A DNA stretch of 64,000 nt from Candidatus Nomurabacteria bacterium (GTDB taxonomy: Bacteria; Patescibacteriota; Minisyncoccia; Phycocordibacterales; UBA918): positions 802,141-866,140 of the forward strand of contig JACKGF010000001.1 in NCBI GenBank assembly GCA_020632095.1, read 5' to 3'. The first letter of the stretch is position 1. Each line of letters begins with the position of its first letter. Shown here piece after piece: positions 1 through 64,000 of the stretch. A model generated the notes under the pieces. That model ran no database searches. It was not told the DNA's origin and worked only from the letters and a program-made list of their open reading frames with translations. Both the position numbers and the translations under genes were made by a program.

Positions 1-243
1 TTGCAAGGCTCGTTTTATGTTTCGGTAGCGTATTTCTAGCTGGGCTAACACTGCTCTTCTTTCGTTCCATTCTTCCACCGCGTCGGCTTCAACATTCTCG
101 TCAGCGTTGCCAAGCTCTTCACTGTCTGGAATAGCTACCCAGTCGTCTGAATCAGGACTGTTTACAGCAATCGTGCTTAGTTCGGCGGTAATTGATTTTA
201 ATTCAGCTTCAAGTTGAATTTGAAATTCTTCGTGTTGTGACAT
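1..243 (-). CDS. partial CDS (N-terminal 81 codons, runs off window edge): DksA/TraR-family zinc-finger protein-like
   Basis: Reverse-strand ATG at 243 gives MSQHEEFQIQLEAELKSITAEL...EEWNERRAVLAQLEIRYRNIKRALQ. This is the acidic coiled-coil typical of DksA/TraR. The C4 finger would lie outside the window. Confidence 0.4.
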   Translation of the reverse strand, partial: MSQHEEFQIQLEAELKSITAELSTIAVNSPDSDDWVAIPDSEELGNADENVEADAVEEWNERRAVLAQLEIRYRNIKRALQ

Positions 244-259
244 ATGTCGTTATTATATC

Positions 260-2053
260 TTAATTAGGAAACCCTAGTTTTACAATTTGTGAGAATTTAC
301 TTTCACTGGTGGTGATGATGACAGTGTTGTGGTTTACTATACCGTAGACAATTTGAGATCCATTTTCAGTTTTCAAGATCCTAACGTCAAAACCAGTAAT
401 TGAAACATCTTTGAATTTTGATTTGTTATCGTTCTCAACAGATAGAAGCTCTGACAAATCTTTGTTCATGGTTGCTTCCCACTTTAGCAATCCCCCTCGA
501 ACTGTGTATTCGTCAGTAAAGCCAAGAATAAGAGCTGGTTCTGATTGGTTTACGCTAACAAAATGAGCAGTGTTGATTGATTGGGTTAAGCTAGGTTCAG
601 TCTTGAACTGTAGAGACTTAAAGATGCTGGCGGAGTCTAATTCGATTCCAGATGATGGCACTACTGATATTTCTACCAATTCACCAGGAATGGTTTTCGC
701 CAATTCAGAAACTTTATCTACTAGTGAAGGATTAACATTGTTTGCAACACCTAGGTTTATTTGTTTGGCGCCCTGAAGAAGTTGTTTTTGGACTATTTCT
801 ACTTTTGGTGCGTCAGTTCCAGGCATGAAGTATTGGAATATGAATTTAACTGAGAATACAAAGGCAACTAAACCTATAACAATCATCAGGACAACAACAG
901 CTTGAGTATTTGTTTCTTGTTGTCGTAGTCTCTGGAGGAAGTTGGCAGGAGAAAGATTCTTAGTTTGGGGTTCTGGAATAGAAACTTCCAGTTCTGGTAC
1001 AGGTTCCTCATAAAAAACTTCTTCTTGCTGCTCAGGAATAAATTCCTCAGGTGTTTCAACATTGATTTCTGGCATTGCTGCAATCGGCGTATTTTCAATC
1101 TTTTGTACAGACTCCTCTTTCACTTCTGGTACTACTGCAGTTGTTACTTCTGGAACTGGTGCAGGAATTTCATCTTCCTTCACTTCTGGAGTGACTGAAG
1201 GAATAGGTGGTGTTGGGAGAGGTGTGGGTGGTTTAACATCATCAATCCTTGCTTGTTTCTTAAACTCAACCTTAATATTCGCTGGTTCGTCAGGCGCTTC
1301 AAGTAGGTTGTATCCAGTTTCAGTAAAAGGTGACCAGCTAGTTTCGGCTTCTTTTTCCTTTTCTTGTAGGCGACGACGTCGAATTTGTTCTTTTATAGTA
1401 TCATTATCGGCAGTGAATATAGTGCCGGTTTTTGAAGTAGCTTTTTGGATAACTCCTTTGCGACGATTGGTTTCTGGTACTGTATAGGTTGGAGTCTTTT
1501 TCTTTTTTCTGCGTTGATTTAACTCCTTGAACCAGGACCTAATAGAATCGATGATTGAAGGCAAAAGTTTGAAACTACTTTCTTTGGTGTCTGTAATAAT
1601 TGTGGCGCCACCACCACCTGTAAATTTCCTAATGGGTTTAATTGTTTCTATATGTCTAGTCGGAACTTTTTTTGGTTCTGAACTTTTTATTTCTGAAGTC
1701 TTGCTAGCGTGTCTTGAAACAATGTTAATTTTACGGTCGTTATTGTTGGGAGATGACGGGTGATGTTTTTTTAGCTCATGAAAAGCCGGTATAGGGTTGT
1801 GTACTGAAGGTTTTTTCTCTGGAGAGAGGTTAGGAACAGTAATCTTAGAAACTGGAACGGGATTTTTTTGCTTAGGAATCATTTCAGAAACAGTCTCTTC
1901 CAGATCCTTTTTATTGCTTAGTTCGATTGGTCTGTTTGGAATGGAATTATTTCTAACTTCCTCCACGTGAGGTTTTTTGTTGGCACGTACAGCATCTAGG
2001 TCCTTCGCAAAAGTGCGAATGTTTGAAAGGTGTTTTTGCTTAGAATCACTCAT
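260..2053 (-). CDS. hypothetical Pro/Lys-rich single-pass membrane protein (597 aa)
   Basis: Long ORF with a low-complexity Pro-rich region, one hydrophobic helix (VVVLMIVIGLVAFVFSVKFIF) and a C-terminal globular region. I recognise no family. Confidence 0.5.
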   Translation of the reverse strand: MSDSKQKHLSNIRTFAKDLDAVRANKKPHVEEVRNNSIPNRPIELSNKKDLEETVSEMIPKQKNPVPVSKITVPNLSPEKKPSVHNPIPAFHELKKHHPSSPNNNDRKINIVSRHASKTSEIKSSEPKKVPTRHIETIKPIRKFTGGGGATIITDTKESSFKLLPSIIDSIRSWFKELNQRRKKKKTPTYTVPETNRRKGVIQKATSKTGTIFTADNDTIKEQIRRRRLQEKEKEAETSWSPFTETGYNLLEAPDEPANIKVEFKKQARIDDVKPPTPLPTPPIPSVTPEVKEDEIPAPVPEVTTAVVPEVKEESVQKIENTPIAAMPEINVETPEEFIPEQQEEVFYEEPVPELEVSIPEPQTKNLSPANFLQRLRQQETNTQAVVVLMIVIGLVAFVFSVKFIFQYFMPGTDAPKVEIVQKQLLQGAKQINLGVANNVNPSLVDKVSELAKTIPGELVEISVVPSSGIELDSASIFKSLQFKTEPSLTQSINTAHFVSVNQSEPALILGFTDEYTVRGGLLKWEATMNKDLSELLSVENDNKSKFKDVSITGFDVRILKTENGSQIVYGIVNHNTVIITTSESKFSQIVKLGFPN

Positions 2054-2114
2054 TAGACTCTAGTATCGCACGATTTTCTGATTTTGTGTGCCGAGTTTTT
2101 CACTGTGTTGTGGG

Positions 2115-4244
2115 CTACTCGGGTTTGCTTGGTGGTGTCAAACCTCGTTTTTTCGCAAATTCGGGGTCAATTTGTTTAATTGAAAGGCCAATTTTGCCAT
2201 CTTCTAACTTTGAGACTAGAACAGACACCACTTCCCCTTCCTTTAAAATACCATCGACAGTTTCAATTCTGAATGGCGCAATTTCAGAAATATGAATCAA
2301 ACCTTCATTGTATGAATCTAATTTAGCAAAGGCACCAAAGGTGGCTAGACGGGTGATGGTAACATCTAGTTTATCTCCGACTTTGTAAATTTTAGTTAAT
2401 GATTTGACTCTTTCGGCTGCTAGTTCAGCTGTGCCATTTTTGCCAGTAATGAAGACAGTGCCATCATCTTCAATATTGATTTCCTCGACACCTGTGCTGT
2501 CTTTTATTTCTTTAATAGTTTTGCCTCCCCCGCCTATTACTAGCCCTATTTGTTCTGGCAGGATTTGTAATACGATGATTTGTGGTGCACGCGGTGAGAT
2601 TGATTTTCTAGGGTTAGCTATTTCAGCGGTGATAACATCGATTATTTGCAATCTAGCAATACGTGCTTTCTCAAGCGCTTCGCCTAATATATGTAGTGGT
2701 ACCCCATCAACTTTTACATCCATTTGAATAGCTGTTACTCCTTCTGTGGTGCCGGCGACTTTGAAATCCATGTCACCAAATTCATCTTCTGGTCCTTGGA
2801 TATCAGTCAAGAGAGCATATTTGTCACCTGAAATCATAACTCCTGAGGCAATGCCGGCCACTGGTCTTGTGATCGGAACTCCGCCATCCATCAAAGCGAT
2901 TGTTGATCCACAAACTGAACCCATGGAACTCGAACCATTACTGGATAGAGTTTCTGATACCAGACGAATGGTGTATGGAAAATCAGTTTTTAAAGGAATT
3001 ACCGGCACTAAAGCTTTTTCTGCTAAAGCTCCATGTCCAATCATGCGTCGGTTAAACCCTCCTACTCGACCAGTTTCTCCAACTGAGTACGGAGGGAAAT
3101 TATAATGATGGATAAAAGTTTTTTTGCTGTCGGGCTCTTCGATTGTATCTATGACTTGTGATGAGTCAGGACCAGCCAAAGTTAGGGCCGAAAAAATATG
3201 TGTGCCACCACGATAAAAAATACCGGAGCCGTGCAGAGCTGGTGAAATGTTTCCAGCCTGTGCAAACAGTTCACGTACAGCATCCATACTTCGCCCGTCC
3301 GCTCGCTTTCCTTCCTCTAATGCTCCTCGATGTAGCTCAGTGTCAATCATGTCTTCAAAAAAATCACCCGCTATAGCTTCACTTAATTCAGCTTCTTTTA
3401 TAATGGTTAAAAATTCAGACTTTAATTCATAGATATGATTTTTACCAGCACGATTGCTAAAAATTGTTTGGGAAAGTTTTGTCTTAAAATCATTTTCAAA
3501 CAAAACTAATATTTCTTTCGGAGTGGTTCGGTCGGGCTCAGCTTGTTTTTGTTTTCCGATTACGGTCACAATTTCCTCTTGCCAATTTTCTAGTTGTTGA
3601 TGAATCTCAACAGAGGCTTCGAAGGCCGAAAGAATTTCTGATTCTGAAATTTCGTAGGCAGCCGTTTCAATCATGTTGATAGTTTTGTCTTTGCCACAAA
3701 CAAATAGTTCAAAGTCGAGCTTACCTTCTTCTCTCGCTTGATAGGTTGGATTAAAAATTATTTTTTTAGTTTCTTTTTCTCTTCCAATTCTTACAGCTCC
3801 AACCGGTCCGCTCCATGGAATGTCTGAAACTGAAAGTGCAAGTGATGTTCCGATAACTGCTAGGACATCAGGATCATCCTCACCTAGAGCGAGGACTGTG
3901 ACAACAATCTGAATATCTTTTCTTCCATGGTGATTGAAGAGTGGTCGAATAGTACGGTCAACAATTCGCGCTGACAAAACAGATTCGTCGCTTGGCTTAC
4001 CTTCTCGTCTGGTGTAGCGGCTACCAAGAATTCTTCCCGCGGCATAGAATTTTTCTTCGAACTCAACTGATAATGGAAAATAATGTACGTGACTATTTTC
4101 TTTTTCACTCATGACGGCTGTTACTAAAATTACTGTCTCGCCATATTTTAAAAGTACTGAACCATTCGCATGAGCAGTAAGATCACTAAACTCTGCTGTC
4201 AAAGTTTTTCCTGCTAGCTCTAGGGTAAAGGTTTGTTTTTTCAT
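2115..4244 (-). CDS. pnp: polyribonucleotide nucleotidyltransferase (PNPase)
   Basis: 709 aa with two RNase PH domains and C-terminal KH and S1 domains. The N-terminus MKKQTFTLELAGKTLTAEF is typical. Confidence 0.95.
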   Translation of the reverse strand: MKKQTFTLELAGKTLTAEFSDLTAHANGSVLLKYGETVILVTAVMSEKENSHVHYFPLSVEFEEKFYAAGRILGSRYTRREGKPSDESVLSARIVDRTIRPLFNHHGRKDIQIVVTVLALGEDDPDVLAVIGTSLALSVSDIPWSGPVGAVRIGREKETKKIIFNPTYQAREEGKLDFELFVCGKDKTINMIETAAYEISESEILSAFEASVEIHQQLENWQEEIVTVIGKQKQAEPDRTTPKEILVLFENDFKTKLSQTIFSNRAGKNHIYELKSEFLTIIKEAELSEAIAGDFFEDMIDTELHRGALEEGKRADGRSMDAVRELFAQAGNISPALHGSGIFYRGGTHIFSALTLAGPDSSQVIDTIEEPDSKKTFIHHYNFPPYSVGETGRVGGFNRRMIGHGALAEKALVPVIPLKTDFPYTIRLVSETLSSNGSSSMGSVCGSTIALMDGGVPITRPVAGIASGVMISGDKYALLTDIQGPEDEFGDMDFKVAGTTEGVTAIQMDVKVDGVPLHILGEALEKARIARLQIIDVITAEIANPRKSISPRAPQIIVLQILPEQIGLVIGGGGKTIKEIKDSTGVEEINIEDDGTVFITGKNGTAELAAERVKSLTKIYKVGDKLDVTITRLATFGAFAKLDSYNEGLIHISEIAPFRIETVDGILKEGEVVSVLVSKLEDGKIGLSIKQIDPEFAKKRGLTPPSKPE

Positions 4245-4380
4245 TGATGATATTTTTTATGAGTTGGACACGATGAGACATTTGATAAATGTTTCAAATA
4301 TCCGGTCGTAACCAACTCGGCAAATAATGTCATGACAATACCAAACATGAAGCTAGCTTGCTAGTGCGACGAGGGTAGAG

Positions 4381-4415
4381 AAAAAGCGTGGCGACCGATG
4401 GTCGTCACGCTTTTT
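4381..4415. terminator. intrinsic terminator hairpin (bidirectional)
   Basis: aaaaagcgtggcgacc-gatg-gtcgtcacgcttttt, a GC stem flanked by A and T runs. Confidence 0.6.
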
Positions 4416-4428
4416 CTTGATTTACAGA

Positions 4429-5064
4429 TTACGCTAAGTAATCTGTATCTGTGCCAACAACGGTATTGGGTTGAGATTTAGTACTTGCCTTGGTCTTTGT
4501 GCCCTGCTTTCCGGAGGCTCTTCCGGTTGTTTTTCTGCCGACTGATTTCTTGGTTGGGCGGTAGCCAATAAGAAAATGTTTAGGGTCATCGTCCATGTCT
4601 ATAAAATCATCAACCACAGACTTTAGTCCAGATGAAGCTGAGCGGCCAAAAGTGATAACTTCCATTTGGCAGCCCTGACTTTTAATGTATTCAACCAGAG
4701 GAATAAAATCACCGTCTCCCGTCGCTAAAATAATAGCATCAACTTTTTTAGATAATTTAATAGCGTCAACTGCCATTCCTACATCCCAGTCGGCTTTCTT
4801 CGCACCACCGTAAAATATTTGTAGGTCTTTAGTTTTGATTTCGATGCCAACTTTTTCTAATGCATCAAAAAAGGCAGATTCTTCTCCTCCTTCTGTATTT
4901 ACTACGTATGAAACAGCTCTAATGAGTTTGCGGTCTTGGACAGCTGCATCAACTACTGCACCGAAGTCAACTTTCGATTTGTATAAATTTTTGGCACTGT
5001 GATACAAGTTTTGTGTATCAATGATCATTGCCACCCTTTGTTCAGGATGTCTAATTACTCCCAT
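4429..5064 (-). CDS. NYN-domain (LabA-like, PIN-like) protein
   Basis: MIIDTQNLYHS...AIILATGDGDFIPLVEYIKSQGCQMEVITFG matches NYN/COG1432. It has a Lys/Thr-rich C-terminal tail. Confidence 0.6.
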   Translation of the reverse strand: MGVIRHPEQRVAMIIDTQNLYHSAKNLYKSKVDFGAVVDAAVQDRKLIRAVSYVVNTEGGEESAFFDALEKVGIEIKTKDLQIFYGGAKKADWDVGMAVDAIKLSKKVDAIILATGDGDFIPLVEYIKSQGCQMEVITFGRSASSGLKSVVDDFIDMDDDPKHFLIGYRPTKKSVGRKTTGRASGKQGTKTKASTKSQPNTVVGTDTDYLA

Positions 5065-5172
5065 AAATTTTAATTAATATATAAATTCGTTCCCTCGTTT
5101 ATGTAAAACGTTCGTTATTAACTATACCGTGAAACAAACAATCGCTCCAGTGTGGAGCGATTGTTATGAAAC

Positions 5173-5439
5173 CTATCTTTTTAGACCTAGTTTCTTGATT
5201 AGTCCCTCGTAAGCAGTCTGACTTTTGCGCTGAAGATATTTCAGGTGCTTGCGCCGGTCGGCTACCATCTGTAGTAATCCACGTCGTGAGTGAAAGTCCT
5301 TCTTATGCTTGCGCAAGTGGTTGGACAATTCTTCAATTTTTCTGGTTAGTAGAGCCACTTGTGCTTCTGGTGATCCAGTGTCGTTGTCGTGTCGACGGGT
5401 ATTTTTTAAGGTGTTCTCAATTATTCGCTTTGATAGCAT
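5173..5439 (-). CDS. rpsO: 30S ribosomal protein S15
   Basis: 88 aa, ...[32 protein letters not shown]... Confidence 0.9.
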
Positions 5440-5621
5440 AGTTAATATTAGTTACGCAGCCTGTAGTATAGATACCCACTTTTATAATGTGGTACCACAT
5501 AGTGCGGTCGATAACCTGCGAAGGTTCTTACTATCATAGCACAAAATAAATAAAAATCAAGAGATTGTGATATGCCTTTTAGCGTGTAACAAAGGAGGTC
5601 GCTTGTTATACTAGAGGCAAT

Positions 5622-6533
5622 ATGGAACTAGAGGAACTGAAACGTCAATTTTTAGAGTACCTCGAAATCGAGCGAGGGAGGAGTGTTAAGACAGTTGAAA
5701 ATTATGATCGTTACCTCGGACGGTTTTTTAACTTTGCGAAAGTCAAAAAACCGTCCGACTTTACTGAGGAACAAATTCGCGAGTTTCGTTTGTATCTCAA
5801 TCGCCAACCCGGCACCAAAGTTGGCGGCCGAGTGGAGTCAATGAAACGACGTACCCAAAATTATTATTTGATCGCCTTGCGCGCATTTCTTAAATTTTTG
5901 CGTAAGCGCGGAGTTGAGGCATTGTCACCTGAACGAATCGAGTTGGCTAAAGTACCGGAGCGTTCACTCGATTTGATTTCAGCTGCTGAGCTGAAAAGAC
6001 TGATGGCTGCTCCAGATAAAAAAACTCTCGAAGGTAAAAGGGATAGCGCAATTTTAGAATTACTTTTTTCTACTGGTCTGCGTATTTCTGAATTGTGTGG
6101 ATTATCAATTGATGATGTAGATTTAAGTCGAGACGAATTTTCTGTCCGTGGTAAGGGAGAAAAAGTTCGAGTGGTTTTTCTCTCTGACACCGCTAGGAGC
6201 GCGCTCGAGGATTATACTAAAAGTCGTAAAGATTTAGACGACGCTATGTTTGTACGGTTAGGAAGAAAAGTTAATGATGGTGGTGATTTACGTTTGTCTC
6301 CACGAGCGGTCCAAAGATTATTAAAACGTTATGCTGCTGAAGCTGGAATCACTCGCAAGGTAACACCACATGTCATTCGTCACAGCTTTGCCACCGACTT
6401 GCTTAGTAACGGCGCTGACCTACGTTCGGTTCAAGCTTTGCTCGGTCATGCCAATATAGGCACCACTCAAGTTTATACTCACGTGACAGATAAACATTTA
6501 AGAGATATTCATAAAAAATTTCATGGCAAATAA
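5622..6533 (+). CDS. tyrosine recombinase, XerC/XerD family
   Basis: It has an N-terminal SAM-like domain and a C-terminal catalytic HVIRHSFATDLL...LGHANIGTTQVYTHV with the R-H-R-Y residues. Confidence 0.85.
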   Translation: MELEELKRQFLEYLEIERGRSVKTVENYDRYLGRFFNFAKVKKPSDFTEEQIREFRLYLNRQPGTKVGGRVESMKRRTQNYYLIALRAFLKFLRKRGVEALSPERIELAKVPERSLDLISAAELKRLMAAPDKKTLEGKRDSAILELLFSTGLRISELCGLSIDDVDLSRDEFSVRGKGEKVRVVFLSDTARSALEDYTKSRKDLDDAMFVRLGRKVNDGGDLRLSPRAVQRLLKRYAAEAGITRKVTPHVIRHSFATDLLSNGADLRSVQALLGHANIGTTQVYTHVTDKHLRDIHKKFHGK

Positions 6534-7503
6534 TTTAACTGAACAAGATAAAGAGATGGTAATCTCTAAAAAATATTTACTATACGTGTATTTAATTTTG
6601 CCAGCACTACTACTAATTTTTTTGGTCGATGTCTTTTATCTAGATTATTTGATTTTCCCCTATGTTGGTATTGAGGGATTACTCTTACCTTTATTTGTGG
6701 TGATATTTAATTTGCCACATGTTATAGCCAGCTTCTTTGGTTTTCTCGATAAGGAATATGTTAGCTATTACCGCAAACATTTGTATTTCTATCTTCCAGT
6801 TATCCTAATAGGAACAGCGCTTCTGCTGTTTGTAGACTACAAACTAGGTTTAGCTTTTTACCTAGTTAATGATGTGTGGCACGGAATAAAACAAAAAGTC
6901 GGTATCGCACTTATTTTGGGAGCAAGACCAGGGTGGCTTCACAAAGCTTGGACATTTTTACCCTTCTTCACATCTAGTGTAGCTTATATATATTTTATTG
7001 TACCAGAGGTTTTAACTGAAAAGTTGATTAATTATATCTCACCCTCCTTACTGATTAGTATGATACTTTTAGTTTTTGTGGTAATTGCTAAATTAAAGCA
7101 ATCTGCACCAGCGGTACGATCGTACATATTTTTAGTTTCCGCACTTTTTTTTCTTAACTATTTATTTATTTTGAATGGATATATATTCTTTGCAATTTTG
7201 GCGTTTCGCTTTGTTCATGATTTCAGCGCTTTTGCTTTTTACATTACTCATGATTACAATCGAAATAAAGATGGATATAAAAATTGGTTTTATAAAATGT
7301 TTTCTTCAATCGGTTTGCCAGTATTAATCATTACTCCGACTTTAGCATTTTTTATTGCTTACTTAGCACGAACAGTAACTAACGGTTTGGAGATTGGTTA
7401 CAGTATTGTGATACTGATTTGTATGACTCATTATTATCTTGAAAGTGTGATGTGGAAGAGAGATTCATTGCATAGGAAACAGATAAAAGTCTCAAGAGAT
7501 TAG
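6523..7503 (+). CDS. polytopic integral membrane protein (about 9 TM), unknown function
   Basis: Highly hydrophobic 326 aa. Its start overlaps the recombinase stop. Confidence 0.5.
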   Translation: MANNLTEQDKEMVISKKYLLYVYLILPALLLIFLVDVFYLDYLIFPYVGIEGLLLPLFVVIFNLPHVIASFFGFLDKEYVSYYRKHLYFYLPVILIGTALLLFVDYKLGLAFYLVNDVWHGIKQKVGIALILGARPGWLHKAWTFLPFFTSSVAYIYFIVPEVLTEKLINYISPSLLISMILLVFVVIAKLKQSAPAVRSYIFLVSALFFLNYLFILNGYIFFAILAFRFVHDFSAFAFYITHDYNRNKDGYKNWFYKMFSSIGLPVLIITPTLAFFIAYLARTVTNGLEIGYSIVILICMTHYYLESVMWKRDSLHRKQIKVSRD

Positions 7504-7510
7504 GATTTAA

Positions 7511-7548
7511 AAACCGGTGCAACCCTTTAAGTCGCACCGGTTTTTAAA
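7511..7548. terminator. bidirectional intrinsic terminator
   Basis: aaaaaccggtgcaaccctttaagtcgcaccggttttt. Confidence 0.65.
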
Positions 7549-7574
7549 TTTTTATTAACTTCTAAGCTACTGCG

Positions 7575-8594
7575 CTAAACTTTCCAAACTAGTTTTACAA
7601 CTTTCCAAATTCCACGCACTACCACTATTACTACTAAGAGGTATACAGCAATCCGTAGTACCCAAAGAATAAAGATTCCAAAAAAGGCTGTTAATCCAAT
7701 TAGGGTGTCGGTATATGTTTCTTTCAATCCTTCCCAAGCCTTCTCCCATTTTTGTGATTCTTTGTTTAGATAGATTGGATAAGAGCGATAGACACTTACG
7801 TAAAATTCTACTACATCAATTCTTTCCTCAAGTTCAGCTGATTGTTGGTACAGATTATTTAGTTGGTTGGTTAAATTTATTTTTCTTTGTGTCAGACTGT
7901 CTACCATGTTTAGTTTTTCTCGAATAGCCTGAGCTAAAGTAGACGCGTCTTTTTGGGTTCGAGAAAATTCAGCGATTTCATCAAATTGAGTTTCGACTTT
8001 AGATAGTGAACTTTCAACGCTTGAAAGTTGCTGGCGTAAAATATCGGTCTGACTTTGGAGTTGGGCTCGGTGTCTAGTGACCGACTCAGTGTTGCGGTTG
8101 ACCTCAACCCCCCGAAAAGCACTGAATGTACTTAGTACAGATTCAGTCTTACTTTCAGCAACATAAAAAGTTGCCTGGCAGTTGTTGAGAGATTCATTTA
8201 TCTGTTTGAAGTGAATGTCAGTACTAGATTTAAGATTTTTAACAGCACTACAAAGTTCGTCAAATTGTTTGGTACGAGCTGTGATGTCGTAGCGTGAAGT
8301 TTCATATTTTTCTAAGTCAGGAGTGAAGCTTACGTCGGGCATTGGCATAGGGCTCGGTGCGTAAAATTCAGAATCTGCAGCCACCATAGATCTTTCCATC
8401 TGACCACCACCAACCCCATTCGATACCATCGGGGCACTAAGACCATAGCTATAATTATCTATAGTTGTGTTAGAAAGACCAGTACTGACTGCAAAAAAGG
8501 AGTTTAAGAAAATTAAAACAAAGAATATTACCAATAAAACTAATAAACCAATACCGGTAAAACGAACGAAACGATTTTGTAAAAAAGGATGCAT
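7575..8594 (-). CDS. membrane-anchored coiled-coil protein (DUF4349-like architecture)
   Basis: It has an N-terminal TM helix, a central heptad-rich region and a C-terminal double TM helix. Naming the family is a guess. Confidence 0.4.
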   Translation of the reverse strand: MHPFLQNRFVRFTGIGLLVLLVIFFVLIFLNSFFAVSTGLSNTTIDNYSYGLSAPMVSNGVGGGQMERSMVAADSEFYAPSPMPMPDVSFTPDLEKYETSRYDITARTKQFDELCSAVKNLKSSTDIHFKQINESLNNCQATFYVAESKTESVLSTFSAFRGVEVNRNTESVTRHRAQLQSQTDILRQQLSSVESSLSKVETQFDEIAEFSRTQKDASTLAQAIREKLNMVDSLTQRKINLTNQLNNLYQQSAELEERIDVVEFYVSVYRSYPIYLNKESQKWEKAWEGLKETYTDTLIGLTAFFGIFILWVLRIAVYLLVVIVVVRGIWKVVKLVWKV

Positions 8595-8650
8595 ACAAAT
8601 TATGTTTAACTAATTATCATAATTGTACCACTTTGTGTTTTGAAGATATT

Positions 8651-8681
8651 AAAAAGGTGATCATACAATGATCACCTTTTT
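8651..8681. terminator. intrinsic terminator
   Basis: aaaaaggtgatcatacaatgatcaccttttt. Confidence 0.6.
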
Positions 8682-8697
8682 AGAGCTTAGGAAAATG

Positions 8698-9597
8698 TTA
8701 CTTCCCGTATATCTGTAGTACAGCCTTGGTGCCAGCTAGGTTTCTTTCCCACTCAACGCTGGTTCTGGTTTCAAGTTCGACAGTCACGGCGGGGATTCCG
8801 ATGGAGGCCAACCAACCTTCCGCATCGCCGGTGATTGGGTAGGCGTTGAAGACTGGTACGGCGCCATAGTTACCGGCGGTTGAATAGGCGCGCATCAGAG
8901 CGAGGGTTTCTGGCAGGACACCATTCTCACATTCTGAGGCATAGACATTGTTGGCTTGGCTGTGCCAAAAGACAACGGACTTAGGTTTGATAGTGGTGAC
9001 ATAATCACGTAGTGTCGCAGCTTCTGGTTCGGAAAAAGCTGAACTTCCAGCACTCACTGTCTTCCCTCGCCAGCTACTTTCGGGTGCCCACTTGCAAGCG
9101 AAGTTGCGATTGAGGTCAACGTCGCGCGAATTAAAGCGTCCGATACCACTGGAGTGCATACTATTATTTGGAATATCAGTAGCCGAGAACTTACCCTCAA
9201 GTCCAGTGGCTAGATATAACCCATCAGGATTTAGATCGGGAATAATATGAATTGTGATGTTGCTTGGAATTTGTTCTGGGTGGCTTTCTAGATAATCCGC
9301 CATGTCGTAAGCTAATAGGATACTGTTCCATTCGTAGCCACCATGCATACCACCAACAAAAAGTAGATTATCGTCACCGGTACCAAAAGTGTAGGCTTCG
9401 ATTTTACGATTTTCTACGGATGTACCGATAGTGGATTTGGTTGTAGTTGGGCTTGTTGCAACCTGGGTTTCTTTAAGGGGTTCTTCTGTAACTGGAGAGA
9501 CGGGTTCATTTGGGGCTTCAGTTTTAAGTAAGAGAATTACAACAACCAAAATAACCACTACCGCTAATACGATCGCACTAATTTTTAGTTTTGACAT
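8698..9597 (-). CDS. M14-like zinc carboxypeptidase / deacylase-fold protein, paralog 1 (membrane anchored)
   Basis: It has an N-terminal TM helix and the motifs GGMHGGYEW, DLNPDG, VDLNRNF (the NRN substrate-binding motif of M14) and FWHSQ (a candidate third Zn ligand). Confidence 0.5.
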   Translation of the reverse strand: MSKLKISAIVLAVVVILVVVILLLKTEAPNEPVSPVTEEPLKETQVATSPTTTKSTIGTSVENRKIEAYTFGTGDDNLLFVGGMHGGYEWNSILLAYDMADYLESHPEQIPSNITIHIIPDLNPDGLYLATGLEGKFSATDIPNNSMHSSGIGRFNSRDVDLNRNFACKWAPESSWRGKTVSAGSSAFSEPEAATLRDYVTTIKPKSVVFWHSQANNVYASECENGVLPETLALMRAYSTAGNYGAVPVFNAYPITGDAEGWLASIGIPAVTVELETRTSVEWERNLAGTKAVLQIYGK

Positions 9598-10544
9598 TAT
9601 TCAGCGTATTTTGCTAGTACAGCCTTTACTCCAGCTAGGTTCTTGGTCCACTCAGTGCTTTTGTGATTAGTTAGCAAGACACTGATAGCTGGAATATTTT
9701 TCTTTGCCATCCAATTCACCATGTCTCCATTGATAGTATAAGCGTCAAATTTTGCATCAGCTGGATAGCCAGCTGCTGTAGCAAAGGCGGCAGCCATTTC
9801 AACAGAGTCTTTACTTGGAGTTGTGTCACAAGCTGACGGATAAACTTTTCCTTCTGCACTAAACCAGACTACGGCGGCGGTTGGTTTGTAGGTTTCTACG
9901 TAATTTTTAATAGCTTCGGCTTCTGGTTCAGAGAAGGCAGTTGAGCCACCACTGACTGTTTCGTTCTGCCATTTACTTGTAGCGCTCCAATCACAATCAA
10001 AGTTTCGGTTCAGGTCTACTTTGTTCGCATTAAACCTGCCGGCTGTTCGAATATCATCACTAACTGCTAAAGCATCAGATTCCTCAAATCTTCCAGTGGT
10101 ACCAACTGTCGCATCCAATCCGTCTGGGTTAGCAACTGGAATAATAGTAACTGTCACATCATCAGGGACAGCATCAGGGTTAGTATCTAGGTAATCAATT
10201 AGTTCGTAGGCTAATAGGCTAGTGTTCCATGAGTAGCCTCCATGGATACCACCAATGAATAATAGTTCGGTATCACCGCTACCAAAGTGATAGGCAGTTA
10301 TATCATTACCATCAACTGAGGAACCAATTACACTTTTGTCTCCACGAGCTTTGACAGTTTCTTCAATTTGTTCAGTATCGCTGGTGGTCGAGTTGTCTTC
10401 AATAACGGTTGAAGTGTCGGTACCATCTCCACTAGGAGTTTCAACCACCATCACTGTTGCATCGTTGGATTTACTCAACATAAAACCAACTGCACCAATT
10501 AGAATTAAGGCTAAAATAACAATCGTAATATTTTTTGTATTCAT
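9597..10544 (-). CDS. M14-like paralog 2, probably a pseudo-enzyme
   Basis: Same architecture and motifs as paralog 1 (GGIHGGYSW, NPDGLDA, VDLNRNF). The positions of the Glu and the later His zinc ligands are replaced (YSW, VWFSA). Confidence 0.45.
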   Translation of the reverse strand: MNTKNITIVILALILIGAVGFMLSKSNDATVMVVETPSGDGTDTSTVIEDNSTTSDTEQIEETVKARGDKSVIGSSVDGNDITAYHFGSGDTELLFIGGIHGGYSWNTSLLAYELIDYLDTNPDAVPDDVTVTIIPVANPDGLDATVGTTGRFEESDALAVSDDIRTAGRFNANKVDLNRNFDCDWSATSKWQNETVSGGSTAFSEPEAEAIKNYVETYKPTAAVVWFSAEGKVYPSACDTTPSKDSVEMAAAFATAAGYPADAKFDAYTINGDMVNWMAKKNIPAISVLLTNHKSTEWTKNLAGVKAVLAKYAE

Positions 10545-10636
10545 ATACTACTATTGTATTCCAGTTAACCAATGTTGGCCAATCTGGCTGAAAATATGGC
10601 TAGTATAAGGATGAATAGTTGTGTACTAAAGCGAAT

Positions 10637-10661
10637 CAAGGGCGGCCTGTGGCCGCCCTTG
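10637..10661. terminator. intrinsic terminator hairpin
   Basis: caagggcggcc-tgt-ggccgcccttg. Confidence 0.55.
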
Positions 10662-10678
10662 AATATGGTTCAGATTGA

Positions 10679-11427
10679 CTAACATCTTTCAAATAAACTT
10701 CTAGTTTCTGCAAAGATTTTTGGATTCACCTCGTATCCAATGTAGGTGCCACCTTCTCTAACGACTTCTCTTCCCAGTCTCCCAGAACCCATAAATGGTT
10801 CAAGGACAGTTTTGTTGGGCCCAAAGCCGTATTTATTGGTAAAGTATTGAACTAAGTCGATGGGAAATGGACAAGGATGGTTTGCTGAAGGAGTGTAGTC
10901 TGTGTATATAATATTACCTTCAGTTTTTTTGAACCTCACTTTTCTGGTGAATTCTAACAGTTGAAGTGTGTTGGAGTGAGTGTCGATTTTTGCTGTACAA
11001 TCACATTCCAATCCCCAGCTTGTTCAGGCAGTTCAATTCCGTCTGAATGTTTTATTACTACAAAACTTCTACTAGTTAATTTGAGGCTTACTGTTTCGGT
11101 AAAAATTTTCTGAAATAGTCTGGCTAGCTCTAAGTATTTTCCCTTAGTGAAGATTGTATCGCTTGCAAGGACTAAGACAGTTCCAGCGGGTGCTAGCACC
11201 CTCTCACATTCTTTAGCGACAGATTCCATCAGGGCTACGTAGGAGTTGATTGACTGTTGGTCAACAACTCCCTTGTATTTGATTCCGACGTTAAATGGTG
11301 GGTCAAGAATGATTGTGTCTACCGAGGAGTTCCGAATGCCGGACATGTCCTCTGATGACTGACAGTACAGTTCATAATTTACTGTTCCGTGTATGTTATC
11401 GTGGATTTTTCTTTTGCCTTCGATCAT
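10679..11427 (-). pseudogene. beta-class N4/N6 DNA methyltransferase split by a frameshift (ORFs 10954..11427 and 10679..11011)
   Basis: The upstream ORF carries motif IV (TIILDPPFNVG). The downstream ORF carries motif I (LEPFMGSGRLG) and HPCPFP. The two frames overlap by about 58 nt around a T5/A5 run at about 10986-10990. Confidence 0.6.
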
Positions 11428-11441
11428 TTTTTACTTTTTGT

Positions 11442-13883
11442 TTAAGTCCCTTGCACCGCCAACTCCGCTTCTGTAAAATCAGATTTTTTTAGATTTATGC
11501 TATCACCTCTTTGGATAGAGCCAGAAATTATCTTTTGTGCTACTTTTTCTTCGATTACATCTTGGATAACTCTCTGCATTGGGCGAGCTCCAAATTCAGG
11601 GCTATAGCCTTTTTCAACTAAAACACCAAGTAAGTCGGCACTAATATCCAAATCATAGCCCTTTTCTTTCACTCTTTCGTATAGACCACCCAACATCAGG
11701 CTGGCGACCTCGGTTTGTTGGCCAACATTTAATGGTTCAAAAATAATTGTACTGTCAAAACGGTTAATAAGTTCCGGTCTATAGGTACCATCTTTAATAA
11801 TACTGTCAATGATTTCTTGCGCTAGGTGGGAAAGTTCTTGGCGTTGCTGAACGGTGCGGAGAATCAATTGACTGCCGGCGTTTGAGGTGGCAATGATTAT
11901 GGTATTACGAGCGTTCACCTTTGTTCCTCTTGAGTCGGTGAACATTCCTTCGTCTAAGACCTGCAAGAAAATATCATGCACTGCTTGAGTAGCTTTTTCA
12001 AACTCATCTAGTAGGAGTACTGAGTAAGGGTGTTCGCGTAGCATGGTTGGCAGTTCTCCTGCTACAACTCCATCACCAATTAATTTTTCCAGAGCATCTG
12101 GTCCGCTGTATTCTGACATGTCGATTCTTTGCATCTTGCCTTCACCACCAAAGAAGACTTTAGCTAAAGCTTTAGCTGTCTCAGTTTTTCCGACTCCGGT
12201 TGGCCCCAAGAAAAGAAATGATCCAATTGGTTTTTCAGACGATTGGATGCCAGCTCTAGCGCGGCGCATAGTGCGAGCGATTGCATTTAAGGCAGCTTGC
12301 TGCCCGATTACTTGTTGGTGGAGTTTGTCTTCTAGGTGAAGAAGTAAATCTCGCTCATGGTCCTGAATCGGACCAGCCGGTACTCCAGTTTTTTCGCTAA
12401 CAATTTTATAAACATAGTCTTCCGTGATAATTGGAACAGCGTTCTGACTGGCTTTGGTGGCGATATCAACAAGAAGCTCGATTGCTTTGTCTGGCATCAC
12501 TCCCTCCACTATGTAACGGTCGGCGGAAAGGGTGATTGCGTTTAGTCCGGCGTAAGTGAAAATGGTGTGATATCGAGTTTCGTTTTGTAGCGCAACACCT
12601 TGAAGTACTCTAGTAGTAGCACTAAGATCAGGACTGTCGATTAATACTTCAGCAAAACGTCTGGCAAATCCACCAAGAGTCTCAAGGTATGTGTGATAGG
12701 CTCCGGGTGTATCAGTAGCGATGATTTGAAGTTGTGGTAGAGCCAAGTATTCATCAAGTAGTTCTGGTATAAAAACTCCCATCGATTCGGCCTCTCTAAT
12801 AAAAGTACTTAGGTTTTCAATCACAATTATAATATTGCCAGCAATAGTGGCTTCATCGAACATTTTTAGAATAGTTGTTTCTAATTCCTGCTTGTCATGA
12901 TGAGTAGCAAACAATCGATTGGTATCAAGCACGACCATTTGTTTTCCAGTGATAGCGGCTAAAGATTGACCAGTACGGATACGTCTTTGCACTTCCATTA
13001 CTAAATCAATCTTACCTACCCCAGCTTCACCAATAATAAGTACATTAGAGGCTTTGGCTCTAATTAGGGAGTTTTCAATTTCGACTATTTTTTCTGTGGC
13101 AAAAGTGCTATCTAAACTCATGGTGGAAAATACCGCACTAGTCCGAATATCTTTTGAAAATTTCTCAAGAAGATAAGCTGTACCATAGGCCCATTCACGT
13201 CCAATACCAGTGGTCCGTGAAAGATTGTCTTTACTCCACCAACGTAAAGCCCGCTTTTCTTGATGATAACTGCCAACTACCCATCGTAGTGAACCAAGAA
13301 ATATTTCTTCGTTTATACCGGCCTCTTTAATCATTGCCTTAAAACTAACGTCATGTATGAGTAGATATTTACCAAGTCCAATTAAGCTGAATATTTCCCT
13401 TTCAGGCATCACCACCATAGCAGTGGTTATTTTTTGACGAGGTGATCTAAGAAAATTATCAATTGTTTCTGGACTTAGTCCAGCTCTTAGTAAAGCAATA
13501 GAACCAAAAGTGGAAGAACAAAAAGTAAAGGCAACGTCGCTTGTGTCTTTTAATACAGCTTCAGCTACGTCGTAGGTTGCTCCATCGATAGATTCCTCTT
13601 CGAGACCAATTAAAGAATTCAAACCACGGAAAAAGTAACTATTATGATAGGAAAAAGTCAGCATTTGCTCAATCCATATAGCGGAAAAAATTAGAGCTAG
13701 ACCAGATAATGGTTGAAGATATTGACTATTGAAAATGTAAGCACTAGCAGCGACGCCAGCTCCACATAATGTAGCACTGGCAAAACAGATAGTACGCAGG
13801 GTTGAAAGTGAAGAACGACTCATTAGAGCAGTGAGACGTATAGCTGGTTGATATTTTTTGATGCTATCTTCGAGGGTATACAT
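11442..13883 (-). CDS. ClpA/ClpC-like AAA+ ATPase with an N-terminal membrane domain
   Basis: D2 is canonical (LFLGPTGVGKTETAKALA..., sensor and arginine finger). D1 reads GEAGVGKIDLV, so the Walker A Thr is replaced by Ile. The first ~130 aa hold two hydrophobic helices where the Clp_N domain would be. Confidence 0.8.
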   Translation of the reverse strand: MYTLEDSIKKYQPAIRLTALMSRSSLSTLRTICFASATLCGAGVAASAYIFNSQYLQPLSGLALIFSAIWIEQMLTFSYHNSYFFRGLNSLIGLEEESIDGATYDVAEAVLKDTSDVAFTFCSSTFGSIALLRAGLSPETIDNFLRSPRQKITTAMVVMPEREIFSLIGLGKYLLIHDVSFKAMIKEAGINEEIFLGSLRWVVGSYHQEKRALRWWSKDNLSRTTGIGREWAYGTAYLLEKFSKDIRTSAVFSTMSLDSTFATEKIVEIENSLIRAKASNVLIIGEAGVGKIDLVMEVQRRIRTGQSLAAITGKQMVVLDTNRLFATHHDKQELETTILKMFDEATIAGNIIIVIENLSTFIREAESMGVFIPELLDEYLALPQLQIIATDTPGAYHTYLETLGGFARRFAEVLIDSPDLSATTRVLQGVALQNETRYHTIFTYAGLNAITLSADRYIVEGVMPDKAIELLVDIATKASQNAVPIITEDYVYKIVSEKTGVPAGPIQDHERDLLLHLEDKLHQQVIGQQAALNAIARTMRRARAGIQSSEKPIGSFLFLGPTGVGKTETAKALAKVFFGGEGKMQRIDMSEYSGPDALEKLIGDGVVAGELPTMLREHPYSVLLLDEFEKATQAVHDIFLQVLDEGMFTDSRGTKVNARNTIIIATSNAGSQLILRTVQQRQELSHLAQEIIDSIIKDGTYRPELINRFDSTIIFEPLNVGQQTEVASLMLGGLYERVKEKGYDLDISADLLGVLVEKGYSPEFGARPMQRVIQDVIEEKVAQKIISGSIQRGDSINLKKSDFTEAELAVQGT

Positions 13884-13895
13884 ATATATGTAAGA

Positions 13896-14285
13896 TTAAG
13901 CTATCAAAAGGCTAATGCCAAAAACTAATAAAGCAATAATGACGGCTGGCGCAAATACCCAAAATACATATACAGCGAGTCCAGCTAAAACCGTAATCAA
14001 TAGTGCAATTAAACCAGCCGCTATTATCACGGTTCGCAACAACCCCCCAACAATACGGGAGATTATGTTAATAATAACGAATCCTGCCAGGTCCTCTAGA
14101 TTCCATTTTTCTCCACGATCTTCTACAATTCGTTTCCAAGGAGACAACCAAGTACGCATCAACTGAGGTAGAGAAAAGAAATTTACTACAAACCAGAGTA
14201 AGTTTAGCCAAACATGAAAAATTTCTAAGAAAGCCCGTGTGTAATGCCAGATAAAATAATGATGCATTATCGAAAGAAAGAGCAT
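13896..14285 (-). CDS. small integral membrane protein
   Basis: 129 aa with 3-4 hydrophobic segments. Confidence 0.4.
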   Translation of the reverse strand: MLFLSIMHHYFIWHYTRAFLEIFHVWLNLLWFVVNFFSLPQLMRTWLSPWKRIVEDRGEKWNLEDLAGFVIINIISRIVGGLLRTVIIAAGLIALLITVLAGLAVYVFWVFAPAVIIALLVFGISLLIA

Positions 14286-14450
14286 GATGGTTTTATTATA
14301 TCAGCTAACTTGTAGTATGGGCGAGTAGTGGTTGATAGTGTTCTAAAAAGTGACTACATTACGAGGTTTGTTTTGATGACACTAATTTTTTCTTGCTTTC
14401 AATAAAAAAAGTAGGTAAAAAGTAGATTGTAAGAACTGTATCCACAAATC

Positions 14451-14484
14451 AAAAGCCGCGCGAGCAAATGCTCGCGCGGCTTTT
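14451..14484. terminator. bidirectional intrinsic terminator
   Basis: aaaagccgcgcgagcaaatgctcgcgcggcttttg. Confidence 0.65.
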
Positions 14485-14499
14485 GATTTGTAACTGAGA

Positions 14500-14748
14500 T
14501 TATTCAGTAGCGTCATCATCACTGGCAACTGGAGCAGCTGCGTCATCTGATGCTCGTTGTACATTTGCTGCAGCAGGACCCTTTGGACCTTCTTCGATTT
14601 CAAATGATACAACATCACCTTCGTTAAGGTCGTCAAATGCGACATCAACTAGAGCTGAAGCATGGAAGAAAACGTCCTTTTCTCCATCAACTGGCTTGAT
14701 AAATCCGTAACCTTCGTCACGCTTTCTAATGATTGATCCTTTCATCAT
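14500..14748 (-). CDS. cspA: cold-shock protein (CspA family) with an acidic C-terminal tail
   Basis: MMKGSIIRKRDEGYGFIKPVDGEKDVFFHASAL, with the RNP1 and RNP2 motifs. Confidence 0.85.
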   Translation of the reverse strand: MMKGSIIRKRDEGYGFIKPVDGEKDVFFHASALVDVAFDDLNEGDVVSFEIEEGPKGPAAANVQRASDDAAAPVASDDDATE

Positions 14749-14928
14749 ATTATGAAAATTTACTTTATTTTTTAACTACAAAACATCACTTCACCTGATC
14801 CATCTTTGATCCTTCAAGAGGAGCTTCGTTTCGTGCTTGAATTAAAGCATATCTAAATATAAATACAAGCTACTAATTTTAACTATATATATGTATGAAT
14901 AGAATTTCTTAATAATATTTAAATTTAA

Positions 14929-15273
14929 TTACCTAGGTAAAAAATCGAAGTCGATAATCTTTAACTCAGTGTCAGGACCAACCCTGTCGCCGTAGTAACT
15001 TCGATATGTTTTATACATATCCTCTTCGCTCTCGTATCTTTCGTGACCAATCCAATCTCCATTTGTAAGTGTACCAAGTGTTTTAATTTTAATCTGGGTA
15101 ATTTGACCAGTACCAAATGTTTCTAAAGTTTCTTTATTAACAAAATCAATTTCATCCCCAACTTCCAGATTTTTGTCGTCAAATAGCCTCCAAGTAGAAG
15201 TTTTGGTACCAGCTAATATTTCACTACACAATTCAGGCTTAAATTTCAGCGTTTTCATTAAACTATTGTACAA
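14929..15273 (-). CDS. ASCH-domain (PUA-like) protein
   Basis: MKTLKFKPELCSEILAGTKTSTWR... is typical of ASCH. Confidence 0.5.
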   Translation of the reverse strand: MYNSLMKTLKFKPELCSEILAGTKTSTWRLFDDKNLEVGDEIDFVNKETLETFGTGQITQIKIKTLGTLTNGDWIGHERYESEEDMYKTYRSYYGDRVGPDTELKIIDFDFLPR

Positions 15274-15371
15274 AATATACCTATTTTATAAAGCGTTAGA
15301 GTAATTAAATATTAACATTAACCATAACACTCAATACCCAAACTCGAAGAATTTTTATAATCAGGTAGACT

Positions 15372-16178
15372 ATGTGTATGAAAATTTATTCTTGGAATGT
15401 GAATGGGATAAGAGCAGTTGAAAAAAAAGGTTTATTACAGCCATTCTTGGCCAAACATCAGCCAGATGTGCTTTGTCTTCAGGAAACTAAGGCTCAACCG
15501 GACCAGATTGACCTGAATTTAGACGGTTACGAGTTGTTTTGGCATTCAGCGGAGAAAAAAGGCTATTCTGGCACAGCCATTTTTACCAAACATGAACCAA
15601 TTGACGTGGTTAATGGCTTGCCGGAAGAGATTAAATCCAAGTATCAATTAACTGACAGTTATGGCGATACAACAATGGAGGGGCGAATTATGACTGCTGA
15701 ATTTGAGCCTTTTTATATCAGTACAGTTTATACTCCCAACGCCAAGGATGATTTGTCGCGAATTCCCATGCGCCAGCAGTGGGATCCGGCCTATTTACAA
15801 TATATGAGTGACTTGCAAAAAATTAAGCCAGTTATTTTTTGTGGTGATTTTAATGTCGCCCACACTGAACTCGATCTAGCTCGACCTAAGCAAAATATTG
15901 GTAAAAAAGGATTTACCTCTGAAGAAAGAGTTGGGATCGATAACATGCTAAAGCATGGATTTGTTGATACTTTGCGACACCTCAATCCAGACACACCCGA
16001 ACTCTACACTTGGTGGTCACACTTTGGCGGGGCGCGCGAACGAAATGTTGGTTGGCGGATTGATTATGTCATGGTGTCAGAAGCCTTAGTACCAGTTATA
16101 AAAAACGCCCGCATCCACCCAGAAGTATTAGGCTCCGACCACTGCCCTGTTTCGATTGAGCTTAGTGTTGAACTCTAG
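15372..16178 (+). CDS. xth: exodeoxyribonuclease III / AP endonuclease
   Basis: MKIYSWNVNGIRA...DVLCLQETK...GDFNVAHTELD...SDHCPV. Confidence 0.9.
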   Translation: MCMKIYSWNVNGIRAVEKKGLLQPFLAKHQPDVLCLQETKAQPDQIDLNLDGYELFWHSAEKKGYSGTAIFTKHEPIDVVNGLPEEIKSKYQLTDSYGDTTMEGRIMTAEFEPFYISTVYTPNAKDDLSRIPMRQQWDPAYLQYMSDLQKIKPVIFCGDFNVAHTELDLARPKQNIGKKGFTSEERVGIDNMLKHGFVDTLRHLNPDTPELYTWWSHFGGARERNVGWRIDYVMVSEALVPVIKNARIHPEVLGSDHCPVSIELSVEL

Positions 16179-16422
16179 ATTTTTACCAAAAAAATTTTGA
16201 GTTTAATTTTTTATTATTCAACAAACGCTAAGACAGCTTAGCTTAAAAGTGCTAGCTTCATTATTAAGTAGTGAAATAGGGCTGTAAATAAGATTAAACT
16301 GAAGTTCAGAGTAATCAAAAACTAACATAACTTACAAAAAATTAATTAGTAAAAAAATAAATTTTAGCTTTTTTATAAAAACACGAAACACAATTTAGTC
16401 AAATGAAATTGTAAAGGACAAG

Positions 16423-16441
16423 TTATCCACAGTTATACACA
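16423..16441 (+). promoter_or_regulatory. tandem DnaA-box-like motifs (TTATCCACA, TTATACACA) at the edge of a very AT-rich stretch
   Basis: A perfect DnaA-box consensus and a one-mismatch box lie adjacent to each other. An AT-rich tract of about 250 bp precedes them (16180-16420). Confidence 0.25.
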
Positions 16442-16845
16442 CCCCTGTCCTTTACACTGTCCTTTAGGATTAGTATATTAATGGTAGGCCCAGAAAGGGC
16501 GAGCAAGCTCTCCCAGAGAACTAACCAGAATCAATTTCCGATTAGTTCCCTGGAAGAGCTCCTTATAGAGTTCTTCCAAAATCCACAAATGAGTTACCTC
16601 CAAAATGATAGCAATATCATTAAACTCAAAACGTTCATAAAACATCCCACCCCCTTAGAAATCAGATCAAGCTCACATCCACAAGAGCGAGATCACAAAA
16701 TGATTTCTACAACAACGTAGAGCTCGGACACGGTTAGCTTCATCAGTAAGCGCCACCCATGACTATTTAGTCACTATAGCTCGCCAAAGGCCCGGAAAGT
16801 CGGCTGACAAGTATCACACTTGCCCATCGACTCCCCGGGCCTTTT

Positions 16846-16933
16846 TTTTGCATGAACAAAGGCCTGAAAGGCCTATTGTGAATGTATGTTGCTAGAAAAT
16901 AATGACTGAAAGGAGTATATTTTATGTATGCTG
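16846..16933 (+). repeat. direct repeat copy 1 (about 88 bp) with a 5' hairpin and an embedded SD-ATG
   Basis: tgaacaaaggcctgaaaggcctattgtgaatgtatgttgctagaaaataatgactgaaaggagtatattttatgtatgctgtgcacaag. Confidence 0.7.
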
Positions 16934-16966
16934 TGCACAAGATTTGTTTTGCCTTGAGCAAATTCT

Positions 16967-17055
16967 GACTCAAGGAACAAATGTCCGAAGGGCATATTGT
17001 GAAAATATGTTGCTAGAAAATAATGACTGAAAGGAGTATATTTTATGTATGCTTG
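16967..17055 (+). repeat. direct repeat copy 2 (121-bp period)
   Basis: It is identical over about 60 nt. Its hairpin has a different sequence (atgtcc-gaa-gggcat, against aggcct-gaa-aggcct in copy 1) but keeps the base-pairing. A 1-nt indel follows the ATG. Confidence 0.7.
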
Positions 17056-17306
17056 TGCACAAGGATCCGCCTCTTTCCTAGGGCGGATTCCTGGACGTGG
17101 AACAATGCTCCGCAAACTCTCTTCCTGGTAGGAAATAACCAAGTAAAATGTTTATATACACCTACCCCCCTAAACCGACCCTAATACAGTTTAGCCTTAC
17201 CAAGGAAGAGTCTAGGTAAAAACTACTTGGTCACCTGAATTGTCCAACCAAGGAAAGGTCTAGGCGAAATTACTAGTCGATTCAATCTCACTTTGTCACC
17301 CCCCAT

Positions 17307-17336
17307 AAGAAAACGGCTCAACTGAGCCGTTTTCTT
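17307..17336. terminator. bidirectional intrinsic terminator
   Basis: aagaaaacggctca-act-gagccgttttctt. Confidence 0.65.
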
Positions 17337-17346
17337 AACCTGTCCT

Positions 17347-18819
17347 TTATAATACCTTATGCTCTCTCGCGATGTCCTTTAGGGCTTCAGCTTCTTCTTC
17401 CGCTTGGCGACGTTTACCTGCCTCCGCCATTGTTTCTAGCTCTACTTCGGGCAATTTAAGTAATTCCAACGCCCTTTGCTCCATATACTCCTCAGTATTC
17501 TTGCTGGCATCATCCAAAGCTTCTTCCAACAGTGCGTGCAGTAGATATCCCAGCTTTTTACCAGGCTTTTCCCCAGAGATTTCCATAATTTTATCCCCAG
17601 AGATTTTAAGCATCTTAACTGAGATTGGGTCGCGTAAAGCTTCGTCCACCATCGCTTTGTATTTACGGAAGCGAAAAGGCTGTTCTTTTGGTCGACCGGT
17701 ACCGATACGGTCACAAACTCTCAGGTTTAATAAATTTTCTATCTGGTCCTCCCCTATTCTGGTAATGGTTCTCCGTACCGCTGAAAGTGTAATTTCGTCT
17801 GGGTCTGAGAAAAACATGTGCCATCGCACTAGGTTCACCACTTCTTCAATCATTTCGCGTGGCAGCTTCAGTCTCTCTAGAATAGATTTAGTCATCCGCG
17901 CGCCCACTACTTCATGACCAAAGAATGTGTACTTCTTATTCTTTCCACCAACTCTTCTGGTGGCTGGCTTTGCGATATCGTGAAATAAGGCGGCCAAACG
18001 TAGATTGAGAGAAAATTCTTTGTCGGCGGCTGCCTGCATGGTGCGTAGTAGGTGTTCATAGACATCAAATGCGTGGATTCCACCTTGTTCGCAACCAATT
18101 GAATCAGCAAATTCAGGGATAAATTGCTTCAGTAGACCTAACTTTTCTAGGAAGATAACCCCTTGCATTGGGGTAGAAGAATTAACGATCCTCAAAAACT
18201 CGGCCGCAATACGTTCAATAGAAATACGGCTCAATTGTTCACTGTTCTTTAAGATAGCAGCCATGGTCTTCCCTTCGATCATAAAGTCCAGTTCAGCCGC
18301 CAAGCGAACGGCCCGCATCATGCGTAAGGCATCTTCCGCAAAACGTTCGTCCGAGTCACCGACTGTTTGTAGTCGTTTTGCTCTGAGGTCGCTAATTCCC
18401 TCAAACAAATCAATTAATTCCGCTGTCGAGATACGATAGGCTAAGGCGTTGATGGTAAAATCACGACGCTTCAGGTCTTCTTCCAGTGAAACACCGAAAG
18501 TAACGTTGTCTGGGCGGCGAGCATCGCTGTATCCACTTTCGGAACGATAAGGAGTGACCTCAATTATCTTTAGTCGTTCATCTTCTGACTCAGTCTTGAT
18601 ACCAATAGTGCCAAAGTCATTGTTCGCATAATGCTCAGGAAAAAGCGCTTGAATATCACTCGGGTGTGCATTGGTGGTAATATCCCAATCCTTCGGAGTC
18701 TTACCTAAAATTAAGTCACGAGTACAACCGCCCACCAAATAGGCTTCAAAACCCTTACTTTCAAGCATATTTGCAACATGAAACACTTCGTCCGGAATAT
18801 CGGTAGTTTTGATAGACAT
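17347..18819 (-). CDS. cca: CCA-adding tRNA nucleotidyltransferase with an HD domain
   Basis: GGCTRDLILGKTPKDWDITT is the PolyA_pol head. It also has the HD motif (HDIAK) and a C-terminal extension. Confidence 0.85.
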   Translation of the reverse strand: MSIKTTDIPDEVFHVANMLESKGFEAYLVGGCTRDLILGKTPKDWDITTNAHPSDIQALFPEHYANNDFGTIGIKTESEDERLKIIEVTPYRSESGYSDARRPDNVTFGVSLEEDLKRRDFTINALAYRISTAELIDLFEGISDLRAKRLQTVGDSDERFAEDALRMMRAVRLAAELDFMIEGKTMAAILKNSEQLSRISIERIAAEFLRIVNSSTPMQGVIFLEKLGLLKQFIPEFADSIGCEQGGIHAFDVYEHLLRTMQAAADKEFSLNLRLAALFHDIAKPATRRVGGKNKKYTFFGHEVVGARMTKSILERLKLPREMIEEVVNLVRWHMFFSDPDEITLSAVRRTITRIGEDQIENLLNLRVCDRIGTGRPKEQPFRFRKYKAMVDEALRDPISVKMLKISGDKIMEISGEKPGKKLGYLLHALLEEALDDASKNTEEYMEQRALELLKLPEVELETMAEAGKRRQAEEEAEALKDIAREHKVL

Positions 18820-18915
18820 GACATTATTCTAGCAGAAATTACTGTTTGGGGTATGTTTATCTATAATTAGCGGTTGAATATTACCGAAAACAATAGTACA
18901 CTGCGACATACTAAT

Positions 18916-18988
18916 GCACCCGTGGCTTAATGGATATAGCACTTGTCTTCGGAACAAGGGGTTGGGGGTTCGAATCCCTCCGGGTGCA
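18916..18988 (+). tRNA. tRNA-Arg (anticodon TCG)
   Basis: The acceptor stem is GCACCCG/CGGGTGC. The anticodon stem is CTTGT/ACAAG with loop CTTCGGA. The T-loop is GTTCGAATC. A hairpin (18997-19020) follows. Confidence 0.85.
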
Positions 18989-19473
18989 CATCTTGACAAT
19001 ACACTATAAATAGTGTATTGTTTGTTATTCCCAATCCCCCACCACCAGCAGAAGCACCTTACATATCAAATAATAAGACAATTTCTCAGAGGAGAGAGTC
19101 TTGATTACTAACCTACAAAGGAAGGTTCAAGTTAAACAATCACTGACAACCCGCAAGGGTTTGAAACAGGCGACTGACTCTCAACTCCGAATTAGTCGCC
19201 CGTTTTCGTTGAAGGAAGCGCGGGAACGAATCAGTGTAATAGATATGTCGTTCTCCCACTTCTCTCAATGAGGAGAGAGTATAGAAGAATGTTTTTTGAA
19301 AATTGGATAACGACTACGTAAACCTTCTCCCAGTGAAGTTTCTAAAATATAATTTGGGGATTTCACTGGGAGAAGGCATAGTGCCGACTTCCCAGAATTC
19401 CAAGCGCCTGCCCGCCTGGTTCACCTAAAAACCGAACCGCGCAGGCAGAGCGCGGAAAAGAAAAGGAGAAAAA

Positions 19474-20886
19474 ATGGGAAGCATTAGATTCATAATCGAC
19501 GGTAGTAAACTCGAGGCGGACTCCGTCTATGGGTATCCGTATAGCCTGAGTATGATCCAAAGGGGTGTCGATTCTCACGATCAGGAGCTCGGTGTCATCG
19601 AGGAGAAACAGGTCCCGGACTACCTAATAAGTGTCTTCCGAGCCATGCAGGTCGCGATCCCGCCGGAGAACATATATACCGGCGCAATCAGCAATCAAGC
19701 TCCAAGCGCGATGGTCGATACTATGTTCGGTGTCGGACGTCGTAGCTCCGCGACCTTCACTTTCCTCCCGACCGAGCTCACGGCTCATGGTCACCGCGCT
19801 TGGGTCAAGCATAAGTACTGGACGGAAGGTGGGGGCGAGTGTTGGATTGGCTCCCTGATAGAGCACAATGCCTACGTCGCCGGTTTCTGGCTCGACGAGC
19901 GGGCCGCCCAGCAGTGGGTGGAGGACCTTACCAAGCACCCGCTCGGTGAGGTCCTGCTCAAGAGCACAACACCCTACGCCGTTGTGTTCCAGGATCACGT
20001 CAATCCGGCCGAGTGGAAAGGTGTGAGGATCAATTATTTCTCGTACTGCCTGCTTTCTGAGGATGACAACTACCTCCTGAACACGATCGGTGGAGGATGT
20101 CCAAAGGGCGTTTACCGTTCATTCGATGTTTCCTTCGAGCAGTGGAACGGAACGGTCTACGTTCACGCGCCCGAGCTCTGGCAGTTGGAGCGAGACAACA
20201 AACGCGACGTCTTCCCACTTAGCCCGTCCTACCTCATTCTTCGTGCCCGCAACGGTGCCCAGGAAGTGCTTCTCACAGGTACCGACCAAGACAAGAACGG
20301 CTGGACGAAATACGTCTATGAGCTTCCTAGGCGTAAGTCCTACAACCCTCTCGACGCCTCGGGCAATTGGGCCACCTTCTGGCCCAGTTACAATGCTTGG
20401 GAGGAATTCGCCTTCGCACAACACATCAAGGCGCGTCAGGTGAGTACCCTCCACAGCGACGACTGGGGCGACGAGGATGACCCCTTCTTCATTCCACTCA
20501 CACAAGAGTACGCGAAGAAGGCCTGGGCCGCGGGCGCTACGAAGCTCCCGGCCGAGAGCATCAAGCTCAAGGTCAGCCAGTTCAAGGCGGGATACGGAGA
20601 GGGAGATCGATTAATCAACGATGAGCAAAACCCTCTGAATGGTGCCGTTATCTACGACGGATTCGACTTTGTCTCGGGTTTAGTGGGCCGGATCGTGGAT
20701 TGGATCTGGCTCAAGAAGGAATCGGCCTGCGTGTTTCTGCCTATGGGTTTCGTAGGCTGGATTCAGTGTCAGAAGGGGCTGGCAATCTCCCATGCCACGG
20801 TGGTTCGTAAGCTCGGCGACAAGTCGCGCGATCCGACTGAAATAACAGTATTTTCGGATGGTAGTTGCATCTACCCCACCACCTAG
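19474..20886 (+). CDS. hypothetical protein (470 aa), compositionally foreign (about 58-60% GC)
   Basis: Long ORF with GC3-rich codons. I recognise no motif. Confidence 0.55.
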   Translation: MGSIRFIIDGSKLEADSVYGYPYSLSMIQRGVDSHDQELGVIEEKQVPDYLISVFRAMQVAIPPENIYTGAISNQAPSAMVDTMFGVGRRSSATFTFLPTELTAHGHRAWVKHKYWTEGGGECWIGSLIEHNAYVAGFWLDERAAQQWVEDLTKHPLGEVLLKSTTPYAVVFQDHVNPAEWKGVRINYFSYCLLSEDDNYLLNTIGGGCPKGVYRSFDVSFEQWNGTVYVHAPELWQLERDNKRDVFPLSPSYLILRARNGAQEVLLTGTDQDKNGWTKYVYELPRRKSYNPLDASGNWATFWPSYNAWEEFAFAQHIKARQVSTLHSDDWGDEDDPFFIPLTQEYAKKAWAAGATKLPAESIKLKVSQFKAGYGEGDRLINDEQNPLNGAVIYDGFDFVSGLVGRIVDWIWLKKESACVFLPMGFVGWIQCQKGLAISHATVVRKLGDKSRDPTEITVFSDGSCIYPTT

Positions 20887-21463
20887 TCGGATTTCAAACG
20901 CACCGTGTCGCGTACAGTTCTTTCACCGAGTTGAGGACACGGTCTCAGCTCGCTACATCGGAGCAAAGATTGACTAGCCGTCACTACTAGTGGAAAAGCC
21001 ACCTGGAGGACGGCTTTTTCTATATTTATACAAGACAAAAGTGTCGAACCAACTCCTGCTCAGCGCACAAAGGTAAAAGAAAAACACGATGCAAATTGCA
21101 TCATGCTTTTCTTTTAGAAAGTAACCTGCGTCACTCTGGGCCTTTGAGCAAGGCGAAGAACTGTTTTCTCCCGCTCCTAGGGAGAAAAAAGTCGAGCCGG
21201 ATGAGTCAGTCTGGGAGACTGATGCAAGACTTTGTCAGCTTTTTTTTGAGGAACGAAGAGAAATCGCGACAAGGTGAGCAGAATTCGTAGAATTCGAGAG
21301 TGCTAAGTAAAATTTGCATTTAGTGCGGAATCATATTAATACTGACCATTAATGCAATCAGTGCTAATGTGTTTAAATGTGGTTTATATGGTCGAGTACA
21401 TGTCAATGACAAAACAAATAAACCAATATATATTAATTACCTGTTCTTTAGGAGGAGTGCCCC

Positions 21464-22003
21464 ATGCAACTTGTCGAACTACCTATATCTGGAAGAGCTT
21501 CCCTTATTCAAGTTCAAGAGATTCTTGCTGAATTTGGTCAGCTGATTCCATGGCTAATGAAAATTGGTGGTCTGTGCTATTCGACCAATCGACGGTATTT
21601 CGAGGAGCAGTTACACCAGAGGATAGGGTGTAAACCGGGTTCCATTTCCCTGTATCAACTCGTAAGTTCTGGTCGTGAGAGAGACTACGTAGGAGGATTA
21701 TTACGCTTTGCAGACGTCCCTGAGAAGTTTTTAGATTCTCGTCTTCAAATGCTCATGGCACAACTCGTTACCCAAGGTGCCATGTACATATCTTGTCTTC
21801 AAGTGCACGGAGTAAAACGTGGCTTGGGATATGGCTATGGCGCAGAAATAGTTCTTAAGGCAATTAAGCGTATCCAGCAAGAGTGGCCGATTGTTTGGGG
21901 AGTTTGTGAACCTAGATTGCTCAAGTGGTATGTTTCATTGGGAGCAGAGGTTCTGGACCCAGGGATTAACCGTGACCATCTGGCCTTAATAGTATGGAGA
22001 TGA
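21464..22003 (+). CDS. hypothetical protein, possible GNAT-like acyltransferase
   Basis: VKRGLGYGYGAEIV resembles GNAT motif A. The call is weak. Confidence 0.35.
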   Translation: MQLVELPISGRASLIQVQEILAEFGQLIPWLMKIGGLCYSTNRRYFEEQLHQRIGCKPGSISLYQLVSSGRERDYVGGLLRFADVPEKFLDSRLQMLMAQLVTQGAMYISCLQVHGVKRGLGYGYGAEIVLKAIKRIQQEWPIVWGVCEPRLLKWYVSLGAEVLDPGINRDHLALIVWR

Positions 22004-22025
22004 GAACCCCGAGCATCTCGTTGCT

Positions 22026-22060
22026 CTAGCCCGCCAATTCTGTTGGCGGGCTAGCTTTTT
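22026..22060 (+). terminator. intrinsic terminator
   Basis: ctagcccgccaattctgttggcgggctagcttttt. Confidence 0.65.
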
Positions 22061-22080
22061 ACCCACAGGCATATTATTTT

Positions 22081-22380
22081 GTGGAAGTATTTGTTAAGCT
22101 ACGTTATATGGAACTATCAGAACGCTACATCCAAAAGCTTGAAAATGAAGGGTTTGCTTCGGTATATGAGGGGCAGGACGCGGCTGGTAAGGTCTATTCG
22201 GAACGGATTTCCAAAGGAAAGCTATCAATCTTGGTGACCGATGGTTCCCTCACTTTCACCATGTCTGGACGAGAGAAAGTTGTGGCGGCTGGTCAACGCT
22301 TCGATATACCGCCATCAACAACATACTCACAAGTCGCTGGTCCCCTGGGAGCGATTTATATTGTGGGTGAAATGGACTAA
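22081..22380 (+). CDS. small hypothetical protein (cupin-like?)
   Basis: 99-aa ORF. The start codon is uncertain. Confidence 0.3.
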   Translation: MEVFVKLRYMELSERYIQKLENEGFASVYEGQDAAGKVYSERISKGKLSILVTDGSLTFTMSGREKVVAAGQRFDIPPSTTYSQVAGPLGAIYIVGEMD

Positions 22381-22384
22381 GGGT

Positions 22385-23095
22385 TTAAATATCCTTATAA
22401 AACCGTATTTTTTCGTCAGGCTCGAAGCTGTTTTTTAATATTTCTTGAGTATTTGGCAGGTCACTTTTTTCGTAGAAATCTTCCGCATCATTGTGTGATC
22501 GGCCGCCAGCCATATGTCGGGCGACCACATTGGCTCGCATGGTTGATAAATCACCAACCACCGCTAGTTGGTAGCTACACAAATCACGAATTTTGGCCCA
22601 TTCGCGGTTTTTTCTGAGTAGCCATTGCCCTTCAAGTAGGAGTAGAGTATTGCTGTCGTGTATGGAAATAGCGTCTGGTATCGGATTATGAGTAGTTCTG
22701 GAATACGTTGGGAAGGAAACGTCTTCTCCGGCGGTGAAGGATTGTAGTTTTTTGGTTAGAAGCGGAAGATTGTAGGTATCGTATCTACCTTTCACCGCTC
22801 GCAGATTCATTCCATCTAGAACATCATTTGTATAATGAAAAGCATCCAGGCCGACAGGCACATATTCGAAGGGTAAATTGCGAGCTTTAAAGAAATGACC
22901 TACTAAAGCCACAGTCACAGATTTTCCCGACCCAGCTGGTCCACTTAGTCCAAATACTTGCCTGCCCTTTCCTTTATCATTATATATCTCGCTAATTTTA
23001 TCGACCAAACTCTCATAGTATTTAATTTGTTCGTCTGAAAGTGCTGACAAATCTACAGCTTGCCCCGCCACTTCTATTGTTGATGGGATTTTCAT
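22385..23095 (-). CDS. P-loop nucleoside/nucleotide kinase-like protein (PRK/uridine-kinase-like)
   Basis: Walker A is FGLSGPAGSGKS. The size and layout resemble PRK-family kinases. Confidence 0.45.
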   Translation of the reverse strand: MKIPSTIEVAGQAVDLSALSDEQIKYYESLVDKISEIYNDKGKGRQVFGLSGPAGSGKSVTVALVGHFFKARNLPFEYVPVGLDAFHYTNDVLDGMNLRAVKGRYDTYNLPLLTKKLQSFTAGEDVSFPTYSRTTHNPIPDAISIHDSNTLLLLEGQWLLRKNREWAKIRDLCSYQLAVVGDLSTMRANVVARHMAGGRSHNDAEDFYEKSDLPNTQEILKNSFEPDEKIRFYKDI

Positions 23096-23252
23096 ACCTA
23101 CATTCTACCAGTTGTTGCAAACAATCCGAATTCAATACAAAGAGAAAGAAAAGCACATAGGTCAAAAACTAACTTAGCCCACTCAATATTGTGCTGGTAT
23201 TGTTTACAACTCAAATCGAACTTATGTAATTAGTATATAATATACGAACAGT

Positions 23253-23912
23253 ATGGTACGGAATCAAGTGAATTATGAACAAGCTATCAATCTTCGGAAA
23301 CGTGGTTTTACTTTAGCTGAGATAGCTAAAGTGTGCGATATATCTAAGTCCACCGCTTCATTATGGTTGAAAAATAAGGCTTTTTCGGAGCTGGTAACTA
23401 AACAAAATATAAAACGCGCTGGCCAAGAAAACGCCAAAAGATTGAGTCTAATCAGCAAAGCGCGCGGTGGTGAACGCAAGCAAAGATACTTAGACGCACA
23501 AACATCAGCTAAGACAGAGTTTGCCCACTACAAGGCCAATCCTGCCTTTGTAGCGGGTGTAATGGCCTATGTGATGTCGGGAGACATGAGTGATGAGCAT
23601 ACTATCAGACTCAGTCATACTTCCCTGTCAGCCCACCGTATGTTTATCAGCTTTGCTACTAAGTTCCTGGGAGTAGAAAAAAACCGGATTCATTTATGGC
23701 TACACCTCTATGAAGGTGCATCAGAAGAAAGAATGATGAAAAAATGGTCTAAAATAACCACTATTCCCTTCTCTCAGTTCTATAAAAATCAATTTGTTAA
23801 TAAAACCAGCCGCAAACCATTGCACTCTGGCGTCGGAAATACTATAATCGGCAGCACCTATCATAAACAAAAGCTAAAAGCCTGGGTGCATTTAGCGGAA
23901 AAAGAATGGTAG
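23253..23912 (+). CDS. HTH-domain protein, unknown function
   Basis: It has an N-terminal helix-turn-helix (RGFTLAEIAKVCDISKSTASLWLK). Confidence 0.45.
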   Translation: MVRNQVNYEQAINLRKRGFTLAEIAKVCDISKSTASLWLKNKAFSELVTKQNIKRAGQENAKRLSLISKARGGERKQRYLDAQTSAKTEFAHYKANPAFVAGVMAYVMSGDMSDEHTIRLSHTSLSAHRMFISFATKFLGVEKNRIHLWLHLYEGASEERMMKKWSKITTIPFSQFYKNQFVNKTSRKPLHSGVGNTIIGSTYHKQKLKAWVHLAEKEW

Positions 23913-23925
23913 AATAGACATATAA

Positions 23926-23996
23926 GCGGCCATGGTTAAGTGGTATAACGGGTCCTTGCCAAGGATCAGTCGGGGTTTCGATTACCCCTGGCCGCA
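23926..23996 (+). tRNA. tRNA-Gly (anticodon GCC)
   Basis: The acceptor stem is GCGGCCA/TGGCCGC. The anticodon loop is TTGCCAA. The T-arm is GGGGT-TTCGATT-ACCCC. A hairpin at 24003-24022 follows. Confidence 0.85.
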
Positions 23997-24022
23997 CAAA
24001 TATAAAGACCCGCAATGGTCTT

Positions 24023-24186
24023 TAGGCGTCTGTGGCCAGGGAGCAAGCAAACTGCTTTGCTTGCGGGTAATCGAAACCGCCGGAGTGATGTATTTTGCTC
24101 TTTTCCTAGAGCAAAATACGAGCGAGGTGTGACCCGTGGCACTTATGAGCAAAGCGAATTTGTGACCGTCAGGTTTCGATAATTTT
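24023..24186 (+). other. tRNA-linked structured element A (homologous to element B)
   Basis: It shares blocks with 25961-26129: gcaaactgctttgc inside a 9-bp covarying stem, aatcgaa.cgccggag.gatgt, cgagcgaggtgtgacccgtggcactt, gagcaaagcgaa and gtgaccgtcagg. It ends with ggtttcgat, which echoes the tRNA-Gly T-arm. Confidence 0.4.
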
Positions 24187-24412
24187 TAGGGTGATGTCCG
24201 TACATAATAGACCTAGTAAAGATGAGCGTGTGCGAATGTAAGTAGACAATTAGTTTCTATAGAGTGCATAACTGGGGATAAGGAGTGGATAGGTGGATAA
24301 AGGACAAAAAGGGTTATAAAAGGCACTTGTCCTTTATATATTCTTGGTATAATAAACAAAATCATGTTTCATTTCACATGAAACGGGAAATATTTGTAAA
24401 TACTAAGTTTCA

Positions 24413-24827
24413 TATGAAACAAACTGATAAACAAGGCAGAAAAAACGAAATTGGAGCCTACGGGGAAGAAATTGCTATAAATTACCTTAAAAAGCTAGGT
24501 TTTACTATTTTAGATACAAATTATCTTAAAAAATGGGGTGAAATTGACATTGTGGCACGTGAAACAGACAAAATTCACTTTATTGAGGTAAAAACAGTTT
24601 CATATGAAACAAAGATTGACTTAAAAAATGCTATTTCACGTGGCACCTGGCGCCCAGAAGAAAACGTACACGTTTCTAAGATACAAAGACTGAACCGAGC
24701 GATTGAAAGTTGGATTATGGAAAATAACTATAATGATGAGTGGGAAATCGACGTTATAGCGGTGCGAATGGTTCCACGTGAAAAATACGCTACCGTTAAA
24801 TACATAGAAAGTGTCGTTTTTGGTTGA
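24413..24827 (+). CDS. YraN-family (UPF0102) PD-(D/E)xK endonuclease-like protein
   Basis: GAYGEEIAINYLKKLGFTILDTNY...GEIDIVARETDKIHFIEVKTV matches YraN. The likely start is the ATG at 24413 inside a palindrome. The listed ORF (24285) begins earlier. Confidence 0.55.
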
Positions 24828-24845
24828 TTGTGATAAGATTTTTGT

Positions 24846-25076
24846 ATGAGTGATTTAAAACTTGGTAAGTACAAGCATTACAAAGGTAATTTCTATGAAG
24901 TTATTGGTTGTGCCAGACATAGTGAGACCTTAGAAGAGTTAGTGGTTTATAAAGCGCTGTACATATCAAATGATTTCGGGAAAGACGCATTGTGGGTCAG
25001 ACCAAAAGCTATGTTTATGGAAAGCATTGAATTGAAGGGCGTAATGGTTCCTAGATTTGAGTACATCCGTCAATAA
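24846..25076 (+). CDS. DUF1653-domain protein
   Basis: KYKHYKGNFYEVIG...VVYKALY is typical of DUF1653. Confidence 0.55.
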   Translation: MSDLKLGKYKHYKGNFYEVIGCARHSETLEELVVYKALYISNDFGKDALWVRPKAMFMESIELKGVMVPRFEYIRQ

Positions 25077-25091
25077 TTTCACATGAAACAT

Positions 25092-25121
25092 GCTAAAACG
25101 TTTCACGTGAAACGTTTTAGC
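25092..25121. promoter_or_regulatory. 30-bp perfect palindrome gctaaaacgtttcacgtgaaacgttttagc (operator and/or terminator)
   Basis: Its core TTTCACGTGAAA belongs to a palindrome family that recurs at about 24366-24384, 24407-24420, 24554-24565, 24597-24610, 24635-24647, 24774-24786 and 25077-25089. Confidence 0.4.
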
Positions 25122-25152
25122 AAATTTATGTATGTTAGTTTATAATATTTAG

Positions 25153-25537
25153 ATGAAATTTTATATTGCTGCACGAACGTCGCAAATTCCTAGAGTTAGG
25201 GAATATATCACAATGCTTGAAGAAAAAGGTCATGTTTGTACGCATGATTGGACTCAGCACGAGAAAGCAGAGTTGCAAAGACCCTACGAGGAACATTTAG
25301 AACTAGCTTCTGAGTTTGCAGTGAAGGACGTGGGGGGGGGTAGTTGAGGCTGAAGTTTTCATAATACTGGGTGATCAGTCTGGTTCAGGTATGTATGTTG
25401 AAATGGGAGCTGCTTTAGCTAGCAATACGAAAATATATGCAATTGGAGATTTTAATGATGCTACCGTTTTCCATTTCCATCCTTTGGTGACAAGAGTAAA
25501 CACGTTCGAAGAGGTGTTACTAGATTTGGGTACTTAA
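25153..25537 (+). pseudogene. nucleoside 2-deoxyribosyltransferase-like protein interrupted at a G9 homopolymer
   Basis: The N-terminal part reads MKFYIAARTS... and the C-terminal part reads EAEVFIILGDQSGSGMYVEMGAALASNTKIYAI. Together they match the NDT/DNPH1 family. They are in different frames on either side of G9 at 25332-25340. Removing one G fuses them into about 128 aa. Confidence 0.5.
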
Positions 25538-25683
25538 AACTCGCTTTTTTTCTGACTAGATGTTATATTTTGCAGACTTTGATCGTACTTTGGCGGTCAA
25601 GGAAGCGGGGTAGATAGCTGGGTGTATGCGAAGCATACAACCTCTCTTCACTCGGTCATAGTGTGCTGCAAGCAAAGCTTGCT

Positions 25684-25745
25684 CCAGTAAATTTAAATAC
25701 TTAAAATTAAAGTTCACTTTCATTTTAAGTATTTAAATTTACTGG
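25684..25745. repeat. long perfect hairpin (24-bp arms, about 14-nt loop)
   Basis: ccagtaaatttaaatacttaaaat ... attttaagtatttaaatttactgg. Confidence 0.6.
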
Positions 25746-25846
25746 ATTCAGCACCCTGCGACTCTCGCTCATCGGGGTGTAAGCAGAAGCTTCCACCCCC
25801 ACGTTCGGAAAGTAAATATAAGCAAGCTTTCATTTATTCCCTCACT

Positions 25847-25917
25847 CGGGGTGTAGCATAGTGGTAGTGTACTCGGTTTGGGACCGAGCGGTCCGGGTTC
25901 GATTCCCGGCTCCCCGA
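25847..25917 (+). tRNA. tRNA-Pro (anticodon TGG)
   Basis: The anticodon stem is CTCGG/CCGAG with loop TTTGGGA. The T-arm is CCGGG-TTCGATT-CCCGG. The acceptor stem is CGGGGTG/CTCCCCG with one T-T mismatch. A 19-bp-arm palindrome (25918-25960) follows. Confidence 0.8.
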
Positions 25918-25960
25918 CAAAATTATAAAATCCTAGCCTTTGGCTAGGATTTTATAATTT

Positions 25961-26129
25961 GAGAGGGGAGAAGAGGCAAACTGCTTTGCCTCTGTCCGGA
26001 ATCGAACGCCGGAGCGATGTGAGCCTGCGAACGAGTGAGGTGTGTCACGCGGCACTTGCTAGTTTGTGAGCAAAGCGAAACAAACTAGCTTAGTGACCGT
26101 CAGGACGATTCCCGGCTCCCCGACAAAAT
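25961..26129 (+). other. tRNA-linked structured element B, ending in an exact 24-bp copy of the tRNA-Pro 3' end
   Basis: It shares blocks with element A. The stem agaggcaaa-ctgc-tttgcctct covaries with gcaagcaaa-ctgc-tttgcttgc in A. Positions 26106-26129 (cgattcccggctccccgacaaaat) equal 25900-25923. Confidence 0.45.
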
Positions 26130-26165
26130 AAAAATCACCCTCGGTTTGTTCCGAGGGTGATTTTT
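26129..26165 (+). terminator. intrinsic terminator
   Basis: aaaaatcaccctcggtttgttccgagggtgatttttg. Confidence 0.65.
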
Positions 26166-26179
26166 GTTATACTTTTTGA

Positions 26180-27274
26180 ATGAAAGATTCTCAACAAAAA
26201 CACTTTTTTGATAAGCAGATCTCACTGACAGAATGGTTTGGGTCGATGAATCATGCTGATAGTGAACTACATCGTGAGGAGGATAATCAAAAAAGGGAAA
26301 GATTGGCGGTTCTCAATAAGATTTCTGGTTTACCTTTCGATCGCCCGGTCCAATTTGATTTAGTCGACGTGGTTAATCCTACTGAAGATTTTAAGGTTTA
26401 TTATGACTCTCATATTGACCATAAGTGTGCTTTACGTCTAATTCCTAAGAATGTAAGTTTGCCAAAATTACGAATGCGGGGTCAGACTGTGGGTGAGGTG
26501 GTGACAGGGTGGCTAGCTCAACAGGAAATCGACGTTTCTCAATATCGAGCAGATTTCATTCCACATTCTGACATATCATACTGGGCAACTATTTTTGTTG
26601 TAAATAATGAGGGGATACGAGGTGAAATTATTGCCGATAGGCACGAAAAACTCACGCAAGGTTACTACGAGCAAGAAAAACCTATTGCTTTTTCTTACGA
26701 TTTTGCAAGTCGTGTTTGGAAATTGACCCCAGAGAGTGACAAGGCGGAAAAACACCTTGAACAAATTATCAAACATCTTTTTTTTACACCTGAACAACAA
26801 TTAGAAGTGGAGGAGATGTTGCAAGGTAGATTTGTCGATGGCTTTTTGCAGGGCTATTTTGAGACGGTTGATACTGATCAGGGATTTTGGTTTATTGATT
26901 ACAATCGCCTGATATCTACCGAAGTACCAACTCAATTAACTGGTAGAAAAGAAGATTTTGTTGTTTGTGGAAGCGTTGCATCTTCAGGTGAATATAAAGG
27001 TAGTGTTATTGTTGTTTCAGATCCGTCTGATACTAATTTCATCCCAGGTTCAGTACTGGTGTGCGATATGACTTCGCCAGATTATTTACCACTGATGCAA
27101 AAGGCTGGGGCGATTGTGACTAATCGGGGAGGGGTGACTTGCCACGCGGCAATCGTGGCTCGAGAATTGGGTAAACCTTGCATTGTTGGTACAGGCAACG
27201 CTACAGAAGTGCTTAAAAATGGTGATTTGGTGCTGGTGAATGCAACACAAGGAACGGTGAAACTGATTAAGTAA
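26180..27274 (+). CDS. PEP-utilising enzyme mobile (phosphohistidine swivel) domain protein
   Basis: The C-terminal TNRGGVTCHAAIVARELGKPCIVGTG is the PEP-utiliser His domain. The N-terminal roughly 250 aa are unassigned. Confidence 0.6.
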   Translation: MKDSQQKHFFDKQISLTEWFGSMNHADSELHREEDNQKRERLAVLNKISGLPFDRPVQFDLVDVVNPTEDFKVYYDSHIDHKCALRLIPKNVSLPKLRMRGQTVGEVVTGWLAQQEIDVSQYRADFIPHSDISYWATIFVVNNEGIRGEIIADRHEKLTQGYYEQEKPIAFSYDFASRVWKLTPESDKAEKHLEQIIKHLFFTPEQQLEVEEMLQGRFVDGFLQGYFETVDTDQGFWFIDYNRLISTEVPTQLTGRKEDFVVCGSVASSGEYKGSVIVVSDPSDTNFIPGSVLVCDMTSPDYLPLMQKAGAIVTNRGGVTCHAAIVARELGKPCIVGTGNATEVLKNGDLVLVNATQGTVKLIK

Positions 27275-27334
27275 GTCTGTGAAAAAACAAAACTACAGGT
27301 AACATTTTCTCTCTGTAGTTATCAAGTAAATTTT

Positions 27335-27949
27335 ATGAAACAACAAGTATTTTATATTCATGGGGGGAATGCTTATACCCGGTATGAAGATTTATTGGCT
27401 GATTTAAGGACAGCTACCATCTATGATTTGCCTTGGGATAAGCCAGTGGTGCGTTGGACTAATACTTTACGCGAAGATCTTGGGGATTCTTATGAAGTAT
27501 TCAAGCCTACGATGCCAAACAGTAAGAATTCTAAGTATCAAGAGTGGAGGATTTGGTTTGAGCGGCACTTTGAATATTTGCACGACGACATAATTTTGGT
27601 TGGCTGGTCACAAGGGGGAATGTTTCTAACTAAGTATTTACTCGAAGAAACCTTACCTTTTAGTGTTAAAGCCTTGTTTTTAATAGCTGCACCGTTTAAG
27701 GCGGATGATTTTGGGGGTGAAGATGGTGGAGATTTTATTTTTGATGTAACTAGAGTAGGGGAGTTGGCTGAAAAGGTCGGTAAAATAAGCATTTTCCACT
27801 CAAAAGACGACTTTGTAGTGCCATATGAACATGCTTTGAAATATAAAGAAGTATTGCCGGAGGCGGAATTTGTTAGCTTCGAGGATAAAAACCACTTTTT
27901 AGTGGCGGAATTACCGGAATTGATAGAGAGGATTAAGGATATTGGGTAG
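27335..27949 (+). CDS. alpha/beta-hydrolase (RBBP9/YdeN-like serine hydrolase)
   Basis: It has the nucleophile elbow GWSQGG and is about 200 aa. Confidence 0.55.
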   Translation: MKQQVFYIHGGNAYTRYEDLLADLRTATIYDLPWDKPVVRWTNTLREDLGDSYEVFKPTMPNSKNSKYQEWRIWFERHFEYLHDDIILVGWSQGGMFLTKYLLEETLPFSVKALFLIAAPFKADDFGGEDGGDFIFDVTRVGELAEKVGKISIFHSKDDFVVPYEHALKYKEVLPEAEFVSFEDKNHFLVAELPELIERIKDIG

Positions 27950-27962
27950 GATAAGGTGGTGA

Positions 27963-28007
27963 AACCGGTCAGAAAATCTTCTTTAGAAGATTTTCTGACC
28001 GGTTTGG
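27963..28007. terminator. bidirectional terminator (nested inverted repeat)
   Basis: aaaccggtcagaaaatcttctttagaagattttctgaccggttt. Confidence 0.6.
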
Positions 28008-28058
28008 GTTGCTTTTGATTAATAATGATTATGTCAAAGACTCTAGCTAAGTTACTCC

Positions 28059-28691
28059 GTGAAAGAATGTGCTTGTTCGTCCGTCTACGTATATAATGGT
28101 CACTACATGGCGGAGCAGACAAATAACAATGTAAGTGACCACGAAGCTCGTTTTTTGAAAGCTTTCGAGGAATATAATGACGCTTTGTTTCGGCACGCGC
28201 ATATGCGTATTAGTAACCGAGAAAAGGCAGTTGACTTGGTGCACGACACGTTCACTAAAGTTTGGTCATATATTCGCGATGGCTACGAGATAGATAACTT
28301 TCGTCCATTTTTATATAAAGTACTCAATAATTTAATTATTGATGAGTATCGCAAACGAAAGGAAGCATCGCTCGATGCCATGCTGGAAGTTGAAGGAGTC
28401 GATGAGGGTTCATTTGAGGAATTGTCGGAGAGTACGGTGGAAGTATTAGCGGCCACTATCGACGGCCGCAAAGCCTTCGAGTTACTTGAAGAACTGCCAG
28501 ACCAATACCGAGAAGTTATTCTCCTTCGTTTCGTCGACCAGCTTGGACCAAGGGAGATCAGTGAGTTGATAGAAGAAAGTGAAAATGTCATCTCGGTTAG
28601 AATCCATCGCGGTCTAAAACTACTAAGGCAGAAAATTGAAGCTAAAGACGAATACGCCGAGGAGCAACGTAAAGCCAAACAAAAAAAATAA
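28059..28691 (+). CDS. ECF-type RNA polymerase sigma factor (sigma-70 regions 2 and 4)
   Basis: Region 2 is DLVHDTFTKVW...FRPFLYKVLNNLIIDEYRKRK. Region 4 is REVILLRFVDQLGPREISELIEESENVISVRIHRGLKLLRQ. The true start is probably the ATG at about 28107. Confidence 0.8.
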   Translation: MKECACSSVYVYNGHYMAEQTNNNVSDHEARFLKAFEEYNDALFRHAHMRISNREKAVDLVHDTFTKVWSYIRDGYEIDNFRPFLYKVLNNLIIDEYRKRKEASLDAMLEVEGVDEGSFEELSESTVEVLAATIDGRKAFELLEELPDQYREVILLRFVDQLGPREISELIEESENVISVRIHRGLKLLRQKIEAKDEYAEEQRKAKQKK

Positions 28692-28698
28692 CAACAAC

Positions 28699-30120
28699 AT
28701 GAAACGATTTAGCGAACAGCTACATAAAAAGGCCATGACTGTAAAATTACAGGCGGCTGAAAAAAATGAACTGCGAGAGCGGTTGGTTTCATATATGGAA
28801 TATCACCCGTTGCCGGCTGAGCTAAAGACTGTCCCAGAGAAAAACACTTTGGCTTCCAAGGTACCAATTTTTGCTGAGCCATTCCGAGTGGTAACACTAC
28901 CTTTTTCAATAATATTTAAATCTTCGGCGGTAGCAGCAGCTCTAGTGTTGATTGTGATCCCTTTTGTAGCGGAAAAAGCTGTACCAGGGGATACTTTGTA
29001 TGCAGTTAAGGTTGGTTTTAATGAAGGGTTGCGTAGCACCCTTACTTTTGACTCATATCAGAAAGTTGAGTGGGAAACTAAGATGCTTAATCGTCGGATT
29101 GCCGAGGTTCATTTGCTAGAAAGCGAAGGACGTTTGACTGATGAGATTGAAGCTGAAGTGGCAGAAGCGGTGAAGACTCACACTGAGAACGCACAGCGGG
29201 AAATTGAGGCTTTACGAACTGAAGATGCTGATGCAGCGACGATTGCTTCTATTGCTTTTGACACCACTCTTGAAGTGCAATCAAATTCTCTTCGAAATGG
29301 GGAAGGAGTAGATGTGGTCGAGGGAGATTTGGAAGCGTTTTCTTCACGAGGATCTAGTTTGATTGCTGGGGTGATTGATAAATCTCGAAGTGAATCTGAG
29401 GCTAAGAACGCGTCTACTACACTACCGTCTTATGATAAGTTGATGGCTCGGGTGGAGCAAAATACCACTCGTATATACGAGCTTCTAGATAGTATCAAAC
29501 AAACTACCGACTCAACTCAACTGGTTGATGTGACTAGGCGGATTGAAGACATTGAGCGTTCTATTCAAGCTGTAATCGAACAGTCTGATGAAGATGGTGT
29601 TCAGGCTAGGAAAGATTTGGTAGGAATTTTGCAACGGACACAAAAACTGATTGTCTTTGTAACAGAGTTAGATATTTCTAACACGGTTGATATTGAAACT
29701 TTAGTACCAGTAGTAATGACTGAGGCAGAAGAGTTGGCGGTCACTGAACGGATGACAAATGAATTGAATACAAAATTAGAAAAAATTGAGCTAGTGCTAG
29801 CTACTATGAAGGAAGGTGATGTGAAGGCTAAGGTGAAGTTTGCGGTCAACTCAATAACAGAGTCTTCAGTAAAGATGGGAGAGTCAACAGAGTTTACCAA
29901 CTTCGAGGCAATTGCTAAGGATGCTCTTGTCTTAGCAAACGATACAATTACTTTACTTGAACAAAATAAGTATAATCTGAATCAGAGTATTGAGTCTGAA
30001 ACAGCTTCTTCAACTGAGGCTGTGGGTGGAAGAGGAACCACGACTGCTTCTTCAACTATTGAAACTCCAGTAGTTGAGTCTGTATCTACAGAAAGAGGTA
30101 CTTCCATGGAGTGGGAATAA
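28699..30120 (+). CDS. putative anti-sigma factor (single TM, DUF5667-like extracytoplasmic domain)
   Basis: It follows the sigma gene. It has a TM helix (AALVLIVIPFV) and the PGDTLYAVKVGFNEGLRS motif of DUF5667 partners. The listed ORF starts at 28636 but the likely ATG is at 28699. Confidence 0.5.
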   Translation: MKRFSEQLHKKAMTVKLQAAEKNELRERLVSYMEYHPLPAELKTVPEKNTLASKVPIFAEPFRVVTLPFSIIFKSSAVAAALVLIVIPFVAEKAVPGDTLYAVKVGFNEGLRSTLTFDSYQKVEWETKMLNRRIAEVHLLESEGRLTDEIEAEVAEAVKTHTENAQREIEALRTEDADAATIASIAFDTTLEVQSNSLRNGEGVDVVEGDLEAFSSRGSSLIAGVIDKSRSESEAKNASTTLPSYDKLMARVEQNTTRIYELLDSIKQTTDSTQLVDVTRRIEDIERSIQAVIEQSDEDGVQARKDLVGILQRTQKLIVFVTELDISNTVDIETLVPVVMTEAEELAVTERMTNELNTKLEKIELVLATMKEGDVKAKVKFAVNSITESSVKMGESTEFTNFEAIAKDALVLANDTITLLEQNKYNLNQSIESETASSTEAVGGRGTTTASSTIETPVVESVSTERGTSMEWE

Positions 30121-30300
30121 GCAGGTCAAGTATTATTGAAATGTTGACTTTTTAAGGATCAAAAAGTATATTAGGAACATATGTCATACGCATATACAAC
30201 AACTGTACAAACAGAAAGGATTGGTCAATCTTGGTTTTTCTTTTTTATGTTTGCTTGCGCTCTCTTTAGCGGGTTGGTTGGTATATAGAATGAAATTATT

Positions 30301-30341
30301 CTCTAAAAATAATCAACCCGCTTTCGCCAGAAAGCGGGTTG
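30301..30341 (+). terminator. intrinsic terminator
   Basis: aatcaacccgctttcgccagaaagcgggttgattatttttt. Confidence 0.65.
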
Positions 30342-30372
30342 ATTATTTTTTGGGAAGAAGGGAAAGGGGTGA

Positions 30373-30414
30373 GGTCGGGTGGATAATTGAAGGCCTTCAA
30401 TTATCCACCCGACC
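30373..30414. repeat. 42-bp perfect palindrome with no spacer
   Basis: ggtcgggtggataattgaagg|ccttcaattatccacccgacc. Confidence 0.6.
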
Positions 30415-30585
30415 AACCAGTTGTTCGCTGCTGGTATTGGAACAAGGAGATTCCAGTGTCGTCAGCGGATTGCAGGTCGTCCTTGGACGCAAGAGCAGCC
30501 GTAAAAAGTAGGACCTGAAAAGGACGACCTGCGAGGTTCTATACAATTCTGGATCAACCAGATATAAACTGATGGAGGGAAGGTT

Positions 30586-31569
30586 ATGAAAGGCATTGAA
30601 AATTTTGTTAGTCACATTGGTTCAGAATTAGAGATTTGGCTTAGGTATAGAGAAAAGGAACTACCCAAAGTCTCTGTTTTTGGAGGTGCTGTAAAGTGTG
30701 AGGCTTCACCCGATATGTGTGAGGGGGTAACTGAGCCACGTCAATCAGTTGTTGAGTCTGTCGGCATCTTGAGAGAGATGTTGAGGCAGATTGGTAAAAC
30801 AAATGTGATTTTAACTTCAAGGAGACCGGCATATCTGGTAAATGATAGTGAAGACTATTGGAGTAATGCCGAACGCTACAATCAGTTAAGGGAGAAGTTA
30901 GCAGAGGAAGCTGTTCCCAGTTTTGCACACTTGATAGATGCTATGGTTCACAATTGCTCATTTCAGTTAAGTATGAGCGGTTTCTTTGATCCACGTGTTG
31001 CCGGTGTATTCCTGATTAACATCTTCAATAATATGTTTCCGTACTTCGCTCAAGTAATCCATAGGGAGGTTGGACAAGGGTATGGACATTTGGCGGTGTG
31101 GCAAAAGTTTGCTGGTGCTGGACGTCTTCCTGATCCTAACCGCTGGCCTGCTGATTTTGATGCTATGGCCGAGTTCATTAGTAGGATACCTCGCATCTTG
31201 AGTGCTGACGGAGGAGTGGTGCCAGCTGGTCAAATGATGAGTGTTGATTGTCCGCTGGATCTCAGTACCTTGTGGTGGCATGTGAGATTCAAAATCTCAC
31301 CAGCAGGCGTGCCGTATATTGAGTTTCGTGGTATGCCTTCAATGTCTCTTGAACATTGTCAAAAGTTTGGCCAGATGTTGGTCGACGCTGTCAATGTGTT
31401 GTTGACTTGGTTTTACGGCGCGAACAAAGGTCGTCCAGTTAGCACTCTAAGAGAAGCTCGTCCAGCGTTTGAGTTTTTGGCGGATTGTTTCCGTGGAACT
31501 GCTTATCAAGGGTATTTTCCAGATAGGCCGCAAACTGAGGAGGAGTGGAGGGGGTCTATTCTCAAGTGA
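30586..31569 (+). CDS. hypothetical protein (327 aa), GC elevated (about 48-50%)
   Basis: I recognise no family. It is co-oriented with the downstream amidotransferase. Confidence 0.45.
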   Translation: MKGIENFVSHIGSELEIWLRYREKELPKVSVFGGAVKCEASPDMCEGVTEPRQSVVESVGILREMLRQIGKTNVILTSRRPAYLVNDSEDYWSNAERYNQLREKLAEEAVPSFAHLIDAMVHNCSFQLSMSGFFDPRVAGVFLINIFNNMFPYFAQVIHREVGQGYGHLAVWQKFAGAGRLPDPNRWPADFDAMAEFISRIPRILSADGGVVPAGQMMSVDCPLDLSTLWWHVRFKISPAGVPYIEFRGMPSMSLEHCQKFGQMLVDAVNVLLTWFYGANKGRPVSTLREARPAFEFLADCFRGTAYQGYFPDRPQTEEEWRGSILK

Positions 31570-31693
31570 CCGAACCGGTGGTGCGAAGCACCACCGGTTT
31601 ACAACCCTTCATCAGTTTTAGTTCCCAGATCGGAAGTGCTTAACTTCTGATTTGAGAACTGATGCGTAGTATTATTAAAGTGTATTAAGAAGT

Positions 31694-32503
31694 ATGAGAC
31701 CGAAAATTTTAGCCATTCAATTCCGGATTAACAAACTAATGATTGCAACTGAGCGAGCTAGTATTGAGCGTGAGGCGGGTGTTTATACCGATATAACATT
31801 TATTGATGTCCTTGACGATGGTAACGATTGGGGAAACCCAGAAAAAATGATGCTTGGTTATGACGGAGTGATTCTCGGCGGTTCGGGTGACTTTGATTTC
31901 GATGGCAATCGTCCAGCTGATGATGAATCTCGAATTATGACTTATTCAATCTTGAATAAACTCAGGCTACTGTTTCAATATATTTTTGATAATGACATAC
32001 CCACCTTGGGTATTTGTTATGGCCACCAACTTCTCGGTGCCTTTGCTGGAGCCCAAGTACGGTATGATGCTACGCAAAGAAAAACCTGTTCTCATATGGT
32101 TAAATTGATGGTAAGTCAAAATGATCATTTTTTGTTCTCAGATTTACCAGATAGTTTTCCGGCACATTATGCCCATAAAGACACCCTCGACCGAGTACCA
32201 GAAGGGGCGGTGCTAGTACTTGAGGGAGGAGATAGGTGCAAGGTAGCTGCTCTACAGTATAGAAATAACATTTATTCCACCCAGTTTCATCCAGAATTAA
32301 ACTATAAGGATGCTGTGGAACGAATGAAAAATTCCCCCGGTTATTTGCCTGAGGGAATAATTACTGAGGAAATATTCTTAGATAATCCTGATTCGAATAA
32401 GATAATGCAGAATTTTAGTAAGTTTGTAGCGCAACAAGCTGAATTTAAGAAAGAACAAAGTGTAGTAAGCGAAGTTGTGGCGGAGATGGCGGAGGGGGTG
32501 TAG
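31694..32503 (+). CDS. class-I glutamine amidotransferase-like protein
   Basis: It has the catalytic Cys in GICYGHQLL and STQFHPE. Confidence 0.65.
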   Translation: MRPKILAIQFRINKLMIATERASIEREAGVYTDITFIDVLDDGNDWGNPEKMMLGYDGVILGGSGDFDFDGNRPADDESRIMTYSILNKLRLLFQYIFDNDIPTLGICYGHQLLGAFAGAQVRYDATQRKTCSHMVKLMVSQNDHFLFSDLPDSFPAHYAHKDTLDRVPEGAVLVLEGGDRCKVAALQYRNNIYSTQFHPELNYKDAVERMKNSPGYLPEGIITEEIFLDNPDSNKIMQNFSKFVAQQAEFKKEQSVVSEVVAEMAEGV

Positions 32504-32762
32504 GGATTTTTGGGCACCAGATTGCTGTATAAATTCAGACAAGAGAAAAGCCGCTCGGTCCCAACCGAACGGCTTTCTCTAAATTCTGTGAATTACGTAA
32601 TTCTGCTTCATTCTCGAAAGAACAGTCTTCCTGCGGCCATAAATGCATCCGAGGAACGAACATCATACACCCACTCTTTGCTGTAAAAAGTGATGACCTG
32701 TGTACATTGAGTCTCTAGTGAATATTTGTTAAGGTTACAACATATTAGATAAGATTTACCTT

Positions 32763-33875
32763 ATGTTTGACCAAATGTCCGCCAATGCCATAACTGGTCT
32801 TCTGCCTAGTTTGACCTATTCCTTACCTTATTTTGGTGAGGTTAATTTCCAGAGAGTGGTTGGAGCAGTAATTGTTTTTGTTGTTCTGACCTTAGGTTTT
32901 TGGATTTTGCGTATGATAATTCTCACACGAGCTAGGATGTTGGCTGAAAAAACCTCGGGCCTTCTTGATGATGTGGTGGTTGACGCTATTCAAAATATTC
33001 GTGCTTGGGTATACAGTTTGGTGGCTCTATACGCGGCTCTGCAATTCTTCTCCTTTCCAACCGTGGTAGATAAAGTGTTTGCAGGCATATTCTACTTCGC
33101 CATTGTTTGGCAAGCGATTGAAGTTGCTAGTCGATTTGTTGAATACTTCACTACTCAGTATATGGAAAAAGATGAAGATGGTGATGGAATAATTGACCCT
33201 AATTCAGCCACTGCTTCCCATATGGTGACTTTAATCGCGCGGATAGTACTTTGGTCACTCGGAACTTTGTTTGTCTTATCAAATCTTGGTATCGAAATCA
33301 CCTCTTTGATTGCTGGCTTGGGGATTGGTGGGGTAGCGGTAGCCTTTGCTTTGCAGGGAGTGCTTGGTGATTTGTTTGCTTCTTTCTCAATTTACTTTGA
33401 TAAGCCATTTCGAATTGGAGATTTTATTGTGATTGGAAATGACTTAGGTACAGTGGAGAAAATTGGTATTAAATCGACTCGAATCAAAACTTTGCAAGGA
33501 GAAGAATTGGTGGTGTCTAATGCTGAATTAACATCAACTAGAGTACAGAATTTCAAGAAGATGGAACATCGTCGAATTGTAATTAAATTCGGTGTTACCT
33601 ACGAAACCCCACAGGAAAAAGTACGAGAAATTCCAAGTGTAGTCACTAAAATATTTGAGTCTATAGAAAACGCAGCTTTGGACCGAGCCCACTTTATAAG
33701 TTTTGGCGATTCAGCATTGATTTTTGAAGTGGTATATATTGTAGATACTCCTGATTACAATGAGTATATGGACATTCAACAAGCTTTCAATTTTGCTTTA
33801 CTGAAGCAGTTGAATGATTTAGGTATCAATTTTGCATATCCGACTCAGACTCTATATACCAAGGTTATCTCCTAA
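32763..33875 (+). CDS. small-conductance mechanosensitive channel (MscS family)
   Basis: It has N-terminal TM helices and FRIGDFIVIGNDLGTVEKIGIKSTRIKTLQGEELVVSNAEL. Confidence 0.8.
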   Translation: MFDQMSANAITGLLPSLTYSLPYFGEVNFQRVVGAVIVFVVLTLGFWILRMIILTRARMLAEKTSGLLDDVVVDAIQNIRAWVYSLVALYAALQFFSFPTVVDKVFAGIFYFAIVWQAIEVASRFVEYFTTQYMEKDEDGDGIIDPNSATASHMVTLIARIVLWSLGTLFVLSNLGIEITSLIAGLGIGGVAVAFALQGVLGDLFASFSIYFDKPFRIGDFIVIGNDLGTVEKIGIKSTRIKTLQGEELVVSNAELTSTRVQNFKKMEHRRIVIKFGVTYETPQEKVREIPSVVTKIFESIENAALDRAHFISFGDSALIFEVVYIVDTPDYNEYMDIQQAFNFALLKQLNDLGINFAYPTQTLYTKVIS

Positions 33876-33931
33876 TGTTAGTAATTATCTTAGTAAAAAC
33901 AGCAGTGTTACGACACTGCTGTTTTTGCTAA

Positions 33932-35023
33932 CTAATTTTGACTCTGTTGGAGGATGGCTACCAGAAAAGGGGTGAGGGTGTTGGCATAGATTTGGGCGCG
34001 GTAGGGCAGGTTACCATTGAGGTTTTCTTTTAGGGAGAAGCCAGTTTCTTGTTTGATAGTTCTATCTATATGAGATAGAGTGATGGCTCGTAAGCTGCCT
34101 TTACCATCTGTGGAGTCATCACCGCGTGTAGAAATCATGCCAATGACTGCGCCCGCTTCATTTAAGACAGGTCCGCCAGAAGAACCTTCCGCCCCGACCG
34201 AACTGCCGCGAATAGAGAAGACATCGGCGTAATTAGAACCAAAGGTATATAACTCGGAAATAGAAGTGGTGGCTCGCTTGGGAATTAGGTCAGCACTAGC
34301 ACCGTGGGCGATTAAGTCGCTAGCGGGGTAGCCAGCAGCTAGGACAGGATGGTTTTTGATTGAGGTGACTAAAAGTGAAGTGTCGAAATCAAGAGCTGGA
34401 AAAATGGCTGGTAATGGAGTGTTTCCGATGCTGGAACTAACGTAAAGCAGGGCATAATCACGTTCGCCAGTACCCATTGGGACAGCATCATTAATAACTT
34501 TTGCATTGTTTTGTATCCAAGCTGGCGGTAGGTAGAGTAGTTTAGCGTGATATTTTGGTGAAGCCGGGTTGCCGCTTCTAACGATACATTCAGTATGTCC
34601 ATCTTTCTCGGTGGCTTCAAGAAGGAGAAATTGAGCGACATGAGCGTTGGTCATAATGACACCGTCTGGGTCGATAAAGAAACCAGTGCCGGTAGTGGTA
34701 CGAATGTACTTACTAGTGGTAAAGGTACAGAAAATATTAACTATGGCGTCTAAGGGTTCTCGGGTGTTGGCTCCACTTAAGTCGCTGGCGCTACCAAGAG
34801 CGGCTTGTTGATATTCAGCACTACGGAGGAAAATGTCAGGAATCACTTGTCCGATAAGACTTGGTAGGGAGGTGATTTTTTCTATTACATCCGGCTCATT
34901 TTTAACTACTGCTATCGAAGTTTCTTCAGATGGCAATAGAGCGATTATTTCGTTGGCAAGAAAGTTTGTAAAAGTTAAGTAAGCAGTCAGAATAGCGACT
35001 AGAAAATCGGTAAGAAAATGCAT
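33932..35023 (-). CDS. membrane-anchored trypsin-like (S1) serine protease
   Basis: It has an N-terminal TM helix and the MTNAHV (His), GERDYALL (Asp) and EGSSGGPVL (Ser) motifs. Confidence 0.7.
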   Translation of the reverse strand: MHFLTDFLVAILTAYLTFTNFLANEIIALLPSEETSIAVVKNEPDVIEKITSLPSLIGQVIPDIFLRSAEYQQAALGSASDLSGANTREPLDAIVNIFCTFTTSKYIRTTTGTGFFIDPDGVIMTNAHVAQFLLLEATEKDGHTECIVRSGNPASPKYHAKLLYLPPAWIQNNAKVINDAVPMGTGERDYALLYVSSSIGNTPLPAIFPALDFDTSLLVTSIKNHPVLAAGYPASDLIAHGASADLIPKRATTSISELYTFGSNYADVFSIRGSSVGAEGSSGGPVLNEAGAVIGMISTRGDDSTDGKGSLRAITLSHIDRTIKQETGFSLKENLNGNLPYRAQIYANTLTPFLVAILQQSQN

Positions 35024-35113
35024 ATTGCCAAGTATACCATCAGATTTTTTGAAACGGGTAGGTAATTAAGATTATTATAAGAAAAATCCTGCATCGGTAA
35101 GATGCAGGGGGGA

Positions 35114-35710
35114 TCAAAGGAGCGATTTTTTTGTTGAAGGAAGAACAAATATCCATGCACAATTCTTCCCGTATTTTGTATCTGGATTTGCGTGATAAAT
35201 ACCAATTTTTTTAATTCCGAAATCATTCCACAGTTGGTGTACTTTGAGACTGCCAGCTGGTTCAATTAGAGGAGTCATGGCTACCAAACAAGCTTCGTCC
35301 AGTGCAAGTAAACCAGGGTTTTGTATCCACAGGTCATAACTTACCCAGGAAGGACAAAGATTTAAACCGACGGCTAAAGCTTTGGTGTAAATCATTTTTA
35401 GGGTAGACCCGTCAGGTAACCCAAGGTCTGAGACCGTAATTTTGGTAAAACTATGTTGCTCTAGCCCAATTACAGGCTTTAAGTCTTCCTGTTTAATAAG
35501 GCTAAGTAAACCTGGGGTCGCAATGATTTTCTTACTAACCATTTCATGACGAAGAGTCTCAAGAGAAATATGCGCCAACCGAAAGCCTGTTTGCCAGAGA
35601 CTAAATGCGGCCCTATTTTTATCAGTAGGGCGCCTTATTGCTCCGGAGATTACTGGCAGACATTTTGTCGGCTTGTCTGAATTTTTAATCAAATACATTA
35701 ATACCTCCAC
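35114..35710 (-). CDS. hypothetical protein (198 aa)
   Basis: ORF co-oriented with its neighbours. No family recognised. Confidence 0.45.
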   Translation of the reverse strand: MEVLMYLIKNSDKPTKCLPVISGAIRRPTDKNRAAFSLWQTGFRLAHISLETLRHEMVSKKIIATPGLLSLIKQEDLKPVIGLEQHSFTKITVSDLGLPDGSTLKMIYTKALAVGLNLCPSWVSYDLWIQNPGLLALDEACLVAMTPLIEPAGSLKVHQLWNDFGIKKIGIYHANPDTKYGKNCAWIFVLPSTKKSLL

Positions 35711-35979
35711 CGAAGTTGAAAATAGATTTATTGCAGCCTCTAGCTAGTTTTATAGCATAAATAGATATATTGTACAGGATATAATCGGCGAAGTTATAAT
35801 AAATAAGTTTGACGCTTGATTGAAACAAACTGATCAGATTTACGACGTAACTGAAGTTAGTCGAGGTTACTGGCGGTAGAAATAGCAGAAAACTTAGGCT
35901 ATTAACAAAAAAACAGATAGTAGTATAAAAAAAGCCGGCTGGTGGGGACCAGTCGGCGGGTTTTAGAAACGGAGAATTG

Positions 35980-37170
35980 CTATTCAGCAGAAACTTCTTC
36001 CGTGACGGTTTTGATGCGGTACCGCAAGGTGGTTTTGTTAGACAAAACCATGCGATTCCAATCAGTTCTGCCACGTGGAGTGCGATAGCCACTTTCCCAA
36101 CTACTTTGACCCATCCAGTGAGCCACGAATTTGGTTTTATGACCAAACTGGAAATAAGCGGCCTCGTCAGCTCGAATGACAAACTGCACCAATGGCTTCA
36201 GAGTGTACGTAAACAGTTTATGCATATGGTAAGCCTCCACTAGACCAGCTTCCGAATCGGAAACCGACGAGTAGAAATAGCGATACCGAGGCATATCCAG
36301 CACCATTTCCAAAGTTTCGACCGCAATTTTTTCGGTCGAGCCAAGGGACACTGGAGCTTCGTACTCCGCTTTTTCTCCTTGGGGGAGAGTAAAGCCGAGG
36401 GCTTCCAAACGTTGCATTTCACGACGGTAAAATTTTGCTTCGTCGGTAATGCGATTTGAAAGCATCTTCAGCAGAAGATACGGAGCGCCAAATACACTTT
36501 GACGGCGATTGGGGTGCACGTAGTACTTGAAGGAAACTGAGTTGCTAGTCCAGAGCTTGTTTTGTGCCAAGAAGGCATTTTCAGCTCGGGAAGGATCCCA
36601 AACAATGCTGTTCCAACCGTCGTGCCAACGACCGTCGCAGTCAACCAGCATGTAGTTCCGCCAAGCACCAACGGTTTCTTGTTCAGTTTCGAGATTTTTT
36701 GCAATGACCGACTGGTCACGGATTCGAACTGAAAAAGAAAACACGTCTTGATTGGAGGTCAGTCCAGTGATTTGACCAAAGCGGCTTTGGCCAACTTTAC
36801 GCTCACTAGCTTTTTTGACCACCGGCCGACGACTTTTGTAAGTCGGGAGCTCAATGACAGCACCACGCGTGACCAAAGGAACCATAAACGAAAGCAGGTC
36901 CAAGTCAGTGCCGATGAAGTTTTCAGCTTCATCGAGAGCCGGGGTAGGATGACGACCTTCCCAAGAGAAAATCGAACGATTCACCACCGACCGGACAAAA
37001 TCAAGGTCGATATTCTGCGAACGATCAAGAATTACTTGAGCCAGCGGATGAGTGCCGTCGGCAACCGTTTTGACAGTGTTAGCGATCTCGCGATTTTCAT
37101 CTGCATAGTCACAAACAGTAGCTAGATTGGAATACATTTTGCACCTCCTGAGGGCAGTAGTGTTGCGCAC
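35980..37170 (-). CDS. hypothetical protein (about 385-396 aa)
   Basis: Long ORF. The likely start is MYSNLATV at about 37137. No family recognised. Confidence 0.45.
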   Translation of the reverse strand: MRNTTALRRCKMYSNLATVCDYADENREIANTVKTVADGTHPLAQVILDRSQNIDLDFVRSVVNRSIFSWEGRHPTPALDEAENFIGTDLDLLSFMVPLVTRGAVIELPTYKSRRPVVKKASERKVGQSRFGQITGLTSNQDVFSFSVRIRDQSVIAKNLETEQETVGAWRNYMLVDCDGRWHDGWNSIVWDPSRAENAFLAQNKLWTSNSVSFKYYVHPNRRQSVFGAPYLLLKMLSNRITDEAKFYRREMQRLEALGFTLPQGEKAEYEAPVSLGSTEKIAVETLEMVLDMPRYRYFYSSVSDSEAGLVEAYHMHKLFTYTLKPLVQFVIRADEAAYFQFGHKTKFVAHWMGQSSWESGYRTPRGRTDWNRMVLSNKTTLRYRIKTVTEEVSAE

Positions 37171-37320
37171 AGTTGCGCGGGTAGCGTATGGACCAAAGGC
37201 TCATACGCGGGGCTTCTTTAAGAAGAATGTTTCGGTTGTGAAGAACTTACTGCTGGGAACAATAGCGGTAATTCAAAATATAGTAAAACTGTTGACGATT
37301 TTCGACAACTAATCTAAAAT

Positions 37321-38079
37321 ATGATAATGAAAATGCTTGAAACTGCACTAGTTAATCTCGGTTTAATTCAGTCGGCGCGAACCGTCTACACCTCGCTTTT
37401 ACTAGAAGGTGATACCAGTGCCCGCCTACTGGCCAAGCGTACCGGTCTCACTCGACCATCAGTTTATGATCAATTAAAAGACTTGCGTAATCGAGGGTTG
37501 GTGGTTGAGCGTGATGTTGAAGGTAAGACATTATTTTCGGCTACGGAGGTGAGTCGGCTCGATGGTTTACTGCGTGACAAAATTGAATTACTAGAAGCCA
37601 GTCGAAATGCTCTCGAAGAAGATTTACCGGCTTTACTAGCGCAGGCTCAATCAGTCCAACCCAAGATTCAGTTTTTTGAAGGGACGGAAGGAGTGCAGCA
37701 ATTAATGAAAGACATGTTGTGGTTTGACGATATTATCGTGAAAGCTTTCTGGCCGTACCGTGAAATGGTTGAAATTCTCGGTGAAGATTTTTTAAGTTGG
37801 TTTAATGAAAGGCGGATTAAACGCCAGATTCACATTCATTCAATCTGGCCGCATGCCGATAAGAAGATTTCCAATATCTTTACCGGACAAGATGATTTTG
37901 TCACCAAGCGCTATGCGCTACCAACCCAAAAAACTAAAATGAGTTATTTAATCTACGGTGACAAAACCATATTCATCAGTTCCACCAATGAAGCCTTCGG
38001 CTTTTTAGTACAAAGCGCCGAGTACGCAAAGTTGATGGAAGTGCAGTTTGATTCGCTCTGGTCCACAGCAAAAAAATAG
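37321..38079 (+). CDS. TrmB-family transcriptional regulator (paralog 1)
   Basis: It has the N-terminal wHTH LAKRTGLTRPSVYDQLKDLRNRGLV and a TrmB-like C-terminal domain. Confidence 0.55.
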   Translation: MIMKMLETALVNLGLIQSARTVYTSLLLEGDTSARLLAKRTGLTRPSVYDQLKDLRNRGLVVERDVEGKTLFSATEVSRLDGLLRDKIELLEASRNALEEDLPALLAQAQSVQPKIQFFEGTEGVQQLMKDMLWFDDIIVKAFWPYREMVEILGEDFLSWFNERRIKRQIHIHSIWPHADKKISNIFTGQDDFVTKRYALPTQKTKMSYLIYGDKTIFISSTNEAFGFLVQSAEYAKLMEVQFDSLWSTAKK

Positions 38080-38147
38080 TAAGAGTTGTGGTTTAAGGTG
38101 TGAAAATATAACAATGTACCTTACATGCCACTTATTCAAGTTGAATG

Positions 38148-38342
38148 TTAAATTTTGAAGAGGCTTAAACCTTGCCTAATGTAGTTTTTTAAGAATAGAA
38201 AAGCGGGGAGGGTAGACTTGTCCCAGGAATCATTCCCAACCTCACCTTTTTCTGGTTTGAGTAATTTGGGTTCGTCAGACTCCCAATCGGCTGCCATGAT
38301 TGCAGTGATGTAATGTTTATTATCTTGTTGTAACAAAAACAC
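38148..38342 (-). pseudogene. NUDIX hydrolase C-terminal fragment (remnant paralog of 42863..43291)
   Basis: DNKHYITAIMAADWESDEPKLLKPEKGE..WDKSTLPAFLFLKNYIRQG matches EDKHYITMLVTADWSSVEPQLLEPEKCERWDWFSWDKLPSPLFLPMQNHIDQG. The NUDIX box is absent. Confidence 0.5.
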
Positions 38343-38461
38343 CTACCCCAACACTAGGAATGTCAGTAATTGGTGATTACAAAAAAAGTAAAAAGCTGAG
38401 CCTAAAAAGTATAGCTTTTTAGGTTAAAATAATTTATTAAATAAGTTATACTTAAAGTTAT

Positions 38462-39022
38462 ATGGAACCAGAAAAAATAAATTTTGAGCCAGAATTACAT
38501 TATAGTATAAATGAAGTAACCCCTTTATCAAAATACCTAGCTATGGTGTTGTTTGTTATCCTGCCTTTTCTCGGAGGGTGGATTGGTTATGTGTATGCTC
38601 CAGATAAGATTGTGGTGGAAGAGAAGGTTATTTATAAGGAGGTTAAAGAGATAGATCAGTCTCAAAATGCTCAGGAATTTGATAAGGTAGAAATATCAGA
38701 TAATGCAGATGTTCCGGCTACAGAAAAAGTTGAAGTAAAATCAGTACCAGGCGGTCCTTCAGTTGAAAATAAGAATGTTGTAGTCAGTCCAGAATCTAAG
38801 CCGCCATATTACATTGAAAGTGGAGAGGTAAAGGTTAATAAAAATAATAAAACATTTGAAGCAAAAGTTATGTTTGGTTTGGCAGATATAATTACAATTC
38901 AGGGTGTTTACTTGAGTGAGGCGAACCTCTTAGATGAGGTTCTTCAACAGATAGTTTCTAAGTCAGGACGGAATGCGAAATATGTTGATAAAAATAACAT
39001 AACTATTTCCTATGTTCAGTAG
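38462..39022 (+). CDS. hypothetical membrane-anchored protein
   Basis: It has an N-terminal TM helix (LAMVLFVILPFLGGWIGYVYA). Confidence 0.4.
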   Translation: MEPEKINFEPELHYSINEVTPLSKYLAMVLFVILPFLGGWIGYVYAPDKIVVEEKVIYKEVKEIDQSQNAQEFDKVEISDNADVPATEKVEVKSVPGGPSVENKNVVVSPESKPPYYIESGEVKVNKNNKTFEAKVMFGLADIITIQGVYLSEANLLDEVLQQIVSKSGRNAKYVDKNNITISYVQ

Positions 39023-39141
39023 TTAACTTGCTTGTATTGCTGCTTAAACCAAAACCCCGTAAGGGGTTTTGTTCTATGAGGTGAAAGGTATGAACTATTA
39101 AAAATAGAGGTTACTTTAAAATTCAAAAAATAAAACACTTT

Positions 39142-39471
39142 TTATTCCATCTCTAAGAGTTGAACAAAATCTATAGCTACTTCTTCATATGGGTGATGAA
39201 TTTTAACTATTTCTATGAGCTTTGGAATCTTGTTTTCTTCACAAATGAATTGAATAGCTACTTCGTCGACTTCTTCCAGCTGCCCGCTTTCACCAATGGT
39301 TGGGTTCGCTTGGCTGTTCGGTTTGAAATACCCTTTTCCTTTAGTGACAAAGGTGCAGTGAGAGTAATTGCCGATATTGCTAATATCGGCGTCCCCGATC
39401 TGCATTCTGAGATTTTCAGATTCTGGCTCCGGACAAGTTAGCCAAACCTTAATTCTTGAAGATTTTTTCAT
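39142..39471 (-). CDS. small hypothetical protein
   Basis: 109-aa ORF with a terminator-like hairpin downstream. Confidence 0.3.
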   Translation of the reverse strand: MKKSSRIKVWLTCPEPESENLRMQIGDADISNIGNYSHCTFVTKGKGYFKPNSQANPTIGESGQLEEVDEVAIQFICEENKIPKLIEIVKIHHPYEEVAIDFVQLLEME

Positions 39472-39551
39472 TTTTTGAGTATAACAGGGAGTTGGGCAGA
39501 GATAAAATACAATATTTAGCGAGTATGATATTTAATTATACTTTTAAATAA

Positions 39552-40523
39552 CTATTCTGTTTGTGTGATAAGTGTTCGCAATCTTGCGTTTACATCAAAC
39601 TTCTTTGAATTGTCTTGGATGAACTTGAACATAGACAGAATGAGTTTTTGCATTTCGGAGTTACGGATTTCAATTACGATTTCCTCGTTCACAGCTATCA
39701 GATATAAGGAGCTTTTAAAAATAAATATTTGACCGCCATGCTTGAAATAATCCTCATGGATTTCGTTTGATATGGCCATGCGTCCTTCGAAGTTTTTAGC
39801 CCATTCCGCGCCGTGTGATGGGTACATCCTTTCGAAAAGACCGACTGGAAATATCATTTCAGTAATTATCTTGTTGTCTTTGATTGAGAGATTCCATCGA
39901 TCAAAACTTTCGTTATCAAACATGTTTCTCCAGCCCTCCGCCGCACTGTCTCCTTGAAGTGCAAAAAGGCGTTCTTGCTTGTGCTCTTTGGTGAGGTTGC
40001 CTAAGAGCGTTTTAACAGCAATGTTGCCGCGATGAACAAGTACGGTCGAGTCTGATACGCCTTTAATTTCTTCAGTACCCTCTGGTATAGCTAAGAGCTC
40101 TGTCTTGGTTAAGTACAACTCCTGCTCAATATTTCTATCAGTGGTTTGTGTCCAATATTTTTTACCGCTTCGAATATAAGTGTTGATTAAGCCTCGTTTG
40201 TGTAATCTTTGTAGTGTTTCGTAGACTGTGGTGCGGGAAATCTTTGTGTGTCTGGTGATTAATAGGGGAGTATTGTATTTGTTGCGTAAGGAATCAAGCA
40301 CTTTGATTTCTGAACGCGATAAACCAAGTAGTTTGATATTAGTTTTGGACAGCTTCATCAGTGAATGGTAGCAATTGTAGTCAGTTCTGTCCAGAAAATC
40401 CGACATAATTAGTATCAATATAACCTTTAATAATATGTCCAGAAATGAGATAAGTAAATATAATGCAATAAATTTATACTTTAGTTCATATAGGAATAAG
40501 CTGTATACGGGTAAGTTAACCAA
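39552..40523 (-). CDS. TrmB-family transcriptional regulator (paralog 2)
   Basis: Its HTH is ITRHTKISRTTVYETLQRLHKRGLI. Its C-terminal domain is about 60% identical to 49303..50121. The N-terminal extension in the listed ORF may not be translated. Confidence 0.55.
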   Translation of the reverse strand: MVNLPVYSLFLYELKYKFIALYLLISFLDILLKVILILIMSDFLDRTDYNCYHSLMKLSKTNIKLLGLSRSEIKVLDSLRNKYNTPLLITRHTKISRTTVYETLQRLHKRGLINTYIRSGKKYWTQTTDRNIEQELYLTKTELLAIPEGTEEIKGVSDSTVLVHRGNIAVKTLLGNLTKEHKQERLFALQGDSAAEGWRNMFDNESFDRWNLSIKDNKIITEMIFPVGLFERMYPSHGAEWAKNFEGRMAISNEIHEDYFKHGGQIFIFKSSLYLIAVNEEIVIEIRNSEMQKLILSMFKFIQDNSKKFDVNARLRTLITQTE

Positions 40524-40543
40524 TCAATCTGAAGGAGAGTGAT

Positions 40544-41488
40544 ATGACGTACACGACAGACTTGTTGGAGAAGGGGTACTTTTCTGAGGTCAGCGATCCG
40601 GCGCTGGTAATAGTTTCTATAGAGAGTGCTTGTAACCTAGAATGCCTGCATTGCTACTGGGAACATGGATTAACTAAGTCTCCAGAGAGGGATTGGTCAA
40701 AACAATTGAATGCTATCGCGAGGTGGGGTTCCGACCTGCTGTTCGCAGGAAGAATTTTGTCTCCTCAAGGTGCAAAACTCATCCGAGACTTCTACAATCT
40801 CACTGGCAAAAAGATTGGGATAATTGACAATGGCTACACTATTCTTGATCCTAGATATCGTGATCTATTAGATATATATGATGAAGTTAATGTTTCCATT
40901 GATGGAGTTGCAGCCGACCATGACCGTCAGCGGGGGAAAGTCGGTTCCTCTCGCGACGCTTGGCGAGCAATTCATGTCTTGAAAGAGGCTGGACTGGACC
41001 CGATCGTCTCGAGTTGTGTCTCACCTATCAACATCGATCGGTGGAGTGAATTTGAGGCAGAGCTGTACCAATACGATGTACCATTGTCGTGCACTCCTGT
41101 CTTGGGGATTGGTGGAAATATCGGCAGGATGCCCGTGTTCTCGTCCAAGGAGTTGATTAAAGCTTTCGAGTTTCTTTTAGCTGGAGTTCCAAAGCTGATT
41201 AATCTGTTGGATCCGAAGCATATGCAAGTGCTCTTACCATTACTCAAGGAATTCGAGTGGCAGATTGAAGACGATGGTTATACAGCAGTTGTAAACAGTG
41301 TGCTTGTAAAATACAGGCCGTATAGTCTGTCAACAATAAGGGAATTGAATTTGCAATGGGATGGTGAATTTTATCCTTTCATGGATGTGTTGTCTGGTGG
41401 AAAACCAGTCACCAAAGATCGAGTGCTTGATACTGCGAATTCATTCGCGAGAATGGAGCACTCGTTGGTGAGGACGCTTTTTGAGTGA
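40544..41488 (+). CDS. radical SAM protein, function unknown (about 55% GC)
   Basis: It has the CxxxCxxC motif in SACNLECLHCYW. Confidence 0.65.
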   Translation: MTYTTDLLEKGYFSEVSDPALVIVSIESACNLECLHCYWEHGLTKSPERDWSKQLNAIARWGSDLLFAGRILSPQGAKLIRDFYNLTGKKIGIIDNGYTILDPRYRDLLDIYDEVNVSIDGVAADHDRQRGKVGSSRDAWRAIHVLKEAGLDPIVSSCVSPINIDRWSEFEAELYQYDVPLSCTPVLGIGGNIGRMPVFSSKELIKAFEFLLAGVPKLINLLDPKHMQVLLPLLKEFEWQIEDDGYTAVVNSVLVKYRPYSLSTIRELNLQWDGEFYPFMDVLSGGKPVTKDRVLDTANSFARMEHSLVRTLFE

Positions 41489-41579
41489 AGGGGTATAAGG
41501 CTAGTTTCACGCAAGCTTCTGGTCGAATAAAATTCAGTTTAAAATTTTATAAATTTTCAATTCAATAATAATTCTGAAT

Positions 41580-41851
41580 CAAGGGTAGATCGTTGCTGTA
41601 ACAACGTCTAATCTTGAAGGACGAAAGTTTCAAGACCCGTAGCCAGTCAAGGGCACACTGGCAGGAGAAGGGTCATGCTGACAGCGGCCATCGCGGGCTC
41701 CAAAAAAACCAAACCTCCGCGCCCGACCAGTTAGTTTAAGGTTAGCCTGAATCAGCTTCGGAGCCGGAAATCATGCACGGCTTGGCAACAGAAGTGTCTA
41801 GTAGTTAGACACACAGCATTAGCAGGGGTGAAACATATCCCTGCTTTTTTG
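41580..41851 (+). ncRNA. candidate structured leader/ncRNA ending in an intrinsic terminator
   Basis: It lies in a 410-nt intergenic region and has multiple hairpins: cgttg-ctgta-acaacg, gccagt..actggc nested in gaccc..gggtc, and gtgtcta-gtagt-tagacac. The terminator is agcaggggtgaaacatatccctgctttttt at 41821-41851. Confidence 0.25.
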
Positions 41852-41900
41852 TTTGGTAATAAATACTGTTATTGAATTGGAACAAGTTATAATAAATGAT

Positions 41901-42743
41901 ATGTATATTATTTTTGATATTGGCGGTACTAATACAAGGGTTGCGGCCGGTAAGGATTTAGAGACTTTCGGGGAACCGATTAAATTCAAGACCCCGCTGG
42001 GGTACAGTGATGGTATTCAGGCAATGCACGAAGCGATTAAAGAGTTATCCAAGGGAGAAGAAATCGAAGGTATCGCAGGCGGTATTAGAGGGCCACTTAA
42101 TCAAAACAAGACAGGGATTGTGAGTGAAGTCATACTGCATGATTGGGTTGATCACAACATCACGTCAGATATTGCTGCACCGTTCGGAACCTCTGCCTAT
42201 TTAGAAAATGACACTGCTATCGTTGGTCTGGGCGAAGTTCATTACGGAGGAGGCCGAGGATACCAAATTGTGGCGTATCATACTGTTAGTACAGGGGTAG
42301 GCGGAGCTAGATTCATTGATGGCAATCTTGATCTGGCTAGAGTTGGCTTTGAACCCGGACACCAAATTCTTGATTTTGACCGAAGTTTTCTAGAAACTAA
42401 TACATTACCTACTTTAGAAAATTTAGTGTCTGGTGCGGCTCTGGAGCGTATGAAAGGGGTAAAGCCTTATGAGGTTCCGCAAGATGATGTTGTGTGGGTG
42501 GAATTAGCTATGCGTCTGGCTGCAGGTTTACGAAATACAATTGTCTATTGGTCACCGGATGTAATTGTGCTCGGGGGATCAATGATAGTAGGTGATCCGC
42601 GTATCCGGCTAGAGGATATCCGTACTTATACAGAGGGTATCATGAAAGACTTCATGCCCTGCCCAAAAATTGTTGATGCAGAGCTCGGAGATGACGGAGG
42701 ATTGTATGGTGCTATGGCTATGTTGAAACAAAGAGAAGTGTAG
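41901..42743 (+). CDS. ROK-family sugar kinase / transcriptional-regulator-like protein
   Basis: MYIIFDIGGTNTRVA is the ROK ATP-binding start. The ATG at 41901 is preferred over the listed TTG at 41853, which sits inside the terminator T-tract. Confidence 0.65.
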   Translation: MYIIFDIGGTNTRVAAGKDLETFGEPIKFKTPLGYSDGIQAMHEAIKELSKGEEIEGIAGGIRGPLNQNKTGIVSEVILHDWVDHNITSDIAAPFGTSAYLENDTAIVGLGEVHYGGGRGYQIVAYHTVSTGVGGARFIDGNLDLARVGFEPGHQILDFDRSFLETNTLPTLENLVSGAALERMKGVKPYEVPQDDVVWVELAMRLAAGLRNTIVYWSPDVIVLGGSMIVGDPRIRLEDIRTYTEGIMKDFMPCPKIVDAELGDDGGLYGAMAMLKQREV

Positions 42744-42862
42744 GTTTTAGGTGGAACTGGAGGGTGTATGGTTTCTAGTTATTATTTTTTATCTCAATCA
42801 AAAGTAGTCCCATTGGGACAACTTTTCATGTTGGCTGTGCGGTGTATTCAACGACTTTAGAA

Positions 42863-43291
42863 TTATTTTTGAAAAGGGTTGTAGCCCTGATCAATATGAT
42901 TCTGCATAGGAAGAAACAGCGGAGAAGGTAATTTGTCCCAAGAAAACCAATCCCACCGCTCACATTTCTCAGGTTCAAGAAGCTGAGGTTCAACAGAGCT
43001 CCAGTCTGCAGTCACTAACATAGTTATGTAGTGCTTGTCTTCTTCTCTGAAGAAATCTTCTGTAAAAACTGGTGTTTGAATATTTTTAAGATTTACACCT
43101 ACCTCTTCTAGAGTTTCTCTAATCGCACAAGCTTCTATGGTCTCCATAAATTCTAAATGACCTCCTGGAGGAGACCAGCTTCCTGTTCCGTGGGCGTTTT
43201 TTCGTTTACCCAGTAAAACTTTCCCCTCTCGTTTAATGATAACTCCTACTCCAATCCTTGGTATTTTTCCCATATTTATTAATTTTAGCAA
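42863..43291 (-). CDS. NUDIX hydrolase
   Basis: The NUDIX box is GGHLEFMETIEACAIRETLEEVGV. Confidence 0.8.
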   Translation of the reverse strand: MLKLINMGKIPRIGVGVIIKREGKVLLGKRKNAHGTGSWSPPGGHLEFMETIEACAIRETLEEVGVNLKNIQTPVFTEDFFREEDKHYITMLVTADWSSVEPQLLEPEKCERWDWFSWDKLPSPLFLPMQNHIDQGYNPFQK

Positions 43292-43364
43292 AGTTATAGG
43301 ATGGTAACTACTTCAGTCAATCTGCCAACAATAAAACCCCCTAAATAGTGGTTCATTGTATCTG

Positions 43365-43435
43365 TGCGGGTGAGAGGAATCGAACCCCCGACTACTGCTT
43401 GGAAGGCAGTCGTTTTACCACTAAACTACACCCGC
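43365..43435 (-). tRNA. tRNA-Gly (anticodon TCC)
   Basis: Reverse-complement acceptor stem GCGGGTG/CACCCGC. The anticodon stem is ACTGC/GCAGT with loop CTTCCAA. The T-loop is TTCGATT. Confidence 0.8.
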
Positions 43436-43471
43436 GAAATGAGTACTTGGGGCGTTTGGGTGCGTAGCTTT

Positions 43472-43531
43472 CGAGAAGTAATTATTAATGAAACAGATGC
43501 TTGTATATGTTTCATTAATAATTACTTCTCG
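43472..43531. repeat. long perfect hairpin (24-bp arms, about 12-nt loop)
   Basis: cgagaagtaattattaatgaaaca ... tgtttcattaataattacttctcg. Confidence 0.6.
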
Positions 43532-43876
43532 ATACAGGCTTTGCCTGTATACCCAAACATTTCAGGCGAACGAGAGGGTGTATCCTTAGATACACCCGCG
43601 TGTGTCTGTATGCTCCACTCTGAACCAAGGGTTGGCTCAAAGTTAAACGATTCTAGCATATTAGGCTGATAATTCAATCTGTGGAGGAAAAACAAAAGTC
43701 TCCGGCTGAGGAGACTTTTGTTTTTTGTGATGGGAAATAGCGAACAACGCCCTTCTTTATCCACATAGCGTTACCTCCGCTACTTAAATATTATAGCACA
43801 CAGATTAGAGAAGGTGGTAGGTATAACAAATGCCGTGTGAGACTTTGGTCCCACACGGCATTTGTTTGAGAGTAAA

Positions 43877-44149
43877 TTACTTTACTGAATCCTTCAGGGC
43901 CTTCGCTGCTCGGAACTTTGGTACTCGCATAGCGGGTACTGATACAGTCTCACCAGTTCGTGGGTTTCGAGCTTCACGAGCTGCTCGCATCTTGGCTTCG
44001 AAAATACCAAATCCTGCAACTGATACTTGTGTGCCGTCCTTCATAGCTGCTTCGATGCTGTCAAATACAGCGTCAACTGCACGTTCTGCATCAGCCTTTG
44101 TTGTGTCGAGTACTTCGTGCACTTTGCTGATGATGTCTGCTTTATTCAT
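43877..44149 (-). CDS. hup: DNA-binding protein HU
   Basis: MNKADIISKV...GFGIFEAKMRAAREARNPRTGETVSVPAMRVPKFRAAKALK. Confidence 0.85.
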   Translation of the reverse strand: MNKADIISKVHEVLDTTKADAERAVDAVFDSIEAAMKDGTQVSVAGFGIFEAKMRAAREARNPRTGETVSVPAMRVPKFRAAKALKDSVK

Positions 44150-44334
44150 AGTTCAGAAATTATTTTCTAAGAGCGTTTAAATGTGGGCTGATAGTTATTT
44201 CAGCACCGTGCCTTTTTGGTGGCTTGAAAACATTATATATCAACGTATTTATGCTGCAACGACTACACAAGTCTTATTTGTGTTGTGTAATGTTTTTGAC
44301 CAAATTTTTTGTTAAACGATATAATTAAAAAATT

Positions 44335-44880
44335 ATGAAAATTGGAGTCATGGGAGCTAAAGGAAGTTTCTCGGAGCAAGCCGGCGAGACGTATTTGTCT
44401 AGCGGTGAAATTATTCCTTTGGTTAGCGCTGAGAACGTTTTAAGCGCTTTAAATAAGGGTGAAATTGACCGAGGAATTTTTCCAATTGAGAATAGCAATG
44501 GTGGAATTGTGCTTGAGGCGGTCTATGCGATGGCGAAATATACGTTCGAAATCGAACGTATGTTTGAGTTAGATATTCACCATATGTTGTTAGTGAAGCA
44601 TGGAGTAACTGCTTCCCGTATTCAATCGATATCCTCACATGACCAAGCTTTGAAGCAGTGTCGTATGTATTTGAAGCGAGTTTGGCCAGCAGCTGATATC
44701 AATCCTTATGCTGATACAGCTAAGGCGGCGGAAGATTTGGCGAGTGGAATTTTGCCGGAGACAACCGCAGTGATTGCACCAAGGCAATGTGCAGAGTTGT
44801 ATGGACTAGATATTTTGGATGAGTCGATTCAGGATTTGAAATTTAATTACACGACTTTTGTGGTGGCGGTGAAGGGGTAA
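44335..44880 (+). CDS. prephenate dehydratase catalytic (PDT) domain protein, no ACT domain
   Basis: MKIGVMGAKGSFSEQA...IFPIENS is the PDT domain. The protein is only 181 aa. Confidence 0.6.
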   Translation: MKIGVMGAKGSFSEQAGETYLSSGEIIPLVSAENVLSALNKGEIDRGIFPIENSNGGIVLEAVYAMAKYTFEIERMFELDIHHMLLVKHGVTASRIQSISSHDQALKQCRMYLKRVWPAADINPYADTAKAAEDLASGILPETTAVIAPRQCAELYGLDILDESIQDLKFNYTTFVVAVKG

Positions 44881-44932
44881 GTGGAAATTAAAAAAGGTCG
44901 GCCCTACAGGGCCGACCTTTTTTAATTTCCAC
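44881..44932. terminator. extended bidirectional terminator hairpin
   Basis: gtggaaattaaaaaaggtcggccc-tac-agggccgaccttttttaatttccac. It has the same build as 58448-58502. Confidence 0.65.
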
Positions 44933-46462
44933 TTACCGAGCGTAACTAATCACTCTAGTTTCACGAATAACATGAACTTTAATTTCTCCGGGGTAACGCA
45001 ACTGGGCTTCGATAGTGGTAGCTATCGTGCGGGCTAGGGCGTTGGTTTCAAAATCATTGAGAGTGGTTGGGTTTACCAGTACTCTGATTTCTCGACCGGC
45101 TGCAATCGCAAAGGCTTTGTCTACTCCAGCTAGGTTTGTGGCAATATTTTCTAGGTCAGACAATCTTTTGACATAGTTCTCTAGGGAATCACGTCTAGCG
45201 CCTGGTCGTCCGCCTGAGATTGAGTCGGCTACTTGGACGATGATTGATTCAGGTGTCTCGTACGGATATTCCTCGTGGTGAGCGCGCATGGCCAGGATGA
45301 CTTTCTGGTCGACACCATATTTCTCCAGAATCCGGATACCGATTTCAACGTGGGTACCGGCTACCTCATGACTGACCGTCTTTCCGATATCGTGGAGCAA
45401 AGCTCCAGCGCGGGCAATACCGACATCAGCCCCCACTTCTTCTGCGATTACTCCAGCGATATGTGCCATTTCCACTGAGTGCCAGAGAACGTTTTGGCCA
45501 TAGCTAGTCCGGAAATGAAGACGGCCAAGGATGGTAAGTAGGTCAGGGTGAAGATTTGGCACATTGGCTTCGTAAGCCGCCTTTTCGCCCATGGCTCGCA
45601 CTGTTTTGGCTACTTCAGAGCGAGCCTTCTCTACTTCCTCCTCAATCTTGGCTGGTTGAATTCGCCCGTCCTTAAGAAGAGTTTCGAGAGCTACGCGAGC
45701 AATCTCGCGGCGGATTGGGTCAAACGAAGACAAGACAATGTAGCCGGGTGATTCATCGATTAGGACATCGACCCCAGTGGCTCGCTCGAAGGCGCGCACG
45801 TTTCTACCTTCTTTTCCAATCACCTTACCCTTTAGGTCATCACTTGGAATTTCTACATGAGCTGTCATCAGGTTGGGTGACACTGTGTTACCAGCGCGAT
45901 GAATAGCTGCCATTAAGATATTTTGAGCTTTTTGCTCGTACTGTTCTTCACCCAAGCGGTCTAGTTTTTCCAAACGAGCGCGCAGGTCGCCCTCTCGTTC
46001 TATTTCAACTACTTTCATCAGCTTTTCAACCGCTTCGTCCTTGGTTAATCCCGCTACAGCCTCCAGCTTTTTGTCGGCTTCATCAACTCGGGTATCGAGT
46101 TGAGCTTTGATAGATTTAATCTGTTCAACTTTGTCTTGCAATGATTCTTTTTGGGAATCAATGTCGATTTGTCGGTCGTCTAGAATTTCCTCTCTTTTTG
46201 ATAGTCGGGTTTCCTTTTGTTCCAGTTTTTCCTCCAAGTGCTTTCGTTCGGCTTTTGCTTCGGCCTCGATACGTTCGGCTTTGTTTTCAGCTTCCTCAAT
46301 GATAGCTAACGCCTTTTTCTCGGCGTCAATTTCTTTCTCTTTCAGGTCTAATTCAATCGAGTTTTTCTTTGAGTGAGCGTGCAGGTAGCGCACATAATAA
46401 CCAGCTCCAATACCGAGAAATAAAGCAACTGCCAGAGCGACCATAAATGTTTGTGGTGGCAT
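44933..46462 (-). CDS. rny: ribonuclease Y
   Basis: It has an N-terminal TM helix, a coiled coil, a KH domain and an HD domain (LLHDIGK). Confidence 0.85.
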   Translation of the reverse strand: MPPQTFMVALAVALFLGIGAGYYVRYLHAHSKKNSIELDLKEKEIDAEKKALAIIEEAENKAERIEAEAKAERKHLEEKLEQKETRLSKREEILDDRQIDIDSQKESLQDKVEQIKSIKAQLDTRVDEADKKLEAVAGLTKDEAVEKLMKVVEIEREGDLRARLEKLDRLGEEQYEQKAQNILMAAIHRAGNTVSPNLMTAHVEIPSDDLKGKVIGKEGRNVRAFERATGVDVLIDESPGYIVLSSFDPIRREIARVALETLLKDGRIQPAKIEEEVEKARSEVAKTVRAMGEKAAYEANVPNLHPDLLTILGRLHFRTSYGQNVLWHSVEMAHIAGVIAEEVGADVGIARAGALLHDIGKTVSHEVAGTHVEIGIRILEKYGVDQKVILAMRAHHEEYPYETPESIIVQVADSISGGRPGARRDSLENYVKRLSDLENIATNLAGVDKAFAIAAGREIRVLVNPTTLNDFETNALARTIATTIEAQLRYPGEIKVHVIRETRVISYAR

Positions 46463-46585
46463 ATTGTGTATTTCTTAAATAATATTCGTAACAGTACAAA
46501 ATCAACTGTACTAGACAATGAGGGATTTGTAAAACTGGTCGGTGATACGAGAATCACCGACCAGCTGTTCTGGTTCAGACTACTG

Positions 46586-47137
46586 TTACTGCAAGCCGAG
46601 AAAGGCTTTTATCATTTCTTTTGTGATCTTACCCTTGCTTTTTCTTATGAGAACAATCAGTTCGGCCAGATTGTCTGTCGGTAGCGGGTTTCTGCTTGTT
46701 TGGTAACATTCGGCAATTACCTCGACCAAAGGAAGAAAAGCTAGAGAAACCAATTCTTTACACGTGACACCAGGCTCGTCGGTTATGGAGTCCACAAAGA
46801 AATAGTTCTTAAGATTTATCACGTTACCCTTCGTTGGTAGCGTGTAGGCTCCTAGCCACCGGTCAATTGTCGCGATTGAAATTGACGTTTGGTGAGCAAA
46901 ATCCTGCTTGTTGCCGAAGGTTGCAAAGAGGTTCGATAAGGCTGTGGCAACAGGTTTGTTATTTGTGAGACCAGCTCTAGCTTCTGTAACCGCATGTTCG
47001 AACACTCCCCAAAGTTCTGAGACCGATTGAGTATTTGTCATTGTTTCACTCCTGTTTGTTGAATGCGGATTGATTGAAGAACTCCCAGATACACTGAGTA
47101 TGTTTAATAATATGTAGCAAATGGATGGAAATGGCAA
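46586..47137 (-). CDS. hypothetical protein
   Basis: ORF. The likely start is MTNTQSVSELW at about 47042. Confidence 0.4.
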   Translation of the reverse strand: MPFPSICYILLNILSVSGSSSINPHSTNRSETMTNTQSVSELWGVFEHAVTEARAGLTNNKPVATALSNLFATFGNKQDFAHQTSISIATIDRWLGAYTLPTKGNVINLKNYFFVDSITDEPGVTCKELVSLAFLPLVEVIAECYQTSRNPLPTDNLAELIVLIRKSKGKITKEMIKAFLGLQ

Positions 47138-47356
47138 GTGATATGAAAACCAAGTAGAAAAAATTGTGAGGGGACTGAAAGACTATATAAAAGCCCTAGC
47201 TGCCGAAATTGGCTACTTAGGACTTATCGTAGCAAATTAAATTGCTATCTTATTATTCTGTTTTTTGTGATACTTTTTCTATTTCTTACAAGTTTTTGAT
47301 ATAAAACATTTATAACATTACTTCAGAAACAAACTCTGACACTCACTTGCTAGACG

Positions 47357-47722
47357 TTAGCAATCAAAAATAAGTGTCATCACTTCTTCACGGTTGGTAG
47401 CTGTAAATTTATTACCAGGCCAAGAATGAATGCTTTTGCGTTCGAAAACAACATTGGTCGGCTCAACTACTCGTTCGAAGTTGTCAAATTTTAATTCAGG
47501 GTACCACTCCTCCTCATCATATTCACGTTGTACGTATGATAGGAGTTGAGTGAATCTCCACCAAACACCGAGGACACAAATAAACCAAGTTTCTTGTTCC
47601 TCAAAAGAATAGGATAACTCACTACCTCTTTCCGTGTAGAAAAGTACATCGATGTCAATCTCTTCTCCAAGTATTGCTTGTGAATCAACAACATGAATGT
47701 CTATTTCGGTAACATGAGACAT
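47357..47722 (-). CDS. hypothetical protein
   Basis: 121-aa ORF followed by a terminator at about 47829-47875. Confidence 0.4.
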   Translation of the reverse strand: MSHVTEIDIHVVDSQAILGEEIDIDVLFYTERGSELSYSFEEQETWFICVLGVWWRFTQLLSYVQREYDEEEWYPELKFDNFERVVEPTNVVFERKSIHSWPGNKFTATNREEVMTLIFDC

Positions 47723-47893
47723 GAAGAACTCCTTTTCGGTTTTGAGCCCGAGAATTCGGAACTCGTCTTCAATAATAGCATGAAATCATGAAAAGTCAAG
47801 CGTGGAGCGTGGATTTTGGGGTGAGTTTAGTAAAACAGGGTGGGATTTTCTTAAGAAAATCCCACCCTGTTTTTGATCTCGGTTGCTTCGATT

Positions 47894-48502
47894 CTATTTA
47901 TAAATCGCGTCAACAATTCCGTAGGCTTTAGCTTCATCGGCATCCATGAAGAGGTCGCGGTCGACATCTTGCTCAACTTTGGCTAGCTTTTGCCCAGTAG
48001 CCTTGGCGAGCATTTTGTTGAGTCGTTCTCGGGTCTTTATGATGTGCTTAGCGGTGATATCAATATCAGAAGCTTGGCCGTAGGCGCCACCACTGGGTTG
48101 GTGAATCATTACCTCGGCGTTGGGTAGAATAAAACGCTTACCTTTCTCTCCTTGCGATAGAATCAAAGAACCCATTGAAGCAGCCATCCCAACACACACC
48201 GTCGCCACGTGAGGCTTGATGTGGTGCATGGTGTCAATAATCGACAAGCCAGCGGTCACACTACCGCCCGGTGAATTAATGTATAAGAAAATATCCTTCT
48301 TGGGATCGTCAGATTCTAGGAAGAGTAATTGCGCCACAATCAGGTTGGACATATGGTCTTCAATCTGTCCAGTAATAAAAATTATCCGTTCTTTTAACAG
48401 GCGGGAAAAGATATCGAAAGCGCGTTCGCCACCCGCGGTTTTTTCAATCACCATTGGGACTAGGTTAGCACTTGGTAGTTCTGTTTGTTTTTCAGTTTGC
48501 AT
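47894..48502 (-). CDS. clpP: ATP-dependent Clp protease proteolytic subunit
   Basis: [11 protein letters not shown] and MIHQPSGG give the catalytic Ser and His. Confidence 0.9.
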
Positions 48503-48670
48503 AAGTTTTCAAAATTAATGATTCTGCGACAATAAGCTCGGTGCAGACTCTAATCGTACTCAATTATCTCTATAAAAGCAAAATATATAATTCGAGGTAT
48601 TAGAGATTATGTTTTTTTGTCAGGATAAACAAAGTCATCCAACAAGGTCGAATGACTTTGTTGGATGGGG

Positions 48671-49084
48671 CTAAATCTTTAGGTGCATTTTTACCTCTTG
48701 TAGTGCAAGCCGATGAAATCCAAGCTGGATTTGATTCAGCGCATCTTCAATACTATGGAGTTCTACAAAAGGGTGTAGTTTTTTGTCGTCATCAAACATG
48801 CTGAAATTATTGACAAGCCAAATGGTGTACACATCGACAGCTTTCCTCGATGAATAGAGAATGCGGTCTTCGATGAGGAGAAAGCGATAAAGCTTTAATG
48901 TCTGGCCAGTTTCTTTATGCATCATGCGTCGTACAGCTCTCCTTCGGGTTTCTCCAAAACGACATGAGCAGATAGGAAGTCCAAGAAGTACCCTTTTGAG
49001 AGCCTTACCTTCATATCGCCTCAGAGTAACAACTTGATTGTCTGGTGTAAGGGCAACGACAATATTGAAATATCTGCTGGTCAC
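48671..49084 (-). CDS. hypothetical protein (possible degenerate NUDIX fold)
   Basis: GLPICSCRFGETRRRAVRRMMHKETG weakly resembles a NUDIX box. Confidence 0.3.
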   Translation of the reverse strand: MTSRYFNIVVALTPDNQVVTLRRYEGKALKRVLLGLPICSCRFGETRRRAVRRMMHKETGQTLKLYRFLLIEDRILYSSRKAVDVYTIWLVNNFSMFDDDKKLHPFVELHSIEDALNQIQLGFHRLALQEVKMHLKI

Positions 49085-49149
49085 GTGCTTCTCCTCGTTG
49101 ATTGAACTGGTGATAATGTACTTTGGTAGGGGATATTAGTCAAATATTT

Positions 49150-49301
49150 AAAACCGGTGCGAGACATTGTCTCGTACCGGTTTAACAATTCACTCTTTAG
49201 TTTACTTCTACTTCGATTCCAGCATCTTCAGCACTTCTTCATTCAGTAAGACTGATGCGACATACAGGCGGACGCGGTGTTCGTCGGCGTCTTTGAGGTG
49301 T
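49150..49301 (-). pseudogene. diverged duplicate of the tig 3' end plus its terminator (matches 53276..53437 at about 90%)
   Basis: aaaaccggtgcgagacattgtctcgtaccggtttaacaattcactctttagtttacttctacttcg... aligns with the region around the tig stop codon. Confidence 0.6.
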
Positions 49302-49302
49302 G

Positions 49303-50121
49303 TTAGGAGTTATACGTTTTAGCTAGTAGTTCTCGCAATCTAGCGTTCACGTCAAATTTTCTTGAGTTGTCTTTGATGAATTCAAACATCGATTTTATCA
49401 ATTTCTGGATTTCTGAATGGCGGATTTCAATAATGATTTCCTCGTTCATCGCGATTAAATAAACTGAGTTCTTAAACATCCAAATCTGCCCAGCGTGTTG
49501 AAAGTAGTCACCTGCAATTTCATGCGAAATAGCCGACCGACCTTCAAATTCTTCCGCCCACTTTTTACCCAGCAATTCAGTCTGCCTCTCAAACCAGCCA
49601 AAGGGCATAATGGTCTCCACAATAATCGCGTTCTTTTTGATGAATCTATTAATTTCATTCGTTTGCTCGGTACCAAAAACTTTTTCCCAACCAATCACGA
49701 CCACGTCTCCCTGAATCGCCAGTAACCGTTGTTCCTTATGGTCTTTGATGATTCCGTAAAGAAGCTGGCGGATGGCCTCACCACCGCGGTGAATCATAAC
49801 GGTTGAATCAGATAGTCCGTGCACCTCCTCAACTCTTTCATCTATATTGAATAGTTGTTTCTTCGTATTGTATAGATTTTGTTCAATATCTTTTTCCTTA
49901 GCCTGCGACCAATATTTTTTACCATTAACAATATTGGTTTTTACCAACCCTCTTTTGTGCAGCTTAACCAGAATCTCATAAATAGCGGGGCGGGATACTT
50001 TAATAGCCTTGTTAATCAACAGTGGGGTATTGTTTCCAGCCCGCAAAGCATCCAACACCTTAATCTCTTTGGTGGATAATCCCAGTAATTTTATCTGTTC
50101 AGCGTCTAATTTCATACCCAC
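49303..50121 (-). CDS. TrmB-family transcriptional regulator (paralog 3)
   Basis: Its HTH is INKAIKVSRPAIYEILVKLHKRGLV. Its C-terminal domain is closely similar to 39552..40523. Confidence 0.55.
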   Translation of the reverse strand: MGMKLDAEQIKLLGLSTKEIKVLDALRAGNNTPLLINKAIKVSRPAIYEILVKLHKRGLVKTNIVNGKKYWSQAKEKDIEQNLYNTKKQLFNIDERVEEVHGLSDSTVMIHRGGEAIRQLLYGIIKDHKEQRLLAIQGDVVVIGWEKVFGTEQTNEINRFIKKNAIIVETIMPFGWFERQTELLGKKWAEEFEGRSAISHEIAGDYFQHAGQIWMFKNSVYLIAMNEEIIIEIRHSEIQKLIKSMFEFIKDNSRKFDVNARLRELLAKTYNS

Positions 50122-50196
50122 ATAGTACCAATATTTGCATTATTGTAAAGTTTTACCTACATAGTTACAGATAAATCCACGGCTTAAAACATATTT

Positions 50197-51204
50197 TTCC
50201 CCCAGACACCTTTGAAGTAGGACAGCTATAAAGTAAATTAGCTGTCTATGAAAACATACAGACACATACAATTTGAGGAGCGTTTCGTAATTGAAAAGTT
50301 ATTGAACGCAGGGAGTTTGATCAGAGAAATAGCCATCTTCCTCAAACGTAGTCCCAACACCATCAGTCAGGAACTAAAGAAGAATAGGGTTAATGGAGTC
50401 TATGACGCCAAGCAAGCCCAACTAAAAGTGAACCAGCGTCGTTGGCGCGCTAAACGTCAGTGTCTCAAGGTGGCAATGGATAGTTTCCTAGTAAGCTTCG
50501 TAGAAGACAAACTAGAGCAGAAGTGGACCCCTAAACAAATCAGTGGACATCTCAAACGAGAGCTCGGTGTTACCTGTTCCGCCAAAGCTATATACAAGTT
50601 CATAGAAAGTCGTGGTCTGGAATATCGACTATTCTGGCGTTGGAACAAAAAGAAAAGTGGTCCGAAACGGACCACACATAAACCAGCTGATGATGGCCGT
50701 AAATATATAGATATTCGTCCTCTTGGTAGCCATGAGCTAGGTCACTATGAACTAGACTTCATTGTCTCTAAGTACAGTCCATACGTACTTCTAGTGGCTA
50801 CTGACCGTTTAACTAAATACAGCTTGGTACGTCAGTTACCCAATAGAAAACGCCACACAATCAGTGCAGCGTTCTCTAAAATGTTTAGCAATATTATAGT
50901 CAAGAGTATCACCACCGACAACGACATTGCATTCCGTCACTGGACGGAACTAGAACAAATCATACAGGCTCCAATCTATTTCTGCCACCCTTATCATTCT
51001 TGGGAGAAGGGACTGGTAGAGAATACTAATCGTTGGATTAGATGCTTTGTTCCAAAGCGGAGAGACATTGCGTCTGTTACTCAAGAAGAATTGAATGAGA
51101 TTCATACCTTCTTGAATGACCGACCGAAAGAGTGTATTGATTTTAGGATTTCGAGTGAGTATTATTATGAGCAATCTGTCCTACTTGAGGGGTAGCTGGA
51201 GGTT
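50197..51204 (+). mobile_element. IS30-family insertion sequence, copy 1 (about 1.0 kb)
   Basis: It is identical to 60664..61671 apart from 2-3 substitutions. It has imperfect terminal inverted repeats (..aagtaggacag..) and encodes a DDE transposase. Confidence 0.8.
50248..51195 (+). CDS. IS30-family DDE transposase
   Basis: 315 aa with an N-terminal HTH and a C-terminal integrase-core region (HPYHSWEKGLVEN). Confidence 0.85.
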   Translation: MKTYRHIQFEERFVIEKLLNAGSLIREIAIFLKRSPNTISQELKKNRVNGVYDAKQAQLKVNQRRWRAKRQCLKVAMDSFLVSFVEDKLEQKWTPKQISGHLKRELGVTCSAKAIYKFIESRGLEYRLFWRWNKKKSGPKRTTHKPADDGRKYIDIRPLGSHELGHYELDFIVSKYSPYVLLVATDRLTKYSLVRQLPNRKRHTISAAFSKMFSNIIVKSITTDNDIAFRHWTELEQIIQAPIYFCHPYHSWEKGLVENTNRWIRCFVPKRRDIASVTQEELNEIHTFLNDRPKECIDFRISSEYYYEQSVLLEG

Positions 51205-51282
51205 TTTCACACACTGAGCCTAAAACCACAGATAAATTGTACTGTCAACTAATTTTACCCTATACTATTCGCAGTTAGTTCT

Positions 51283-51720
51283 TTGACACGCGGAATAATT
51301 CCGCACCCGCGCCTCGGGGTACTGGGGTTGGAGACAAGCATGAGCAAGTACGAAAATGTCGAAAGCTTCAGCATTGAGGTTGATGGATTTGCGGGAGAGG
51401 TCAAAATGACCTATGTCCCAAACAGAATCGACTCCGACGGCTCCGCCTTCGGGCGCCACCTGAAGAGCTGTGAGGTCAGTCTCACCGACCCGAGCGGTCA
51501 GGTGTGGTGCGCGGAGTTGGGAGCGTCCGGAGGTGGCGGCGGATCCTGGAGCGCGGCGTCAACCGAATTCTTCTGGAAGACGGTTGAGCGAGTTGGTGGC
51601 ACCCTGGTACTGGGCGGAGATGAAGTGACCATCTTCGAGACATATAACGCTCGAAATGCGTTTTCTGGTGGGTGGTCAACCTCCCGCCGTGTAAAACACA
51701 TCGAGGTCGTTTTGGAGTAG
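51283..51720 (+). CDS. hypothetical protein in very high-GC DNA (about 65-70% GC); likely start at about 51340
   Basis: ORF with GC-rich codons and a Gly run (GASGGGGGSW). Confidence 0.3.
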   Translation: MTRGIIPHPRLGVLGLETSMSKYENVESFSIEVDGFAGEVKMTYVPNRIDSDGSAFGRHLKSCEVSLTDPSGQVWCAELGASGGGGGSWSAASTEFFWKTVERVGGTLVLGGDEVTIFETYNARNAFSGGWSTSRRVKHIEVVLE

Positions 51721-51895
51721 TCGGTCGCCGCGCTGAGCCCAGTCTGACAGCGCGCTAAAAATAAATGGGTGCTCGAGAGCGGGCAGATGGAGGGATAACA
51801 GACTAAATCCCCATCAAGAGCTTCTGGTAGATTAGCTTAGACTACCCGTTTGACCTTACGTGAAAGTGTCTTGGCGAGTTGAATGTTCACACCTC

Positions 51896-51944
51896 CTCGC
51901 CATCTTTATCAAGTTCATCAGTTAATGGTGAATTTGTAGAGATG
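51896..51944 (+). repeat. 49-bp direct repeat copy 1
   Basis: ctcgccatctttatcaagttcatcagttaatggtgaatttgtagagatg. It is repeated exactly at 52674..52722. Confidence 0.7.
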
Positions 51945-52472
51945 TTCTTTAAAAAATGACCGTAAGAGCCCAATTCTCAGGATATCTGAGAACCTACATG
52001 ACAGGTCAGGCAAATGTCATAAGGGTCGCAAACGCGATAGGGTCTAACAAGATTGTGTGGGTCTGTCCAAGACCATTACATGCGTAAGGCGCATGTATAT
52101 CTGACAAACCTCAGATTTTTTGAGGCAACAGATGATCTTGAAGGAGCCCCCTTCAGGATGCGTGTCCTGCTAGCGGACACAGGGACTATCGGTGCTTGAA
52201 CAAAACGCCGAGAAGGACACAGAAAAGGAAAGCATATTGTGTCCATGCATAATGGCGAGCAACACACCGCTCGCCATTTTCACCAAGTCCACAACCTATT
52301 TGCAGGTACGGCCGAGCTGAGGATCTCGAAAAACTCCTTGCTGTTCACGAGTGTGTACTCGTGCTGATGAGCTCAAAAGAGCGAAACAGAAAAGTTCTTT
52401 ACAACACCTTGGTGTGTGAAATCTGCCAGTTTACTAAATTGTTGGTAGATTCCACATACCAAGGAGAAACAA

Positions 52473-52646
52473 ATGGAAAAGATGCACATTGAAGTAGCTG
52501 GGGGCACGGTCATTCATTTGCCAGTTGCCGAGCTTCCTGCCGGAGCTCCTAGCGAGGAGTATCTCGCGCGACGGAAAGCAGCCGGGGCTAAGCTCCCGAT
52601 TCTTAATGTTCCATTACCAATTGAGGAGGGTCATGAGGATACATGA
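52473..52646 (+). CDS. small ORF (57 aa) with a strong RBS
   Basis: aaggagaaacaaATG gives MEKMHIEVAGGTVIHLPVAELPAGAPSEEYLARRKAAGAKLPILNVPLPIEEGHEDT. Confidence 0.3.
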   Translation: MEKMHIEVAGGTVIHLPVAELPAGAPSEEYLARRKAAGAKLPILNVPLPIEEGHEDT

Positions 52647-52673
52647 TAAGCAGTTCTGGCGAGCAACACACCG

Positions 52674-52722
52674 CTCGCCATCTTTATCAAGTTCATCAGT
52701 TAATGGTGAATTTGTAGAGATG
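52674..52722 (+). repeat. 49-bp direct repeat copy 2
   Basis: It is preceded by ggcgagcaacacaccgctcgccat. That 24-mer is also present at 52254..52277. Confidence 0.7.
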
Positions 52723-52741
52723 AATCTAAATGAAAGCTATT

Positions 52742-52782
52742 AAAAAACTGGTGTGATTCCGTAGGAATCACACCAGTTTTTT
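52742..52782. terminator. bidirectional terminator
   Basis: aaaaaactggtgtgattccgtaggaatcacaccagtttttt. It is near-identical in design to 56487..56528. Confidence 0.65.
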
Positions 52783-52876
52783 AACGTAATTCTAATGATA
52801 GGGTTTAGTATTAATTGTGCATAATAATGTCAGTGGCAGAGAGGATTTCTATATGATACATTGACGATGGAACGCT

Positions 52877-53257
52877 GTGTTCAGTGATACATCTTACACA
52901 AGACAAGGGGTGAATATGATGAGTAAAAAATTCGAGATCTTTCCGGATGGAACTACACCTACATCTACGATGGGTCCAGAAGAAACACGACGCTTTCTTG
53001 ACAGCTTTGCTGCAGATATGGATGCAGAAAAAGAACGAAAAGAGAGGCTTCGAAGGCCGTTCAAGATTGAAGTAGGTAAGTGCTTGTGTGGGGACCGCAT
53101 CATGTACTCGCGAAGTTTTAAGTGCACTGAAAGATTGTGCATTGGTGGTCCATCTGAGGAAGTTTGGGAATGCTACTGTGTGCATTGTGGACTGAGATAT
53201 CATAGAGACGCCAAGTTGATTGCACCTGTTATCCGGAGTTACTTAGACAGTTTGTGA
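52877..53257 (+). CDS. small Cys-rich protein (zinc-ribbon-like)
   Basis: GKCLCGDRIMYSRSFKCTERLCIGGPSEEVWECYCVHCG. The start is probably at about 52913. Confidence 0.4.
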   Translation: MFSDTSYTRQGVNMMSKKFEIFPDGTTPTSTMGPEETRRFLDSFAADMDAEKERKERLRRPFKIEVGKCLCGDRIMYSRSFKCTERLCIGGPSEEVWECYCVHCGLRYHRDAKLIAPVIRSYLDSL

Positions 53258-53333
53258 CAACGGGAGCAGACATCGAAAACCGGTGCGAGACAATGTCTCG
53301 CACCGGTTTAACAATTCACTCTTTAGTTTACTT

Positions 53334-54467
53334 CTACTTCGCTTCCAACATCTTCAGTACTTCTTCATTTAGTAGGACAGATGCTACATACAGGCGGACG
53401 CGGTGTTCGTCGGCGTCTTTGAAGCGGGTTAGGAGTTCCTTGGTTTGGGCGTCTAGTTGTTCTTTGTTTGGGATCACTTCTTCCTTCTTAGCGATTTCGT
53501 TGAGGATTAGTTGGAGTTTGGCGCGCATTTCGGCGGCTGGCTTCCATTCAGCCGCTAGGTCATCTTTAGTTTTCTTAATGTGGGTCAAATAGTCTTCCAT
53601 CTTCAACTCTGACCGATTGAGGTCTTCTTGCATTTGAGCGAACATTTGGTTGATTTCAGATTCAACTAAAATCTTTGGAAGTTTGATTTCGGTTTTGGCG
53701 ATGATGCCGTCGGTGATGTCAGCTCGATGCTTAGCGGCGTTAGTTTGTTTCTTTTCAATTTCGACGTGTTCTCGAAGTTTAGCTTTGAAATCAGCAACGG
53801 TTTCAAATTGTCCAGGTTGACCAAGCGTCTTCACGTACTCGTCAGTTAGTTCTGGTAGGGGAGCGTCTTTGTCGTCTTCTGCTTTAGCGGCTTCTGATTC
53901 GGGAGTTGGGAGGTCGGTGGCTCCGTCAGCCTCTGGAGCTTTTTGGTTGGCCAGATTTTGCATTCGCTCGTAGGCACGCTTTTGGGTCTGAATCTCCTTT
54001 ATTTTTTCATCCAGTTCAGCCTCGGTTACTTCATCACTTGGACGCTTTTTGTTTACCTCTTTTGCAATCGCTTCGTAGTCGGGCAAAGTAAATTTGGGAA
54101 TGATAGCCACGGTCGCGGTAAAGCCCAGGGGATTTTCGGGAGCAATTTTGGTAACTTCGATTTGGGGTTGTCCGATGGCTTCGATTTTGTGTTCTTCGAT
54201 AATGTGTGGGTAGGCGTGAGCGATAGCTCGTTCAGCCATTTCGGTCATGATAGCCATTTCTCCAATGTGCTTTTCTAACACAGGAGTAGGGATGTGACCT
54301 TTACGAAAACCATCCAAGGTAACGTTTTTGCCTAGAGCTACTACAGCTGCTGTGCGCTCACTTTGTAACTCAGCGTAAGGAAGTTCACCAGAAATCTTAA
54401 CTTGTGAATCTGGTAGTTCCTCAACGGTAAAAGCGGTTTTGTAATCTAAAGAATGTGAATGTGACAT
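53334..54467 (-). CDS. tig: trigger factor (short form without an obvious PPIase domain)
   Basis: It has the ribosome-binding motif LDGFRKGHIPTPVLEKHIG and the N-terminal and C-terminal chaperone arms. It is 377 aa. Confidence 0.75.
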   Translation of the reverse strand: MSHSHSLDYKTAFTVEELPDSQVKISGELPYAELQSERTAAVVALGKNVTLDGFRKGHIPTPVLEKHIGEMAIMTEMAERAIAHAYPHIIEEHKIEAIGQPQIEVTKIAPENPLGFTATVAIIPKFTLPDYEAIAKEVNKKRPSDEVTEAELDEKIKEIQTQKRAYERMQNLANQKAPEADGATDLPTPESEAAKAEDDKDAPLPELTDEYVKTLGQPGQFETVADFKAKLREHVEIEKKQTNAAKHRADITDGIIAKTEIKLPKILVESEINQMFAQMQEDLNRSELKMEDYLTHIKKTKDDLAAEWKPAAEMRAKLQLILNEIAKKEEVIPNKEQLDAQTKELLTRFKDADEHRVRLYVASVLLNEEVLKMLEAK

Positions 54468-54556
54468 AATGCTGGCCAGTGTACGAAACTGAGCGAAAAT
54501 TGCAACTTCGTTGAGTAAATATGTTATAAAAAGTCATTAATTACTAAGTTTGCATT

Positions 54557-55402
54557 ATGTTGGCAGTAAAAAATATTTTGACTGGAGAAGTGGGTGAGAT
54601 TGAGTCGGCCTATGTTGTAGTTGAGAGGAATTTGCCTTTGGTGATTTCTACTCCTCATAGTGGTAGGTGCGTTCTCGAAAAATATGCCGATCACTTTACC
54701 TTTGGAGATGGTTTTAGAGTCGATAATGATATGTATACTGGCGAGCTTTACCCTTTGGAACTTGGTAGTTCAATCTCTGGAAATCTTAGTCAACACCAAG
54801 TTAACATGAATCGTTCTTGGGAGTTGATTGAAGGGCGCGACCCTCTAATGACAATCTCTTTTTTATCTGAAGACGATATTTATACCAAACCATGGAGTGA
54901 TGTTGAGCGGGAGGAGTTGCGTCTGATGCACAAGGCTTACCATAGTGATTTGGCCCGCTTGATGAAACAGATGAAAGAAACATACGGATATGCATTATTG
55001 ATTGATTGTCACTCACTTAATTCCCGAGCGCTTAGTAATACACCAGACGCTGGTAGTATTGATAGAGCCGATTTCGTGATCGGTTCGTTGGATGGAGCTT
55101 CAGCTGATAGTCGGGTGGTAGATGTTTTTCATGAAGCGTTGGAGAAACAGGCGACTCCTCGGGGGCTAAAAGTAGTCAGAAATAATCCATATAAAGGTGG
55201 ATGGATAACAAAAACTTGGGCCCGTCCAGAAGAAGGATTCCATGTTTTGCAATTAGAAATCAAAAAGAAGATGTATATGTATGAGGGGATTGATGATGAT
55301 GGCGAGAAAGCTTTTCAAAAACGTGATAGTTTTGCCGATATACAAAAAGTCCTAGAAAAAGCTTTTAGAGAAACCCGTGATTTTGCGAGTACGATTTTGT
55401 AG
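54557..55402 (+). CDS. N-formylglutamate amidohydrolase-family protein
   Basis: ISTPHSGRCV and the overall size resemble FGase (PF05013). Moderate confidence. Confidence 0.5.
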   Translation: MLAVKNILTGEVGEIESAYVVVERNLPLVISTPHSGRCVLEKYADHFTFGDGFRVDNDMYTGELYPLELGSSISGNLSQHQVNMNRSWELIEGRDPLMTISFLSEDDIYTKPWSDVEREELRLMHKAYHSDLARLMKQMKETYGYALLIDCHSLNSRALSNTPDAGSIDRADFVIGSLDGASADSRVVDVFHEALEKQATPRGLKVVRNNPYKGGWITKTWARPEEGFHVLQLEIKKKMYMYEGIDDDGEKAFQKRDSFADIQKVLEKAFRETRDFASTIL

Positions 55403-55546
55403 GGAAGGATGACAAATGTTTAAATAGGCAACTAAGTGTTGCGAAGGGCATTAAAACATCACCATGAGCAATTGACAATGTCTGTTTCTTATGATATCAT
55501 CTAAAATGAGCTGTACTTCGTAACATAAACATTTGAAGGAGCTATC

Positions 55547-56407
55547 ATGACTCTTACTGAACTGCTGCGAATCGGCGACAAAGTCGTTTTCAAGGTTAGT
55601 CCCGACAATCGTCAGTGGGCTGATACCTACAGTAACGTACCTGATGGTACGGTGGGTGTAGTCTGCGGGTTTTACGACGCTGTGATGTACGAAAGCCGGG
55701 TGCAAGTCTTGGCGAATGAGCCTGGTGTTTATCACCGTAAGGGTGCGGTGTCGGTCTGGTTGGCAGATGGACGCATTGTTCCCGGTGGCTACAGTGTTGA
55801 AATGGTAGATAAGGAGGAAGAAAAACGCCGCGATGCACTTTATCGTGATGAGCGCGGCATCTTCTGTAGAAATAAGGACCAGGTTCGTCTCGGCGACTTG
55901 CCCCCTACAACTTTTTGGGAGGGAGACAAGGTTCGTGTTCGCTTTCCTAGCGAGGCTGAAGTACAAGAGATGACGATTCAGGGTATTGACTATCATCAAA
56001 TGCACGAAAAGCGTTGTGATGGTTCGCCTTACCCTTTCTACAGAGTCGGTTTCCAAGACGGACGTTCGATCGCCGCTGAGGAATCTTGGATTGAGCTCAT
56101 CGAAAGAGGTAATGTTTGGAAGTACTACCACCAAGAACCTCTCGCATTCGATAGCCTCAAAGACGAATCTGTCTTTTTCACGATGATTGGTCGCACGGAG
56201 GAAGTGCGTAATCCCGAAACTGACAATTATCGTTGGACCTTGGACCAGGCGCTTAAAGCCATCAAGGAAGGCCTCGGCCACGGTTTCACCAATTGGATGA
56301 TTCCGTTTTCTAACAATCAAAGAATTTCAGTAATCAAATTTCTCGATGAAGACCTCGGAAGTCGCGTGGCTGCCGAAACCCTCAAAGGGTTTGAAGTCAC
56401 CGCTTGA
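55547..56407 (+). CDS. hypothetical protein (about 48% GC)
   Basis: 286-aa ORF. No family recognised. Confidence 0.45.
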   Translation: MTLTELLRIGDKVVFKVSPDNRQWADTYSNVPDGTVGVVCGFYDAVMYESRVQVLANEPGVYHRKGAVSVWLADGRIVPGGYSVEMVDKEEEKRRDALYRDERGIFCRNKDQVRLGDLPPTTFWEGDKVRVRFPSEAEVQEMTIQGIDYHQMHEKRCDGSPYPFYRVGFQDGRSIAAEESWIELIERGNVWKYYHQEPLAFDSLKDESVFFTMIGRTEEVRNPETDNYRWTLDQALKAIKEGLGHGFTNWMIPFSNNQRISVIKFLDEDLGSRVAAETLKGFEVTA

Positions 56408-56486
56408 TTCACTCGCCGTCCAACCAGGAGGCTGTCTGGCTCTCGGGTTGGGCGGTTTCTTTTTTTTAGTTTTGGTTGATAAATAA

Positions 56487-56528
56487 TAAAACTGGTGGGA
56501 TTCACGGAGTGAATCCCACCAGTTTTTT
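56487..56528. terminator. bidirectional terminator
   Basis: aaaactggtgggattcacggagtgaatcccaccagtttttt. Confidence 0.65.
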
Positions 56529-56545
56529 GTTTTGAAGATTTAGTT

Positions 56546-56968
56546 CTATGGTGCTTCTTGTGCCGCTGCTTCTAATTCTGCGTCTATGGCGTTTAGTTCA
56601 GCGTCTAGGGAATCTAGATTGGTAGCTTCTAAGTCTGACTCAATAGCACTGATTTCGTCTGAGGTACTGACCGCTTGCATAGTTTCTACTTGAGCTTCGG
56701 CTGTAGTGCTCTCCGGCTCGTTATTCATTTCTGGAGTTGGACGTTCGATAGTAGGCATTACGTTCGGAGTATTGTTCATCTTGGCAAACCAATAATACAT
56801 TCCACCAAGAATTGCGATTAGAAGGATTGTTAGGATGAGTAAAACTGGACCGCCAACCACACTGCTTGGTTTTTCGGCTACATCTGGTTGGATGTCTGTA
56901 TTTTCTGGCATCTTCATTTCCTCGCCGGAAAAGTCTGGTGCTTGAATATCTTTGTTTTCTTCGTTCAT
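56546..56968 (-). CDS. hypothetical single-pass membrane protein with an acidic N- and C-terminus
   Basis: It has a TM helix (LLILTILLIAILGGMYYWFA). Confidence 0.4.
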   Translation of the reverse strand: MNEENKDIQAPDFSGEEMKMPENTDIQPDVAEKPSSVVGGPVLLILTILLIAILGGMYYWFAKMNNTPNVMPTIERPTPEMNNEPESTTAEAQVETMQAVSTSDEISAIESDLEATNLDSLDAELNAIDAELEAAAQEAP

Positions 56969-56986
56969 ATAATAGTAGTTAGGTTA

Positions 56987-57772
56987 TTAAGAAGGTTCTT
57001 GATTAGCCTTGGCTTCAGCAGCAGCCTCTTTGAGTGCAGTGACAGATGCGCGGAGTTCAGTGTGGGCAGTTTTGATGTGGTTTCTAATGCTGGTGAAACT
57101 GGCTTTGGCTGTTTCCCAGCCGGCTCTAGCGTCTTCGCTACTGACAGCAGTGTTAACTGTTGTGTCTATGGTAGCAATCTCGGCTTTAGCGGAGTTGATA
57201 GAAGCTTTGGCTGAATTTAATGACGCAGTTGCTTTGGATGTATCCACTCCAATTTCTTCTAGTCGCTGCATGCGGGTTTCGATTCGAGCGATAATATTAT
57301 CAATCCGAGCGATAACGGCATCCATCCGGTTGCTCATATTGGCAGCCAAGTTGGTGATACGTTCTTGAGTGCGAGCTTGCAGAGCAACTTTTCTTTCAGT
57401 AATTCGGTCTTGCATTTCTACTCGATTTTCTTGAAATTGGGCTTGAGCTTCGGTCTGGTTCTCGATGCGATCGGCTTGACCTGCGGCCCGCTTTGCTTCC
57501 ATCTCTTCACGTTTTTCTTGGAATTGCTCCTGCATGTCAGTCTTATTTTGTTCAAGGGCGGCTCGTCTTGCTTCTTTGTCTTGACTATTAGCGCTTGTAC
57601 TAGTTTCTGAGGAAACAGAAACATCCTCCTCTCCAGTAGCTGAAGCAGAGACTGATGTCTCGGTCTCGATACTCGCTGAGTTTGTTTCTTCTTGAGCAAA
57701 AGCTATACTCGCTCCAGTTAAAAGAGAGATAATAAGCAATGTCGATATAGTTGGTTGTGATAATGATTTCAT
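56987..57772 (-). CDS. secreted coiled-coil protein
   Basis: It has a signal peptide (LLIISLLTGASIAFAQ) and long heptad and Ala/Glu/Arg-rich repeats. Confidence 0.45.
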   Translation of the reverse strand: MKSLSQPTISTLLIISLLTGASIAFAQEETNSASIETETSVSASATGEEDVSVSSETSTSANSQDKEARRAALEQNKTDMQEQFQEKREEMEAKRAAGQADRIENQTEAQAQFQENRVEMQDRITERKVALQARTQERITNLAANMSNRMDAVIARIDNIIARIETRMQRLEEIGVDTSKATASLNSAKASINSAKAEIATIDTTVNTAVSSEDARAGWETAKASFTSIRNHIKTAHTELRASVTALKEAAAEAKANQEPS

Positions 57773-57870
57773 AATTTTATTCAGTACATTTAGTTAAAAT
57801 TGGCTGATGGTAAAAGTATAGCGCCGCTTCGGAACATCCGAAGCGGCGCTATACACAGGGTGAGTAATGG

Positions 57871-58395
57871 TTAAGATTTCTTTGGCTCCTTGTACATCTC
57901 ACAACTCTTGATAAAGGCTTCTTTGGCGGCTGTGGCACCACCCCAAGCCCCAACTGAAACCTCTTTATTCTGCACTTTTTTGTAGGTTTCAAAGAAGTGA
58001 GTAGTTTCTTTAATAAAGTGTTTGTTGAGGTCTGCAACATCTTTAAGGTCATCAAAGCGGGGGTCATCGACCGGTACAGCGATAACTTTGTCGTCTCGGT
58101 CACCACCATCAATCATTTCCATAATAGCGACCGGGCGAGCTTTGACCAAGATACCAGGTGCTAGTGGGTAGGTGGTGAGTAAAACAACGTCAAGAGCGTC
58201 ACCGTCGTCAAATAGAGTTTGCGGTACAAAACCATAGTCAAAGGGGTAGTCTTGCGCAGTATGCATGACACGATCAAGGGCGATCAAGCCAGTTTCCTTA
58301 TCAATCTCGTATTTGTTTTTTGAAAATTTAGGGATTTCGACAATAACATTCATTTCATCAGCGGTTCCGGCTGGTACGTCGTGTAGTAGGTTCAT
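57871..58395 (-). CDS. ppa: inorganic pyrophosphatase
   Basis: EIPKFSKNKYEIDKETG...DGDALDVVLL. Confidence 0.9.
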   Translation of the reverse strand: MNLLHDVPAGTADEMNVIVEIPKFSKNKYEIDKETGLIALDRVMHTAQDYPFDYGFVPQTLFDDGDALDVVLLTTYPLAPGILVKARPVAIMEMIDGGDRDDKVIAVPVDDPRFDDLKDVADLNKHFIKETTHFFETYKKVQNKEVSVGAWGGATAAKEAFIKSCEMYKEPKKS

Positions 58396-58447
58396 ATTAT
58401 TTATGGGTTATATATTACGGTAAATATCCAGTATCCTAACTTGTTGG

Positions 58448-58502
58448 AGGAGAAATGTAAAAAGGTCGGCGCCGAAAGGCGCCGACCTTTTACATTTCTC
58501 CT
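58448..58502. terminator. extended bidirectional terminator hairpin
   Basis: ggagaaatgtaaaaaggtcggcgcc-gaaa-ggcgccgaccttttacatttctcc. Confidence 0.65.
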
Positions 58503-58509
58503 CAAATCA

Positions 58510-59958
58510 CTATTTAGTATCTTCTTTTTCTTTAGTTTCTTCCTCAGTTATTTCTTCAGCTGATTCTTCAAGTTGTTCTTCTGCTTCTTCTGGAGTGTCT
58601 ACCTCATCCTCTTCTTCCATGTCTGTAGATACATCACGATCTTTTGTTTCGTCAGATTCTTCCAAAATATCTTCGATATCTGGATTGGTAGTAGTAGCCT
58701 CCTCACTTTCTAGTATCTCATCATCAGCTCCAACTTCAGTATCGGCGGGAGCTTCGAGAGAGATATTTCCTTCTGCATCAGCTTCGGCTAGTTCTTCACC
58801 AGTATTGGCAGAGATAATATCAATCTTCCAGCCGGTAAGTTTAGCAGCCAGCCGGACGTTTTGTCCGCCTCGACCAATAGCGAGAGATTGTTGGTCGTTT
58901 GCTACTTCGGCTATTGCATGACCGCGTTCGCCGGTTTCTGCATTTGGTTCTGACTGGATAGTTACACTCATTACTTGAGCTGGAGAAAGTGAATCCTCAA
59001 GGAATTCAACTATGTCTGGAGACCATTCAATAATGTCGATTTTTTCACCGCCCAGTTCACTCATAACGGTCGATACACGGACTCCTCTTTGTCCGACCAG
59101 TGAACCAACAGGGTCGATGTGTTCGTCAACAGCGTGCACAGCAATCTTAGTTCGAGCGCCAGCTTCACGAGCCACCGCTTTTACCTCAACTGCGCCACTT
59201 TGTAGCTCCGGTGCTTCGATGGTGAATAGATTTACCAAGAAGTCTGGGTGTGAGCGCGACAACTTAAGAAAGATCCCGCGAGGGGTTTCCTCTACTGCCA
59301 ATAAGAGTGCGCGGATTCTTTCACCCGGTTTGAAGCGTTCGCCAGGAATTTGTTCTTCGTAGGGCATGATGGCTGTTACGCGACCAAGGTCGACGTAGAG
59401 ATTACCACGTTCAAAGCGTTGGGCTTGACCGATTACAATGTCGCCTGCCTTTTGTCCAAATTCGGCCAAAGCGGCTTCTTTTTCGGCTTCGCGAATTTTC
59501 TGCATAATCACTTGCTTGGCGGTTTGGGCGGCAATGCGGCCAAAGTCGTCTTTTGGTTCTAGTGGGAAAGTGAGTTCATCACCAACTTGCACGTCTTTCT
59601 TAATCATGCGAGCAGTGTTAATCATGATGTGCTTTTCTTCTTCAAAACGCACTTTCTTCACACCGTCTTCACTCTCTTCCTCTTCATCAGTTTCGTCAAT
59701 TATCTCTTCACCATTTTCGTCTAGCTCTGGTTCTGGCTTGAGCATAGACTCATCAACCACGATTTTTACTTGGTTGAAATTGGTAGTACCAGTTTCCATG
59801 TCGAATTCAGCCGTGATGATTTGACCACGCTTCCCGAATTCTTTTTTGTAGGCGGTGGCGAGTGATTGAGCGATGGCATCAATCATTTTTTCTCGGGGAA
59901 TCCCGCGTTCTTCTTCCATTTCGGTTAAGACCGAGTTAATTACTTTTAGATCAAACAT
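58510..59958 (-). CDS. nusA: transcription termination/antitermination factor NusA (acidic C-terminal tail)
   Basis: It has an N-terminal domain, an S1 domain and two KH domains, with the typical MFDLKVINSVLTEMEEERGIPREKMIDAIAQSLATAYKK. Confidence 0.9.
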   Translation of the reverse strand: MFDLKVINSVLTEMEEERGIPREKMIDAIAQSLATAYKKEFGKRGQIITAEFDMETGTTNFNQVKIVVDESMLKPEPELDENGEEIIDETDEEEESEDGVKKVRFEEEKHIMINTARMIKKDVQVGDELTFPLEPKDDFGRIAAQTAKQVIMQKIREAEKEAALAEFGQKAGDIVIGQAQRFERGNLYVDLGRVTAIMPYEEQIPGERFKPGERIRALLLAVEETPRGIFLKLSRSHPDFLVNLFTIEAPELQSGAVEVKAVAREAGARTKIAVHAVDEHIDPVGSLVGQRGVRVSTVMSELGGEKIDIIEWSPDIVEFLEDSLSPAQVMSVTIQSEPNAETGERGHAIAEVANDQQSLAIGRGGQNVRLAAKLTGWKIDIISANTGEELAEADAEGNISLEAPADTEVGADDEILESEEATTTNPDIEDILEESDETKDRDVSTDMEEEDEVDTPEEAEEQLEESAEEITEEETKEKEDTK

Positions 59959-60159
59959 ACCATTTTTGTTATTTTGCGAAGCAACTCATTGTATTGAGTT
60001 TTATCATTGGTGATGGATTGCTTCGTCTCTTCTAATATTTAATTGTCTACATTATTCACTTTACGAAGACTGCTCGGCCAAAAGGCCGAGCAGTCATCTT
60101 CAGATATATAAACTATACTCTCGCGTCGGGTAAATGTCAAAAAATAGGTAGGATTGGGT

Positions 60160-60194
60160 GGCTGGGCTGGGGCGCGCAGCGCCCCAGCCCAGCC
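60160..60194. repeat. GC-rich palindrome ggctgggctggggcgcgcagcgccccagcccagcc inside a high-GC fragment
   Basis: A related copy, ggctggggcgtgcagcgctccagcc, lies at 61762..61786 on the other side of IS30 copy 2. Confidence 0.6.
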
Positions 60195-60663
60195 AATACC
60201 TTACCTCTTGGATTTTAAAAACCAATCCAAAATTTAGAATGAAAATGGCCGCCTTCCCTGAAGGGTTGGCGGCCGGTTGCGTCCGTGCTGGCGGTTTGTT
60301 GACCGCTAGCTAGGGACTGGTTGAAAGGACATTCGCCTCCGAAGCCTGAGCGATGTAGTCGCGGGGCAAACTTCGGGGCGGGCGATCAGAAGTCCATCAG
60401 CTACCGCAGGTGCCGTCGATCGGCTGGCGGAAGGCGATGTTTCTGGTGCTACTTCGCGAGCCCAGGTCGAATCAGATGTTGATATCGACCGGCGTGGCCG
60501 CGTCAGCCGCTGGCGTGCTTGCCGGCGCCGGACAGGAAGGAAAGGTAATAACAATTGTTGTCTCCGGTGGTCACCGGCGGTGTTCGCTTGCTATTCATGC
60601 GTCGCTCCTTGTTTGTACTTCGTTTCAAAAACGTCGCTTAACGATGGTCAGCTTCCTCTCCAT

Positions 60664-61671
60664 TCCCCCCAGACACCTTTGAAGTAGGACAGCTATAAAG
60701 TAAATTAGCTGTCTATGAAAACATACAGACACATACAATTTGAGGAGCGTTTCGTAATTGAAAAGTTATTGAACGCAGGGAGTTTGATCAGAGAAATAGC
60801 CATCTTCCTCAAACGTAGTCCCAACACCATCAGTCAGGAACTAAAGAAGAATAGGGTTAATGGAGTCTATGACGCCAAGCAAGCCCAACTAAAAGTAAGT
60901 CAACGTCGTTGGCGGGCTAAACGTCAGTGTCTCAAGGTGGCAATGGATAGTTTCCTAGTGAGCTTCGTAGAAGACAAACTAGAGCAGAAGTGGACCCCTA
61001 AACAAATCAGTGGACATCTCAAACGAGAGCTCGGTGTTACCTGTTCCGCCAAAGCTATATACAAGTTCATAGAAAGTCGTGGTCTGGAATATCGACTATT
61101 CTGGCGTTGGAACAAAAAGAAAAGTGGTCCGAAACGGACCACACATAAACCAGCTGATGATGGCCGTAAATATATAGATATTCGTCCTCTTGGTAGCCAT
61201 GAGCTAGGTCACTATGAACTAGACTTCATTGTCTCTAAGTACAGTCCATACGTACTTCTAGTGGCTACTGACCGTTTAACTAAATACAGCTTGGTACGTC
61301 AGTTACCCAATAGAAAACGCCACACAATCAGTGCAGCGTTCTCTAAAATGTTTAGCAATATTATAGTCAAGAGTATCACCACCGACAACGACATTGCATT
61401 CCGTCACTGGACGGAACTAGAACAAATCATACAGGCTCCAATCTATTTCTGCCACCCTTATCATTCTTGGGAGAAGGGACTGGTAGAGAATACTAATCGT
61501 TGGATTAGATGCTTTGTTCCAAAGCGGAGAGACATTGCGTCTGTTACTCAAGAAGAATTGAATGAGATTCATGCCTTCTTGAATGACCGACCGAAAGAGT
61601 GTATTGATTTTAGGATTTCGAGTGAGTATTATTATGAGCAATCTGTCCTACTTGAGGGGTAGCTGGAGGTT
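60664..61671 (+). mobile_element. IS30-family insertion sequence, copy 2
   Basis: It is identical to copy 1 except for a few substitutions. Confidence 0.8.
60715..61662 (+). CDS. IS30-family DDE transposase (copy 2)
   Basis: It differs from the copy-1 protein at 2 residues (N/S and T/A). Confidence 0.85.
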   Translation: MKTYRHIQFEERFVIEKLLNAGSLIREIAIFLKRSPNTISQELKKNRVNGVYDAKQAQLKVSQRRWRAKRQCLKVAMDSFLVSFVEDKLEQKWTPKQISGHLKRELGVTCSAKAIYKFIESRGLEYRLFWRWNKKKSGPKRTTHKPADDGRKYIDIRPLGSHELGHYELDFIVSKYSPYVLLVATDRLTKYSLVRQLPNRKRHTISAAFSKMFSNIIVKSITTDNDIAFRHWTELEQIIQAPIYFCHPYHSWEKGLVENTNRWIRCFVPKRRDIASVTQEELNEIHAFLNDRPKECIDFRISSEYYYEQSVLLEG

Positions 61672-61925
61672 CGTCGGACGTGCGTATATCCTAGCATATC
61701 TAAAATATTTGTCAAGCATTTTTTGAGGGCTTGAAATAAGGGGTTTTGGGGGGAGGGTTGAGGCTGGGGCGTGCAGCGCTCCAGCCCTGCGGGGTTTTGA
61801 CAGTGTTTTTGGAGGTAAAAGTTGGTGGGGTGATTGGCTTGGTATAACAGATAGGGGGAGGAGCTTTGCTCCTCCCCCTATTACTGTCTACAAAAAACGT
61901 GCAGAAAAAATTAACACCCGCTACT

Positions 61926-63347
61926 TCAAAGTTTTTCAATCAACATCGTGTTGGTGGCGCCAGAGGTTCCAAAAGGGATGCCGGCGCCGAGGATGAAACT
62001 GTCGCCAGTTTGAGCTAGATTGCGATCAAGGATGATTTTACGAGCCAGCTTTCTGGCGGTGTTAAGGTCTTTTACTCTTTTAATTAAAACCGGTTCACAA
62101 CCAAACACCACTAGCATTTTGTTGAATGTTTCCTGCTGGGGGGTGAGAACTAAGATTGGTGTGCTTGGTCGGTGACGAGCAATCATGCGGCCAGTGTGAC
62201 CGCTTTCGCTCAAGGCGACTATTACTTTGGCATTGGTCGATTTAACACTGCGGGCAATTGAGAGGGTAACAGCGTCACAGACGGTTAAGTTGGAAGACTC
62301 CCAATTTTTCCTGTGGTCAGCAAAGTACTGATCATTTTCTACTTCAAAAGCCACTTGCGACAATATCTCCACTGCTCGTTCTGGATGTTCGCCAACGGCT
62401 GATTCGTCGGAGAGCATTACCGCGTCGGTACCATCGAGTATGGCGTTGGCGATGTCAGTCACTTCGGCACGGGTCGGGGTAGTTGCTACGCGCATGGAGT
62501 CGAGCATTTGGGTGGCGGTAATCACTGGTTTGCCAGCATGGTTACAAAGTTGAATAATTTTCTTTTGTAGCAACGGGACTTTTTCCAGAGGCATTTCAAT
62601 CGCGAGGTCGCCACGGGCCACCATGATCACATCGGAAGCAGCGATGATTTCTTCCAGATTTTCAATCGCTTGTTTGGTTTCGATTTTGGCCACAATCGCT
62701 ACATCCCTTTGCTTGCCAACCAGTTTGCGCAATAGATGAATATCGGCCGCGGTGCGGACAAAAGATAAAGTAACAAAATCAACGTTCTGAGCGAGACCAA
62801 ACTTCAAATCTTTACGGTCTTTAGGAGTGAGGGAAGAAATAGAAAGGTTGCCGTCTGGAATATTGACCCCGCGCCGTCCACGGATCGTACCACCGGCCAA
62901 AATGGTGGTATGAATTTCCGTGTCAGTTATTTTGTCCACCACCAATTTCTGCTTCCCGTCGTTCAGGTAAATATTCATACCGACTTCAACTTCTTGGGGA
63001 AGTTGACTGTAGTTTACAAACACTCGTTCCACCGTGCTGGCGCAGGTTTCTGTGGTGAGGGTGAGTTTACAGCCTTTAATTAAAGTGACTTCTTCGGTAG
63101 TAAAATTACCGATGCGAATTTTGGGGCCGGACAAATCTTGCAAGATAGCCAACGGTCGCTTGGTGCGCTTAGCGGCTGCGCGAGCGTTTTTGATAACTGC
63201 CGCATGGGTCTCATGGTCGCCATGACTCATATTGACTCGCGCCACCGTCAAGCCGTTTTCTAACATTTGTTCGATAGTAGAAACTGATGAAGATTTCGGT
63301 CCCAACGTAGCTACAATCTTAGTCTTAATTTTGAAAGTCTTGTTCAT
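61926..63347 (-). CDS. pyk: pyruvate kinase
   Basis: KIVATLGP...MSHGDHETH... Confidence 0.9.
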   Translation of the reverse strand: MNKTFKIKTKIVATLGPKSSSVSTIEQMLENGLTVARVNMSHGDHETHAAVIKNARAAAKRTKRPLAILQDLSGPKIRIGNFTTEEVTLIKGCKLTLTTETCASTVERVFVNYSQLPQEVEVGMNIYLNDGKQKLVVDKITDTEIHTTILAGGTIRGRRGVNIPDGNLSISSLTPKDRKDLKFGLAQNVDFVTLSFVRTAADIHLLRKLVGKQRDVAIVAKIETKQAIENLEEIIAASDVIMVARGDLAIEMPLEKVPLLQKKIIQLCNHAGKPVITATQMLDSMRVATTPTRAEVTDIANAILDGTDAVMLSDESAVGEHPERAVEILSQVAFEVENDQYFADHRKNWESSNLTVCDAVTLSIARSVKSTNAKVIVALSESGHTGRMIARHRPSTPILVLTPQQETFNKMLVVFGCEPVLIKRVKDLNTARKLARKIILDRNLAQTGDSFILGAGIPFGTSGATNTMLIEKL

Positions 63348-63524
63348 AAAATTTACAGTTAATTTAGTGGTTGCAGTATAGCATTTGCATAATTTTCAGT
63401 TAATTTTTGATTTATTAGGTATTGGGGGTGGACTAGTTTTTTCAACTAGTGAATAGCTGAGCAGATTTATTTTGCTCGGTGGTATACTTAACAATAATAA
63501 GTACCGGAGGTAATGGTCCTTTTT

Positions 63525-64000
63525 TGAAAATATTGTGCGTATTCAAGACGAACAACTCAAAAGATTTATTCTCGATGCTGGTTTGATTACCAAAGCCGAT
63601 ATTTCCGCGGCGGAAAAAATCGCTAAGGAAGAAAAGCGTACACTTAGTGAAGCGTTGATTGCTCACGGTCATATGACCGAGGATGACATGCGCCGGGTGG
63701 AGTCTTATGTACTAGGGATTCCTTTTGTGTCACTAAAGGATATGAAGATTGATTTTGAAGTCCTGACCTTAATTCCGGAACCAGTGGCCCGCAATCACAA
63801 TATTATTGCTTACAAAAAGAGCGAAGACACGCTGGAGGTGGCGATGCTCGACACAGCCGACTTACCGGCGATTGATTTTATTAAGAAAAAAGTAGGGCTC
63901 CGAATACAATCACGTTTGACCGACACAGATTCAATGCGCATAGCTTTGCGTCAGTACCAAAAGACTCTCAAGGATGAGTTTGGAGACTTGATAATGAAGG
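63525..64000 (+). CDS. pilB: partial CDS: type IV pilus / type II secretion ATPase (PilB/GspE) N-terminal domain; the start codon is ambiguous
   Basis: ENIVRIQDEQLKRFILDAGLITKADISAAEKIAKEEKRTLSEALIAHGHMTEDDMRRVESYVLGIPFVSL is the GspE N-terminal domain. The ORF runs off the window. Confidence 0.6.

Follow-up and report, generated by a model that had tools for sequence, protein, structure and literature searches.

Elements A (24034-24180) and B (25965-26129), which lie behind the tRNA-Gly and tRNA-Pro genes of the window (the whole 64-kb stretch of DNA analysed here), are probably members of a previously undescribed family of mobile elements of Patescibacteria that carry no open reading frame (ORF). 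The two are homologous, and their alignment shows every sequence block listed in the original prediction, which had regarded them as a structured family rather than a chance resemblance. The longest common block, GAGGTGTGNCNCGNGGCACTT, occurs at only two places in the 64 kb, in A and in B, against 0.02 expected. No third copy was found in the window, a covariance-model (CM) match at 60479-60589 (11.6 bits, E 0.12) being taken as noise. The features of the two loci are as follows.

23926-23997, plus strand: complete tRNA-Gly(GCC), host of element A (ARAGORN; Rfam tRNA, 62.7 bits)
23998-24033, plus strand: trailer and terminator-like hairpin of the tRNA-Gly locus, stem AAAGACC/GGTCTTT (repeat search; fold)
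24034-24041, plus strand: arm G1 of A, GGCCAGGG, reverse complement of tRNA-Gly 23986-23993
24043-24064, plus strand: P2 hairpin of A, 9 bp, loop CUGC, stem GCAAGCAAA/TTTGCTTGC, 100% paired
24065-24078, plus strand: arm G2 of A, GGGTAATCGAAACC, 14/14 reverse complement of 23974-23987
24077-24175, plus strand: conserved core of A (CM R1; pair table)
24172-24180, plus strand: shortened direct copy of the tRNA-Gly T-arm, GGTTTCGAT, equal to 23974-23982
25600-25846, plus strand: 5'-side counterpart units upstream of tRNA-Pro (tRNA 5'-start copies)
25847-25918, plus strand: complete tRNA-Pro(TGG), host of element B (ARAGORN; Rfam)
25919-25964, plus strand: trailer and terminator-like hairpin of the tRNA-Pro locus (repeat search; fold)
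25965-25970, plus strand: arm G1 of B, GGGGAG, reverse complement of the tRNA-Pro acceptor 3' strand CTCCCC at 25910-25915
25972-25993, plus strand: P2 hairpin of B, 9 bp, loop CUGC, stem AGAGGCAAA/TTTGCCTCT, 100% paired
25996-26007, plus strand: arm G2 of B, CCGGAATCGAAC, antisense to the tRNA-Pro T loop and T-stem 3' strand
26006-26106, plus strand: conserved core of B (CM R1; pair table; RNAalifold)
26106-26129, plus strand: direct copy of the tRNA-Pro 3' end, an exact 24-nt repeat of 25900-25923
26127-26168, no strand assigned: bidirectional intrinsic terminator after B (terminator prediction)

Public genomes and metagenomes were scanned with sequence patterns, and the loci fetched in this way were then searched with a covariance model; this yielded about 30 further copies, all on Patescibacteria/Saccharibacteria-like contigs. 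The metagenome scan contributed 24 loci. The genome scan contributed 3 real loci among 75 matches, a blastn filter having set aside the other 72 as chance matches in unrelated GC-rich genomes; by its strict 20-base pattern, 3 of 185,579 species representatives are positive. More diverged subfamilies are recovered by the covariance model within the same loci. The units are about 150-210 bp long and contain no gene, as had been predicted for A and B, and all lie behind and co-oriented with a tRNA or tmRNA gene, either directly or deeper in an array. Tandem arrays are frequent, and the host genes comprise tRNAs for Gly, Pro, Phe, Tyr, Ala, Met, Arg, Ser and Thr as well as tmRNA. Pattern scans of viral contigs gave 0 real matches (the 4 matches of the third pattern are chance hits in coding sequence), BLAST against phages and plasmids gave no match, and a literature search found no description of such elements.

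The defining feature of the units is their 5' part, an exact reverse complement of their own tRNA's 3' end that is divided into two arms, G1 being antisense to the acceptor 3' strand and G2 to the T-stem 3' strand and T loop. Between the arms there is usually the P2 hairpin of 9 bp; a conserved core, about 100 nt long, comes next, and the 3' end of the unit is a direct copy of the tRNA 3' end (7-60 nt) that begins within the T loop, with identity to the tRNA starting at C56, or at T54 in A and two other loci (L091 and L014). In A, G1 is antisense to the acceptor 3' strand and the end of the T-stem (23986-23993) and G2 is antisense to the T loop and T-stem 3' strand of tRNA-Gly; in B, 25998-26007 of G2 is a 10/10 reverse complement of 25897-25906. 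Overall, the arms cover 16.8 nt of the 24-nt tail of their own tRNA, compared with 5.2 nt for other tRNAs. The P2 hairpin of A is identical at 20 of 22 positions to that of the tmRNA-linked element in L014, whereas the arms around it are wholly different and match tRNA-Gly in A and tmRNA in L014. Between A and B the P2 stems differ in sequence and are both 100% paired, as the original prediction had observed.

At both window loci, the tRNA 3' end, the terminator hairpin and the antisense arms are predicted to fold into a single long hairpin, of which the trailer hairpin is the tip (inverted repeats 23986-24010/24017-24041 at tRNA-Gly and 25910-25938/25942-25970 at tRNA-Pro). Hairpins of this kind, 45-50 bp long, are predicted in 17 units and together contain 810 Watson-Crick pairs, 28 G.U and 3 A.C. 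The original prediction had missed both this long hairpin and the loss of the acceptor part from the 3' copy of A. The exact 24-nt repeat that it did report behind B is the attL/attR-type signature of insertion at a tRNA 3' end; the copy runs from C56 in the T loop to the discriminator plus 4 nt, with identity extending at 93% over 29 nt, and judging from sequence it is a displaced (attR-like) 3' fragment of tRNA-Pro. The terminator at 26127-26168 is probably the original terminator of tRNA-Pro. In the predicted fold, the 3' copy of B pairs with G1 and G2 and closes the element (P3 in RNAalifold), the stem GGGGAG/CUCCCC being followed by the discriminator as in tRNA-Pro itself. This closing stem, which resembles an acceptor/T-stem minihelix, is incomplete in A, where the weaker T-arm echo noted earlier, GGTTTCGAT, is all of the copy that is present; the orthologous locus L091 retains the full copy, GGTTTCGATTACCCCTGGCCG. 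G1 of A has no partner in the 3' copy of A, and its pairing is therefore possible only with the real tRNA end. In addition, the trailer part of the palindrome in A has decayed (76% paired) whereas G1 and G2 are intact (22/22 paired), a pattern that we count in favour of selection on the arms. A regenerated tRNA end with a displaced 3' direct repeat is also found at Arg, Phe, Thr, Gly and tmRNA loci.

The core is predicted to fold on the tRNA-sense strand as a three-way junction. CM R1 matches A at 24067-24185 (73.7 bits, E 1e-19) and B at 25996-26116 (122.2 bits). In B, Pa comprises 26006-26010/26039-26043, Pe 26014-26036, Pb 26044-26047/26103-26106, Pc 26050-26056/26092-26099 with a bulged A, and Pd 26058-26067/26080-26089, which encloses the loop GAGCAAAGCGAA (26068-26079). 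In A, Pa (24077-24081/24126-24130) is followed by a tandem G.A motif, Pe and its hairpin occupy 24085-24123, Pb is 24131-24134/24172-24175, and Pc is 24137-24143/24161-24168 with an outermost U.G pair (24137-24168); the Pd stem is missing and the invariant loop lies at 24147-24158. The collection of homologs and the covariation check that had been proposed at the outset came out positive, with many homologs and compensatory change in 22 of 28 pairs. In the alignment 94.5% of cells are paired, which none of 500 shuffles equals and which compares with 28-41% in slid controls, and RNAalifold independently finds P3 and the core helices Pa, Pe, Pb, Pc and Pd. The first nucleotides of the T-loop copy are paired in Pb, with covariation (GUCC/GGAC vs GACC/GGUU). 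The invariant unpaired parts are the loop GAGCAAAGCGAA, the bulged A and the joining strand GUCA, and one subfamily carries a CUUG tetraloop. The minus strand folds with equal energy, but the core on the tRNA-sense strand has 24 G.U against 4 A.C, which favours the plus strand as the functional one.

Several comparisons bear on mobility. Within one genome, the units at a tRNA-Arg and a tRNA-Ser locus have cores that are 99% identical and arms that are unrelated. The core of A is 76% identical to that of a tmRNA-linked unit (L052) compared with 62% to that of the orthologous tRNA-Gly locus, and for B the elements at tRNA-Phe and tRNA-Ala reach 87% identity. One locus (L106) contains a tandem duplicate, and in two closely related strains (L098 and L102) flanks that are 98.5-100% identical enclose a unit in one and none in the other. 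The outcomes that the original prediction had named as telling against it did not appear, given that homologs are many, strains are polymorphic and no full-length version bearing an integrase was found. A clean empty site was seen for neither window locus, because homologs of the flanking gene are not syntenic (for the PEP-utilizer gene downstream of tRNA-Pro, homologs of 58-61%), and the contigs retrieved through the DUF1653 gene were not long enough to help. No excised or circular form was observed.

In many respects the units resemble the islands and prophages that tyrosine integrases insert into tRNA and tmRNA genes, and whose normal scar is a direct repeat of a tRNA 3' end (Islander, PMC4383910). 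Shared features are a split within the T loop, a replacement 3' end that leaves the tRNA intact, a displaced 3' direct repeat, tandem arrays at one tRNA and tmRNA targets. Unlike such islands, the units measure 150-210 bp, contain neither an integrase nor any other ORF, have a covarying folded core and carry an antisense copy of their target, for which a double-stranded attP has no need. A plain attP/attB integrase model neither requires nor explains the antisense arms. CIMEs and MITE/REPIN-type elements are likewise small, multi-copy, hairpin-prone, devoid of ORFs and presumably mobilised in trans. However, CIMEs are kb-sized deletion products, MITEs have fixed terminal inverted repeats and short target duplications where the units have tRNA-specific ends and a copy of 7-60 nt, REPINs are mobilised by RAYT without target copying, and none of the three has arms matched to individual targets.

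Mobilisation in trans by an integrase, as originally suggested, is not established, because the search for an enzyme identified none. Beside the units, no gene for a recombinase, a reverse transcriptase or a transposase was found, and BLASTP of the flanking ORFs of about 30 units returned no Xer-like tyrosine recombinase. The window has only one generic recombinase of the Xer type and, besides it, two IS30-like genes, at distances of about 18-36 kb from A and B; the first, its sole tyrosine recombinase, lies 18 kb away and scores as Xer, below integron-integrase cut-offs. The only flanking ORF family that recurs beside units is an HTH/LAGLIDADG-like protein of about 220 aa (23253-23912 in the window), which shows synteny at the tRNA-Gly locus and is represented by distant paralogs in two further loci. 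As a shared enzyme it was rejected, having no specific family match and not being adjacent in most loci.

A unit is made up, in this order, of the replacement tRNA 3' end from the T loop with its terminator hairpin, G1, P2, G2, the core and the displaced tRNA 3' end, and it meets its host inside the T loop (between positions 53 and 56). The tRNA remains intact because the unit supplies its own copy of the 3' end, and repeated insertion events would give rise to arrays. G1 and G2 are predicted to clamp a tRNA 3' end, which could be that of the tRNA gene itself or the 3' copy within the unit, the two being identical in sequence, and the Pa/Pe and Pb/Pc/Pd helices are predicted to join this clamp exactly at the junction point. 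In the reading that we consider most likely, the arms would act as guide-like target-recognition segments in a conserved scaffold, and the folded strand, whether RNA or non-template DNA, would serve a recombinase encoded in trans as substrate or cofactor for strand exchange within the T loop. More tentatively, we suggest as a possibility a new kind of mobile element, in which a small structured RNA or folded strand encoded by the element finds its tRNA-gene target by base pairing through the two guides that flank the P2 hairpin, with the exchange in the T loop being self-catalysed or carried out by a recruited host or trans-encoded enzyme. If this is true, the guides could be reprogrammed to any tRNA or tmRNA, which would explain near-identical cores with different arms at different tRNAs. 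Insertion into a non-cognate tRNA would first yield a chimeric tRNA, a point against the mobile-element reading.

A scaffold with target-complementary segments that vary by target, ending at the element boundary with flank beyond, is also seen in the bridge (seek) RNA of IS110/IS1111, the EBS of group II introns and the omega RNA of TnpB/IscB. Unlike these RNAs, the units have no adjacent recombinase, reverse transcriptase or nuclease gene and no sequence or Rfam similarity to them; about 20 contiguous target nucleotides are split by one hairpin, and a sense copy of the target is present too. Relative to IS110/IS1111, there is no adjacent ORF (DEDD/serine recombinase), and a three-way junction with one bipartite antisense arm takes the place of two loops. 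The scanned window ORFs contain no IS200/IS605 TnpA/TnpB domain, and the Rfam search gave no omega/HEARO match.

A rather unlikely but substantial alternative is that the units are structured RNAs that serve the host, or have been domesticated by it, and are transcribed by read-through from the tRNA promoter. G1, G2 and the unit's own 3' copy would then mimic the acceptor/T stem, with P2 in place of the remaining tRNA; the unit may be excised and finished by RNase P, RNase Z and the CCA-adding enzyme, and the core may, for example, bind a protein. The tRNA-Pro-like closing stem of B, the RNA-like character of the core (G.U pairs, tandem G.A, the CUUG tetraloop) and the invariable orientation of the units with the tRNA all agree with such a role. 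So does the occupation of the tRNA-Gly locus in two lineages that share only 46% identity in the flanking protein, and the units at every tRNA examined in one Saccharibacteria genome could equally reflect a host function. Yet a terminator-like hairpin precedes every unit and no sigma-70-type promoter was detected for the units; for the same reason, the co-transcription with the tRNA that had been proposed earlier is not established. Further points against a host RNA are that A retains G1 although the acceptor part of its 3' copy is gone, that core kinship tracks neither locus nor species, that strains differ in presence and absence, and that so few species representatives are positive by the strict pattern. 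Known tRNA-like RNAs (the tRNA-like domain of tmRNA, viral TLS, mascRNA) share paired ends that form an acceptor-like stem on a T-stem-like helix and a 3' end identical to that of a tRNA, and the order of 3' part, spacer and 5' strand recalls permuted tRNA and tmRNA genes; unlike these, the units have a 100-nt junction domain for a T loop, no anticodon arm and a different tRNA mimicked by each copy. A host role and mobility are not exclusive. The original prediction had offered a mobile element or a structured RNA as alternatives, and the evidence fits one object that is both; its insertion signature and its structure stand, while RNA as the folding molecule is not established and its model omitted the tRNA-specific antisense arms within a conserved scaffold.

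It is distinctly unlikely that the units are folded single-stranded DNA recombination sites like integron attC or CTX-phage attP(+), a variant of the guide proposal with both molecule and enzyme specified. Within one strand, the tRNA 3' end in sense orientation would pair with the antisense arms to give a duplex copy of the T-arm/acceptor DNA, which an Xer-like or integron-like tyrosine recombinase would recombine with the T loop in the double-stranded tRNA gene, and arrays would grow beside the tRNA as cassettes do beside attI. As in attC and attP(+), the hairpin is long, imperfect and defined by structure, and arrays stand immediately next to a fixed platform. The hairpin that the tRNA end forms with the arms is near-perfect with few G.U pairs, the T loop is a classical crossover site of tDNA integrases, an Xer-type tyrosine recombinase is present in the window, and the presence of a terminator ahead of the core speaks against strong transcription. 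In contrast to those systems, no IntI-type integrase or other recombinase is linked to the units, the hairpin copies the end of the target tRNA, and there is an additional three-way-junction domain with many G.U (G.T) pairs and non-canonical motifs; the comparison with attC concerned the integrase. Like the guide proposal, this account does not explain how arms are re-matched to new tRNAs.

We regard as very improbable a self-processing RNA, intron-like or ribozyme, in which a catalytic three-way junction cleaves or ligates at GGA|C56, the arms serve as an internal guide holding the tRNA 3' segment, and the T loop is entered at the RNA level or the unit is spliced from read-through transcripts. 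The junction point does fall exactly at the branch of the predicted three-way junction, Pb covaries with the T-loop copy, the unpaired loop, bulged A and GUCA strand are invariant, and group I introns are frequent in tRNAs of Patescibacteria (PMC13011429). However, A and B have no match in Rfam 15 up to E 10, to ribozymes and introns included, and units in 10 other loci have none up to E 0.05. The group I intron model RF00028 did not match the units and did detect a genuine intron in one locus (L096, 481-778). The upstream tRNA is complete, which makes splicing unnecessary, and such a ribozyme would be without precedent. By-eye comparison gave a poor fit to hammerhead, hairpin-ribozyme and K-turn readings, and likewise to a primer-binding site; the arms, notably, do not cover the discriminator and CCA. 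Ordinary scars, either deletion remnants of larger integrase islands or passive palindrome extension at terminators, are hardly tenable: direct repeats are normal after tDNA integration and template switching can generate perfect palindromes, but the covariation and the arm layout already contradict this reading, given a core that has 22 covarying pairs and is conserved in several lineages over at least 10 target genes, no long version, a P2 kept between two re-specified arms that palindrome copying would erase, and arms intact in A beside a decayed trailer palindrome.

If the units are mobile and targeted by their arms, they would be smaller than any targeted mobile element known and would provide a natural nucleic-acid insertion guide, reprogrammable between targets, in bacteria with genomes of about 1 Mb and very few classical mobile elements. 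On a conservative reading, the units still form a new family of structured elements in which covariation is strong. The units explain the odd 'tRNA fragment' repeats near tRNA genes in Patescibacteria MAGs. Similar units also occur at the 5' ends of tRNA genes. The tRNA-Pro 5'-like fragments that had been noticed upstream of tRNA-Pro are real, comprising TCGGGGTGTA at 25772-25781 (equal to 25846-25855, the tRNA-Pro 5' start) and GGGTGTATGC at 25620-25629, each followed by an inverted copy, and an AT-rich hairpin lies at 25683-25746. Together with the occupation of nearly all examined tRNA genes in some genomes, these 5'-end units suggest an unnoticed layer of tRNA-gene biology in the phylum. 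The units can also break assemblies, and three (L002, L040 and L089) end or become chimeric at them.

The original prediction placed two homologous elements, A and B, immediately downstream of tRNA-Gly(GCC) and tRNA-Pro(TGG), and our analysis confirms this observation, since A and B align across every sequence block proposed for them and the accompanying repeats and stems hold at nucleotide level. Both host genes are among the four tRNAs found in the window by ARAGORN and Rfam. The longest common block, GAGGTGTGNCNCGNGGCACTT, occurs only at the A and B sites in the 64 kb (expected 0.02), and a covariance-model scan of the window returns two copies only, B at 122 bits and A at 74 bits. The 24-nt repeat (25900-25923 = 26106-26129), the 9-nt tRNA-Gly echo in A (GGTTTCGAT) and the paired stems of A and B, here termed the P2 hairpins, are all exact. 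In addition, each element begins with a reverse complement of its own tRNA's 3′ end, a feature that the original prediction missed. This antisense sequence is divided into two arms, G1 and G2, which are kept apart by the 9-bp P2 hairpin.

Host tRNAs and antisense arms of A and B (window positions)
23926-23997: tRNA-Gly(GCC), host of A
24034-24041: G1 of A, GGCCAGGG, pairs with the tRNA-Gly acceptor 3′ strand
24065-24078: G2 of A, GGGTAATCGAAACC, 14/14 complement of the T loop and T-stem 3′ strand at 23974-23987
25847-25918: tRNA-Pro(TGG), host of B
25965-25970: G1 of B, GGGGAG, same antisense role for tRNA-Pro
25996-26007: G2 of B, CCGGAATCGAAC, same antisense role for tRNA-Pro

The tRNA 3′ end, trailer, terminator-like hairpin and arms together make up one long hairpin from which P2 branches to the side, and over 17 units (single copies of the element family) this hairpin contains 810 Watson-Crick pairs, 28 G·U pairs and 3 A·C mismatches. 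The arms are specific for their own tRNA: 6-mers of the antisense arms cover 16.8 of its last 24 nt, compared to 5.2 nt for other tRNAs, and high off-diagonal coverage is seen only where two elements share a host tRNA type. The P2 of A is identical at 20 of 22 positions to that of a tmRNA-linked element (locus L014), while the G1 and G2 segments flanking the two hairpins are wholly different and match tRNA-Gly in A and the tmRNA in L014. Based on this near-identity of P2 beside arms re-specified to each host, the arms seem to behave like guide segments set in a scaffold. Passive palindrome extension by template switching was considered and rejected, as it would erase P2, yet P2 is kept between A and L014. 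In A, the trailer palindrome has decayed to 76% pairing and the element's 3′ copy has lost its acceptor part, so G1 can pair only with the real tRNA end. Despite this decay and truncation, 22/22 arm nucleotides still pair with the tRNA, and the arms thus appear to be under selection.

Related units were identified in public genomes and metagenomes. Scanning 185,579 species genomes with a 20-base pattern gave 75 matches, three of which were confirmed by blastn (one Saccharibacteria MAG, one Patescibacteria MAG and a 4-kb contig from a Gammaproteobacteria bin), and a 24-base pattern scan of JGI metagenomes gave 24 loci, all 24 genuine. The covariance model recovers further, more diverged subfamilies in the same loci. 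At all confirmed loci, the element lies directly behind and co-oriented with a tRNA or tmRNA gene, or farther along an array that follows such a gene, and the hosts include Phe, Tyr, Gly, Ala, Met, Arg, Ser and Thr tRNAs in addition to tmRNA. The window has a match in an ENA metagenome contig, and a protein encoded there is identical to NCBI H6784_04040 from a ~1-Mb MAG labelled 'Candidatus Nomurabacteria bacterium', with homologs mostly in Saccharimonadales. Rfam 15 contains no family matching A, B or the related units, and phage and plasmid collections contain no similar DNA.

Each unit follows a common order of parts, and the core folds into a set of helices (Pa to Pe) joined to P3. This core structure was derived by hand from 20 distinct cores and tested afterwards.

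Parts of a unit and helices of its fold
Part 1: tRNA 3′ end starting in the T loop, trailer and terminator-like hairpin
Part 2: G1, antisense to the trailer and acceptor 3′ strand
Part 3: P2, optional; always 9 bp plus a tetraloop, loop mostly CUGC, stem sequence free
Part 4: G2, antisense to the T loop and the 3′ strand of the T stem; last bases ...TCGAAC
Part 5: conserved core of ~100 nt, ending GTGACCGTCAGG(A)
Part 6: direct tRNA 3′-end copy of 7 to ~60 nt, starting at C56 (T54 in A, L091 and L014)
P3: G2 paired with the 3′ copy
Pa: 5-bp helix
Pe: helix with a variable hairpin extension, reached via a bulged G and tandem G·A pairs
Pb: 4 bp; 3′ strand GG(A/U)(C/U), located where core and tRNA copy join
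Pc: 7 bp; bulged A invariant
Pd: variable stem with GAGCAAAGCGAA as its invariant loop; A lacks this stem

P3, Pa and Pb come together in an almost linker-free three-way junction, at whose branch point the tRNA copy is joined. Across 16 sequences, 95.5% of cells are paired, compared to ~30% in slid controls. In an alignment of 25 sequences that includes diverged subfamilies and, being fitted to the model, leans towards the structure, 94.5% of cells are paired, two-sided changes occur in 22/28 pairs (0/500 shuffles reach the observed values) and RNAalifold recovers P3, Pa, Pe, Pb, Pc and Pd. The additional homologs and covariation for which the original prediction had called were therefore both obtained. 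Pb also covaries with the first nucleotides of the T-loop copy, being mostly GUCC/GGAC, and GACC/GGUU in A, L091 and L014. The excess of G·U pairs over A·C mismatches (24 vs 4) indicates that the folding strand is the tRNA-sense strand, as RNA or single-stranded DNA.

Several observations speak for mobility. Judged by sequence identity, core relatedness does not follow locus. The core of A shares 76% identity with a tmRNA-linked element and only 62% with the one present at L091, the orthologous tRNA-Gly locus, which has the same flanking genes as A (protein identity 46%), and B matches elements at tRNA-Phe and tRNA-Ala of other organisms with 87% identity. Contigs L040/L098 and L102 overlap and come from closely related strains of one organism (shared region 98.5-100% identical), in which the cores at the tRNA-Arg and tRNA-Ser loci are 99% identical with unrelated arms. 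The original prediction proposed comparing the tRNA-Gly and tRNA-Pro loci of related strains for an empty site; a presence/absence difference is seen at this tRNA-Ser locus, where L102 carries a unit of the main family and L098 none. Instead, the neighbouring unit of L098 contains two additional tiny inserts. These inserts (4700-4870, ~70-80 nt, inside a second-family unit) are absent in L102, and one opens with the preceding 4 nt in inverted form (CTGG|CCAG). At least 10 different tRNA/tmRNA genes act as hosts, and in the same Saccharibacteria genome 6/6 tRNAs examined (Val, Leu, two Arg and two Ser) are followed by main- or sister-family units. Units also form arrays: at a tRNA-Thr gene (L106) a unit is duplicated exactly in tandem, and some arrays mix the main family with the shorter second family.

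We conclude that A and B belong to a new ORF-less mobile-element family targeting the tRNA T loop, and that the tRNA-sense strand is predicted to form a three-way junction clamping the tRNA 3′ end via two target-specific arms. Most likely, a trans-encoded enzyme would exchange strands within the T loop, and the folded element, as RNA or as non-template-strand DNA, may serve as substrate or guide of that exchange. Our analysis identified no candidate for the trans-acting enzyme and saw no excised form; each unit is preceded by a terminator-like hairpin, and no promoter was found. One difficulty for a mobile element is the re-matching of arms to a new tRNA, as the route would pass through a chimeric tRNA. 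Four rival readings stand out: a tRNA-like RNA that serves the host and is matured by tRNA enzymes, a folded single-stranded DNA site similar to attC/CTX, a self-processing ribozyme, and inert scars. Classical tDNA integration leaves a direct repeat starting in the T loop and a regenerated tRNA (PMC4383910), both of which the units share. However, the plain integrase model is not enough, as the units lack an ORF, no recombinase gene lies near any of the ~30 copies whose neighbourhoods were checked, and a double-stranded attP site has no use for the antisense target copy that the units carry. Inert scars are contradicted by the covariation. While the insertion logic of the units is already known, a gene-less 150-210-bp element with a conserved fold and target-matched arms is found neither in Rfam nor in the full-text literature searched, the nearest paper dealing with group I introns in the anticodon loop of Patescibacteria tRNAs (PMC13011429). 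That the family represents a new, guide-programmed type of mobile element is a tentative proposal, which we consider less likely than not.

A mirror-image phenomenon is seen at tRNA 5′ ends, at window positions 25600-25846 (+) and 43436-43600 (-), with the architecture again X - loop - X′ - body - X. The tRNA-Pro 5′-like fragment of the original prediction is borne out, as TCGGGGTGTA at 25772-25781 equals the leader plus first 9 nt of tRNA-Pro (25846-25855). This repeat is followed by its inverted copy (25774-25784/25789-25799), and an older tRNA-Pro 5′ copy (25620-25642) and an AT-rich hairpin (25683-25746) lie nearby. Upstream of tRNA-Gly(TCC), CGCGGGTGTA at 43591-43600 is identical to 43427-43436, and hairpins lie at 43576-43597 and 43471-43532. 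L040, L085 and L103 carry similar units ahead of their tRNAs.

The second 3′ family (~100 nt) occurs in arrays with the first (L040 4680-4790, L084, L090 and L102), and a pattern search found none in the window. It consists of an antisense arm resembling G2, a long hairpin with GAG(C/U)(A/G)AAGCGAA as its cap, the motif GGTATACTG-hairpin-(C)GAAA and then a tRNA 3′-end copy. Contigs stop or turn chimeric at units (L089 at both ends, L040 at the 3′ end, L002 at the 5′ end), and in L089 tRNA-Arg arms are joined to the 3′ copy of a tRNA-Ser locus; the unit family is repetitive enough to break short-read assemblies.

Other genes of the window
5622-6533: Xer-type tyrosine recombinase (XerA/XerD-like), then an overlapping 326-aa ORF without family
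23253-23912: 219-aa HTH protein with a degenerate LAGLIDADG-like middle, immediately upstream of tRNA-Gly
50248-51195 and 60715-61662: two IS30-like transposase ORFs of equal length (HTH_38 + rve)

Neither the Xer-type recombinase nor either IS30-like ORF adjoins A or B. The HTH protein has no NCBIfam match, is syntenic in L091/L092/L094 (46% identity) and has distant paralogs in L096 and L103. Between A and B, the palindrome TTTCAYRTGAAA has five copies in 740 bp (24372-25112) surrounding the UPF0102 and DUF1653 genes and none elsewhere in the 64 kb (expected 0.07), and looks like an operator cluster. An ORF at 25153-25537 is split by an eight-G run (25331-25340), a homopolymer frameshift due to assembly error or phase variation; the gene is intact (127 aa) in L108 and L109, which come from two other samples. 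The tRNA-Pro leader CCTCACTCG (25840-25848) is exactly complementary to the B core block CGAGTGAGG (26032-26040), probably by chance, as that block is already used inside the core fold; a 'TTCCTCACTT' leader recurs ahead of tRNAs in related genomes. Lastly, L096 carries a group I intron at 481-778 (-) (Rfam, 43.8 bits, just below the gathering score), and behind the intron-bearing tRNA stand two units from a diverged subfamily.

Follow-up and report, generated by a model that had tools for sequence, protein, structure and literature searches.

A nine-base poly-G tract interrupts an NDT/DNPH1-superfamily gene in the window, a 64-kb stretch of Candidatus Nomurabacteria DNA, and the tract occurs at three lengths among six near-identical assemblies. 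One length encodes an intact 127-aa protein and two encode truncated products. The G run is probably a real slippage-prone homopolymer in a functional-type gene, toggling between intact and truncated forms. The interrupted gene lies downstream of yraN and a DUF1653 gene (Table 1). The three genes are no functional cassette; they are part of a conserved core block that carries the candidate parS sites of the chromosome.

Table 1. Features of the tRNA-Gly to tRNA-Pro block (window coordinates) and sources of the tract alleles
Feature	Position or source	Strand	Details
tRNA-Gly (anticodon GCC)	23926-23997	+	ARAGORN; Rfam RF00005, 62.7 bits; left block boundary
Conserved segment upstream of yraN	24272-24355	+	Present in window, L004, L005, L006 and L110
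parS-like palindrome 1, ATTTCACATGAAAC	24371-24384		Downstream of yraN -10 box
parS-like palindrome 2, GTTTCATATGAAAC	24407-24420		Overlaps yraN ATG
yraN (UPF0102, PD-(D/E)xK nuclease)	24414-24827	+	137 aa; alternative start at 24378 gives 149 aa
parS-like sites inside yraN	24551-24566, 24597-24610, 24632-24647, 24770-24785
DUF1653 gene	24846-25076	+	76 aa; 19 nt past yraN
Two parS-like sites	25076-25089, 25100-25113		Region 25076-25122
Promoter-like site TTAGCA-18-TATAAT	25117-25146	+	6 nt upstream of NDT-like ATG; 10/12 consensus matches
NDT/DNPH1-superfamily gene, interrupted	25153-25537	+	N-terminal ORF 25153-25347 (64 aa)
Poly-G tract	25332-25340	+	G9 in window; codons 60-63 of NDT-like gene
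tRNA-Pro leader	25560-25846	+	Alignment with L004, L006, L110 and L027
tRNA-Pro (anticodon UGG)	25847-25918	+	ARAGORN; Rfam, 64.4 bits; right block boundary
G9 allele	Window		64-aa product, NCBI MCB9814557.1; 997,259-bp Candidatus Nomurabacteria contig
G9 allele	L025 (ERZ27309268)		Short-read k141 assembly
G8 allele	L002 (ERZ27309364)		127-aa gene intact
G8 allele	L003 (ERZ28655857)		127-aa gene intact
G7 allele	L001 (ERZ27248697)		84-kb k141 contig
G7 allele	L024 (Logan SRR8206192)

Length of the poly-G tract among assemblies

The tract holds exactly nine G, and no other G or C run in the 64 kb reaches 7 bases. A first-order model predicts about 0.11 G/C runs of at least 9 bases, and the length in isolation is only mildly unusual. 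With G9 the frame reads GTG GGG GGG GGT AGT TGA and stops after 64 aa, and the C-terminal half of the gene runs on in the +1 frame. The in-frame length is G8 (GTG GGG GGG GTA, V60 G61 G62 V63), and G7 gives a 62-aa product. The tract begins one codon past the putative catalytic Asp59 and uses rare codons, with GGG accounting for 11% of codons for Gly and GTG for 23% of those for Val. A sequence-only reading of this DNA had placed a frame break at the G9, which the window sequence and its ORFs bear out. It had also predicted that loss of one G restores a protein of about 128 aa; the protein is restored, at a length of 127 aa. The break reads as a true single-base frameshift inside a real gene, because 15 intact homologues (123–153 aa) cover 96–99% of the repaired protein at 38–64% identity.

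Allele lengths were read at the assembly-consensus level in six independent assemblies of the same population with DNA at least 99.2% identical (flanks 99.2–100%). Four of the six allele-bearing contigs are short, at 0.65–1.5 kb. G7, G8 and G9 were each found in two assemblies, the window included. L003 and L024 have 0 mismatches to the window outside the tract, and 4,369 nt of L111, which came from the L024 run, match the window at 100% identity. Across positions 22,903–30,078, L001 departs from the window at the tract alone. Tract length differs even in places where 1–5 kb of flank is free of substitutions, an indirect hint at frequent, reversible switching within a clonal lineage. Tract length is polymorphic between these near-identical populations, and the polymorphism changes the reading frame. 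The NDT-like gene has no other lesions in the six assemblies. Exact look-up found no products of G5, G6, G10 or G11, scanning JGI metagenomes with a DNA pattern for further alleles yielded 0 hits, and look-up of another protein of the window likewise found nothing.

If G8 were the true length everywhere, G7 and G9 would be homopolymer miscalls. Homopolymer indels are the commonest assembly error, poly-G is error-prone, and coverage may be low on the four short contigs. Each of the two lengths, however, is found in two different samples, G9 also in the short-read k141 assembly and G7 in an 84-kb k141 contig. The window comes from a 997-kb single contig that may be a long-read hybrid assembly, and a frameshift at an A7 run in one homologue (L021, 784-kb contig) could be the same kind of error. 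Every A/T run of 7–8 bases kept its length across 13 pairwise comparisons, but the G tract changed in 4 of 5. The only other indel across the 14.6 kb compared lies outside any homopolymer. The two long contigs, the window and L001, are two G apart and both out of frame, an outcome not expected of random consensus errors about a true G8. An artefact is thus unlikely to account for the tract lengths.

The sequence-only reading had held that a uniform G9 in the reads, together with interrupted genes in relatives, would indicate a plain pseudogene. G9 is not uniform: G7 and G8 in near-identical relatives rule out a fixed plain pseudogene and fit a slippage-prone tract. In favour of a gene dead in this species, with G9 as its fixed inactivating mutation, are the NCBI annotation of no more than a 64-aa hypothetical protein and the broken homologues of three other species (L005, L020, and L021). 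That account is highly improbable given the G8 allele with an intact 127-aa ORF in two assemblies of the same population and the lack of a second lesion in any allele. The family is also intact in about 96 of 99 loci. Homopolymer "pseudogenes" in metagenome-assembled genomes should therefore not be taken at face value, because intact alleles exist in the same population as the 64-aa fragment.

The NDT-like gene and its predicted product

The repaired protein scores 24.0 bits against PF05014, under the Pfam cut-off of 28.8. PF05014 is matched by all 16 aligned family members at E ≤0.01 (best 4.7e-8), and the family profile matches NDT chains in the PDB at E = 0.004. An AF2 model of the repaired protein has a pLDDT of 93.5. 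Its best PDB fold matches by Foldseek are BcmB, MilB, DNPH1, and NDT (probability 1.0, TM 0.5–0.69). The top 50 PDB matches are mostly chains of these four, with a few TIR-domain, DprA, and ThsB chains. The predicted fold supports the PF05014 assignment and an NDT-like alpha/beta architecture. Alignment of the family shows Y4, E83, and G85 without variation and D74 nearly so (≥90%). The NDT-like identity proposed earlier for the third gene is supported.

Residue E83 lies in a YVE[ML]G motif, within the G-x-x-x-E-[LM]-G loop, and its counterpart in NDT 8qc0 is the catalytic Glu of the VELG motif. The protein shares the Tyr of the N-terminal beta-strand (MKFYIA) with the superfamily. An Asp 24 residues ahead of the Glu, at the D59 position, is found in 12 of 16 aligned proteins; DNPH1 has this spacing. 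From such spacing we infer Y4 and D59 as the putative catalytic Tyr and Asp. The protein differs from the known NDT/DNPH1/BcmB-MilB enzymes in its length of only 127 aa, 14–21% identity to solved structures and sub-cut-off Pfam score. Its subfamily is distinct and limited to Patescibacteria and DPANN archaea. The product probably serves salvage, as an N-glycosidase or transferase acting on (deoxy)nucleotides or nucleosides.

The broken homologues carry an in-frame TGA and a frameshift (L005), a stop and a deletion (L020), and the frameshift at the A7 run (L021). Such lesions suit neutral loss of a dispensable gene no less well than a selected switch. About 100 homologues lack any G/C run of ≥6, and at the tract position the closest relatives have GAT ATT NNN GGN GCN. 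The promoter-like site upstream of the gene is a consensus match only, and such sites are not above chance in the region.

Probable slippage and its possible meaning

In a slippage-prone tract, one G gained or lost at replication would move the gene between the intact G8 form and the truncated G7 and G9 forms. Truncated forms would lack the C-terminal half, and hence the invariant Glu83. The window would represent an OFF allele. We infer the origin of the lengths by slipped-strand mispairing in the living population, the reversibility of the changes, and the substrate of the enzyme. The gene may be dispensable and the tract a neutral hypermutable site within it, an account with a little less than an even chance. 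An adaptive contingency locus is rather doubtful. It is a good deal less likely that selection maintains a contingency locus toggling a predicted dNMP/nucleoside N-glycosidase-type salvage enzyme in an ultra-small Patescibacteria symbiont. Were this so, subpopulations would either break down scavenged (deoxy)nucleotides and modified nucleotides or spare them for replication, a form of bet-hedging on nucleotide economy in an organism without de novo nucleotide synthesis.

The OFF alleles could also be leaky, with transcriptional or ribosomal slippage restoring some full-length protein and tract length tuning expression. Ribosomes would shift -1 on G GGG GGG TAG in G7 and +1 in G9. A one-base shift would leave Gly-tRNA perfectly paired with GGG in either allele, and the new frame specifies precisely the G8 protein. 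In reduced-genome endosymbionts, frameshifted genes are known to be rescued when polymerase slips at a long homopolymer. Poly-A tracts in Buchnera and Blochmannia are examples. The window gene likewise sits in a reduced genome and is intact apart from a single-base frameshift at a long homopolymer. In contrast to the fixed, frameshifted poly-A tracts of those genomes, the window tract is poly-G and varies in length, with an in-frame allele among its forms. No stimulatory structure accompanies the tract, the tract is not conserved, and slippage at G runs of 7–9 is usually inefficient. Leakiness is compatible with a slippage-prone tract, and we give it a small chance.

A slippage-prone tract of this kind resembles the poly-G/C contingency loci of Neisseria, Haemophilus, Campylobacter, and Helicobacter. 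Shared features are an intragenic G run of 7–9, a shift between full-length and truncated frames with each ±1 base, several lengths in near-identical genomes, and rare codons. Unlike those loci, the window tract belongs to an ultra-small Patescibacteria (Nomurabacteria) and lies in the gene of a cytoplasmic nucleotide-salvage-type enzyme, not a surface-structure or restriction-modification gene. It is also the single tract in 64 kb, with no set of phase-variable genes seen there, and is not conserved in related species. Homopolymer-slippage phase variation is known almost only from host-adapted pathogens, in surface-structure and restriction-modification genes. Length-variable poly-G in a metabolic salvage gene of an uncultured, reduced-genome Patescibacteria bacterium would take the slippage mechanism to a new lineage and a new gene class. 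Homopolymer phase variation in the Patescibacteria radiation did not turn up in full-text literature searches; the closest parallel, from a Gracilibacterium, is a 9-mer repeat that keeps the frame. A selected contingency locus at the window tract, if true, would be the first homopolymer ON/OFF switch described for that radiation.

The conserved block and its parS-like palindromes

The YraN-like and DUF1653 identities given in the sequence-only reading hold, with PF02021 at 69.1 bits (Pfam cut-off 23.6) and PF07866 at 95 bits (cut-off 23.5). YraN matches PDB entry 3fov (UPF0102) and contains the motifs GEIDIVA and FIEVKT. The DUF1653 protein matches PDB 3be3, an uncharacterised protein, at E = 3e-7. 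Its gene is probably co-transcribed with yraN and adjoins yraN only in the window and L005. The bracketing of the genes by tRNA-Gly and tRNA-Pro is likewise confirmed, both tRNAs being found by ARAGORN and Rfam. Rfam detected no known RNAs in the block besides the tRNAs.

YraN is reported to act with ComM as a nuclease on transformation D-loops, and it cuts ssDNA with relaxed specificity. The window protein is a clear UPF0102 member with the GEID...EVK catalytic motif. It differs from the YraN/ComM system in scoring under the NCBIfam equivalog cut-off (81.8, cut-off 111) and in about 10 extra residues after EVK, and no comM was seen near the window yraN.

The same reading had seen in the trio a layout common in small accessory or defence-like cassettes, a nuclease-fold protein with a nucleotide-processing enzyme in a tRNA-flanked hotspot. 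The PD-(D/E)xK protein and the NDT-like protein are indeed adjacent and tRNA-bracketed, and short repeats with partial copies of tRNA 3′ ends follow both tRNAs. However, yraN, the NDT-like gene, and both tRNAs are part of a synteny conserved in L004, L005, L006, L027, and L110, with 55–82% protein identity, that extends to outer flanking genes for an HTH protein, a hydrolase, a sigma factor, and DUF5667. The tRNA-Gly(GCC) also lies ahead of yraN in L004, L005, and L110, and tRNA-Pro(UGG) adjoins the NDT-like gene in L004, L006, L027, and L110. PADLOC gave no significant match: two marginal partial matches (YraN and the HTH protein; E ~1e-3, 15 bits) and none for the DUF1653 or NDT-like protein. 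The full trio, whose conservation that reading had named as a check, recurs in only one of about 103 other loci (L005), and the NDT-like gene usually occurs without yraN. YraN is widespread as a recombination nuclease, the GC content is typical of the window, and the block's own repeat matches parS, a feature of the chromosome core. A cassette origin is contradicted by these findings and has only a very slight chance of being right. Functional coupling of YraN, DUF1653, and the NDT-like protein was rejected on the same distribution. The yraN-NDT adjacency occurs in 7 of about 103 loci, all of one clade that shares the tRNAs, which points to shared ancestry.

A palindrome, GTTTCAYRTGAAAC, is confined within the window to the yraN-NDT block and matches the consensus of the chromosomal parS centromere, TGTTNCACGTGAAACA (PMC7022226). 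All eight parS-like sites lie within 740 bp (24370–25114). Against the consensus, the sites at 25099–25114 and 24551–24566 match at 14/16 positions, and six more match at 12–13/16. The site at 25099–25114, scored also against TGTTTCACGTGAAACA at 14/16, has a perfect 14-bp core. The rest of the 64 kb holds only four 12/16 matches, a chance level. A perfect 30-bp palindrome, GCTAAAACGTTTCACGTGAAACGTTTTAGC (25092–25121), is centred on the site at 25100–25113 and lies inside a 32-nt hairpin (25091–25122) scored as terminator-like. Seven yraN-bearing loci (52.7 kb) contain 53 half-sites and 15 full palindromes; 96 other loci (442 kb) contain 13 half-sites and 0 full palindromes.

By this match to the consensus the palindromes are candidate chromosomal parS sites. 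Like parS/ParB sites, they are clustered, partly within coding sequence, and conserved in relatives; their region may be origin-proximal. Unlike chromosomal parS, half of the window sites have CATATG or CACATG centres, not CACGTG. No parB was found by motif grep or among 18 window ORFs scanned with Pfam. Palindrome sites also occur inside unrelated coding sequences (L047), which argues for a DNA-level role. A LexA, NrdR, Rex or local repressor operator and an RNA hairpin were dropped as alternatives on the parS match. YraN sequence specificity was likewise rejected as the source of the motif because the enzyme cuts ssDNA with relaxed specificity. With this identification the partition and origin region of these genomes would gain a usable landmark, and the conserved gene order that had resembled a cassette would be explained.

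The core block may be origin-proximal. The conserved segment upstream of yraN, whose role is putative, carries a TATAAT box, a hairpin (AAAGGACA...TGTCCTTT), and three DnaA-box-like repeats, GGGGATAAGGAGTGGATAGGTGGATAAAGG; DnaA-box-like matches lie at 24273 and 24292. Genes change orientation near 19 kb, and from 24 kb the GC skew climbs steeply. A replication origin at the DnaA-box-like triplet is doubtful, since DnaA boxes are not enriched (17 observed, 17.4 expected) and the skew forms no clean V. No dnaA was seen. At the right end of the block, the tRNA-Pro leader has a conserved extended -10, TGTTATATTTTGCAGACT in the window and GTGGTATATTTTGCGGACT in relatives. The leader, in which an inverted repeat was detected, also contains a hairpin at 25683–25746 and a hairpin resembling the tRNA's own 5′ end (CGGGGTGTAAGCAGAAGCTTCCACCCC).

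Poly-G tract in the NDT-like gene

The interval between tRNA-Gly and tRNA-Pro encodes YraN, a DUF1653 protein and an NDT/DNPH1-superfamily (PF05014) protein (NDT-like gene, 25153-25537). Both tRNAs, yraN, the DUF1653 gene and the frame broken at nine G lie where the sequence-only reading had placed them. A gap of 19 nt separates yraN from the DUF1653 gene, and one transcript probably covers both. The NDT-like gene has a 30-bp perfect palindrome upstream and its own promoter-like site. Removal of one G repairs the frame, as had been proposed, and yields a protein of 127 aa rather than about 128 aa. In the restored frame the tract encodes V60-G61-G62-V63, immediately after D59. D59 precedes E83 by 24 residues, the Asp-Glu spacing of DNPH1, so a frameshift at the tract costs the protein its catalytic half.

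The repaired protein matches PF05014 weakly (24.0 bits, cut-off 28.8). Support for the assignment despite this score comes from homologs, aligned relatives and structure. Fifteen intact homologs of 123-153 aa cover 96-99% of the protein at 38-64% identity, and 16 of 16 aligned sequences match PF05014. The AlphaFold model (pLDDT 93.5) has its best PDB matches to the CMP N-glycosidases BcmB and MilB, DNPH1 and nucleoside 2-deoxyribosyltransferases. Y4, E83 and G85 are invariant in the alignment, and E83 lines up with the VELG Glu of NDT 8qc0. An intact gene is present at about 96 of 99 loci, so family members are generally working enzymes.

Five further assemblies of the same population, recovered by exact-protein look-ups, are 99.2-100% identical to the window in DNA. 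Tract lengths were taken from the six assembly sequences. The window (NCBI MAG) and L025 (ERZ27309268) carry G9, with a 64-aa product in the window (NCBI MCB9814557.1; H6784_04030, Candidatus Nomurabacteria bacterium, 997,259-bp contig) and a truncated one in L025. L002 (ERZ27309364) and L003 (ERZ28655857) carry G8 and an intact 127-aa frame. L001 (ERZ27248697, 84-kb contig) and L024 (Logan SRR8206192) carry G7 and encode 62 aa plus 48 aa. Look-ups of predicted products returned no recorded products for G5, G6, G10 or G11. The tract is the sole indel between the window and L002, L003 or L024, and the sole difference from L001 across 22,903-30,078. A second SRR8206192 contig is 100% identical to the window across 4.4 kb. 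A/T runs of 7-8 bases show no differences in 13 comparisons, and 4 of 5 comparisons differ at the G run.

Near-identical assemblies with G7 and G8 contradict a plain pseudogene, and a fixed G9 is excluded because each length recurs in different samples. The lengths could instead be consensus errors around a true G8. They are lengths in assembly consensus sequences, and the window may derive from a long-read hybrid assembly; for these reasons the error explanation is retained, as an improbable one. Against it, each length is found twice in different samples, and the two long contigs, one G7 and the other G9, are both out of frame. An ON/OFF (intact/truncated) polymorphism that is real and driven by slippage is the likely explanation.

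Selection on the switch

Homopolymeric-tract ON/OFF polymorphism is known from Neisseria, Haemophilus and Campylobacter. The mechanism here is of the same type, whereas the organism and gene class are unusual. The phase-variation switch proposed from sequence is consistent with the tract, its length variation and the frame toggle across six assemblies, which are the structural features of a contingency locus, but the tract shows no sign of being maintained across relatives. Full-text literature searches turned up no homopolymer phase variation described for the Candidate Phyla Radiation; the closest precedent they gave is a Gracilibacterium with a hypervariable 9-mer repeat that stays in frame.

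Evidence on selection points both ways; neutral switching is a tentative reading and adaptive switching a somewhat more doubtful one. Selection is favored by the rare codons of the tract (GGG is 11% of Gly codons) and by the lack of a further lesion in the gene in any allele. It is disfavored by the absence of G/C runs of at least 6 from the gene in about 100 homologs from Patescibacteria and DPANN archaea. The tract is limited to this lineage; closest relatives have GAT ATT NNN GGN GCN versus GAC GTG GGG GGG GTA here. Also against selection, the 64-kb window has no other G/C run of at least 7 (about 0.11 runs of at least 9 expected), and three other species (L005, L020 and L021) have a broken NDT-like homolog. 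The L021 frameshift, and perhaps that of L005, falls at a run of A in an assembly that may be built from long reads, and so could be a homopolymer error. In either OFF allele, slippage by one base at the G run during translation or transcription would restore exactly the G8 protein, so OFF alleles are possibly somewhat leaky.

In a separate Patescibacteria pair with 96.5% identical DNA, a poly-G tract that precedes a NUDIX-like ORF by about 60 nt is G9 in one (L017, 1841-1849) and G6 in the other (L016, about 3609-3614), a second hint of poly-G length instability in the radiation.

Conserved gene block and parS-like palindromes

L004 and L005, loci from related genomes, share the order HTH protein, tRNA-Gly, yraN, (DUF1653), NDT-like gene, tRNA-Pro, hydrolase, sigma factor and DUF5667. 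The block is rearranged or partial in L006, L021, L027, L047 and L110, usually with tRNA-Arg(tcg) close by. Block proteins are 55-82% identical in the closer relatives (L004, L005, L006), and L021 YraN only 36%. The NDT-like gene has other neighbors in the remaining roughly 95 loci. The yraN/NDT-like part of the proposed trio recurs in relatives, and DUF1653 is in the block only in the window and L005. YraN is reported to be an ssDNA endonuclease that with ComM resolves transformation D-loops (bioRxiv 10.1101/2024.02.06.579203), a role that would make yraN a core recombination gene. This role, the conserved block order and a PADLOC search with no meaningful match in the block make the defense-like accessory cassette suggested earlier very unlikely.

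Near the block are genes for a uridine-kinase/PRK-family P-loop protein (22385-23095, minus strand) and a protein with a PEP-utilising mobile domain (26180-27274). The latter is missing at this position in L004, L005 and L006, so its presence between tRNA-Pro and the hydrolase gene marks an insertion specific to this lineage.

Palindromes flank yraN and extend into it. The window has five copies of TTTCAYRTGAAA, all within 24372-25112 (0.07 expected). The same 740 bp hold 13 of 13 CAYRTGAAA half-sites (3.3 expected over the whole 64 kb) and 7 of 7 14-mer matches with at most 2 mismatches; GTTTCAYRTGAAAC clusters nowhere else in the 64 kb. Palindromes track yraN in six related Patescibacteria genomes. 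Seven yraN-bearing loci (52.7 kb) contain 53 half-sites and 15 full palindromes versus 13 and 0 in 96 other loci (442 kb). L047 sites also lie inside an unrelated neighbor gene. The chromosomal parS consensus is TGTTNCACGTGAAACA, with the mycobacterial form GTTTCACGTGAAAC (PMC7022226). Matches are 14/16 at 25099-25114 and 24551-24566 and 12-13/16 at six others, and half of the sites have a CATATG or CACATG center, not CACGTG. No parB turned up in those parts of the window that were scanned. The cluster is best read as a putative ParB centromere cluster.

Genes change orientation near 19 kb, and from 24 kb onward the GC skew climbs steeply. Both observations suggest an origin-proximal core, and a replication origin may be close; none was located in the window. 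The conserved DnaA-box-like triplet upstream of yraN precedes a hairpin of terminator type and a TATAAT box. The L110 triplet includes a perfect TGTGGATAA. DnaA boxes show no overall enrichment.

Features of the window and related loci
Feature	Position	Strand	Details
tRNA-Gly(gcc)	23926-23997
Element A	about 23998-24190		about 190 nt, directly after tRNA-Gly
DnaA-box-like triplet	24272-24355		GGGGATAA / GTGGATAG / GTGGATAA; upstream of yraN, conserved
Same segment, relatives	L004 1378-1450; L110 about 2240-2330; L006 6240-6300		L006 on reverse strand
Palindromes GTTTCAYRTGAAAC	24370-25114		sites at 24371, 24407, 24551, 24597, 24632, 24770, 25076, 25100
Palindrome clusters, relatives	L004 1261-2125; L005 4112-4885; L006 5723-6210; L027 3661-4085; L047 2230-3540; L110 2348-3080
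YraN/UPF0102 gene	24414-24827	+	Pfam 69 bits
DUF1653 gene	24846-25076	+	Pfam 95 bits
NDT-like frame, interrupted	start 25153	+	stop after 64 codons, just beyond G tract
Poly-G run, nine G	25332-25340	+	inside NDT-like frame
Broken homolog	L005 (CP060229.1) 4934-5309		in-frame TGA, frameshift at A run
Broken homolog	L020 2915-3204		in-frame stop, internal deletion
Broken homolog	L021 5001-5356		A7-run frameshift, nearly same protein position as window's G tract
tRNA-Pro leader, conserved	25538-25846; L004 2587-2810; L006 5361-5537; L110 3505-3692
tRNA-Pro(tgg)	25847-25918
Element B	25919-26134		about 190 nt, directly after tRNA-Pro

tRNA-linked elements and local variation

Elements A and B share the blocks GCAAACTGCTTTGC, GCCGGAGYGATG, ACGAGYGAGGTGTG, TGAGCAAAGCGAA and GTGACCGTCAGG. 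Each has an antisense copy of its own tRNA's T-arm and, at its end, repeats part of the 3' end of that tRNA (e.g., 25900-25928 again at 26106-26134). Neither has an Rfam match, and element A is not in L004. Possible identities are small tRNA-targeting insertions and structured RNAs.

The order in the tRNA-Pro leader is T-run, extended -10-like box (GTGGTATATTTTGCGGACT), variable hairpin and then CGGGGTGTAAGCAAAAGCTTTCACCCC, a hairpin resembling the tRNA's own 5' end. Within a leader hairpin (25683-25746, arms 25-31 nt; L025 481-544), the central ~14 nt (25708-25721) in L025 (ERZ27309268) are the exact reverse complement of those in the window, L001 and L024, with differences at 25708, 25714, 25715 and 25721. 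A small inversion or template-switch polymorphism would account for the difference, as would an assembly effect.

A 470-aa ORF (19474-20886) has 54-58% GC versus about 41% for the genome and no Pfam match. Between the window and L001 (99.76% identical), 21 of 22 substitutions and one single-base indel (22055) fall within 384 bp (21865-22248) a short way downstream of this ORF, a local hypervariable or recombined patch.

Follow-up and report, generated by a model that had tools for sequence, protein, structure and literature searches.

A compact array of probable chromosomal parS sites beside a likely replication origin in Paceibacteria

Plasmid centromere arrays, such as F sopC and those of the P1/N15 type and type Ib (parS/parC), gather many ParB-family sites into less than 1 kb to form one centromere. 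The binding sites of Noc (NBS) are spread along the chromosome at a distance from the terminus. The published consensus of chromosomal parS, which lies near oriC, is TGTTTCAC-GTGAAACA (bioRxiv 10.1101/724823; PMC10786196), and that of the NBS is TATTTCCC-GGGAAATA, with a half-site, tATTTCCC, that carries A1 and C6 (bioRxiv 10.1101/724823). Most species possess one to four parS sites, and species with multiple sites spread them over kilobases to tens of kilobases (compare PMC10786196).

The window described here, meaning the whole 64-kb stretch of Paceibacteria (Patescibacteria/CPR) DNA that was analysed, contains a dense cluster of palindromes that we consider likely to be a compact array of eight chromosomal parS sites beside the probable replication origin of the chromosome. 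So identified, the array represents a familiar type of element, though packed with unusual density and lying partly inside a gene, and not a new kind of system. Table 1 presents the features of the region. For comparison, the loci around yraN, with 10 kb on either side, were taken from 62 related Paceibacteria genomes. The ENA contig k141_195684 matches the window at 99.88% identity.

Table 1. Coordinates of the parS-type sites (S1 to S8) and surrounding features in the window
Feature	Position	Strand	Remarks
Second DnaA-box cluster	16412..16466	+	TTATCCACA at 16423, TTATACACA at 16433; bracketed by TGTCCTTTA repeats
Gene for HTH_23 and LAGLIDADG-like domain protein	23253..23912	+	conserved and syntenic; earlier proposed as the regulator; not ParB-like
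Three tandem DnaA-box-like 9-mers	24273..24300	-	TTATCCCCA 24273-24281, CTATCCACT 24283-24291, TTATCCACC 24292-24300; probable oriC cluster
Inverted repeat TAAAGGACA-N21-TGTCCTTTA	24298..24336		adjoins the DnaA boxes; overlaps the -35 region of the yraN promoter
TATAAT	24348..24353	+	likely -10 box of the yraN promoter, as read from the sequence; position conserved in relatives
S1, ATTTCACATGAAAC	24371..24384		1 mismatch to GTTTCAYRTGAAAC; 3' of the TATAAT box; contains the alternative ATG 24378
S2, GTTTCATATGAAAC	24407..24420		central ATG (24414-24416) is the yraN start codon
yraN (UPF0102/YraN family predicted nuclease)	24414..24827	+	137 codons; hosts four sites
S3, GTGGCACGTGAAAC	24552..24565		in yraN, residues 47-51 (VARET); many relatives read TGTTGCACGTGAAACA
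S4, GTTTCATATGAAAC	24597..24610		in yraN, residues 62-66 (VSYET); DNA nearly invariant across relatives
S5, ATTTCACGTGGCAC	24633..24646		in yraN, residues 74-78; position kept parS-like in relatives
S6, GTTCCACGTGAAAA	24771..24784		in yraN, residues 120-124 (VPREK)
DUF1653 gene	24846..25076	+	between yraN and S7, S8
S7, ATTTCACATGAAAC	25076..25089		overlaps the last base of the DUF1653 stop codon (25074-25076), otherwise just 3' of the gene
S8, GTTTCACGTGAAAC	25100-25113		perfect 14-bp parS core; centre of a 30-bp perfect palindrome (25092..25121)

Number and sequence of the palindromic sites

Five exact copies of TTTCAYRTGAAA are present in the window (at 24372, 24408, 24598, 25077 and 25101), all of them within 24372-25112. 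The number expected from shuffled sequence is 0.07, and none of 100 shuffles of the window reached five. When one mismatch is allowed, the window yields seven matches, six of which fall inside the array region. The 14-mer GTTTCAYRTGAAAC, searched with up to two mismatches, likewise finds seven sites, all between 24371 and 25113, against about 1.07 expected for the window as a whole. Together with S5, which has three mismatches to this 14-mer yet is conserved in relatives, the total becomes eight parS-type sites in 0.76 kb. They are spaced irregularly (36, 145, 45, 36, 138, 305 and 24 bp); four lie in yraN, two lie downstream of genes, and only S1 and S2 occupy the promoter and start region.

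An earlier sequence-only reading of this DNA had reported a palindrome cluster far above expectation and a 30-bp perfect palindrome at its end. The shuffles bear out the first, and the palindrome is real as well, extending in full to 32 bp (25091-25122); as a bidirectional terminator-like hairpin its score is weak. The site coordinates from that reading are mostly accurate, with two corrections: tttcacgtggcac occupies 24634-24646 rather than 24635-24647, and ccacgtgaaaa occupies 24774-24784 rather than 24774-24786. At gathering thresholds, Rfam returns only four tRNAs in the window, and at relaxed thresholds both intergenic regions give only noise; the palindromes are not a known RNA element.

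In sequence, the sites resemble chromosomal parS closely. The 16-mer TGTTTCACGTGAAACA is matched by six of them at up to three mismatches, where 0.51 would be expected. A logo built from 481 sites in the relatives reads G1 T2 T3 N4 C5 A6 Y7 | R8 T9 G10 N11 A12 A13 C14, flanked preferentially by T (-1) and A (+15), and equals the parS consensus except for Y/R at the dyad. Position 1 is G in 93% of these sites and position 6 is A in 97%. At the dyad centre, CG accounts for 48%, TA for 26% and CA/TG for 27%, so that only about half are canonical. Among the papers searched, none describes parS sites centred on CATATG or CACATG as bound by ParB, and none connects Patescibacteria/CPR or yraN with parS or ParB. 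The CPR probably share in parS recognition, with the dyad relaxed.

Conservation of the sites around yraN

Across the 62 relatives, GTTNCAYRTGNAAC sites (up to one mismatch) reach a density of 3.9 per kb at distances of up to 2 kb from yraN, versus 0.044 per kb in 884 kb elsewhere. This is an 89-fold difference in density, and the median genome has eight sites in that vicinity of yraN. In the genome CP060229.1, yraN is placed at about 302 kb. Intergenic sites are conserved both upstream and downstream of yraN, and the conservation holds whatever the coding context. The DUF1653 gene is found in only two of the 62 relatives; otherwise the downstream sites come directly after yraN.

The gene caller placed the start of yraN at the alternative ATG inside S1. 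The ATG at 24414 aligns with the YraN starts of relatives, which upholds the suggestion that the site at 24407-24420 spans the likely start codon, and in most relatives an equivalent of S2 overlaps the yraN start. With this start, no exact record of YraN was found, and the proteins at the left end of the window are likewise without an exact record. Since S1 and S2 sit between the -10 box and the first yraN codons, ParB occupancy would probably dampen yraN expression.

Within the gene, the sites coincide with a peptide, V-[SAP]-[RYH]-[EG]-T/K, that is repeated four-fold in the YraN of this lineage. Inside the four intragenic sites, the synonymous positions of the codons hardly vary (GTT 100%, TCA 94%, TAT 98%, GAA 100%, CGT 100%, CCA 96%), whereas the adjacent Thr codons show free variation. 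For motif codons the excess codon homozygosity is 0.55, versus 0.07 for other conserved codons (Mann-Whitney p = 8e-9). As synonymous positions are frozen in the sites and variable in neighbouring codons, selection acts on the DNA and not on the peptide. The repeated peptide does exist, but its codon bias does not explain the intragenic copies; such an explanation is what the sequence-only reading had named as fatal to its proposal. Outside the locus, a yraN homologue has neither the repeated peptides nor the sites.

The origin region and candidate binding proteins

Three tandem DnaA boxes, which lie 0-2 mismatches from the one-mismatch criterion (TTATCCACA-like), precede the start of the array by about 70 bp. 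In the 62 genomes, DnaA-box 9-mers are densest in the 250 bp that precede yraN, with 1.71 per locus over a background of about 0.08, a roughly 20-fold enrichment, and they sit in a conserved block. The TAAAGGACA/TGTCCTTTA inverted repeat beside them belongs to another motif family, one that is particular to the region of this origin. The second DnaA-box cluster of Table 1 may complete a bipartite origin; at the search stringency chosen, only about 18 of the 62 relatives showed it. The cumulative G-C minimum of the window falls at about 20 kb, between the two clusters. Genes diverge from the locus, and dnaA is not adjacent to it. AT content reaches 0.72-0.80 at 24320-24400, a stretch that also holds the yraN promoter, S1 and S2; neither a DnaA-trio pattern nor a clear AT-rich unwinding element was recognised in the origin region.

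Raw GC skew resembles a clean origin switch but is confounded by gene orientation; correction for the coding strand leaves a smaller, asymmetric step. In the 62 genomes, the strand-corrected skew steps at the locus from about 0 to about +0.07 (side effect 0.034, 95% CI 0.028-0.041). Given this step and the three DnaA boxes about 70 bp away, the array probably adjoins oriC. To the left of the locus the corrected skew is about 0 rather than negative, and the origin assignment is therefore probable, not certain.

The match to the parS consensus and the adjoining conserved DnaA-box cluster argue for a centromere-like ParB loading array rather than a family of transcriptional operators. Of the proposal that the palindromes serve a dimeric regulator, one part therefore survives, namely that they are a family of sites for a dimeric helix-turn-helix protein, selected as DNA; their identity as operators does not, since they match parS. 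The steps that would follow are drawn from established ParABS biology, and we infer both ParB binding and everything downstream of it. A ParB dimer would place one helix-turn-helix on each half-site (GTTNCAY / RTGNAAC), close into a clamp upon binding CTP and slide onto the flanking DNA. Repeated loading at eight close sites would then build a partition complex on the newly replicated origin, and the complex may serve ParA-driven segregation, SMC loading, or both.

Genes for ParB, ParA and DnaA were sought in two ways. Pfam scans of the 50 main non-overlapping ORFs of the 64-kb window (49 of at least 129 aa and the 76-aa DUF1653 ORF) found none of the three. The same was true of phmmer searches with B. 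subtilis Spo0J, Soj and DnaA, queries validated as true family members, against ORFs of at least 70 aa in the window and within 10 kb of the array in each of the 62 relatives. An extension beyond the right end of the window, available from one related locus, encodes RecJ, PGK, TIM and type IV pilus genes and no ParB. Since the ParB search covered the window and up to 10 kb around the array in relatives, the cognate ParB is putative.

It is conceivable, if unlikely, that no canonical ParB acts on the array, or that the ParB acting on it has changed its specificity towards a degenerate YR dyad. The array would in that event be one part of a fused origin-centromere module whose other parts are the WhiA-like HTH/LAGLIDADG protein, the TGTCCTTTA inverted repeats and the DnaA-box trio. 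A lineage-specific protein would then organise the origin, with yraN held inside the centromere, and the module would be a minimal origin and segregation cassette, not linked to dnaA, peculiar to ultra-small bacteria.

A related explanation, which we regard as decidedly improbable, is that the HTH/LAGLIDADG-like protein itself binds the palindromes as a dimer, either as operators or as an origin-binding array, and so controls yraN or the origin. Its gene, located 0.5 kb upstream of the array and 1.2 kb ahead of the yraN start, shows synteny with the array in 56 of the 62 relatives (same strand, about 1.4 kb upstream), so the earlier guess that it encodes the regulator was not unreasonable. The protein is highly conserved (58-75% identity among the best 120 of 461 homologues), has a confident N-terminal HTH and has a fold resembling that of WhiA, which binds DNA and is connected with cell division and chromosome biology; moreover, no ParB gene turned up in the window or within 10 kb of the array in the relatives. 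Set against this, the palindromes match the pan-bacterial parS consensus at every position, and convergence by an unrelated protein is unlikely. Two related loci (L007 and L058) retain eight to nine sites with no HTH gene within 10 kb, although these genomes may encode it at some other place, and the origin-specific motif TGTCCTTTA is at least as good a candidate target. Sequence-profile searches of the PDB gave the protein no match below E = 0.08, NCBIfam gave weak HTH matches only, and Foldseek against the PDB gave no significant match and no similarity to ParB, KorB or Noc. Being WhiA-like rather than ParB-like, and with no site in its own promoter (23096-23252), the protein is a poor candidate for the regulator.

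Very unlikely in our view is that the array belongs to another origin or yraN factor, such as a diverged Noc-type ParB paralogue or a replication or segregation regulator, and modulates initiation or local transcription instead of acting as a centromere. The short distance to the DnaA boxes, the overlap with the yraN promoter and start codon, and the non-canonical YR centres of half of the sites would all suit such a factor. Ori-Finder, moreover, once took TGTTTCACG as a species-specific DnaA box in Bradyrhizobiaceae origins, so that parS-type palindromes in predicted origins have been read differently before. However, canonical DnaA boxes are present separately from the array, the near-universal A at position 6 is parS-type where the Noc consensus needs C, and the data give no reason to invoke anything but ParB.

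Hardly credible is a cluster that arose as a by-product of the YraN peptide repeat, by chance in AT-rich DNA or as a recombination or nicking site, the last also raised by the sequence-only reading: although the peptide recurs at each intragenic site and a tyrosine recombinase gene lies at 5622-6533, 18 kb from the array, the shuffles yield far fewer copies, half of the sites lie outside yraN, synonymous freezing is confined to the motifs, the homologue elsewhere (L066) has neither peptides nor sites, and dif-type recombination sites occur singly, as 28-bp elements of the terminus, rather than in arrays at a skew minimum. Readings as restriction sites (CACGTG/CATATG), a MITE or tandem repeats were rejected because the dyad is variable, the in-frame positions are fixed and the spacing is irregular.

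Significance and relation to known systems

Origins of Paceibacteria are usually guessed from skew alone. As a probable parS array, the locus provides a concrete and testable marker of both centromere and replication origin in these uncultured bacteria, whose genomes are roughly 1 Mb in size. The conserved arrangement, in which DnaA boxes, TGTCCTTTA repeats and the parS array accompany yraN, could mark the origin, and thereby aid genome finishing and replication-rate (iRep-type) estimates in the clade. With four parS-type sites in a gene of 137 codons, the array is also a clean case of coding sequence shaped by an overlapping DNA-binding code.

Relative to the NBS, which is bound by a ParB-family CTPase, the present sites are also 14-16-bp palindromes with the same outer TTT/AAA arms. 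The NBS requires A1 and C6, whereas G1 and A6 predominate here, and the array is clustered at one locus. Like the bipartite oriC of the B. subtilis and H. pylori type, the region has two DnaA-box clusters in opposite orientation (16423-16441 on the forward strand, 24273-24300 on the reverse) around a few genes at the cumulative-skew minimum. Unlike in those origins, the bracketed genes are cca, the HTH/LAGLIDADG-like gene and tRNA-Gly, not dnaA, and this strain has a 4-kb insertion between the two clusters. Like plasmid centromere arrays, the locus crowds many parS-type sites into a span shorter than 1 kb. The plasmid repeats stand in direct tandem at regular intervals and are plasmid-specific in sequence, whereas the present sites are unevenly spaced and lack a tandem unit, their consensus is chromosomal, and the replicon is a chromosome with core genes.

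The closest likeness is to chromosomal parS, as in B. subtilis Spo0J/parS and Caulobacter ParB/parS. The palindrome is the same at 14-16 bp, including the specificity-determining G1 and A6, and in both cases several copies occupy one small region beside a DnaA-box cluster and a skew switch, or here a skew step, and are tolerated in coding sequence. The present array differs in having eight sites within 0.76 kb, TA, CA or TG in place of CG at the dyad of about half of them, and no parAB or dnaA nearby (in the window, or within 10 kb in the 62 relatives). It differs further in that half of it lies in one small gene, yraN, with a peptide adapted to the embedded sites.

The parS-type array and its conservation

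The window is chromosomal DNA, with genes for PNPase, ClpB, the CCA-adding enzyme (cca), RNase Y, ClpP, trigger factor, NusA and pyruvate kinase. It derives from an uncultured Patescibacteria (Paceibacteria / 'Nomurabacteria'-like) bacterium, and all relatives of its YraN, a predicted nuclease, come from the same group. An ENA metagenome contig is 99.88% identical to the window, and the NCBI MAG GCA_020428725.1 has the right end in common with it. An IS30-like transposase gene also occurs twice in the window; a related sample's assembly breaks near these copies, and one related locus (L004) matches 51064-51204 and the window's right end.

The dense palindrome cluster noticed in the sequence-only reading, including a 30-bp perfect palindrome, is real. 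Five exact copies of TTTCAYRTGAAA in the 64-kb window span only 741 bp, against 0.07 copies expected from dinucleotide-preserving shuffles, and allowing one mismatch adds one match in the region and one unrelated match elsewhere. For the 14-mer GTTTCAYRTGAAAC, all seven window sites with at most two mismatches fall in 24371-25113, with about one expected window-wide; an eighth site has three mismatches, and its position is parS-like in relatives. The long palindrome extends to 32 bp. Two of the earlier coordinates were off by 1-2 bases, the description being otherwise accurate.

The palindrome at which ParB/Spo0J dimers nucleate, parS, lies almost always near oriC (bioRxiv 10.1101/724823; PMC10786196). 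The consensus chromosomal parS, TGTTTCAC-GTGAAACA, has GTTTCACGTGAAAC as its 14-bp core. On its sequence the cluster is a parS array, a known kind of element, with a putative cognate ParB. Six sites match the 16-mer consensus with at most three mismatches, where 0.51 are expected.

A YraN protein scan of genome contigs identified 62 loci in related MAGs (YraN identity 47-76%), in nearly all of which motif copies are limited to yraN and its immediate flanks. With at most one mismatch to GTTNCAYRTGNAAC as the criterion, the interval between -700 and +1300 relative to the yraN start holds 481 sites (3.9 per kb) and the remaining 884 kb hold 39 (0.044 per kb), with a median of 8 sites per genome. 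The logo of these sites reads G T T N C A Y / R T G N A A C, and just outside it T is favoured on the left and A on the right. At position 6, 97% of them have A, which is the parS state and not that of Noc sites. The central dyad is CG in 48%, TA in 26% and CA/TG in 27%.

Coordinates of the array and neighbouring features (window positions unless stated)
Feature	Position	Strand	Remark
TTTCAYRTGAAA, exact	24372, 24408, 24598, 25077, 25101
TTTCAYRTGAAA, one mismatch	24772; 49518		second unrelated
Eighth site	24633
Perfect palindrome	25092-25121		30 bp
Intragenic sites	yraN residues 47-51, 62-66, 74-78, 120-124
HTH gene	23253-23912	plus
Three tandem DnaA-box-like 9-mers	24273-24300	minus	~70 bp upstream of first parS-type site
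Second DnaA-box pair	16423-16441		opposite orientation to 24273-24300 cluster
TGTCCTTTA copies	16412-16466, 17341-17381, 24298-24336
Extended-arm cores in relatives	L014 +522, L021 -645, L049 +1376, L050 +681, L063 +141, L064 +159		relative to yraN start
GC-rich segment	~18900-22100		GC 0.47-0.49 vs ~0.41
ORFs	19474-20886; 21464-22003		470 aa; 179 aa
Intergenic features	16470-16851; 16854-17053
Terminator-like hairpin, then T8	16786-16851		strong
79-nt direct repeat	16854-16932; 16975-17053		91% identical
NDT-like gene	25153-25538		run of eight G at ~25332-25339
Hairpin-like stretches	24040-24062; 25975-25995		after tRNA-Gly; after tRNA-Pro
14-nt perfect inverted repeat	23974-23987 / 24065-24078
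IS30-like transposase gene	50248-51195; 60715-61662		315 aa, HTH_38 + rve

Candidate binders and constraint on the DNA inside yraN

Neither the window nor, out to 10 kb from the array, any of the 62 relatives yielded a ParB, ParA or DnaA gene to searches with validated query sequences. It is improbable that the locus is a centromere/origin cassette that needs no ParB or whose ParB has changed its specificity. It is very unlikely that the palindromes are bound not by ParB but by the HTH protein encoded upstream, which had been proposed as their regulator. This conserved protein keeps its syntenic position in 56 of the 62 loci, and the best 120 of its 461 homologues share 58-75% identity. Its AlphaFold model (mean pLDDT 89.8) has a three-helix HTH at the N terminus, together with a 50-residue helix and a domain of alpha-beta-beta-alpha-beta-beta-alpha order, and Foldseek returned no significant match to it. 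The fold bears no likeness to ParB, KorB or Noc, the promoter of the HTH gene itself has no parS-like site, and two relatives carry full arrays with no HTH gene nearby. Speculatively, TGTCCTTTA would be a more natural target for this protein than the palindromes.

The refuting condition set in the sequence-only reading, a repeated peptide giving rise to the intragenic copies, does not hold, because the peptide follows the DNA and not the reverse. Each of the four intragenic sites encodes V-[SAP]-[RYH]-[EG]-T/K, and in a codon alignment of 63 yraN sequences the codons within sites hardly vary at synonymous positions (best-conserved site codons: GTT 100%, TCA 94%, TAT 98%, GAA 100%; another intragenic site: CGT 100%, CCA 96%). 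For the threonines that flank the sites, by contrast, all four synonymous codons occur. Motif codons have an excess codon homozygosity of 0.55, against 0.07 for the other 68 conserved codon columns (Mann-Whitney p = 8e-9). A yraN homologue outside the locus (L066) is devoid of the peptides, the sites and DnaA boxes.

Probable origin context

Upstream of yraN lies a conserved block ordered as DnaA boxes, an inverted repeat TAAAGGACA...TGTCCTTTA, TATAAT, a parS site and a further parS site over the yraN ATG. Within 250 bp upstream of yraN, 9-mers with at most one mismatch to TTATCCACA occur at 1.71 per locus, over a background of ~0.08 per 250 bp. In ~18 of the 62 relatives a counterpart of the second DnaA-box pair lies 3-6 kb upstream of yraN, and the two clusters may form a bipartite origin unlinked to dnaA.

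Raw GC skew at 24 kb rises from ~0 to ~+0.2, much of which is accounted for by gene orientation. Separating genes by coding strand and averaging the plus-strand and minus-strand values gives a skew of ~0.00 at -7 to -1 kb versus ~+0.07 at +4 to +9 kb, with a fitted side effect of 0.034 (95% CI 0.028-0.041). This step has the sign of an origin. Since the left arm is not negative and dnaA is out of reach, the locus is probably, rather than demonstrably, oriC.

TGTCCTTTA represents a second motif family specific to this region, with 7 exact copies in the 64-kb window versus 0.67 expected. In relatives, the first 500 bp upstream of yraN carry TGTCYTTTA at 1.76 per locus, in 58 of 62 loci, and the motif peaks again at -3 to -6.5 kb. 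All window copies, arranged as inverted or direct repeats, bracket the two DnaA-box clusters as well as the cca 3' end.

The two opposed DnaA-box clusters are ~7.9 kb apart, with cca, a probable strain-specific insertion, the HTH gene and tRNA-Gly between them, and the cumulative G-C minimum (~20 kb) falls in the same interval. The GC-rich segment is this probable insertion, situated by tRNA-Arg within the origin region; its two ORFs have no Pfam/NCBIfam match and no homologue in the 62 related loci. An unannotated small RNA or a repeat element may lie in a 1.2-kb intergenic region that has a promoter-like TGTCCTTTA...TATATT, the hairpin and the direct repeat; its features gave no Rfam match. 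Neither did the alike 'gcaaactgctttgc' hairpin-like stretches following two tRNA genes, nor the 14-nt inverted repeat, which pairs the tRNA-Gly T-arm region with sequence 77 nt downstream. The NDT-like gene, which lies downstream of the 30-bp palindrome, is frameshifted in its G run in the window and intact (127 aa) in two other metagenome contigs, the three sequences differing by one gap each; the cause is phase variation or else an assembly error in the homopolymer.

Proposed function and comparison with known parS

If the array acts as parS, then by analogy with characterised ParABS systems each palindrome would nucleate one ParB dimer, which CTP would close into a sliding clamp. With eight loading sites in 0.76 kb, ParB would load at a high rate beside the probable origin, and the partition complex could direct ParA-dependent segregation, SMC recruitment, or both. 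The -10 box and the first yraN codons flank the first two sites, the ATG (24414) being the centre of the second; therefore, ParB occupancy would likely lower yraN expression. Some parS sites also seem to be located at the tips of terminator-like hairpins: as in the window's 30-bp palindrome, 6 of 115 perfectly palindromic cores in relatives have extended palindromic arms of 5-12 bp, and both score as such hairpins. Extended palindromes may serve a second function. Several of the extended-arm cores in relatives are followed by T-runs.

The literature covered contained no account of parS or ParB from this phylum and none of parS with a non-CG dyad, nor any earlier description of a parS array beside a dnaA-unlinked DnaA-box cluster in a CPR lineage. 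While most species carry 1-4 chromosomal parS sites (PMC10786196), the window array is denser, with eight. Compared with known parS, it is also unusual in having half its sites inside one small gene that has adapted to them in sequence, in the relaxed dyad of its lineage's sites, and in adjoining a DnaA-box cluster unlinked to dnaA.
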